Shown: one piece after another, positions 1 to 32,000 of the stretch
Numbering within the stretch: position 1 is the first letter of the stretch
Layout of the letters: each line of letters opens with the position of its first letter
Source: an uncultured bacterium
Lineage (GTDB): Bacteria; Auribacterota; JACPWU01
Length of the DNA stretch: 32,000 nt
Direction of reading: 5' to 3'
Assembly (NCBI GenBank): GCA_964640155.1
Contig: CAZXEQ010000005.1
Coordinates: forward strand, 150,001-182,000
Made by a program: the position numbers and the translations under genes
Notes under the pieces: model-generated
Database searches by the model: none
Told to the model about the DNA's origin: nothing
Seen by the model: the letters and a program-made list of their open reading frames with translations, nothing else

Positions 1-575
1 TTTTACAAAATCTAATCTATCTCGATCATCCATGGCCACACTATTGCCTAAAATAAAAGACATCATCCCCAAATCTTGTCCATGTCCAAAAATTAGTAAT
101 TTCTGTCCCTGATGCCGAGCTTCAAGTTGCTCATAAACATGTTCTGATCGTCTTAAGGCTTCAATTCCAGATTCAGAAACACCAGGAGCCTCCACTCCAA
201 AGTCTTCACCAGAATTAAAACGCTCATATAACTCTGGATTTGTCTGACCGCATTCTTCTTTAGTCTTACCACTCCAGTCTCCCCATGCCATTTCTTTTAA
301 ATTCGGTTCTATGTGAATGGGAAGTTCTACGCCTACCCTTTCTCTGACCAAATCCTGAAAAACTTGTGCTGTTGCATACGCACAATTTAAAGGACTGGAG
401 TAAATAATAGGCAAGCGGCCCGCACGAATATCTTTTTCATATTTGAAGTATAAATTCTCTGCAATTTGTTTGGCCTGCTGTTGACCTACATCATTTAGAG
501 AAATATCCACTCCCCCTGGATAACGATTCTCTATATTCCAATCTGTCTGACCATGAGGAATCAAAGTATAACTAT
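1..575 (-). other. Histidine phosphatase (phosphoglycerate-mutase-like) domain of giant B, truncated by the window edge
   Basis: Translation YTLIPHGQTDWN...ISLNDVGQQQAKQIA...IIYSSPLNCAYATAQ...LKEMAWGDWSG...APGVSES...LLIFGHGQ follows the RHGxTxWN ... SSPLxRAxxTA ... ExxxGxWEG ... GES ... SHG layout of the histidine phosphatase superfamily. Confidence 0.7.
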
Positions 576-3500
576 TATTGGCCTTAAATCCAAAATTAGC
601 TCCGGGCCTTAATCCCCCTGTATTAGGATCAAAAATAAAACGTTTATTTAGTCGAATTTGATCTAAAAACTCACCCGCCTCTATAATACCTTCAAGGTCT
701 AAAACAAATTTTCCAAAATCTATGATTTCTCTAATCAATATTTTGGCATCCTCTTTTGCTAAATCAGACTCTAGTTTTCTGATCTTATCTGCTGTCTGTT
801 TGTCGAGAGGCAGAAACTCATGAACCATTTCATGTGAAAAACCTGTAAAGAAAAGGGCTTGGCGATGGAGAGGATCAGAAATATTTAAAAGTCCAAGCAA
901 ATTGCAATAAACTTTGGCAGGTTTTTTGGATTCTTCAGAATCTTTATCGGATGAACCCCGATCTCTTTCGTGATTTCCAAAAAGGGTTTTATATCTTTTG
1001 TCTTTAACATCAGAGCCAAATGCAAGTTCTATTGGACCATTGAGATCTTTTCTACCTTTTAACTTCTCTCGATCTCGAATTGTCTTACTGAGTTTTTTAT
1101 AAAACTCCTCTCGAGTAGAGACTGGAGACTGGGAATCGGTAACAGTCAATCCCATCATCCTTTCAAACGCCTGAACCTTTGAATCACTCCCATCTGGGAG
1201 TTGAACCTCTCCATTTGTCATTGTGAATGTGATAGAACTCCCATCCAAAGCTTCATGGATCGCTTGCTCTTCTTTTTTTAAATCAGAAACTTTCAAACCC
1301 TCTCTGACTTCTGCACTGAAATTAAAAACTTCCGTATTGGACAAAGCATTCTCAGCTGCGGACGGCAAATCTCTATCCTCCGCTTTATGAATATAGATTT
1401 GGGCCAACCATGCTCGATGCAATTTTAAAAGCAGTCTTCCAATATTCCACTTTAATTCCGTTCCTTGCTCCCTAATAGAAGGGAGTATCGTCTTATTATA
1501 TTCCCATCCTAAAACTTCGCTTAAAGCAACTTTGAAATCATCATAGTGTTGAATAACCTCTTCCATCGCATCAGCAAATTTAGCCTGATCTTCAACCTCT
1601 AATTCCCAAAGTAATCCTTTCAAGTCTGTAATCATTCTCGCTAACTGCTTATAAAACTCAGCGAGTTCAGGATTTTCTCGAGCTACTCTTTTATAAAGAT
1701 ACGGCCGATCATTTCTTTTTTTTGTATTCACTTGAGGATCTCTCTTTTGAGGAGCTTTCTGTTGAGCCTCACGTGAAAGTAATGTCAATTCATCACGAAT
1801 GTTTCTCAAACGTTGTTTAAGTTCTACTCCTTTTTTAAAATCTTGTGATTTTTCCAATTGATCAATTTCTAAAGAAAGCTGTTGGAATTCTACATATAAA
1901 TCCTCAGCTTTTTTCACCTCTTCAGCCGCCCACGGTTCTCCTTTCATTCCCAGAGGAGGATATTTTAAAAGAGGGTCAAACATCTTCTCGACATGATTTC
2001 TAAATTTTTCTAATGCCAATATTTTTCTAAATACAGGATCTGCAATCAAACACGCATCATGCATTGCATTTGAAAAAGAAATACTATCCAAGCTTTGACT
2101 CATTTCTTCAGAGTTAACTTCCACCCATAAAACACCAGAACGGTAATCCATCTTAGCTCTTAAGGCATGAACTTTAGGGTTAATTCGAAATTGAATTTTT
2201 GGCAAACGATACTTCAAATTAGCTAATATTTTTCGTCTTACATAATTTTTACGATCTGAAAGCCCGTCCTTGCGCGAAGGATCTAGGAGCAAATCAAAAG
2301 CATTTACGAGTTTTTGTTTTAGTCGGTCAGTAGCTTCCCCTTCTTCAAATCCTTCAAGGGTCACATTTTCTTTCATTCTTAATTTACGAGCAATTTTCCA
2401 AAATCGTTCAATCGTTCTTCTCTCTCCTTTACGAAACAAATGATATCCTCTAACACCATCGGCCTTTTCATGATCCATCAAGGCTAACAGCGTATCTTGA
2501 TGCTTCTTACCTGCCTTCAATGCCCATTCAGAGAGGAAAACAGTGGGAATACCTTCAAATTCTTTAGATTTTTGCTGTTTACCTGCGTGTCCTAAAACAA
2601 GAGTAGCATCAAATACATTTGTATCATTTCCCCCTCTTATAGGGATCACATATCGATACCCTTTGCTGTCTTTGCCTCGTGTTTGATCAAGAAGTTCCAA
2701 ATAAGATTTAGTTTTTACTAAATTTTGATCCCGATCTTCTCGAACTACTAACTGGTCGGTCCAATAGTCAATGGCAGCATCTCGTTCTACATCACCCTGG
2801 ATATTTTTTGCAATCTCTTCAATAATTTCTTTGACCGAAAGATTTTGAAAACCCTTTTTATGCCACTGATTTAGATTTGTATCACTGACCGCTAATACAT
2901 GCCCCTGTTCAAAACTTTGTTTCAATGCAGTATGAATATACTCTTCTTCATCCAATCCTCTCACTGCAACATCTTTGGAATTTAGCTCTATACCGACTTC
3001 TCTCAAAAAATCTTTCATCATCTCTTGTTTTTCAGGTTTAAGACAATATTCAATGGAATAAGAGTGTTTCCTCAATTCATCTTTCAAAAGAACAGATTGT
3101 TGAATCATTTCTAAAGCTTTTGTACGATCGATCAAAATCAAAAAATAAAAAGTAAAACTAGGAAGTCCAAAGATATCTGACGCACACAACGTATTTAAAT
3201 ACTGCAAAAAGCTTTCTCGTTTATTTTCATCCTCATACATACCCACTAAAGCTTTAGCAATCTTTTTCCCAATCATGGCCTGAATCAACACACGATCCGG
3301 CATCAGATCTTCTCTATTTTCTCCCACATTAAAATGTTCATCCAAAAGAGCTGAAGCTTCTTCAAGCTCTGTACGATTCAAAAGCATTTCAGTTGCTTCA
3401 TCCAACGCTTGATCTCCCGTCTCTGGGAACATATGCCGTGTTGTTGTAGAAAGACCGTAACCCACTTCTATTAAACCATCAGGTTCCAATTTCTGCGCCA

Positions 3501-6186
3501 TCCTTGCAAGAACAGCTGGCATTTCTTTAGAAGGGAAAGCAACATGTCGAAGTGAAATAAAATCAAATTTTTCTTCTTGAGCCACTCGATCAACATCTTT
3601 ATCGCTCGTTACATCCATAGAATCAAAACGAAAATGAATTCCTTCTCCCTCAAAAATATCTTTTCTAATCCAGAAAAACCCATAGCGATCTTTATTAAAA
3701 AATTTGCTAGCTCTTTCTAAAGTCTCTGATTCACTAAAATCTGATGCACGTTCTGGTTCTGGAAGTACATGGGATGCAGCATACGGTCCACCTTCACGGG
3801 CAACAGCAACTAACTCCGAACGTAAATCTGTGATAACAATTTCTACATGAGGATGAATACCAGTTCTAGCTGAAAAAGCTGCGTCAGAAAAAACCCCAAC
3901 ATCATAACCTTCTGCACCATTGCTAGCTCCTACAATCAAACATTTAATAGGACCTCTGGGGTGTGTGCGGATCTCAGATTCAACGATTCTTCTAAGATAT
4001 TTTCCATCACGCCCAAAATAAGTTTTCTGACGCACGAGTGCTTTTTTGTAAATAGAAATGTAGACTGTTAAATCTTTCGCAAAAGCTTCTGAAACTTCTC
4101 TTGCTTCCTCTCCATAAACATCCCCACGATATTGATAATCTGATTCTAATCCCTCTAAAAACTCTCCTGCTAGAGCATCTCCATTTCTTTGGGCAACAAT
4201 TAAACGATGTATATATCTTTGAATTCTTAATGGAATAAAATTAAATCCATCGGAAAATCTCCAACGCACAAAAGCCTCCGCCCCTGCAACAGCTTCTGGA
4301 TGTGAGACCGTACAACCCTCCATCCAAGGCACCACAGCTTGGCCTGTTTTAGGTTTTACTTCTTCCATTGCTTCATGAATCAATAAAGAGAGCAAAAATT
4401 CTACCCTGTCATGAAAAAGATTTTCCCCTATAGCTTCGTTATAATCATGAATCGTTTCGTAATCCTCTTGATTCACAATAATATGTAAAATACCGTTCTC
4501 AACATAGCGTCTGGCTTGAACATCCTTCACATCCTTCGAACGATAAAATTTTATTCTTCCTTCAGCCAAAGCTCTTTGAATACGCTTAAGGGCTTCTTCA
4601 TATTTTGAATGTTGAGACAGACCAGGTGGGGTTCGATCACGAGACAATTGATCCAATTCTTTTCGCTTTAAAATTTCTTCTATTGCTGCCTGTATTTCCG
4701 TCTCTTTCTCTATCGGTTCTGCTTGAGATAAATCAATTTCATCAGATACAGTACAATGTCCTTCTACAGGAGAACCCACATATTTTGCTGCTCCTGAAAT
4801 TGATCGTTCCGATTCTTTTGCTCGTGCGACCAACGAATCAGATGTTCTTTGAATCGCAGAAATACTGCGAGAGGGATCTTGCATATTAGAGATAAGAAGT
4901 TCTTTATATTGTTCCACCCAATAATCATTAAATCCTGCTTTTCTTAATCTTTCTAAAATCCTACTTAAGAGTTGATTTCTCTGATTATAATCTCCCATTC
5001 TCTTCAATACTTCATCCAAAACTTCATGCCTTTCTTCCTCTGAGTTAAAACTTAAATAAGGGTAAACTAGTTTGAAATATTCTTTAATTTCATCTACATC
5101 TCCTCCATCAAACACTGCTAACTCTTTTAGCGCTTTTTCAAATCTATCCTCCTTAGTTTCGATCTTTGAAAGATCTATCAAACTAACTCTTCCAGAACCA
5201 TCCACATGAAATAAAAGATGTTTCGGTTTAACATCTATAAGGCTTGTCATCAACATGAGCATTGCTAATTCTATTTTTTGTTCTCTCGTCATCATTTCAC
5301 ATGGATTACTGCTTGTTTCAGATTCCTGATATTCTGTAACCATATAAACTTCAGGTACTATCCCCCACCAAAGATCTCTCATTTGATATGTGACAGCAGG
5401 GGGAGATTGAATAACCGAAAGACCTAATTTCTCCATTACAATTCTGACGAAAATTTCATTATAAAGAGCGTCGAACCCCTTCTCCATTCCGGAAAGAAAG
5501 CCTGTATCAGAATCTCGCTTCACAACATACTTCTTCCCATTAATTTCAACAACTCTCGCATCCCCAACGGTTCCTCCTAGTCGTTCACCATTTAAAGTAT
5601 GAGGGAACACCCCGTCAAAAAGCACTCTCACTTGATCCTCATTTAAAATGGCATTGTGGAGCTTTGACACTACAACTTCTTTAGTTTTAGCAAAATAATC
5701 TCTAACCATTTGAGTTAATACAGAGTCTTTGCCAAAAGCTTTTTCCATCGAGGTTATCCAAAGTTGAACTTGAGCAGGATTTGAGCCATCTGCTTCTGGA
5801 AAATTAATAAAAAGAGATAACAACCGAAAGAGAGCATTTTGCTCTCTTTCATCGAGCTCTGACCAAATCTTCGAAAGCCAAGATTCAAAAATATCTCGCG
5901 GAGATAGTCCTTTCCTAAGACCCTCTCTAAACTCACGAATCATGATATCTTCAAGAACAGAACGCTTATCTGCTGCAATATCTGACCATCTGTCTCCTGT
6001 GACAAGAGGAGTCTGTAAGGTTTCTTTAGATACTTGCGGATCAAATATTATCTGATCAATTGAAGAGTCTGCAAAAGCGTTTTTGAGGTCAATTCCCGAA
6101 AAGTCGAAAAAGAAGGTTAAAGAAAGACATATGGACAATGCCTTCGTCATAAAAGGTTTTAAACTATATTGAAATAACATCCCCAT
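1..6186 (-). CDS. Giant multidomain protein B, N-terminal 2062 codons; the C-terminus lies beyond the left edge and the ORF is absent from the supplied track
   Basis: Hand translation of the minus frame in phase with ATG 6186-6184 gives MGMLFQYSLKPFMTKALSICLSLTFFFDFSGIDLKNAFADSS... and I met no stop down to position 1. In-frame TGA TGA TAA at 6240-6232 close the frame upstream. Phase was re-checked at KCLIVGAS (about 3940), DVKPK (about 5230), HEMVH (834-820) and PHG (558-550), all in register. If there were an internal stop, the complete ORF from 6186 to that stop should appear in the track, and it does not. Alternative starts are 6180 and 6150. Confidence 0.85.
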   Translation of the reverse strand, partial: MGMLFQYSLKPFMTKALSICLSLTFFFDFSGIDLKNAFADSSIDQIIFDPQVSKETLQTPLVTGDRWSDIAADKRSVLEDIMIREFREGLRKGLSPRDIFESWLSKIWSELDEREQNALFRLLSLFINFPEADGSNPAQVQLWITSMEKAFGKDSVLTQMVRDYFAKTKEVVVSKLHNAILNEDQVRVLFDGVFPHTLNGERLGGTVGDARVVEINGKKYVVKRDSDTGFLSGMEKGFDALYNEIFVRIVMEKLGLSVIQSPPAVTYQMRDLWWGIVPEVYMVTEYQESETSSNPCEMMTREQKIELAMLMLMTSLIDVKPKHLLFHVDGSGRVSLIDLSKIETKEDRFEKALKELAVFDGGDVDEIKEYFKLVYPYLSFNSEEERHEVLDEVLKRMGDYNQRNQLLSRILERLRKAGFNDYWVEQYKELLISNMQDPSRSISAIQRTSDSLVARAKESERSISGAAKYVGSPVEGHCTVSDEIDLSQAEPIEKETEIQAAIEEILKRKELDQLSRDRTPPGLSQHSKYEEALKRIQRALAEGRIKFYRSKDVKDVQARRYVENGILHIIVNQEDYETIHDYNEAIGENLFHDRVEFLLSLLIHEAMEEVKPKTGQAVVPWMEGCTVSHPEAVAGAEAFVRWRFSDGFNFIPLRIQRYIHRLIVAQRNGDALAGEFLEGLESDYQYRGDVYGEEAREVSEAFAKDLTVYISIYKKALVRQKTYFGRDGKYLRRIVESEIRTHPRGPIKCLIVGASNGAEGYDVGVFSDAAFSARTGIHPHVEIVITDLRSELVAVAREGGPYAASHVLPEPERASDFSESETLERASKFFNKDRYGFFWIRKDIFEGEGIHFRFDSMDVTSDKDVDRVAQEEKFDFISLRHVAFPSKEMPAVLARMAQKLEPDGLIEVGYGLSTTTRHMFPETGDQALDEATEMLLNRTELEEASALLDEHFNVGENREDLMPDRVLIQAMIGKKIAKALVGMYEDENKRESFLQYLNTLCASDIFGLPSFTFYFLILIDRTKALEMIQQSVLLKDELRKHSYSIEYCLKPEKQEMMKDFLREVGIELNSKDVAVRGLDEEEYIHTALKQSFEQGHVLAVSDTNLNQWHKKGFQNLSVKEIIEEIAKNIQGDVERDAAIDYWTDQLVVREDRDQNLVKTKSYLELLDQTRGKDSKGYRYVIPIRGGNDTNVFDATLVLGHAGKQQKSKEFEGIPTVFLSEWALKAGKKHQDTLLALMDHEKADGVRGYHLFRKGERRTIERFWKIARKLRMKENVTLEGFEEGEATDRLKQKLVNAFDLLLDPSRKDGLSDRKNYVRRKILANLKYRLPKIQFRINPKVHALRAKMDYRSGVLWVEVNSEEMSQSLDSISFSNAMHDACLIADPVFRKILALEKFRNHVEKMFDPLLKYPPLGMKGEPWAAEEVKKAEDLYVEFQQLSLEIDQLEKSQDFKKGVELKQRLRNIRDELTLLSREAQQKAPQKRDPQVNTKKRNDRPYLYKRVARENPELAEFYKQLARMITDLKGLLWELEVEDQAKFADAMEEVIQHYDDFKVALSEVLGWEYNKTILPSIREQGTELKWNIGRLLLKLHRAWLAQIYIHKAEDRDLPSAAENALSNTEVFNFSAEVREGLKVSDLKKEEQAIHEALDGSSITFTMTNGEVQLPDGSDSKVQAFERMMGLTVTDSQSPVSTREEFYKKLSKTIRDREKLKGRKDLNGPIELAFGSDVKDKRYKTLFGNHERDRGSSDKDSEESKKPAKVYCNLLGLLNISDPLHRQALFFTGFSHEMVHEFLPLDKQTADKIRKLESDLAKEDAKILIREIIDFGKFVLDLEGIIEAGEFLDQIRLNKRFIFDPNTGGLRPGANFGFKANNSYTLIPHGQTDWNIENRYPGGVDISLNDVGQQQAKQIAENLYFKYEKDIRAGRLPIIYSSPLNCAYATAQVFQDLVRERVGVELPIHIEPNLKEMAWGDWSGKTKEECGQTNPELYERFNSGEDFGVEAPGVSESGIEALRRSEHVYEQLEARHQGQKLLIFGHGQDLGMMSFILGNSVAMDDRDRLDFVK
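665..1430 (-). other. HExxH (zincin-like) module of giant B, paralogous to 10960-11640 in giant A
   Basis: FNFSAEVREGL...ITFTMTNGEV...FGSDVKDKRYKTLFGNHERD...FFTGFSHEMVHEFL...LAKEDAKILIREI aligns by eye with the giant A segment HFSAEVNEGL...VTFTVTNGDI...FGSDRTQKEYRTLFGNHKTD...FLTGMSHETVHEFL...LAEEDARILQREI. The HEMVH codons are at 834-820. Confidence 0.5.
3465..3990 (-). other. CheR-type SAM-dependent methyltransferase-like domain of giant B
   Basis: IKCLIVGASNGAEGYDVGV (compare CheR iWSAGCSTGEEPYSiA), EIVITDLRSELVAVAREGGPY (compare i.ATDId...L..Ar.G.Y), and KFDFISLRHVAF...VLARMAQKLEPDGLIEVGYG (compare fDlIfCRNVlIYF...vl..l...L.pgG.L.lG). Confidence 0.55.
5150..5600 (-). other. Atypical protein-kinase-like domain of giant B
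   Basis: LGGTVGDARVVEINGKKYVVKRD looks like a Gly-rich loop plus the beta3 lysine. ALYNEIFVRIV is helix-C-like, VYMVTEYQE hinge-like, SLIDVKPKHLLF a DxKPxN-type catalytic loop with His in place of Asn, and RVSLIDLSK a DFG position reading DLS. Confidence 0.4.
5675..6000 (-). other. N-proximal module shared by both giants (giant B copy), function unknown
   Basis: REFREGLRKGLSPRDIFESWLSKIWSELDEREQNALFRLLSLFINFPEADGSNPAQVQLWITSMEKAFGKDSVLTQMVRDYFAK aligns without gaps to the giant A segment DDLREGLAQGRSPRQIFEGWLSRIWDGLDEQEHTSLRTLLSQFVNFPEANASNPTQAKIWLDMMNKAFGEDSVLTQIVREYFES. About 50 of 84 positions are identical by hand count. Confidence 0.8.
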
Positions 6187-6219
6187 TACCTTCTTCCTAA
6201 GTCCGCTTACAGCGTATAT

Positions 6220-6248
6220 ATTATACCACTTTTATCATCACTTTTCAA
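6220..6248 (-). promoter_or_regulatory. Candidate sigma-70 promoter for giant B (TTGAAA, 17-nt spacer, TATAAT with an extended TG)
   Basis: The minus strand reads TTGAAA (6248-6243), agtgatgataaaagtgg (17 nt), TATAAT (6225-6220), with TGG immediately 5' of the -10. It sits about 35 nt upstream of ATG 6186. The SD-like GAAGG lies 3-9 nt before the candidate ATGs. Chance matches are common in AT-rich DNA. Confidence 0.45.
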
Positions 6249-6330
6249 ATTTTAAATAATTTCTTAATTGCAAGCAAGAGAATGTATTGGGAATACAAAA
6301 ATAGGATTAAATATAGAAGAAGATATCCTT

Positions 6331-9300
6331 TTAAGCTGCAACCTCAATTTCAGCCGGAGATCTTAAAACATGAGGAACACTTCGTGGCAACCCTGAAACT
6401 GCCTTTAAAACAGATTTTTTTAGAGAAATAGCGGTATCCGAAAGAGGTTGATACGCTTCCAACGCACGATCAAGCGCTTCTACAGAAGCTTGTGCAGAAT
6501 CTAATTTTGACTTCAAAATCTCTGCTAATTGATGTGTTAACTCTTTTAAGAATTGATCCCTTACTGATCCATCTAATATTGCATCTGCCCGTCTGGCACC
6601 TTCGGCTATCGCTCCTGCAAAATCGAAAGAATTACTAGCTTGTCGATAAGAAGCTAAAAAAGTTCTTATTTCTCCTTTTAGGACTTCTAAAGAATTCATC
6701 GTACTGAGAGGCGTCGCTTCGGTCCCTTTTTCCTCTTTCAACTCAATCTGATTCAATTCAAGTTCTACACTCTGTCCACTTTCATCTTTTAACCAATGGA
6801 TTTGAAGTGTCCCCTTCTCTTCATCGTAACTTAACAACTCTGGGAATGTATTCGATAACTCATTGAGATCTCTTAAGTAATATTCATAATCTCCTTCCGT
6901 TAAGTCTATTCTCCTTTGCCCTCTTAACACTCTCTCATGCAGTTCTTCTAACAAATGATAATCCTCTTCACCCATCGCCTTCTCTTTACTTCGATCCTTC
7001 ATTATTAAATATTCTTCTATTTTCTTAATTTTCTCTGCATCCAATGTCAGTTTTGTTCCTTGCCCTATTTCTCTTTCAAGGCTCTTGTTTTTCTTTTGTA
7101 TGGCTTCTCTTAAGGTGTAGTAACCTTGTACTACTTGCTCTGTCCAAAATCTATCAAAGGCCTCCAACCCTTCTGCCTCTAGTTTTTCTTTGAACAGTAT
7201 GGCAAAAGAGCGATCCTGTTCTGTATGTTTTGCATTTCTTAATGTCTTCATATCTCCAACTAAGATGAGTCGATCTGAAGCTCGACTCAATGCTACATTC
7301 AGCCGATTGATATTGGCGACAAAGCCTACTTTGCTTGGATCTGGGTTACTTCTTACAAAGCTATAGATGACTACTGCATTTTCTCTTCCCTGATAACTAT
7401 CTACAGTCCCTATCTGGCTTTCTACGATAGCTTGTGCCTCATCTTTCTTCATCTTTCTTTCTCTTATTAGATAGTCTCTTATCTTTTCTCTGATTAACTC
7501 TACCTGCGATTGATACGCTGATAATATACTTATCTGTTCTGATCTATACCCAGATGCCAATGCCCTTTTGTATTCTTCTAAGCATTTGTTTGCTTCTTCT
7601 GTGTTTTGATAGCTTGTACCCCTAGCTTCTTCATTGCCTGAAGCTTTTTTCATAGGGACATCAACTCTTCTTACTGTGTCTTCTTCCATCATTCGCCATG
7701 TCTTAGGAACCATCATTTTGTTATAAATGAGTCGGCCTATCATGACGGATATCACAGGATGGCTTCTATAGTTACGAGCTAAAAATGTTTGGGCTTGTCC
7801 TTTGTTCCATCTTCTTGCCATTCCACTTTCTTGGATCATTGCCCGATAGATGTCTGTTTGACCTTTCATCGCAGCTTCATCTATAAATGGCTCTAATTGT
7901 AAATGGTCTCCTGCTAAGATGATCTTTTCTTTTGCTTTTGCTCCTGCCAATACCGTATCTATCTCATTGACGGTTCCTGCTTCATCTATAATGACAACAT
8001 CATATTCTTGATCTGCCGTCTCCGGCACTCGATACATGGAGTCTGTTGTGACTCCAACCACATATCCCTTTCCATTTGTTTTCCTTTTCTTAAACTCTTT
8101 CATTCCTTCCCCGTTATAGCCATCCTCCCTTGCTTGATTCCACACTTGATATTTTCTTAGAGACTCTATAACTCGATCATCTCCTCTTCCTTCTTCTCCT
8201 CGACTATACGCTCTTAAAATAGGAACTTTATTTCGATCCAGTCGCTCTAATACATTGTCTACGGCCAGATTTGTCCGACTGACCACCAATACTCTCTTGC
8301 CTTGCTTCACCAGCTGCTGTGCTATTTCTACCACTGTTGCGGTCTTCCCACTTCCTGCTCCTCCTTGTATCAACGCTACTTTTGTCCTAGGATGTAAGGC
8401 CATCCTTACAGCATTGGATTGGAATGGATCTTGAGCTACTCTTTCATCTTGGATCTGAATCTTACTTTTCTCTTCGCTGATTTCTTCTTTATTGATTGTC
8501 TCTGGTTTTTCAAGCCCTAAAAGTTCTCTCGTTGCTCGACTTAAACCATTTCTTACTTGAGCTTTTCCTCCGATTGCTCTGAGCCTCTCTATTTGTATAG
8601 CTCTTAAGGCAACATTATTGCCTAGCTCTTTTTCTTTGCCTTCAACCATCTCTTTTAATTCTCCCAAAACGTTTTTCAGCTCCTTACTCTGAGAGCTATG
8701 TCCTACCTCTCCGGGTAGTTTTAATGATGTTACTTTGGCTTCTCTGTTATATTCTTCATCTAAGATGCTTATTTCTGGTAATGCAATTCCAAATCGCCGG
8801 GCTGCTTCTAGAAGCGATTCATTGGGCTCTTTTCCATTGAGCAATGCCCAGCTGTCATTCGTTAGTCCTCTCCTTACTCTATCCTCTAACGCTTGCTCTA
8901 CCAGACCGGGACTGGAATACCCTTGCGCTTTCATCACCCGCAACATCCAATGTCCATGTATAGGTGATTTAATCAGTCGACTTAATCGCGTGATCATTCT
9001 ACCTTCAACTTCTCTTTGCGTCTCATAAATCCATTCTTCTAATGTTTCATCATAAAATCGTCTCACTTTTACTTTGCCAGGTTTTCCAATTCCTGTGGAA
9101 AGTATAGCTTTCTTGTGCTTTCCATCATCAGTCCAAGAAAAATGGACTCTACCACCGCTATACACTTCTGTTTTCCATTCCAAAGGTTCAAACCCATCCT
9201 TATTTTGGACATCTTGAGCCTTAAGCTGTTGAATAACTTTTTCTTTATTGCGATCAAATATTTCAAGCTTCCAGAAATTTTTGCCCTCTTCCTTAACCAA

Positions 9301-16835: not shown

Positions 16836-18299
16836 CTAATCCTCTTTTTCTTTAGGAATAAAACTTAAAGTTACTTTCAACACTTTTTTTGTATTCTCTG
16901 TCACCTTAAAATCTTCAGAAATTCGATATCCCCCAACCCAAAAAATCTTTCCCTTGGAGACAAATAACGGAATCTGATCTCGCCAGCTTGATGGAATTTT
17001 TTCATCAATCAAAATTTGTTTAACTTTTTTGGTTCCACCCAAACCTATTGGCCGATATCGATCCCCATCTTTTTTAGAACGAACTACGATCTCGTCTTGC
17101 ATTTTATCTGCAGAGAAGTATTCCACCCATGTCACAGATTGCCCTTGATCTATCGACAACAAATACTTTCTCAAAACTTCTGACTTCTTCCTAAAATTAA
17201 AGGGTTTCTGCCCACATTCTAGTGAAATCTGAATATCGAACCTTGAGAAACTCAATGTCTTTTGCGTAGGAATTTTCAAAAGACCATAGATTTTCTTCAA
17301 AGAAGTTTTCTTCTTGAGAACTTTTATCCCGTTATGTTCAATTAAAAATTGAATCCCTCCTGGCAAAATAATTTTTCGTCCCAATTGAGCCTTTTGAATA
17401 AGAGATAAAACTCTTTCTGTGTTTTCAAAAGACAAACTTGACCCTTCCCTCAATAAATTAAATATTCTACGAACCAAGTATCTTTGAAGGGACAACTCTA
17501 ATTTTAAAAAAAGATTTTTTGAAAAACGAAAACCTTCTTCTGTTTCAACAACCATTTTTTGAAAAAGCTTGTTTGTCTGAGTTTCAAAATATGATTCGTC
17601 AGCTTTTAAAATCTCTGACAAACGACATAATTCCTCAATAACACTAGGATTAAACTCTTTTTTCAAAAGAGGAATAAGGGTTTTTCGAATACGATTTCTA
17701 GTGAATGTTAAGTCTTTATTAGAAGAATCTTCTCGCCATAAAATTTTATTTTTTTTCAAATATTCTTTCAAATCAGCTTTTTCTACGCTTAAAAGAGGTC
17801 GAATTAAAGTTACTTTCCCTAATGTTCTTTTTTCTCTCATTCCTCCTAGTCCACCCGTTCCTGTTCCCCTTAAAATGCGCATCAAAATGGTTTCAGCTTG
17901 ATCCTCTTTCGTATGCGCCACACATACTTTGTTTGCCTTCCACTGCAAAGCGACACGTTCAAAAAAGTCATACCGTAAGTCACGGGCTGCTTCTTCAATA
18001 GAAAGTTTCTTTTGCTTGGAAAATTTTTTTACATTCTTAGATTCCAAAACAAAGGGGAGAGATAGTTTTTGAGCAACTTTTTTAACAAACTGTGCATCTA
18101 AAGCTGAATTAACTCTTAACTGATGATCAAAATGGGCAATAACAAGTTTGATTTTGAGTTTATCTTGAAGCTCATGTAATAGATGTAGCATCCCCATAGA
18201 ATCAGCTCCTCCCGAAACAGCACAGACAACCGTTTCCCCGGCTAAAATCAATTTTTGCTCTAAAATTTTTTGATAAATCAAAAGTGAAAGTTTTGTCAT
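16836..18299 (-). CDS. tilS: tRNA(Ile)-lysidine synthase
   Basis: PP-loop VCAVSGGADSMGML, then HFDHQLR, plus the TilS C-terminal domain GDRYRPIGLGGTKKVKQILIDEKIPSSWRDQIPLF. Confidence 0.9.
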   Translation of the reverse strand: MTKLSLLIYQKILEQKLILAGETVVCAVSGGADSMGMLHLLHELQDKLKIKLVIAHFDHQLRVNSALDAQFVKKVAQKLSLPFVLESKNVKKFSKQKKLSIEEAARDLRYDFFERVALQWKANKVCVAHTKEDQAETILMRILRGTGTGGLGGMREKRTLGKVTLIRPLLSVEKADLKEYLKKNKILWREDSSNKDLTFTRNRIRKTLIPLLKKEFNPSVIEELCRLSEILKADESYFETQTNKLFQKMVVETEEGFRFSKNLFLKLELSLQRYLVRRIFNLLREGSSLSFENTERVLSLIQKAQLGRKIILPGGIQFLIEHNGIKVLKKKTSLKKIYGLLKIPTQKTLSFSRFDIQISLECGQKPFNFRKKSEVLRKYLLSIDQGQSVTWVEYFSADKMQDEIVVRSKKDGDRYRPIGLGGTKKVKQILIDEKIPSSWRDQIPLFVSKGKIFWVGGYRISEDFKVTENTKKVLKVTLSFIPKEKED

Positions 18300-18466
18300 A
18301 TTAAATAATCGTATCTCGTATTTCGTGAAGCGTGAAGCGTTAAAAATAATATTTCAAAAAAACGAGAGACGACTCACGAACGACGAACCCCGATTTTTAA
18401 TTTCCATCTTGCTATGAATGCCTAATCTCACTATACTGATGAAAATTTCTCAAGGCCTATCATCTC

Positions 18467-18802
18467 ATGACTAAAGTCAAATCGATGCTCAGAATTCAGC
18501 AGATAGAAGAATCCCTTCGTAAAGAAGCTTTAGAGGGACATCTGGAGCTTATTCAAGAGCTTGCCGATAATCGTATGGGAATTCCTTTAGATTTGATTCG
18601 CGCTTATGATCGAGCTAAAAAGCGTTATCCAAATGCCATTGTAAGGCTTGACAAAGGTATTTGCCAAGGATGTCATATGGCAGCTTCCACAGGAGTTGCC
18701 TTAATTGCCAAAGCTGGTAAGTCAGTCCATGTTTGTGAATATTGCAGCCGCTTGGTTTACTGCGACACCCCTCCACCAACTCCTGCAGCACCTACCCTTT
18801 AA
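18467..18802 (+). CDS. Small C4 zinc-ribbon protein (resembles the COG1579 C-terminal region)
   Basis: ICQGCHM...VCEYCSRLVY gives two CxxC pairs after a short helical region. The tail is proline-rich. Confidence 0.55.
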   Translation: MTKVKSMLRIQQIEESLRKEALEGHLELIQELADNRMGIPLDLIRAYDRAKKRYPNAIVRLDKGICQGCHMAASTGVALIAKAGKSVHVCEYCSRLVYCDTPPPTPAAPTL

Positions 18803-18891
18803 TCGCCAGAATCAATAAAAATAAAAAAAATCTGGTATAGACAGCAAAACTAAGTATAATGATGTCTCATTTTTTAAAATTATTGAACTAC

Positions 18892-18965
<74 letters not shown>

Positions 18966-18986
18966 GATATTAGGCTTACAAATCAG

Positions 18987-19021
18987 GGGCTAAAGGCCAC
19001 AAGCCTTTAGTCCTATTTTTA
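18987..19021 (+). terminator. Rho-independent terminator after the first tRNA
   Basis: An 11-bp stem (GGGCTAAAGGC at 18987-18997 with GCCTTTAGTCC at 19003-19013, one G:T), a 5-nt loop, then TATTTTT. Confidence 0.6.
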
Positions 19022-19062
19022 TAGGCTCAAAAAACAAGATTCTTCAAGAATTTTGCAACAAC

Positions 19063-19134
19063 GCCAGGGTAGCTCAGAGGTAGAGCGGGGCTCTCATAAG
19101 GCCTAGGTCGTGGGTTCGATTCCCCCCTCTGGCA
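19063..19134 (+). tRNA. tRNA with anticodon CAT (elongator Met, or Ile2 that needs lysidine; undecided)
   Basis: GCCAGGGTAGCTCAGAGGTAGAGCGGGGCTCTCATAAGGCCTAGGTCGTGGGTTCGATTCCCCCCTCTGGCA folds as a cloverleaf. The acceptor is GCCAGGG/CTCTGGC, the D stem GCTC/GAGC, the anticodon loop CTCATAA and the T loop TTCGATT. There is one T:C mismatch in the T stem. Confidence 0.8.
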
Positions 19135-19278
19135 AACTGTTTGTTACAAACTCTAAGCCTTTCCCAAAACTTCACTTCTTCAGGAAACTTCTAAAACTCT
19201 TGAGGAGGAATTGAAGGGAAATACGAAGTAAACCGTCTTCACAATCCACTATCATCTACACACAAACCATTTATTTTA

Positions 19279-19989
19279 CTAAAATTTCGTGAACCTTGTC
19301 CGTAAAGCAACTTTGAGATATTGCCAGGTATGATTAAAAACATGCGTCTTGGTGGGGCCTCCCAACCTTTGAGAATAAAGCACTGGAATTTCAATCTCTG
19401 CGATTCCCCTTTGTTTAAGAGCATAATGAAATCTGATTCCAAAATCTCCATGCCCTGTAAAAATCTTATCCAGAGGAAGAGTCTGCAAATGTTGTTTTTT
19501 AGCAAGAATAAATCCACTTAAAACATCTGTTGTACGAAGACCTAATATCTTTCTAAATAAAAAATTGAGAAATCGACTTCCAAAATATCTTAAGCCTCCC
19601 TTTTTCATTCCTCCACCTCTTAAGAATCTGGATCCATTCACCACATCGGCCAAATCTCGACTGGTGAGAAAGCGAGGGATGTCGGCAGGCGCATGCTTGA
19701 AATCAGAGTCCATGATTAAAACCCAATCTTTCGTCGCAGCTTGAATCCCGTCACAGACAGATCCTCCCAAACTTCTGGTGGCATTCCTTGAAATGATTTT
19801 TACATTGGGATGATCGGAAAATACTTTCTGAATCACTTGCGCTGTTCCATCTGTACTAGAATCATCCACAACACAAATTTCAAAATCTATTTTGATATTT
19901 GAAAGAATCTCTAGAATTCTTTTAACCAAAAGACAAATGACTTGTTTTTCGTTGTAGGTGGGTAAGATAACTGAAACAGATTCTTTCAT
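19279..19989 (-). CDS. Family 2 glycosyltransferase (resembles polyprenol-phosphate mannosyl/glucosyl transferases)
   Basis: VSVILPTYNEKQVI...ICVVDDSSTDGT...LIMDSDFKH are GT2 (GT-A fold) signature stretches, including the DxD-like DSD. Confidence 0.8.
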   Translation of the reverse strand: MKESVSVILPTYNEKQVICLLVKRILEILSNIKIDFEICVVDDSSTDGTAQVIQKVFSDHPNVKIISRNATRSLGGSVCDGIQAATKDWVLIMDSDFKHAPADIPRFLTSRDLADVVNGSRFLRGGGMKKGGLRYFGSRFLNFLFRKILGLRTTDVLSGFILAKKQHLQTLPLDKIFTGHGDFGIRFHYALKQRGIAEIEIPVLYSQRLGGPTKTHVFNHTWQYLKVALRTRFTKF

Positions 19990-20101
19990 AGGCTGTCTAG
20001 ATTCTAGTTTTTCAATGTTTAATCGAAAAGGTAGAAAATTTTAACTTAAAAAACCAAAGAGTTCCATAGAATTGCCCGTCTATCCTAAAAATAAACCCCT
20101 A

Positions 20102-20134
20102 TAAAAAAAGAGGACCCTCTACGGGTCCTCTTTT
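20102..20134 (-). terminator. Rho-independent terminator downstream of glnK
   Basis: Stem AAGAGGACCC (20108-20117) with GGGTCCTCTT (20123-20132) and a 5-nt loop. The plus-strand A-run at 20103-20109 becomes the U-tract on the minus strand. Confidence 0.7.
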
Positions 20135-20160
20135 CTTGAAACACGATAAAAAAGGAAGAA

Positions 20161-20514
<354 letters not shown>

Positions 20515-20520
20515 TTAGCT

Positions 20521-21975
20521 TTATTCCAATGTTGCGTAACCAACTTCACCATGTTCTGCCAAATCTAATCCCTGACGTTCAACATCAGGAGTAGGTCGCA
20601 ACCCAATGGTCAACTTCACCACATAAGCAATGACAGTTGTTCCCACAATAGCCAAAACAATGGTTAACCCCATTGCTTTTAATTGTTCAATCCAAAGAGT
20701 CTTGCCTAGAAAATCTTTGAGATTCACAAGAAGGTTAGGATTAGAAGTTCCATTTGCAAAGACGCCAGTCAAAAATGCACCCAGCGTTCCACCTATGGCA
20801 TGAACACCAAACGTATCCAAAGCATCATCATATCCCAACCAATGCTTCAGTTTGTAACATGCAAAGAAAGGAATTAAACCTGCAAGAACACCAATGATCA
20901 TGGCCGAAGAGGCATTGATAAAACCGCAAGCCGGTGTAACCACAACCAATCCAGCGACAGCTCCAGAGCAAAATCCCAACACACTGGGTTTACCCTTTAG
21001 AATATATTCTGCAAGAGCCCAAGAGAAAGAAGCGACTGCGGCTGCAAGCGTGGTTGTCATAAAAGCATTGGCAGCAACGCCATCAGCTGCTACTGCACTT
21101 CCCGCATTGAAACCATACCAACCCACCCAAAGCATTCCCGTTCCAACCATACAAAGAACCATGCTATGAGGAGCCATATTCTCTTTACCAAAACCCAAAC
21201 GTTTACCTAAAATCATACATAAAACCAAAGCAGACCATCCTGAAGACATGTGAACCACAGTACCACCAGCAAAATCAATGGCTTTAACTTTTGCCGCAGC
21301 ATTCCACACACCGTTCATCAGGCCATCAATACCCCAGACCATATGAGCCAATGGGAAATAAATAACAAACATCCACAAAGCCATGAACACCATTAAAGCA
21401 CTAAATTTCATACGTTCTGCAATCGCACCGATGATTAATGCGGGTGTAATAATGGCAAACATCATTTGATACATCGAAAACACATTTTGAGAAACCCAAT
21501 AGGAATAATTGGTATTGGGGGCAGAATCCACTCCCTTTAAAAAGGCAAAACTTAGATCTCCCAAAATGGGGCCTCCTGTTGAGAATACAAAACTATATCC
21601 AACAGCCCACCAAAGAATGGTGACTAAACCTGCCAAGCCCAAACATTGAGCTAAAACTGACAAAATGTTTTTTGCTCGAACCAAACCTCCGTAAAAAAGT
21701 GCTAACCCCGGCAAGGTCATGAAAAGAACCAAGAGAGCTGAAGTCATCATCCAGCCATTATGTCCAGGACCTGCTACGGCAATTTTAGAAGAAACTTGAG
21801 CATCTACTGCATCCGAACCTCTTGCCGTATTATTAACATATGCTTCAATATCTGCCACCCGTTGTTCCAAGGATGGTTCCTCTTTATCTGCAAAAGCTAA
21901 AGAGGAAACTTTTAACAAGCTTACCCCCAATATTAAAAACATCATTAATTTTAGAAAAACTGACTTCTTGCCCAT
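20521..21975 (-). CDS. amtB: Ammonium transporter; start moved from 22041 to 21975
   Basis: Amt/Mep family stretches are present: FAGGTVVHMSSGW, GWYGFNAGS, DDALDTFGVHAIGGTLGA. ATG 21975 is preceded by AAGGAGGAG and gives a signal-peptide-like N-terminus, MGKKSVFLKLMMFLILGVSLLKVSSLAFA. The 22 extra codons of the track ORF overlap the sigma-54 promoter. Confidence 0.9.
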   Translation of the reverse strand: MGKKSVFLKLMMFLILGVSLLKVSSLAFADKEEPSLEQRVADIEAYVNNTARGSDAVDAQVSSKIAVAGPGHNGWMMTSALLVLFMTLPGLALFYGGLVRAKNILSVLAQCLGLAGLVTILWWAVGYSFVFSTGGPILGDLSFAFLKGVDSAPNTNYSYWVSQNVFSMYQMMFAIITPALIIGAIAERMKFSALMVFMALWMFVIYFPLAHMVWGIDGLMNGVWNAAAKVKAIDFAGGTVVHMSSGWSALVLCMILGKRLGFGKENMAPHSMVLCMVGTGMLWVGWYGFNAGSAVAADGVAANAFMTTTLAAAVASFSWALAEYILKGKPSVLGFCSGAVAGLVVVTPACGFINASSAMIIGVLAGLIPFFACYKLKHWLGYDDALDTFGVHAIGGTLGAFLTGVFANGTSNPNLLVNLKDFLGKTLWIEQLKAMGLTIVLAIVGTTVIAYVVKLTIGLRPTPDVERQGLDLAEHGEVGYATLE

Positions 21976-22029
21976 TTTTACTCCTCCTTGGTGATTTTTA
22001 AACGTTAGAAAAATAGATATGATGGATAA

Positions 22030-22045
22030 AGCAAATACCATGCCA
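22030..22045 (-). promoter_or_regulatory. Sigma-54 (-24/-12) promoter of amtB-glnK
   Basis: The minus strand reads TGGCAT-GGTAT-TTGCT against the consensus TGGCAC-N5-TTGCW. GG and GC are at the canonical spacing, about 55 nt upstream of ATG 21975. Confidence 0.7.
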
Positions 22046-22302
22046 ATGGTTCAAACAAAGAATATTGTCTTTAAATGATGCGCGTGAAATGAGCTTGGGA
22101 ATGAGAAAGGTTGAGGATTCTTTTTAGTTTTTTTATTTTCAAATTTTTTTAGAACATCCTGGCGAGATTTCAACCACGTGATTAAAAAAGATCACCTACT
22201 AAAAACGATCGCATTCTTTTCCAATTAAAGAATAAAGATAGTCTGTATAAAATCAGGATAAATAATAGTAGAAAAAAATAAAGTAATACTGAGGTATTAG
22301 TT

Positions 22303-24009
22303 TTAGGATGCATTCTTAATGGGCAATTCAATCGCAAAAGTACTTCCTTTTCCTACTTCGCTCTGAACATAAATCCCACCCGAATGAGCTTCAACAATTC
22401 TTTGAACAATCGCAAGACCTAAACCCGTGCCTCCCTTTTTAGAAGTAAAAAAGGGCTGGAATAACCGCTCTAAATGTTCTTCTGGAATACCGACTCCTGT
22501 ATCTTGAAATTGAATATAGATTTTATCAAGGCTTCTTTTTAAAGAAAGAGTTAAGGTTCCACCCTGAGGCATGGCTTGAATCGCATTAAGCATAACATTA
22601 AGAAAAACTTGGGACATTTGCCCTTTATCTAAAAAAAGAGGCGGTACTTGCTTATCATAATCTGTTTTCAACTGTACTTTTTGCTGGGCAAGTCTAAACC
22701 GCATAAATGAAACAATTTCTTCCAAGCAGTCTTTAACGTCAGTCAAAGCCAATGACATTTCACCCGGTCGTCCCATGGAAAGGACTTGATTAATAATTCT
22801 TTCCATTTGTCGAATTTTTTCCCCCATCATCTCTGCATCTTTTTCTAGAAAAATAGCTTCTCCTTTTTGAGCTTTTGTTTGCAGAGACTGCATCAACATC
22901 TTAATCACCGTCAAAGGATTACGTATCTCATGAGCAATTTCAGCTGCAACTTCTCCTAAAACAGCTAGGCGCTCTTGCTGACGCAAATACTCTTCAGCCC
23001 CAATCATGCGTGAATATAGTTTTGAATTTTCAATGGCTACAGCAGCAAGAATGGCCAAAGCAGAAAGAACATCCACTTCTTCTTGAGCAAAGTGGCGGGG
23101 CAAAATGCTGTAAACATTTAAAAGGCCTATACACTTCTCTTGAAAAATCATGGGGACAGAAAGCAAAGAACAAAGCCCTTCTTCTTGAGCAATTTCAGGA
23201 TAGCGATACAACTCACTTTTTTTCACATCCAATACCTGAAGAGGTTGTCTCTTCAACACCACTTGTCCTAACAAACTCTGTTTAATCGTTAAATTAGGTT
23301 TGCGCGAATATTTTTCAGAAGCACCATAAAAACTGCGCAGAATCAGCTCCTTTCCCGTTTCATCTAAAAGCATGAGCGAGCATAATTTTGTTTCAGTTAG
23401 TTTTGTCGCCTCTTCTGTAACTTTTGCAAGAATCTGTTCCAAATCCAAATTGGAAATAATGGTCTGTCCAATTTTAAAAAGAGAGGCCAACTTTCTGGCC
23501 TCACGTTTTGACTCCGCATAAAGTCTTGCATTATGAATAATCTGAGCTGAATGCGCCGCCAAACTTGCCAATAATTTTTGATCGGATGAAGTAAATGCAT
23601 GGAGTCTGGTGCTATCTACATTGATCACACCGATGACCTTGCCTTTGATAATTAAAGGGACTGCTAATTCTGAACGAATATTTTTACTCACCTGTACATA
23701 TTTAGGTTCTTTCAAAACATTGGGAATTAAAAGAGATTTTCCCGTCTTCGCCACCCACCCCGTAATTCCCTCTCCTACCTTTAAACCAAGGGAACGAATC
23801 TTTTTTTCACTGATATTTTGTGCTACTTCAACTTTTAAGAGATGAGTTTTAGGCTCAATGAGTAAAATCGACCCCCCCGTTGCCTTCATCATAATGACAG
23901 CTTCTCTGAGCAAGAATTTCAAAATTTTGCGTGGTTCCTGAGTGGAAGCCATCACATGACTGATATTATAAAGAAGCTTAATTTTTTTGAGTTCGGTGTT
24001 TAGTTTCAA
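22303..24009 (-). CDS. Soluble sensor histidine kinase with two GAF domains (TTG start in the longest ORF)
   Basis: H-box AAEIAHEIRNPLT, N-box FLNVMLNAIQAM, G boxes DTGVGI and GGTGLGLAIV. Two GAF-like regions precede it (GITGWVAKTGKSLLIPNV...; LGQVVLKRQPLQVLDV...). No transmembrane segment is evident. Confidence 0.85.
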   Translation of the reverse strand: MKLNTELKKIKLLYNISHVMASTQEPRKILKFLLREAVIMMKATGGSILLIEPKTHLLKVEVAQNISEKKIRSLGLKVGEGITGWVAKTGKSLLIPNVLKEPKYVQVSKNIRSELAVPLIIKGKVIGVINVDSTRLHAFTSSDQKLLASLAAHSAQIIHNARLYAESKREARKLASLFKIGQTIISNLDLEQILAKVTEEATKLTETKLCSLMLLDETGKELILRSFYGASEKYSRKPNLTIKQSLLGQVVLKRQPLQVLDVKKSELYRYPEIAQEEGLCSLLSVPMIFQEKCIGLLNVYSILPRHFAQEEVDVLSALAILAAVAIENSKLYSRMIGAEEYLRQQERLAVLGEVAAEIAHEIRNPLTVIKMLMQSLQTKAQKGEAIFLEKDAEMMGEKIRQMERIINQVLSMGRPGEMSLALTDVKDCLEEIVSFMRFRLAQQKVQLKTDYDKQVPPLFLDKGQMSQVFLNVMLNAIQAMPQGGTLTLSLKRSLDKIYIQFQDTGVGIPEEHLERLFQPFFTSKKGGTGLGLAIVQRIVEAHSGGIYVQSEVGKGSTFAIELPIKNAS

Positions 24010-24087
24010 GTTCTCAAGCCTCGCATCTCAAGTTTTAAACTGAATGCTCTTACACACAACGCATTCCCGTATAACGATCGACGAATC

Positions 24088-24594
24088 TTAATGCAAATAG
24101 GTTTTTCTTCGAAACACATCTGTTTTAAGAGAGCCTACTCGATCTAAAAATAACATCCCATTCAAATGATCTATTTCATGTTGAAGAACAATGGCTTCAA
24201 AGCCCTCTGCTTGAATTTGTATAGATTGACCTTGTGCATTCAAACCCTCTACAACAACCTTATGAAAACGCGTCACATTACCCGTATAGTCCGAAACACT
24301 TAAACAGCCTTCTCTACTCATTAAAATTTCTTGAGTTTCAATCAATCGAGGATTCATCAGCACAATAAGACCATGATTGGGAACCACTTTACGATATCGG
24401 CGAACATCAACCACTAAAAGTTGAATCAAAAGTCCCACCTGACAAGCTGCCAACCCCACACACCCTGGGAAACTTTCCATAGTCTCAATCAAATTATTAA
24501 TAGAAGCAGAAACTGTGCCATCTATCTTATCTACTGGCAAAGATTTCTTTTTTAATCTTGGATCTGGGAAATGAACAATCGGAAGAATCGCCAT
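24088..24594 (-). CDS. def: Peptide deformylase
   Basis: The three PDF motifs are present: GLAACQVG, EGCLSV, QHEIDHLNG. Confidence 0.9.
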   Translation of the reverse strand: MAILPIVHFPDPRLKKKSLPVDKIDGTVSASINNLIETMESFPGCVGLAACQVGLLIQLLVVDVRRYRKVVPNHGLIVLMNPRLIETQEILMSREGCLSVSDYTGNVTRFHKVVVEGLNAQGQSIQIQAEGFEAIVLQHEIDHLNGMLFLDRVGSLKTDVFRRKTYLH

Positions 24595-24596
24595 AT

Positions 24597-25142
24597 TTAT
24601 AGTGTGGAAGTTTCTATTGGATGCATTGTAATCGTTACAGAAAGCTTACGCCCCAAATCTTCCAAATCTCTTTGAAGACTTGAAAGATCTATTCCTGAAG
24701 GAGGTTCTACCTCTAACATCATCATGTAAAGAGAGGATTTACTTTCTACAACCCTTCGTGTATTTACATCCGTAATATTTACTTTTTTCTTGGATAAAAG
24801 CTCTGCCACCTGGTAAACAATTCCCGGTTGATCAACACCATAGACACTGATCATTTGTGGGCAAACTGCTTCTTTTTTCTTCTGACTTTCTTCAGAAGTT
24901 AATTTTCTTAAAAAAACGGACAAATGCAAAGATTCTCTTACAGAATTAAATCTTTGATCCAATACTTCCAGCGTCAGATTTTCTGGAAGAGAAGCAATTA
25001 AAATCATGGCGAATTCTCTTTCCAAAATCGTCATGCTAGAATCTTCTAAATTGCAACCTGTCTCATAAAGAACTTTTGTTACTCCAGCCACAATACCGGG
25101 ACAATCTTGACCTAATGCAGTAATGACTATTTTTGATTTCAT
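24597..25142 (-). CDS. Tandem ACT-domain protein (GcvR-like)
   Basis: Two ACT-type segments, ITALGQDCPGIVAGVTKVLYETGCNLEDS and ISVYGVDQPGIVYQVAELLSKKKVNITDV. Its size is typical for GcvR-like proteins. Its stop lies 2 nt before the def start. Confidence 0.7.
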   Translation of the reverse strand: MKSKIVITALGQDCPGIVAGVTKVLYETGCNLEDSSMTILEREFAMILIASLPENLTLEVLDQRFNSVRESLHLSVFLRKLTSEESQKKKEAVCPQMISVYGVDQPGIVYQVAELLSKKKVNITDVNTRRVVESKSSLYMMMLEVEPPSGIDLSSLQRDLEDLGRKLSVTITMHPIETSTL

Positions 25143-25303
25143 GATATTCTCCTTCGTTCCACGTCATGCGGAGCGTGTTGTGCGTCATGCGAAAAGACAA
25201 GAACGCTAAAAACGCATCTCTCATAACGCACAACGGTTTTTAAAGTATACAAAAAGCAAGCCCTTTTTAGTAGAATTTCAAAAAATGAAAGAAACGGGAG
25301 AAA

Positions 25304-25642
25304 ATGATGAATGAATTCACAAAGAAAAAATGTCGACCTTGCGAAGGAGGTATTCCTCCTCTTTCTCAAGAAGAAATTCAAAAGAGTCTTTTTCAATTAA
25401 AAGGTTGGGAATTATCAAGTGACACAAAAACCATTATTAAAAATCTTAAACTCAAAGATTTTAAATCTGCTCTTAAATTAGTGAACGAGATTGGTGTAAT
25501 AGCAGAATCTGAAGGGCATCATCCTAATCTATATATCCACAGATACAAATTGCTTCGCATCGAGTTAAACACCCACGCCATCGATGGACTTTCTGAGAAT
25601 GATTTCATCTTAGCCGCAAAGATCGATGAGTTAATCGGCTAA
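25304..25642 (+). CDS. phhB: Pterin-4-alpha-carbinolamine dehydratase
   Basis: LKGWEL...FKSALKLVNEIGVIAESEGHHPNLYIHRYKLLRIELNTHAIDGLSENDFILAAKIDEL contains the PCD signature EGHHP...THxxxGLSxNDFILAAKID. Confidence 0.85.
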   Translation: MMNEFTKKKCRPCEGGIPPLSQEEIQKSLFQLKGWELSSDTKTIIKNLKLKDFKSALKLVNEIGVIAESEGHHPNLYIHRYKLLRIELNTHAIDGLSENDFILAAKIDELIG

Positions 25643-25649
25643 GCAGCTT

Positions 25650-25925
25650 TTATCCTTTAACTCTTTTTTTGCTATGCCATTTCTTAAATACCTTCGAGTC
25701 AAATTTTGAGAGTTCTAGATGGAAAGTCCACGGCAAAAAAATCACTAAAGTCACATAAGCTAAATCTTCTCGGTGAGAATAATAAGTCTCAGCAAGAATC
25801 TTTTGCTTACGAAAAACCTTTGCTAAGCCTTCAAGATGGTTCACATCCTCTGTTGAGGAAGCATAGAGTTCCAGAACTTCTTTGCAACGATATGGAAGCT
25901 TTGTAATCTCATTAGTTTTTTTCAT
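25650..25925 (-). CDS. Hypothetical protein (91 aa, start trimmed to ATG 25925)
   Basis: The track ORF 25650-25997 has an N-terminal extension that runs into the GC-rich repeat element. The internal start gives MKKTNEITKLPYRC... with GGAAGGA about 9 nt upstream. No family recognised. Confidence 0.35.
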   Translation of the reverse strand: MKKTNEITKLPYRCKEVLELYASSTEDVNHLEGLAKVFRKQKILAETYYSHREDLAYVTLVIFLPWTFHLELSKFDSKVFKKWHSKKRVKG

Positions 25926-26049
25926 AAAAGTGTGTCCTTCCCAGATGCGGGTGATACTCGGCGGGGCGCCCCGCCGAGCGCAACGTTTACTGAGCACGGT
26001 GGGGCTGACAAGTAGCAGGACCCGCTACTTTTTCAAAGGACACACTTTT
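25926..26049. repeat. About 124-nt GC-rich structured intergenic element, copy A (possible ncRNA, cis-regulatory RNA or REP/MITE-like element)
   Basis: Closing inverted repeat AAAAGTGTGTCCTT...AAGGACACACTTTT and an internal hairpin CTCGGCGGGG-CG-CCCCGCCGAG. The conserved core ATGCGGGTGAyACTCGGCGGGG...TGAGCACGrTGGGGCTGAC...GCAGG...GCTAC is shared with copy B. Confidence 0.7.
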
Positions 26050-26086
26050 ATAAATGTAATCTTATAAAACATAAAGTGTGTTCACA

Positions 26087-26114
26087 TTGACAAAGCACTT
26101 AAGTCTACTATAAT
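26087..26114 (+). promoter_or_regulatory. Consensus sigma-70 promoter for the HAD gene (TTGACA, 16-nt spacer, TATAAT)
   Basis: TTGACA 26087-26092, a 16-nt spacer, TATAAT 26109-26114. ATG 26124 follows only 9 nt after the -10 and there is no SD, which suggests a leaderless or near-leaderless mRNA. Confidence 0.55.
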
Positions 26115-26123
26115 TTCCCCACT

Positions 26124-26822
26124 ATGAAAAAGCCCAAAGCCCTTCTTTTTGATGTGGATGGCACACTGATCCGAACAGGCGGAGCAGGGATTCGATCCCT
26201 CTTAAGATCATTTAAACTTATCTATAATTTAGAAAATCCTCTCGAAGGAGTGACCATTGCAGGGAATACCGATCCTTGCATTTTTAGAGATATCATGGTT
26301 TATCAGACGAATAAAAGCCCATCCCTTGAAGAAGAAAAAAAATTTCTCAATCAATACCTTCAATTCCTTCAAGAAGAAATTTCTGTATCCGAAGGATATA
26401 AAGTTCTTCCTGGAATTGTCGAAATTCTCAAGCAGGCTTTTGACATGCCTCATCTTTTAATAGGACTCGGAACCGGGAATTTAGAAGAAGGAGCCAAAAT
26501 TAAACTGGAAAGAGGAGGTTTAAATTCTTATTTCAGTTTTGGAGGTTTCAGTTCAGATTCTCATCATCGACCTGAAATACTTAAAATGGCCGTTAAAAAA
26601 GCCGAAAAGAAATTTGGAGTACAACTTTCGCCAGAAGAAGTGATTGTGATTGGAGATACACCCCGAGATTTAAGTGCTGCTCGAGCCATTGGAGCAAAAG
26701 CAATATGTGTTGCTACAGGAGGCTACACTTTCGAAGACCTGAAAGCTTGTAATCCTGATCATCTGATGAAAGATTTCGAAAATGTGGACGAGTTTTTTGA
26801 GTTTGTGAATCAGTCCTCTTAA
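26124..26822 (+). CDS. HAD-superfamily hydrolase (phosphoglycolate phosphatase-like)
   Basis: Motif I LLFDVDGTLI, motif II-like IGLGTGN, motif III/IV VIVIGDTPRDLSAARAIGAKAICVATG. Confidence 0.8.
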   Translation: MKKPKALLFDVDGTLIRTGGAGIRSLLRSFKLIYNLENPLEGVTIAGNTDPCIFRDIMVYQTNKSPSLEEEKKFLNQYLQFLQEEISVSEGYKVLPGIVEILKQAFDMPHLLIGLGTGNLEEGAKIKLERGGLNSYFSFGGFSSDSHHRPEILKMAVKKAEKKFGVQLSPEEVIVIGDTPRDLSAARAIGAKAICVATGGYTFEDLKACNPDHLMKDFENVDEFFEFVNQSS

Positions 26823-28579
26823 TTCTTTTTTCTTTTCTTCAAGAATTTTTCCATCTCCTTTACAGAAAGTGTATTCACAATATCTTTAGGTTCAAGCCAG
26901 CCTTTGCGAGCAATCCCAATCCCAAATTTGACAACATCTAATCCTACAACGCTATGAGCATCAGGATTAATGCTTAATTTAGTTCCTTTTGATTTGGCGT
27001 AAGGGCAATGTCTCCAATCCAAATCAAAGCGATGGGGACTTGCATTTAGTTCCATCACCACACCTAATCGACTTGCTGCGTCAATGACTTCATGCATATT
27101 GAGAGCATAAGGCTCTCGCTCTAAAATCAAACGTCCTGTTGGATGCCCTAGAAAAGTTACATAAGGATTTTCCATCGCTTTGATAATACGCTGTGTCATT
27201 TCTTTTTCAGCCATTCCAAATCGGCTGTGAACCGAAGCAATGATAAAGTCAAATTTTGGCCAAACCTTTTCATCATAATCAATAGCTCCATCACCCAAAA
27301 TATCTGCTTCAATCCCTTTAAAAATTCGAATCTCTTTAAATTCTTTTGCAAGTTTTTCTAATTCTTCATGTTGTTTAAAAACTTCATCTTCTTTCAACCC
27401 CTTGGCATAAAAAGCGGATTTACTATGATCTGAAATCCCCACATATTCATAACCCAAATCAATACACCCTTGAATCATCTCTCGCAAAGTTGCATTCCCA
27501 TCGCTCCAATTGCTATGGACATGAAAAACTCCTCGAATATCTTTTTCAGAAATAAGTGTCGGAATTTTTCCCTTTTCAGCCGCTTCAATCTCCCCTTGAT
27601 TTTCACGAAGCTCCGGTGGAATTTCAGACAAACCGAGGGCCTTGAAAATAGCAGCTTCGTCCTTACATTTGACAAGCATATCATCTTCTTTAAAGAGGCC
27701 ATATTCATTGAGCTTCATGTTCATCTTTTTTGCCCGACTGCGCATCGCTGTATTGTGTTCTGCACTGCCTGTAAAATGATGCAGTGCGTAGGGAAACTGA
27801 GAATCTTCAACAACACGTAAATCCACATTAATGCCCGATTTTAAAAGAACACTGGTTTTGGTTTCCCCTTTTGCAATAATGCGTTCTACTTCAGGAAGAG
27901 AAGCAAAGGTATCCATCAGGGCAACTGCATCTTTAGATTTGGCGCTCACCAAAAGATCAATATCTTTAATCAATTCTTTATGCCGACGCAAACTTCCAGC
28001 AAGACTCGAGCGAATGATTTTGGGATGTTTTCCAAACGCTTGTAAAATGAGTTGAGCTTGTGCATCTACTTCATCATAACGATGACGCTCTTCATTTTTA
28101 CGAATAAACTCTATGCCCTGCAAAATTTTGGTTTGAGTCTTTTCTCCAAAACCTTCTAATTTTAAAAGAAGATTCTCACGGCAGGCTTTTTCTAATTGAT
28201 GAATACTTGTTATTTTTAAATTTTTGTAAAGGGCTTGAATTTTTTTGGGTCCTAATCCCGGGATACTCAACATTTCAAGCAATCCTTCGGGAACAGATTT
28301 TTTCAAATCCTCATAATAAGTAAGCCGACCTGTGGTCACAAGCTCAGTAATTTTTTCGGAGAGGGCTTCACCAATCCCTTTAATCTCTTGAAGAGATTTC
28401 TGTTTCACCAATGTGACAAGATCTTCTTCGAGGGCTTCAATGATACGTGCTCCATTTGAATAGGCACGTGACTTGAAAGGATTTTCGCCTTTAAGTTCCA
28501 GGAGAACAGCAATTTCTTCTAGAATATGTGCAACTTCGTGTTTATCCATAAATACAGGAAATAGGATTTTGTGAATCAT
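26819..28579 (-). CDS. polX: Family X DNA polymerase with a C-terminal PHP domain (PolX); the likely true start is ATG 28549
   Basis: The N-terminus MDKHEVAHILEEIAVLLELKGENPFKSRAY is typical of PolX. HhH motifs GIGEALSEKI and IPGLGPKKI are present, as are the Pol-beta-like palm LAGSLRRHKELIKDIDLLV and the PHP segment FHVHSNWSDG...GISDHS. Confidence 0.9.
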   Translation of the reverse strand: MIHKILFPVFMDKHEVAHILEEIAVLLELKGENPFKSRAYSNGARIIEALEEDLVTLVKQKSLQEIKGIGEALSEKITELVTTGRLTYYEDLKKSVPEGLLEMLSIPGLGPKKIQALYKNLKITSIHQLEKACRENLLLKLEGFGEKTQTKILQGIEFIRKNEERHRYDEVDAQAQLILQAFGKHPKIIRSSLAGSLRRHKELIKDIDLLVSAKSKDAVALMDTFASLPEVERIIAKGETKTSVLLKSGINVDLRVVEDSQFPYALHHFTGSAEHNTAMRSRAKKMNMKLNEYGLFKEDDMLVKCKDEAAIFKALGLSEIPPELRENQGEIEAAEKGKIPTLISEKDIRGVFHVHSNWSDGNATLREMIQGCIDLGYEYVGISDHSKSAFYAKGLKEDEVFKQHEELEKLAKEFKEIRIFKGIEADILGDGAIDYDEKVWPKFDFIIASVHSRFGMAEKEMTQRIIKAMENPYVTFLGHPTGRLILEREPYALNMHEVIDAASRLGVVMELNASPHRFDLDWRHCPYAKSKGTKLSINPDAHSVVGLDVVKFGIGIARKGWLEPKDIVNTLSVKEMEKFLKKRKKN

Positions 28580-28643
28580 CTTTCACGATTCTATTCTAAT
28601 ACATTATGAGTCTTTTATCACTATTCACTATGATAGTATGCAT

Positions 28644-28768
28644 AAAAGTGTGTACTTTATACATGCGGGTGACACTCGGCGGGGGGCCCCATCGAGCGGG
28701 ACTTTTGTTGAGCACGATGGGGCTGACGAGTGGCAGGCCCTGCTACATTTTTTAAAGTACACACTTTT
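28644..28768. repeat. About 125-nt GC-rich structured intergenic element, copy B
   Basis: Closing inverted repeat AAAAGTGTGTACTTTA...TAAAGTACACACTTTT. It has the same orientation and core as copy A, and base changes relative to copy A are paired across the closing stem. Confidence 0.7.
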
Positions 28769-28806
28769 AATTGCATGATCTTCACTATACCCTATCCCCT
28801 TTTTAT

Positions 28807-28835
28807 TTGACCTTTTCAGACACCTTTTGTACACT
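28807..28835 (+). promoter_or_regulatory. Candidate sigma-70 promoter for the ferredoxin gene (TTGACC, 17-nt spacer, TACACT)
   Basis: TTGACC 28807-28812, a 17-nt spacer, TACACT 28830-28835, about 65 nt upstream of ATG 28899, which has a strong SD (GGAGGAAACA ATG). Confidence 0.35.
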
Positions 28836-28898
28836 ATCTAAAATTTTAGTTTTTAACTGTTAGAAACCAATAGATCAATTATATATACGGAGGAAACA

Positions 28899-29213
28899 AT
28901 GTCTTACGTCATTACAGAAAAATGTTTGGGTGAACGCTACGCATCTTGCGCTTCTGTTTGTCCTGTAGAATGTATTCATCCTGGAGATTATCAGGGTAAA
29001 GAATTCATGATCATTGATCCAGAAGTTTGCATCAGCTGCGGACTTTGCTTACCTGAATGTCCTATTAATGCAATTGTGGATTCCGAGGATCAAGATCCTG
29101 TTTGGGCAAAAATCAATTTAGAACTTACACCTTCTTACAAAGGTAATCCTCCTGCGGCTGAGAGACCCAGAAACGATCCTCCTCGCAGAGCGGATAATAA
29201 ATTGGTTCAGTAA
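28899..29213 (+). CDS. fdxA: Ferredoxin, 7Fe (3Fe-4S plus 4Fe-4S) FdxA-like
   Basis: YVITEKCLGERYASCASVCPVECIH...CISCGLCLPECPINAI matches the FdxA-type cysteine pattern. Confidence 0.85.
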   Translation: MSYVITEKCLGERYASCASVCPVECIHPGDYQGKEFMIIDPEVCISCGLCLPECPINAIVDSEDQDPVWAKINLELTPSYKGNPPAAERPRNDPPRRADNKLVQ

Positions 29214-29235
29214 AAGTAAAAAAGTTCTTCCGCTT

Positions 29236-29271
29236 TAAAAAGCTCCGTGGTTAAAACACGGAGCTTTTTTA
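29236..29271. terminator. Bidirectional rho-independent terminator between the ferredoxin gene (+) and the MFS gene (-)
   Basis: AAAA-AGCTCCGTG (29241-29249), loop GTTAAAA, CACGGAGCT (29257-29265), TTTTTT. The hairpin is flanked by an A-run and a T-run. Confidence 0.75.
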
Positions 29272-29274
29272 TTC

Positions 29275-30519
29275 CTAGTCCCGTAGAGAGGCTTCTTCTG
29301 ATAAAATAATTTCTTTTTTAGAATGTGTAGGGACGGGATCTTTTACAAAAATAGTAAAGAACAAAACGCCTATCACCATGATTCCTGCAATCACGCTAAA
29401 AGCTGGTAAATACCCTAATGACCCAATCAAAATTCCTGCAAGAATAGGCCCTGCTGCTTCCCCCATATCCCAAATCGTTCCAAAAACCCCCATCGCTGAT
29501 CCATACCGACGATTATGACAAAGATCCGCAACCAAAGCTGTTGTGGATGGAGTTACAATGGCCATTCCAAAACCAAAAAATAAACACAGCAAAAGCAAAG
29601 GCCAAAAAGAATGAACCATCGCAATCAAGGTCAATGTTGAAGCACAAAGCAAAAGGCCAAATATAATCATGGGTTTTCGACCCAAACGATCTGAGAGTTT
29701 TCCCGTTAAAGGTTTCCCAGCCATCCCTGCAACAAATTGAATTCCCAGTAAAACTCCAGCCTGGGCTTCATTCATTCCATGGGCCCTCGAATATAAAGGA
29801 AGGAATGCAATCAAAACAGCAATTCCGAGAAAGAGACATGCTTCCATCATTCCAGCAATCAAAATAGACCGATGCCAAACAATTTCTTTGACCCCTTTTA
29901 CAAAAAGAGTGTGTGCTTGTTTCCAAGAAGGATTCTCTTTGTGTCCATTAGCCAACGTCTCCCACTGAGATCCTAATTTCCATAGAACCAGTAAAGGCAA
30001 CAATCCCCAAAAAGCTACAGATAAATAAGTGATTGAGAAACTCGAACTCCAGAAAAGAATAAGACCTCCAAGAAGAGGCCCCGCCGTACTCCCCAACTCA
30101 TTGACTGCCGCAAACCATCCAATTTTTTCTCCTCTACTCTTTTCAAAGAGTTCCACCACAAAAGCACTTGCCACAGGGCTAAAAATGGCTGTGGCAAAAC
30201 CATGTAAAAAACGTAAAAACAAAAGTTGACTTGGTGTATGGACTGATAAATATAGAAAAGGGGTCAGTGCAAAAAAGAAGGACGAGACAATAATCATCTT
30301 ACGACGTCCAAAAATATCAGACAAAACTCCGGCAGGAACTTTAATGAAAATACCTGTAATTGTAGAAGCTGCCACAATCCAACCAATCCATTCAGGACTG
30401 GAACCTAAATCTTGGGCAAAATGGGGCAACACAGGGGTACGTCCCATCTGATAGCTCAGACGGGCTAAAAAAGCTACCAAGCAAAGTTTGAAGAATGCTT
30501 TTGAGTTTTCTGAGTTCAA
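29275..30519 (-). CDS. MFS transporter
   Basis: About 12 hydrophobic segments. MFS motif A-like stretches GVLSDIFGRRKMII and GKLSDRLGRKPMII occur after TM2 and TM8. Confidence 0.85.
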   Translation of the reverse strand: MNSENSKAFFKLCLVAFLARLSYQMGRTPVLPHFAQDLGSSPEWIGWIVAASTITGIFIKVPAGVLSDIFGRRKMIIVSSFFFALTPFLYLSVHTPSQLLFLRFLHGFATAIFSPVASAFVVELFEKSRGEKIGWFAAVNELGSTAGPLLGGLILFWSSSFSITYLSVAFWGLLPLLVLWKLGSQWETLANGHKENPSWKQAHTLFVKGVKEIVWHRSILIAGMMEACLFLGIAVLIAFLPLYSRAHGMNEAQAGVLLGIQFVAGMAGKPLTGKLSDRLGRKPMIIFGLLLCASTLTLIAMVHSFWPLLLLCLFFGFGMAIVTPSTTALVADLCHNRRYGSAMGVFGTIWDMGEAAGPILAGILIGSLGYLPAFSVIAGIMVIGVLFFTIFVKDPVPTHSKKEIILSEEASLRD

Positions 30520-30630
30520 GTCTTCTTCTTTATCTTGAATTCACTGCACTCCTAGATTTTAACATATATTTCTCCTCGCAAAGTACTTGACGTAGTCATC
30601 GAGTTATGAGACCATTTTGAGAATATAGTA

Positions 30631-30796
30631 CTCTTATCCAGAGTGGCTGAGGGAAAGGCCCGATGATGCCACGGCAACCGCTCCGATAATAATCGGGGGC
30701 CAGGTGCTAACTCCTCTATTCAAAGGAATTAAGCTTTGAATGGAAAGATAAGAAAAGGTCCATTTCAACCTCTTCTTATCGAAGAGGTTTTTTTTT
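30631..30796 (+). promoter_or_regulatory. SAM-I (S-box) riboswitch with terminator expression platform
   Basis: CTCTTATCCAGAGTGGCTGAGGGAAAGGCCCGATGATGCCACGGCAACC...CAGGTGCTAACTCC...GGAAAGATAAGAA matches the conserved S-box core (CTTATCnAGAG, GAGGGA, GGCCCGATGA, GCAACC, GGTGCTAA, AGATAAGA). The terminator is AACCTCTTC-TTATC-GAAGAGGTT plus a T-run (30767-30796). The P1 3' strand GATAAGAA (30747-30754) can instead pair with TTCTTATC (30773-30780) as an antiterminator. Confidence 0.9.
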
Positions 30797-30839
30797 GGAT
30801 GGATGGAGTAAAGTTTTAAGATCGTAAAGGGGAAAAACC

Positions 30840-32000
30840 GTGAAAGTAACCACTGAAAAGAAATCTTATGTTTTAGGCCTGCGTTGTCGAGAATGTAATA
30901 AAGAATATACTCAGCAACCACTTCATGTGTGTGAAGATTGCTTTGGTCCTTTAGAAGCAGTTTATGATTATCCAGCCATTAAAAAAGTTCTTTCAAGAGA
31001 AAAAATTCTTTCTCGACGTCCTACGATGTGGCGTTATCGCGAATTGCTTCCTATTGATGGAGATCCAACAGTCGGACTCGAAGTTGGTTTCACCCCCTTC
31101 TTTCGCTCAAAACGCTTAGCCGAAGCACTTGGACTTCAAGAACTTTATATTAAAAATGATGCAGTTAATCACCCTACTCTTTCTTTTAAAGATCGTGTTG
31201 TAGCTGTAGCACTTTCTAAAGCAAAAGAATTTGGATTTAAAACCGTGGCTTGTGCTTCCACAGGAAATTTAGCCAATTCCGTCGCCGCCAATGCATCTCA
31301 GGCAGGGCTTGAAAGCTATATTTTTATTCCTGCTGATTTAGAGCAAGGCAAAGTTCTAGGAACCTTAGTGTTTGGAACAAATCTCATTGGCATTCATGGA
31401 ACATATGATGAAGTCAATCGCCTTTGCAGTGAGATTGCAGATAAATATGGTTGGGCCTTTGTAAATATTAATATCCGTCCCTTTTATGGAGAAGGCTCTA
31501 AGACCTATACCTTCGAAATTATGGAACAAATGGGCTGGCGAGTTCCACAAAATATCGTGGTGCCTATGGCAGGAGGCTCTTTGATCACAAAAGTTCGAAA
31601 AGCGATGAAAGAGTTTTACGATTTGGGTTTGGTCGAAGATCATTCAACCAAAATTCATGGAGCTCAAGCCGAAGGATGCGGTCCTATAGTTCATGCGGTT
31701 CTTGCGGGTCATGAATTTTTTAAGCCTGAAAAGCCCAATACTATTGCAAAATCTTTGGCCATTGGAAATCCCGCTGATGGTTTTTATGCCATTAAGACAA
31801 TTCGAGAAACGGGAGGTTGGGCCAATGGAGCAACTGACGAAGAAATCGTAGACGCGATAAAACTCTTAGCCTCTACCGAAGGGATCTTTACAGAAACCGC
31901 CGGAGGTGTTACGCTTGCTGTCTTAAAAAAATTGATTGCATCAGGGCATATCCCTAAAGATGAATCTGTTGTTTTATGTATCACGGGGAATGGTCTCAAA
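30840..32000 (+). CDS. thrC: Threonine-synthase-family PLP enzyme with an N-terminal zinc ribbon (GTG start; 387 codons in the window, 3' end beyond the right edge; absent from the ORF track)
   Basis: GTG 30840 follows an in-frame TAA and the SD-like AAGGGG. The translation VKVTTEKKSYVLGLRCRECNKEY...HVCEDCFGPL has CxxC...CxxC. It also contains NHPTLSFKDR (the PLP lysine), ACASTGNLANS and VVPMAGGSLIT. The frame is open to position 32000. Confidence 0.85.
   Translation, partial: MKVTTEKKSYVLGLRCRECNKEYTQQPLHVCEDCFGPLEAVYDYPAIKKVLSREKILSRRPTMWRYRELLPIDGDPTVGLEVGFTPFFRSKRLAEALGLQELYIKNDAVNHPTLSFKDRVVAVALSKAKEFGFKTVACASTGNLANSVAANASQAGLESYIFIPADLEQGKVLGTLVFGTNLIGIHGTYDEVNRLCSEIADKYGWAFVNINIRPFYGEGSKTYTFEIMEQMGWRVPQNIVVPMAGGSLITKVRKAMKEFYDLGLVEDHSTKIHGAQAEGCGPIVHAVLAGHEFFKPEKPNTIAKSLAIGNPADGFYAIKTIRETGGWANGATDEEIVDAIKLLASTEGIFTETAGGVTLAVLKKLIASGHIPKDESVVLCITGNGLK

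What the first reader, a model, noticed from the sequence alone, without database searches (positions are those of the whole stretch)
1..6186. A 6.2-kb open reading frame is missing from the supplied ORF track
The track lists only two short ORFs in 1-6186, yet the minus frame in phase with ATG 6186 reads through to position 1 without a stop in my hand translation (2062 codons). The track seems to omit ORFs without a stop in the window; the thrC-family gene at the right edge is omitted the same way. Anyone relying on the track would call this region non-coding.
Basis: seen in the sequence. Interest (0 to 1): 0.7.

Follow-up and report, generated by a model that had tools for sequence, protein, structure and literature searches.

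The report
Untracked giant mosaic enzyme gene
The "empty" 6.2 kb is the first two thirds of a real 2,855-codon gene that the ORF track cannot show, and it encodes a rare giant protein that strings several enzyme domains together around a previously undescribed metalloprotease-like module.

Summary
Window 6186→1 (minus strand) is 2,062 codons with no stop. The other five frames carry 99-201 stops, and the chance of such an open frame is about 1e-71.

The gene ("giant B") continues 793 codons past the left edge, to 2,855 aa in all. It has a strong promoter-like site and a Shine-Dalgarno sequence, and its codon usage matches the host's.

The order of parts is:
- a hydrophobic N-terminal leader;
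- shared module M1;
- a region with protein-kinase-like motifs (unproven);
- a CheR-like methyltransferase;
- a 230-aa module M2 with an invariant HExxHE motif;
- a histidine-phosphatase domain that lacks both conserved arginines;
- a weakly supported second methyltransferase;
- a shared C-terminal tail.

M1, M2 and the tail are also present in the adjacent 3,164-aa giant A. The A-B pair is conserved in a Candidatus Auribacterota MAG. There, an 818-aa "M2 + cargo" unit is added and the phosphatase is replaced.

Only 10 clusters among 1.84 billion protein representatives carry M1 or M2, and six of them are over 3,000 aa.

My best reading (inferred) is an exported multi-enzyme effector with an M2 processing peptidase. 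The main rival is a membrane-tethered cytoplasmic enzyme scaffold.

The parts
1..6186 (-). Giant B coding sequence, in-window part: codons 1-2062 of 2855. The gene continues 793 codons beyond the left edge and ends at L001 11638.
   Evidence: No stop in 2,062 codons. The full product P0001 and contig L001 are identical to the window over 9,256 nt.
6220..6248 (-). Promoter-like site: TTGAAA, 17-nt spacer, TATAAT, with TG before the -10 hexamer.
   Evidence: Matches 11 of 12 consensus positions. It is conserved in the Auribacterota ortholog.
6189..6198 (-). Shine-Dalgarno sequence AGGAAGAAGG, placed to serve ATG 6186 or ATG 6180.
   Evidence: Read from the sequence. Identical in L004. There is no such motif before ATG 6150, the start chosen by the Logan gene call.
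6060..6269 (-). Block that is unusually conserved at the nucleotide level. It covers the promoter, the 5' UTR and the first 43 or so codons.
   Evidence: 92% identical by blastn to L004 949-1157, and about 94% within codons 1-40, against about 65% for the rest of the gene. dS is 0.23 here and about 1.0-1.5 elsewhere.
6067..6150 (-). N-terminal hydrophobic leader, aa 13-40: MTKALSICLSLTFFFDFSGIDLKNAFAD. Lysines lie on its N-terminal side and acidic residues on its C-terminal side.
   Evidence: Read from the sequence. It is 82% identical to the ortholog over aa 1-50. The 'GIDL..FA' motif is shared with P0003. Treating it as a signal peptide or anchor is inference.
5692..6027 (-). Module M1, aa 54-165. 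It is shared with giant A and P0008, and giant A's copy also matches P0003.
   Evidence: 56% identity to A 524-635 and 30% to P0008. No Pfam match.
5152..5589 (-). Region with a protein-kinase-like set of motifs, aa 200-345: GGTVGDA, YVVK, E in ALYNEIF, DVKPKH at 318, IDLS at 337.
   Evidence: The motifs are conserved in the ortholog. There is no Pfam or PDB match. hhalign against a true Pkinase domain aligned only 15 columns. The single-sequence AF2 model has pLDDT 39. The assignment is unproven.
3457..4002 (-). CheR-like SAM-dependent methyltransferase domain, aa 729-910.
   Evidence: Pfam PF01739 at 29-33 bits against a cut-off of 27. The same hit is found in the ortholog.
643..1332 (-). 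Module M2, aa 1619-1848. This is the family-defining domain and has the invariant motif SHExVHE.
   Evidence: 40% identity to A 1423-1630. A 12-copy alignment has invariant G, N, D, N, R, G and H-E-x-x-H-E. The AF2 model has pLDDT 84 and pTM 0.86. No Pfam family matches.
820..834 (-). HEMVH, aa 1785-1789: the HExxH motif of M2.
   Evidence: It lies on predicted helix 154-173 of the model.
76..564 (-). Histidine-phosphatase (branch 1) domain, aa 1875-2037, with P1877 and C1935 in place of the two conserved arginines.
   Evidence: Pfam E=1.7e-30. The alignment to PhoE (1h2e) shows RHG replaced by PHG and GRA replaced by NCA, with H1878, E1965 and H2035 retained.
6331..15825 (-). Giant A, 3,164 aa, the upstream tandem partner. 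It has a hydrophobic N-terminus, M1 (13921-14256), M2 (10936-11559), a Upf1/IGHMBP2-type SF1 helicase (7225-8427) and the shared C-terminal tail (6334-6681).
   Evidence: The tail of its ortholog sits upstream of the B ortholog in L004.

Best explanation
SHOWN. Window 6186→1 is the 5' 72% of a real 2,855-codon gene, giant B. It has its own promoter-like site and Shine-Dalgarno sequence. It is the second gene of a conserved tandem pair of giant genes (A then B) in an uncultivated bacterium whose closest sampled relative is a Candidatus Auribacterota MAG. B is a mosaic protein. In order it has a hydrophobic N-terminal leader, module M1, a region with kinase-like motifs, a CheR-like methyltransferase, about 700 aa of unannotated sequence, module M2 (HExxHE), a histidine-phosphatase domain without its two arginines, about 450 aa of unannotated sequence, a weakly supported class-I methyltransferase, and a C-terminal tail. 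M1, M2 and the tail are shared with giant A. M2 defines a very rare family of mostly giant proteins whose other domains differ from member to member. Whole 'M2 + cargo' units have been gained, lost or replaced between orthologs, with a breakpoint exactly at the start of M2.

INFERRED (my commitment, about 0.4). The N-terminal leader takes the protein across the cytoplasmic membrane. The protein then acts as an exported or cell-surface multi-enzyme effector, whose ATP- and SAM-dependent cassettes work inside another cell. M2 is a zincin-type metallopeptidase that processes the chain, either by self-cleavage at cassette borders or by acting on a target. In concept this is a small relative of the giant multi-enzyme proteins of Omnitrophota and other PVC-related lineages, and of MARTX-type multi-effector toxins.
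For: The gene is real:
- no stop in 2,062 codons, P about 1e-71, host-like GC3 and codon usage;
- promoter-like site matching 11 of 12 positions with TG, plus a Shine-Dalgarno sequence, both conserved in the ortholog;
- identical full-length gene on Logan contig L001;
- ortholog with dN/dS 0.19-0.33.

Domains: His_Phos_1 at 1.7e-30, CheR at 29-33 bits, and a weak UbiE-type methyltransferase hit at the C-terminal end.

Paralogy with A: three shared modules at 56%, 40% and 36% identity.

Rarity and giant size: a profile of M1+M2 finds 10 of 1.84e9 representatives, at 2,843, 3,164, 4,604, 3,267, 205, 4,138, 5,912, 853, 4,199 and 1,570 aa.

Variable cargo in relatives: RelA/SpoT with HEAT repeats; LOG/SLOG with methyltransferases; cNMP-binding with AP_endonuc_2 and a helicase; Pkinase.

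Conserved tandem pair: L004 carries the tail of the A ortholog (71% identity) followed by the B ortholog (53-57% identity).

Cassette exchange: the ortholog has 818 extra aa including a second M2. B's upstream flank matches the flank of M2a (56-64%), while B's M2 body matches M2b (76-88%). The phosphatase is replaced by unrelated sequence.

M2 as a zincin-like module:
- invariant HExxHE on a long predicted helix that follows three strands, then a helix with a conserved E-D pair;
- the top two Foldseek PDB hits are the HExxH hydrolases YbeY and a predicted zincin-like protease, but they are not significant.

Export: the N-termini of A, B, P0003 and P0004 each have basic residues, then a hydrophobic stretch, then acidic residues.

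Literature: giant mosaic proteins with methyltransferase, HEAT and LOG domains, N-terminal signal peptides and candidate self-cleaving peptidases are described in Omnitrophota and related lineages and read as predatory surface weapons (10.1101/2023.11.21.568195). A toxin-like giant protein is reported in an Auribacterota-affiliated clade (PMC12057145).
Against: - No signal-peptide predictor was available. The stretch between B's hydrophobic core and the AFA|D site is about 14 aa, longer than I recall for typical signal peptidase I sites, and B's hydrophobic segment does not reach a transmembrane threshold.
- No cleavage sites, secretion-system genes or toxin domains were seen next to the pair.
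- The neighbours are ordinary chromosomal genes.
- The domain menu (kinase, phosphatase, CheR-like methyltransferase, RelA/SpoT, cNMP-binding, LOG/SLOG) is equally typical of intracellular signalling.
- A 2026 preprint reads similar Omnitrophota giants as membrane-anchored proteins with a cytoplasmic bulk.
- The phosphatase lacks both phosphate-binding arginines and may be inactive.
- About 70% of B matches nothing known.
Confidence: 0.4

Rival explanations
1. B and A are membrane-tethered cytoplasmic multi-enzyme scaffolds. The N-terminal hydrophobic segment only anchors the protein, and the bulk stays in the producer's cytoplasm. The kinase-like, methyltransferase and phosphatase-like cassettes act on the cell's own proteins or nucleotides as one large signalling or regulatory hub. 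M2 is then a structural or regulatory module, or a peptidase acting on the cell's own proteins.
For: - The enzymes need ATP or SAM, which I do not expect outside a cytoplasm (my own knowledge, not tested here).
- The family's domain menu is of the signalling type: CheR-like methyltransferase, RelA/SpoT, cNMP-binding, LOG/SLOG, Pkinase.
- P0004 lies directly downstream of a complete che operon, on the same strand.
- The 2026 Omnitrophota preprint reads its 'signal-transduction/regulatory' class of giant proteins as anchored in the inner membrane with a cytoplasmic bulk.
- No secretion-system genes flank the pair.
Against: - The charge distribution around the hydrophobic segment (lysines or arginines before it, acidic residues after) in A, B, P0003 and P0004 predicts N-in and C-out. 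That is export of the bulk, not retention (by eye).
- P0004's N-terminus looks like a short, classical cleavable signal peptide.
- A dN/dS of 0.2-0.33, together with cassette turnover between close relatives, seems faster than I would expect of core signalling proteins. No control gene from the same genome pair was available.
Confidence: 0.3
2. The A-B pair is a giant anti-phage or conflict system. A supplies an Upf1/MkoA-like helicase sensor, and B supplies effector or modifier enzymes.
For: - A's helicase matches PADLOC MkoA (Mokosh) at 1.4e-57, MkoC at 3.5e-20, and the NCBIfam PLuB helicase-like model at 6e-26.
- The relatives carry SLOG/LOG, RelA/SpoT-like and cNMP-binding domains. From my own recollection, these recur in nucleotide-based conflict systems.
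- Cargo turnover is rapid.
Against: - B has no PADLOC hit at all.
- The MkoA match covers only the generic SF1 helicase core.
- No PLD nuclease or other Mokosh partner was found.
- The NCBIfam hit is far below its cut-off (90 bits against 999).
- N-terminal export-type leaders are not a feature I associate with cytoplasmic defence proteins.
- The neighbours are housekeeping genes, not a defence island.
Confidence: 0.1
3. The open frame is not a functional gene. It would be a decaying pseudogene, an assembly chimera, or a chance open frame.
For: - About 70% of the protein has no recognisable domain.
- The phosphatase domain has lost two conserved arginines.
- Only one contig carries this exact protein.
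Against: - P is about 1e-71 for a chance open frame.
- The full 2,855-codon frame is intact.
- An ortholog more than 3,640 codons long is also intact, with dN/dS 0.19-0.33 throughout.
- The promoter-like site and Shine-Dalgarno sequence are conserved.
- Codon usage matches the host's.
Confidence: 0.02

Closest known systems
Archaeovorin-type and 'multi-enzyme cluster' giant proteins of Omnitrophota and related PVC-affiliated lineages (West-Roberts et al. 2023, bioRxiv 10.1101/2023.11.21.568195; 2026 preprint 10.64898/2026.06.07.730766)
   Same: One very long polypeptide tiled with divergent, unrelated enzyme domains separated by unannotated stretches. Methyltransferase, HEAT and LOG ('Lysine_decarbox') domains occur in both sets. 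Both have an N-terminal hydrophobic or signal region and candidate self-processing peptidases. Both come from uncultivated lineages related to the PVC group, and in both the function is unknown.
   Different: B is 2,855 aa, while those proteins exceed 30,000 aa. It is not from Omnitrophota. It has one N-terminal hydrophobic segment rather than many transmembrane helices. No SecA-like, C39 or S8 peptidase, glycosyl-hydrolase, glycosyl-transferase or NUDIX domains were found. The M1+M2 profile search recovered no protein longer than 5,912 aa, so M2 is apparently not part of those proteins.
MARTX toxins (multifunctional autoprocessing RTX toxins). This comparison is from my own knowledge; only the domain content was tested here.
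   Same: A single giant polypeptide carries an array of exchangeable enzymatic effector cassettes that vary between strains through recombination, plus a built-in protease that would release them.
   Different: No RTX or glycine-rich repeats and no cysteine protease domain were found in Pfam. B has an N-terminal leader rather than a C-terminal type I secretion signal. The putative protease is HExxH-type, and processing has not been shown.
Histidine phosphatase superfamily, branch 1 (PhoE, CobC, dPGM; Pfam PF00300)
   Same: B aa 1875-2037 matches at E=1.7e-30. PhoE (1h2e) aligns over 166 residues. The nucleophile His (H1878), the Glu (E1965) and the second His (H2035) are kept.
   Different: The Arg of the RHG motif is Pro (P1877), and the second conserved Arg is Cys (C1935). 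The domain is embedded in a giant protein and is absent from the ortholog.
Small HExxH metallohydrolases of the zincin type (YbeY, 1xm5; predicted zincin-like protease Acel_2062, 3e11)
   Same: M2 has an invariant HExxH on a long helix that follows a small beta-sheet, and these two proteins are the top two Foldseek PDB hits.
   Different: The hits are not significant (E 3.5-4.7; TM-score 0.40-0.46 normalised to the target). No Pfam peptidase family matches M2. M2 has an extra N-terminal alpha/beta part of about 100 aa with its own conserved motifs.
Mokosh MkoA / Upf1-IGHMBP2-type SF1 helicases. This applies to neighbour A only.
   Same: A aa 2438-2878 matches the helicase core: PADLOC MkoA at 1.4e-57, TIGR00376 at 7.8e-48, and Pfam AAA_11 and AAA_12.
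   Different: Only the helicase core matches. There is no PLD partner, and the domain sits inside a 3,164-aa protein that has the M1, M2 and tail modules.

Membership tests
Histidine phosphatase superfamily, branch 1 (PF00300) | Profile match above the curated cut-off | tested here: met
   106.6 bits against a cut-off of 21.7, E=1.7e-30.
Histidine phosphatase superfamily, branch 1 (PF00300) | RHG motif with the nucleophile His | tested here: met
   H1878 aligns with the His of PhoE's RHG motif.
Histidine phosphatase superfamily, branch 1 (PF00300) | The two phosphate-binding arginines: the Arg of RHG and the second core Arg | tested here: not met
   LIPHGQ aligns against LTRHGE, and SPLNCAY against STSGRAL, giving P1877 and C1935. 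The canonical GpmA in L008 has both arginines.
CheR protein-glutamate methyltransferase (PF01739 with PF03705) | SAM-binding domain match above the cut-off | tested here: met
   29.0-33.2 bits against a cut-off of 27, which is marginal. The same hit occurs in the ortholog.
CheR protein-glutamate methyltransferase (PF01739 with PF03705) | All-alpha CheR_N domain directly upstream | tested here: not met
   The only CheR_N hit is E=0.081 over 21 residues, about 300 aa away from the SAM-binding domain.
Protein-kinase-like fold | Profile or fold match to a kinase | tested here: inconclusive
   No Pfam or PDB sequence hit. hhalign against a genuine Pkinase domain aligned 15 columns at probability 1.5%. 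The AF2 model has pLDDT 39.
Protein-kinase-like fold | Ordered motifs: Gly-rich loop, Lys, Glu, catalytic D-x-K-x-x-N, DFG | tested here: inconclusive
   GGTVGDA (204), YVVK (220), ALYNEIF, DVKPKH (318; His in place of Asn) and IDLS (DFS in the ortholog) occur in the right order and are conserved. Motifs alone do not prove the fold.
Zincin-type metallopeptidase (for M2) | HExxH on the active-site helix | tested here: met
   H167, E168, H171 and E172 are invariant in 12 copies and lie on predicted helix 154-173.
Zincin-type metallopeptidase (for M2) | Significant fold match to a solved zincin | tested here: inconclusive
   [not shown]
Zincin-type metallopeptidase (for M2) | Zinc binding and peptidase activity | not testable with these tools
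   This needs biochemistry.
Archaeovorin-type giant proteins (West-Roberts 2023) | Gene over 90 kb (protein over 30,000 aa) in Omnitrophota | tested here: not met
   B is 8.6 kb and 2,855 aa. Its nearest relative is in an Auribacterota MAG.
Archaeovorin-type giant proteins (West-Roberts 2023) | Domain menu with glycosyl transferases, glycosyl hydrolases, NUDIX, methyltransferases and peptidases | tested here: not met
   Only methyltransferases, and the putative M2 peptidase, are found in B. HEAT and LOG domains occur in relatives.
MARTX toxins | RTX or glycine-rich repeats and a cysteine protease domain | tested here: not met
   No such Pfam hits were found, either on the whole protein or on ten overlapping segments at E up to 1.
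Mokosh defence system (for the A-B pair) | MkoA helicase together with a PLD-nuclease partner (or a fused MkoC) | tested here: not met
   Only A's helicase core matches. B has no PADLOC hit, and no PLD domain was found.

The most novel reading that the evidence does not exclude
M2-bearing giants are bacterial 'effector polyproteins'. Under this reading, a previously undescribed zincin-like module marks and cuts the borders of exchangeable enzyme cassettes. One exported precursor would then deliver several ATP- or SAM-dependent enzymes into another cell, and new cargo would be acquired by recombination between M2 copies. This would be a new delivery and processing principle in free-living PVC-related bacteria. 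It would also give a small, tractable model for the unexplained giant proteins of Omnitrophota and its relatives.
Probability: 0.15. Interest if true: 0.8.

Novelty: new variant of a known kind. Interest (0 to 1): 0.5.

Why it matters
Practical point: any scan that relies on an ORF list needing both ends inside the window will label the longest genes as non-coding. Here that affects 6.2 kb, plus the ORF at the right edge.

Biological point: giant mosaic enzyme proteins are a known but unexplained feature of uncultivated PVC-related bacteria. This locus offers a small version of about 3,000 aa, with several useful properties:
- a family-defining module of about 200 aa that folds confidently in silico and carries an invariant HExxHE motif;
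- a paralogous tandem partner;
- an ortholog that shows, at residue resolution, a cargo unit gained or lost at the module's border.

Together these make two questions directly testable: whether such giants are processed into pieces, and how they swap cargo.

Tried and rejected
1. Word-indexed homology searches. The whole protein returned only itself. Two further searches, one with the concatenated shared modules and one with the kinase-like region, returned nothing. They did not even return P0001, although both queries were made largely or wholly of exact parts of it. Those negatives therefore carry no weight.

2. Exact-peptide scans of GTDB genomes and JGI metagenomes with the whole protein found no relatives. 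The M2 profile found two loci in genomes and none in metagenomes.

3. Kinase assignment. Pfam, a PDB phmmer search, a PDB profile search, hhalign against a true Pkinase domain from a related giant, and a single-sequence AF2 model all failed to confirm it. It is kept only as a motif-level lead.

4. My by-eye idea that B contains several degenerate zincin-like modules (for example HEAME at aa 604) was rejected. An hhalign scan of 36 windows of the B+ortholog alignment against the M2 profile found only the one M2.

5. RNA element in the conserved 5' block. There is no Rfam hit, and the fold is no more stable than shuffled sequence (z=+0.54).

6. Defence system. B has no PADLOC hit.

7. Phage origin. 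PHROGs matches only the phosphatase domain in B and, in A, the helicase domain plus one weak short hit.

8. A link between the helicase giants and a neighbouring phosphatase gene in L008 was rejected. That gene is a canonical GpmA.

9. PDB sequence searches of the unannotated stretches (aa 931-1620 and aa 2087-2855) found nothing.
Full report
OBSERVATION. Translating the reverse complement of window 1-6186 gives 2,062 sense codons and no stop. The other five frames of the same stretch contain 99-201 stops, and none stays open for more than 99 codons. With this base composition, the chance of 2,062 stop-free codons is about 1e-71. The ORF tool lists only two short ORFs here: 4605-4889 (+), 94 aa, and 5754-5936 (-), 60 aa. 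Its own description says that ORFs running off an end are not listed. The same omission affects a 391-codon frame that is open to the right edge (30828-32000, +). I read that frame as threonine-synthase-like only from its N-terminal Cys motif and did not scan it against any family library.

THE GENE. The frame is closed upstream by TAA at 6234-6232, and ATG 6186 is the first start codon after it.
- A Shine-Dalgarno sequence, AGGAAGAAGG (6198-6189), is placed to serve ATG 6186 or ATG 6180.
- A promoter-like site lies at 6248-6220: TTGAAA, 17 nt, TATAAT, with TG before the -10 hexamer. It matches 11 of 12 consensus positions.
- GC3 is 0.266. Codon usage correlates at 0.94 with giant A and at 0.90 with ten neighbouring genes.
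- A protein database holds the full product, P0001 (2,843 aa, called from ATG 6150), on a Logan contig from SRR8893623. That contig is identical to the window over the 9,256 nt they share.

Counted from ATG 6186, the gene has 2,855 codons, so 793 codons lie beyond the left edge. Its stop codon abuts a convergent mgtE gene.

ANATOMY OF THE PROTEIN (residues counted from ATG 6186).
- aa 13-40: a hydrophobic leader, with lysines before it and acidic residues after it.
- aa 54-165: module M1.
- aa 200-345: motifs in the order expected of a protein kinase (GGTVGDA, YVVK, a conserved Glu, DVKPKH, IDLS). These are conserved in the ortholog. However, Pfam, PDB sequence and profile searches, hhalign against a true Pkinase domain, and a single-sequence AF2 model (pLDDT 39) all failed to confirm a kinase.
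- aa 729-910: a CheR-like SAM-dependent methyltransferase, at 29-33 bits against a cut-off of 27.
- aa 1619-1848: module M2, with HEMVH at 1785-1789.
- aa 1875-2037: a histidine-phosphatase domain at E=1.7e-30.
- aa ~2546-2711: a weak class-I methyltransferase signal (UbiE-type, E=0.005).
- aa 2737-2855: a C-terminal tail.

The phosphatase domain keeps the nucleophile His (H1878), E1965 and H2035. Both conserved arginines are replaced, by P1877 and C1935. This is seen in the alignment with PhoE and by comparison with a canonical GpmA. About 70% of the protein matches no Pfam, NCBIfam, PADLOC, PHROGs or PDB entry.

THE NEIGHBOUR IS A PARTIAL PARALOG. The 3,164-aa ORF directly upstream (6331-15825, -; 'giant A') shares three segments with B:
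- M1, at 56% identity;
- M2, at 40% identity, including SHE[MT]VHEF;
- the C-terminal tail, at 36% identity, with 'SFDFAGAIAEGA..ADA'. A ends in EIEVAA and B ends in EVETAA.

A also has a hydrophobic N-terminus. It carries a Upf1/IGHMBP2-type SF1 helicase that matches PADLOC MkoA only over the helicase core.

A VERY RARE FAMILY OF GIANTS. An exhaustive HMMER search with an M1+M2 profile against 1.84 billion representative proteins found ten proteins. They are A, B and eight others of 4,604, 3,267, 205, 4,138, 5,912, 853, 4,199 and 1,570 aa.

M2 occurs once to three times per protein. Across 12 copies, the invariant residues are G, N, D, N, R, G and H-E-x-x-H-E.

The rest of each protein differs from the others:
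- RelA/SpoT with HEAT repeats;
- LOG/SLOG with several methyltransferases;
- cNMP-binding with a TIM-barrel domain and an Upf1-like helicase;
- a Pkinase domain in a further giant next to P0003.

These genes sit among ordinary chromosomal genes. One genome, GCA_042567415.1, holds at least three of these giants (P0003, P0006 and the Pkinase-bearing giant) plus the 853-aa P0008. No Pfam family matches M2.

An AF2 model of M2 built from the 12-copy alignment is confident (pLDDT 84, pTM 0.86). It shows three strands, then a long helix carrying HExxHE, then a helix carrying a conserved E-D pair. Foldseek against the PDB gives no significant hit. The two best hits are the HExxH hydrolases YbeY and a predicted zincin-like protease, at E 3.5-4.7. 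The more sensitive structure libraries were not available. A zincin-type peptidase is therefore the best lead for M2, but it is not an established fact.

ORTHOLOG AND CASSETTE TURNOVER. A scan of GTDB species representatives with an M2 profile found two loci. One is in a 'Chlamydiae bacterium' groundwater MAG and corresponds to P0004. The other is in a Candidatus Auribacterota MAG (L004).

L004 carries the tail of an A ortholog (71% identity), followed by a B ortholog that is still open after 3,640 codons at the contig end. The B ortholog is 53% identical over aa 1-1831 and 57% identical over aa 2087-2837. So the tandem A-B arrangement is conserved. By inference, the window's organism is probably a relative of that phylum.

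The two B proteins differ by whole units:
- The ortholog has 818 extra residues that include a second M2.
- B's sequence just upstream of M2 matches the flank of the ortholog's first M2 (56-64% identity). B's M2 body matches the ortholog's second M2 (76-88%) far better than its first (24-56%). The switch falls at the conserved 'FSAEV.EGL' start of M2.
- Right after M2, B has the phosphatase domain where the ortholog has about 230 unrelated residues.

This is direct evidence that 'M2 + cargo' units are gained, lost and replaced, most simply by recombination between M2 copies. Across the aligned parts, dS is about 0.6-1.5 and dN/dS is 0.19-0.33. The gene is therefore under purifying selection, though with no control gene from the same genome pair I cannot say how strong that is relative to other genes.

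AN UNEXPLAINED DETAIL. The promoter, the 5' UTR and the first 43 or so codons are 92-95% identical at the nucleotide level between the two genomes, against about 65% for the rest of the gene. dS is 0.23 in that block. There is no Rfam match, and the RNA fold is no more stable than shuffled sequence. The block may reflect constraint on a leader or targeting signal, or recent gene conversion.

HOW IT MOST LIKELY WORKS (inference). Four family members have N-termini with basic residues, then a hydrophobic stretch, then acidic residues. That pattern predicts export of the bulk of the protein (judged by eye). The cargo enzymes need ATP or SAM, so an exported protein could use them only inside another cell.

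Giant mosaic proteins have been described in Omnitrophota and related lineages with N-terminal signal regions, candidate self-cleaving peptidases and overlapping domain menus (methyltransferases, HEAT, LOG). They have been read as predatory surface weapons. A toxin-like giant protein is reported from an Auribacterota-affiliated clade.

I therefore favour, at about 0.4, an exported multi-enzyme effector in which M2 acts as a processing metallopeptidase.

The main rival, at about 0.3, is a membrane-tethered cytoplasmic signalling scaffold. It fits the signalling-type domains, the che operon next to P0004, and the reading given for similar proteins in a 2026 preprint. A defence-system reading (about 0.1) rests only on A's generic helicase core. 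A non-functional ORF is effectively excluded.

VERDICT. As a finding about the track, this is correct and simple. As biology, it is a new variant of a known kind: a small, tandem, M2-defined class of giant mosaic enzyme proteins. Its defining domain is undescribed, and it carries a clear record of cassette exchange.

Noticed in passing
window 30631-30754 (+) and 30828-32000 (+): A SAM riboswitch (RF00162, 77 bits) lies directly upstream of a 391-codon ORF that runs off the right edge and is also missing from the ORF list. I read the ORF as threonine-synthase-like only from its N-terminal Cys motif (CRECNKEY...CEDCFGPLE); it was not scanned against any family library.
   Followed up: partly
window 6060-6269 (-); L004 949-1157: The promoter, 5' UTR and first 43 or so codons of giant B are 92-95% identical at the nucleotide level to the Auribacterota ortholog, against about 65% for the rest of the gene (dS 0.23 versus about 1). 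In the minimum-energy fold the Shine-Dalgarno sequence pairs with CCUUCUU in codons ~24-27, but the fold is no more stable than shuffled sequence.
   Followed up: partly
window 6334-6354 (end of A); L001 ~11618-11635 (end of B); C-termini of P0006, the L003 upstream giant and the L004 upstream ORF: Different giants in different genomes share their extreme C-termini: EIEVAA, EVETAA, EIEAAA, VEVMA and LEVMA. This could be a recognition signal, for example for a secretion system or a protease. It was not tested.
   Followed up: no
window 14344-15789 (-), giant A aa 13-494: The N-terminal 480 or so aa of giant A are homologous to the N-terminal regions of P0003 (32% identity) and P0004 (26%). This is a further shared module, absent from B and with no Pfam annotation.
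   Followed up: no
L003 1-23811: The gene order is a giant of at least 2,139 aa (with Pkinase), then yajC, then secDF, then giant P0003. Sec-translocon accessory genes thus sit between two family members.
   Followed up: no
L002 1-19802: A complete chemotaxis-type operon (MCP, CheA, response regulators, CheB, CheW, CheR, histidine kinase) lies immediately upstream of giant P0004 on the same strand. B itself carries a CheR-like domain.
   Followed up: no
window 6150 versus 6186: The public gene call for P0001 starts at ATG 6150 (MTKAL...). The Shine-Dalgarno sequence and the conserved upstream codons favour ATG 6186 or ATG 6180, which adds 10-12 residues.
   Followed up: partly
window 18892-18965 and 19063-19134 (+): Two tRNA genes lie between tilS and the glycosyltransferase gene.
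   Followed up: no
L001 11638/11639: The stop codon of giant B directly abuts the end of a convergent mgtE gene, with no intergenic bases. No terminator-like site was found between A and B.
   Followed up: no
[not shown]
   Followed up: yes

Follow-up and report, generated by a model that had tools for sequence, protein, structure and literature searches.

A MITE-like palindromic repeat of an uncultured Auribacterota bacterium that appears to carry an older structured module

The window, i.e. the whole stretch of 32,000 nucleotides that was analysed, carries two copies (A and B) of a palindromic element that is best explained by two layers, namely a MITE-like mobile repeat built round an older structured module working as a folded single strand, and we put the probability of this reading at slightly better than even (about 0.55). 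The inner layer would be a three-helix module of ~85 nt, which is present without the arms of the window copies in other phyla. The outer layer would belong to the Auribacterota/'Chlamydiae'-labelled PVC-group, where the module lies inside a palindromic repeat and the whole would be a non-autonomous mobile element. This outer repeat is multi-copy, its sites are empty in the closest relative, and it occurs in either orientation and packed against gene boundaries. The unusual point is the conserved and covarying interior, which is common to several phyla and absent from Rfam.

Both window copies (Table 1) differ from their surroundings in composition, with a GC content of ~65% in the core vs 38% for the window and the genome, and they fold more stably than shuffled sequence on either strand (z −5.1 to −8.5). 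The original prediction had described a 14-bp perfect inverted repeat closing copy A, and both the sequence and an inverted-repeat scan confirm it (AAAAGTGTGTCCTT/AAGGACACACTTTT). In the scan the full arms of copy A extend to 19 nt with 95% complementarity (25921-25939 / 26036-26054) and those of copy B to 17 nt with 100% complementarity (28643-28659 / 28753-28769). As a perfect inverted repeat of 14–17 nt, with its halves ~95 nt apart, is found twice around the same core, a chance origin is ruled out. The predicted sharing of the core by copy B also holds, with 88% column identity over 157 aligned columns including short flanks. The 84-nt cores alone are 82% identical, and copies A and B are each nearer to copies from other genomes (92% and 90%, respectively) than to each other. 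Gene conversion among copies could inflate the apparent conservation of the core. The compensation that had been proposed for the closing stem is present, since copy B has A instead of C in its left arm and, to match, T instead of G in its right arm, and GCGGG/CCTGC in copy B indeed retains a G:U pair. A further half-site that had been reported at 26069-26080 is real insofar as it forms a 9-bp inverted repeat with the right arm of copy A, but taken alone it is within chance (nine 10-mers of this type with one mismatch were found vs 3.4 expected); the solo half-site AAAGTGTGT is possibly the remnant of a neighbouring copy.

Table 1. Features of the two copies and their immediate flanks (positions in the window).
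Feature	Position	Strand	Remarks
Copy A	25926..26049	+	124 nt between terminal repeats; model R1 107 bits
Copy A left terminal inverted repeat AAAAGTGTGTCCTT	25926..25939	+	lower stem 5' strand
Copy A right terminal inverted repeat AAGGACACACTTTT	26036..26049	+	lower stem 3' strand
Copy A core	25947..26025	+	alignments, pair counts
Copy A P1	25947-25952/26020-26025	+	
Copy A P1/P2 loop	25953-54/26015-19	+	GA opposite GCAGG
Copy A P2	25955-25960/26009-26014	+	
Copy A P2/P3 loop	25961-67/26006-08	+	GCGGGGC opposite TGA
Copy A P3	25968-25976/25997-26005	+	
Copy A tip	25977-25996	+	last bases are the invariant GAGCA
Solo half-site AAAGTGTGT	26073..26081	+	9-bp inverted repeat with copy A right arm; adjoins the −35 of the HAD promoter
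TGCAT	28639..28643	.	left of copy B; again at 28772-28776, three bases past the right arm
Copy B	28644..28768	+	125 nt between terminal repeats; model R1 103 bits
Copy B arms AAAAGTGTGTACTTTA and TAAAGTACACACTTTT	28644-28659 and 28753-28768		inverted-repeat scan
Copy B core	28665..28743	+	
Copy B P1	28665-28670/28738-28743	+	one G:U pair, one U/C mismatch
Copy B P2	28673-28678/28727-28732	+	
Copy B P3	28686-28694/28715-28723	+	
Copy B tip	28695-28714	+	
Terminator-like alternative hairpin GTGGCAGG/CCTGCTAC and T run	28730..28753	+	uses the 3' strands of P2 and P1

A total of 16 copies was collected. The short form, with the same terminal repeats as the window copies, occurs in Auribacterota/'Chlamydiae'-labelled MAGs, the long form with a tip of ~83 nt in Rokubacteria-like genomes, and the core was also found in one Krumholzibacteriota MAG (L082). 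For the window organism itself, the nearest relatives of its PolX come from MAGs labelled 'Chlamydiae bacterium'. At least three copies (L005, L045 and L087) are spread over three contigs of one Candidatus Auribacterota MAG, and two are found in a GC-rich MAG (L053). The scan of the genome collection used a 17-base pattern, which is too short for 596 Gb and returned mainly chance matches in GC-rich genomes, from which BLAST and the covariance model R1 sorted 5 real copies from ~100 false ones, while a scan of metagenomes with a 23-base pattern gave two records of one locus only, the source of L106/L107. Two loci were discarded as copies, L034 because its apparent match is an aminotransferase coding sequence and L006 because it is without any P1–P3 pairing. 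As gene callers sometimes call spurious ORFs over the element, the protein database was also searched with its translations, where the long-form ORF as query led to L113, L114 and L115 and a profile of short-form peptides to L116, L117 and L118. An exhaustive HMMER search over 1.84 billion representative proteins gave seven matches only, and the family is thus rare. The host of L113 could be placed with Candidatus Rokubacteria, as its neighbouring methylmalonyl-CoA mutase clusters there at at least 90% protein identity. No true copies were present in collections of viral contigs, phages and plasmids (the short form was compared with both phages and plasmids), and the long form gave a single 40-nt chance match to a relaxase gene among the plasmids. 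A string search of the literature with the invariant 12-13-mers returned unrelated PCR primers only.

In the aligned copies the conserved core (~85 nt) is a rod of three nested helices, P1 (GCGGGU/ACCCGC), P2 (CACUCG/CGAGUG) and P3 (GCCCCRYCG/CGRUGGGGC), separated by two asymmetric, purine-rich and nearly invariant internal loops with UGA opposite GCAGGA between P1 and P2 and NCGGGGN opposite UGA between P2 and P3. Beyond P3 follow a GCG.../...GAGCA junction and a tip that varies in length (~20 to 83 nt), and for the long-form tip no fold emerged from six sequences. The pairing GCGGGT/ACCCGC, which had been suggested as a possible long-range contact, is therefore present and identical to P1. 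The 10-bp GC hairpin CTCGGCGGGG/CCCCGCCGAG of the original prediction is perfect in copy A, but it is interrupted in copy B and most other copies and shows no covariation. The conserved partner of its strand CCCCGCCG is instead CGGTGGGG, with which it forms P3, and as changes that are compensated in P3 give mismatches in the hairpin we rejected the latter as a functional helix.

Covariation had been inferred from two copies and is upheld in 15–16, although the family is small (~16 copies as DNA plus a few in translation) and every statistic thus rests on a limited number of partly related sequences. In the alignment of 15 copies (A7; an earlier count used 11) 95.2% of 314 cells are standard pairs and 12 of the 21 pairs change on both sides, including all six pairs of P2. 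None of 500 column shuffles attained the observed covariation score, and sliding the 3' partners by 1–3 columns as a control left 33–49% of the cells paired and at most 4 pairs with double changes. The substitutions comprise C-G to U-A in P1, and C-G to U-A, C-G to G-C and G-C to A-U (the outer pair) in P3. When the eight short copies are taken by themselves, pairing reaches 100% in P3, 97.9% in P2, 89% in P1 and only 82.6% in the stem of the terminal repeats. The sequence of this lower stem is wholly different between lineages, yet its pairing is always present, over 8 bp in L082, 10–14 bp in the long forms and 14–17 bp in the short forms.

The label "+" was given to the strand whose helices stay intact through G:U pairs. 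The A7 alignment holds 7 G:U or U:G cells vs 3 C:A cells, the second copy of L053 (L053b) adds two further wobble pairs, and one P3 position alternates between A-U and G:U, with G:U in 6 of 15 copies from both short and long forms. From these ~9 wobble cells vs 3, the + strand of the window is the better-paired one by a modest margin. Since the G:U pair recurs and the core is GC-rich in an AT-rich genome, we lean slightly towards RNA transcribed from the + strand rather than single-stranded DNA as the acting molecule. A single-stranded-DNA role of the REPIN or attC type is a serious rival to this, because the copies show neither an orientation bias nor an internal promoter.

The outer layer behaves as a mobile repeat. 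The palindromic repeat of this lineage measures ~124–150 bp, with a range of 124–175 nt for the unit, and has terminal inverted repeats (GATSNTGYATAT)AAAAGTGTGTCCTTTA; AAAAGTGTGTCCTTTA is found at both ends of copies A, B, L045, L116 and L120, and the terminal repeat has decayed in L005, L087, L117 and L118. In the closest relative L119, a Logan short-read metagenome contig with a PolX 83% identical, both sites are empty and the row of genes is kept (MFS, ferredoxin, PolX, HAD, small ORF, pterin dehydratase, ACT, deformylase and GAF kinase). Site A is also empty in L120 (PolX 75%), which elsewhere carries a divergent 175-nt variant with the same arms, where P1 is kept, P2 is lost, P3 is made of another sequence (CCCCCGCUGA/UCAGCGGGGG) and the AT-rich tip is different. 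Two independent short-read assemblies of the window organism start at one identical base inside copy B, as is expected at a repeat. Relative to the neighbouring genes ~5 copies are sense, ~5 antisense and 3–4 of 13 lie in divergent spacers, and one copy forms an in-frame part of a 1913-aa alpha-2-macroglobulin-like protein. No transposase was found in any fetched flank, and neither solo termini nor an autonomous element with the same termini in the fetched loci.

TA flanks all intact copies, but it forms part of the palindrome. The pentamer TGCAT is single in the empty L119 site and is duplicated at copy B only, not at the other copies, and it possibly represents a target-site duplication there. 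The flanks of most copies contain a further imperfect inverted repeat (GATSNT.TGYATAT ... ATATRCANSATC), of which both halves are already present in the empty L119 site, which points to a small palindrome as the insertion target, or alternatively to a footprint. The element is thus short, non-coding and multi-copy, has conserved terminal inverted repeats and is present or absent at orthologous sites, and at the same time it covaries strongly. The original prediction had treated 'MITE' and 'structured element' as alternatives, but both hold.

What separates the two layers is their conservation. The core of L087 is 90% identical to the reference copy and its arms only 52–62%, and in L005 the core reaches 83% vs 67% for the arms; L120 is the opposite case, with perfect arms around a degraded core, and there the arms are better conserved. 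Cores without the AAAAGTGTGT arms are found in L082, L106/L107, L053, L113, L114 and L115. The core is present in at least three distant phyla, with its fold kept by compensating mutations, and the inner module is judged to be older than the lineage of the window. In the Rokubacteria-like genomes the module is of low copy number, with one syntenic site held while compensated changes accumulate, and the second copy in L053 is an inverted paralogue with compensated differences in the lower stem, P1, P2 and P3 and a tip sequence that is kept.

We therefore prefer a model of a mobile repeat with a structured cargo. A transposase supplied in trans would move the unit through its terminal repeats, and the core would be a cargo under its own selection that acts in place as a folded single strand, probably bound by a specific protein. 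Such a role would explain why the loops are near-invariant across phyla while the helices only covary, and why cores outlast decayed repeats. More tentatively, the core could be a new class of functional folded nucleic acid that was captured and spread by a MITE in one lineage, a proposal we regard as possible rather than probable. Such a class, with members in Rokubacteria, Krumholzibacteriota and Auribacterota-like genomes, may be a new protein-binding or self-cleaving RNA, or a single-stranded DNA site for a recombinase or HUH enzyme.

Among known systems, Correia/NEMIS, RUP, ERIC and the Rickettsia palindromic elements (RPEs) are bacterial MITEs of 100–160 bp with terminal inverted repeats, and the element resembles them in size, flanking TA, short intergenic sites, presence or absence and a stable predicted hairpin, and, as with the RPEs, one of its copies is in frame within a protein. 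In a typical MITE conservation and function reside in the termini, and the interior drifts. Unlike these, the interior of the element covaries, outlasts the termini in old copies and has arm-free homologues in other phyla. In its behaviour the element is most like REPINs and MITEs of the Correia/ERIC/RPE type.

The likeness to REPINs leads to the rival reading that survives best, although we consider it somewhat unlikely, namely that of purely selfish DNA, of the REPIN or folded att-site type, whose hairpin is needed only as single-stranded DNA. The element would then be the substrate of an HUH/Y1 transposase (RAYT, IS200-like) or of a tyrosine recombinase, with the conserved loops as recognition or cleavage sites and the 'terminal repeats' as merely the lower stem. 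REPINs are intergenic hairpins of ~100-120 nt in both orientations with frequent compensatory changes, which are predicted to fold in single-stranded DNA or mRNA and show long vertical persistence at orthologous sites (PMC3116915). The element shares with them the long intergenic hairpin, the occurrence in either orientation, the compensatory changes and one persistent orthologous site, which is the stable syntenic one in the Rokubacteria-like genomes, and the lower stem of L005, which is changed on both sides and still partly paired, also fits this reading. In contrast, a REPIN is one REP in a symmetric doublet, conserved at its ends and variable between them, whereas the halves of the element are not inverted copies of one REP, its middle is conserved and its loops are both conserved and asymmetric (7 vs 3 and 3 vs 6 nt). 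In addition, the outer stem varies by lineage, a conserved GTAG is missing and the core is common to several phyla. As there is no symmetric REP doublet and the centre is conserved instead of the ends, the element falls outside the REPIN definition. No Y1 transposase or RAYT gene was present among the annotated neighbours, with the host genomes available as fragments only, and neither a RAYT nor an integrase gene within the fetched flanks. The retention of the core in old copies with decayed outer stems would require a dispensable outer stem. The GC skew of the + strand of the window is negative, and for the two copies concerned this would make the structured strand the leading-strand template, which is not the strand exposed to IS200-type enzymes.

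For the folded att-site variant of the selfish reading, the closest comparison is with integron attC and the attP of CTX phage, which are imperfect hairpins with conserved bulges, strand asymmetry and variable terminal structure. The asymmetric loops and strand asymmetry of the element, and its tip of ~20 to 83 nt beside conserved bulges, recall these sites. It differs from attC in having no cassette arrays, no integrase nearby and a stronger sequence conservation, and its neighbours are housekeeping genes in mixed orientation. Inspection of the stem ends (AAAAGTGTGT.., CCGAACGGG.. and CCGGATGGG..) revealed no R''/R' boxes (RYYYAAC/GTTRRRY) and no AAC/GTT in register, and an attC site was rejected.

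The next reading, which we find clearly unlikely, makes the core an independent small RNA gene, protein-binding or catalytic (e.g. a self-cleaving ribozyme), that is transcribed from its own or a nearby promoter, with the mobile repeat being secondary. Ribozymes and aptamers are typically recognised by covarying helices, near-invariant unpaired nucleotides and a peripheral stem that varies, all of which the element shows, and it also shares with orphan RNA motifs and small self-cleaving ribozymes a scattered occurrence among phyla and the presence of more than one copy in a genome. The GC-rich core is as expected for structural RNAs in AT-rich genomes, the G:U pairs recur on one strand, and the two paralogues of one Rokubacteria-like genome have kept the same tip through many compensated changes. 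Against this, no conserved promoter or terminator was found inside the unit among the copies, which together with the mixed orientation also disfavours an RNA made by host read-through, and in the Rokubacteria-like genomes the space from the stop codon of CoA-transferase A to the ribosome-binding site of B is entirely taken up by the element, which lies on the antisense strand. Unlike the RNA motifs of Rfam, it matches no model above noise and has no conserved gene context, no orientation bias and no pseudoknot, for which no partner of the conserved loops was found by inspection.

The statement of the original prediction that the element belongs to no recognised riboswitch or sRNA family stands after a check with Rfam 15. 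At the gathering threshold the whole window gave only a SAM riboswitch and two tRNAs, and at an E-value threshold both copies and 11 loci with other forms gave nothing on the element above 15 bits, the best overlapping matches being at 12.5–15 bits (E ~1 to 9). Several specific candidates were also rejected. The hammerhead-like CUGACGA (cf. CUGANGA) sits in a helix and reads CUGACAA in copy A; a K-turn in the P1/P2 loop would have G at position 2b, and G at 1n in three copies; the spacing of GG and GC in TGGCAGGACCCGC is 2 off for a sigma-54 promoter; ARAGORN was negative for a tmRNA 5' end or tRNA-like fold at the element-bearing L120, L045 and L116; and a resemblance between the long tip and segments of RNase P or SRP is unsupported by any Rfam match.

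The evidence comes close to refuting a cis-regulatory RNA (riboswitch, attenuator or terminator) that controls the HAD hydrolase, ferredoxin or 91-aa genes. In favour of this reading, each window copy precedes + strand genes and shares their strand, and the terminator-like alternative hairpin, which has a U run behind it, overlaps P1 and P2 in their 3' strands. Its counterpart in copy A is GTAGC..GCTAC+TTTTT at 26012-26033, and the short forms share GU(A/G)GC-AGGACCC-GC(U/C)AC followed by a U run, but only one substitution (L116) lends weak support to this hairpin being real. Like a bidirectional terminator, the lower stem lies between A4 and T4, and the inner alternative hairpin is followed by U5-6; a terminator would be superfluous at 3–4 of 13 copies, however, as these are located in divergent promoter spacers. 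The original prediction had noted that both copies abut a minus-strand ATG. This is correct for copy A, which lies in the leader of the 91-aa ORF (start 25925) and antisense to it, with the SD-like GGAAGGA indeed within the closing stem (left arm, minus strand), but it is trivial for copy B, as PolX starts at 28579. A relation of the element to its flanking genes could not be maintained, since the promoter-like sites are downstream of both copies, namely the perfect HAD promoter TTGACA-16-TATAAT at 26087-26114, which is kept in the element-free L119, and the ferredoxin site at 28807-28835, so that copy B lies between two divergent promoters, and since the closest relative has the same genes in the same order and no element. 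The genes beside the other copies are unrelated (ATPase, ComEC-like, ClpB-like, nuclease, CoA-transferase and beta-helix protein) and half of the copies are antisense. Thus, the element is not a riboswitch for the adjacent genes.

That selection acts on structure and not on a reading frame, as originally proposed, agrees with tip indels of 5 and 23 nt, by which the only long ORF is disrupted in related copies, whereas change in the flanking genes is of the ordinary third-position kind. A small protein-coding gene, or a chance similarity, is accordingly hardly credible: gene callers do predict ORFs of 33–73 aa across several copies, among them one of 54–67 aa between the CoA-transferase subunit A and B genes of Rokubacteria-like genomes that overlaps its neighbours by 1–4 nt, but these indels lead us to reject the 60-aa ORF at this site as a real gene, copy A has a stop codon in the frame, the helix substitutions are compensatory and not concentrated at third codon positions, and the same nucleotides are conserved where the copies have no frame in common.

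In summary, the usual view dismisses small palindromic repeats as selfish DNA with an interior that can drift freely, and here the interior is constrained. If the fold acts as RNA, it would be a new class of structured RNA that comes with a ready set of natural variants. If it acts as a DNA hairpin, it would point to an undescribed enzyme system for hairpin recognition in poorly studied uncultured phyla. As assemblies break at the element, it is also a practical marker. Either way it would clearly exemplify a structural module that is under selection and is carried by a mobile repeat.

Beyond its perfect terminal arms, the short element is bordered in most copies (in the flanks of copy B and of those at the loci L045, L116, L118 and L120) by a further inverted repeat, this one imperfect (GATSNT.TGYATAT / ATATRCANSATC). 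In L119, the closest relative of the window organism, both halves of this flanking repeat are already present at the element-free site at about 6015-6045 (ATAGTTTGCAT-ATCT-ATTATACAG), which suggests either a small palindrome preferred as a target or the footprint of an excision. Two independent Logan assemblies of the window organism (contigs L122 from SRR8893623 and L123 from SRR19881398) both start at window position 28669, inside copy B, a shared break of the kind that dispersed repeats typically cause in assemblies.

Next to copy A we found a solo half-site, AAAGTGTGT, which adjoins the -35 of the HAD promoter. It may be all that is left of an adjacent copy that was lost, or it may have arisen by chance. 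On the other side lies the 91-aa ORF, with its Shine-Dalgarno-like site falling within the arm of copy A. This ORF has no Pfam match, and it is kept beside the HAD gene in L119, in L120, which is empty at site A, and in L124, with a length of 91-104 aa.

Coordinates of the half-site, the long-form pair and further features
Feature	Sequence	Position	Strand	Remark
Solo half-site	window	26073-26081		9-bp inverted repeat with copy A right arm, 24 nt apart
91-aa ORF	window	25650-25925	-	start codon touches copy A
Long-form copy	L053	963-1119	-	antisense, between two CoA-transferase subunit genes
Long-form copy	L053	5618-5763	+	sense, 3' of permease gene
SAM-I riboswitch	window	30631-30754	+	Rfam RF00162, 77 bits
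Giant ORF, 3164 aa	window	6331-15825	-	
tRNA gene	window	18892-18965	+	Rfam, 64 bits
tRNA gene	window	19063-19134	+	Rfam, 63 bits

Elsewhere in the window, the SAM-I riboswitch is followed 3' by genes for a PALP enzyme, a ThiS-like protein, a NIL domain and an APS kinase, as read in the overlapping contig L122. The giant ORF carries six tandem 336-nt (112-aa) repeats at 8995-10867 and superfamily-1 helicase domains (AAA_11/AAA_12) in its C-terminal part, and another large ORF probably extends past the left end of the window.

In the Rokubacteria-like MAG locus L053 the two long-form copies are mutually inverted, and the roughly 4.5 kb between them belongs to an operon for CoA-transferase, acyl-CoA synthetase and ABC permease. 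The short element also occurs inside a protein: in P0131, a 1913-aa alpha-2-macroglobulin-like protein, it is translated in frame at residues ~984-1017 (...KNVGDARRGAPSSATFTEHDGADERQDPLLFKKTH...), a situation similar to that of Rickettsia palindromic elements inserted in frame.
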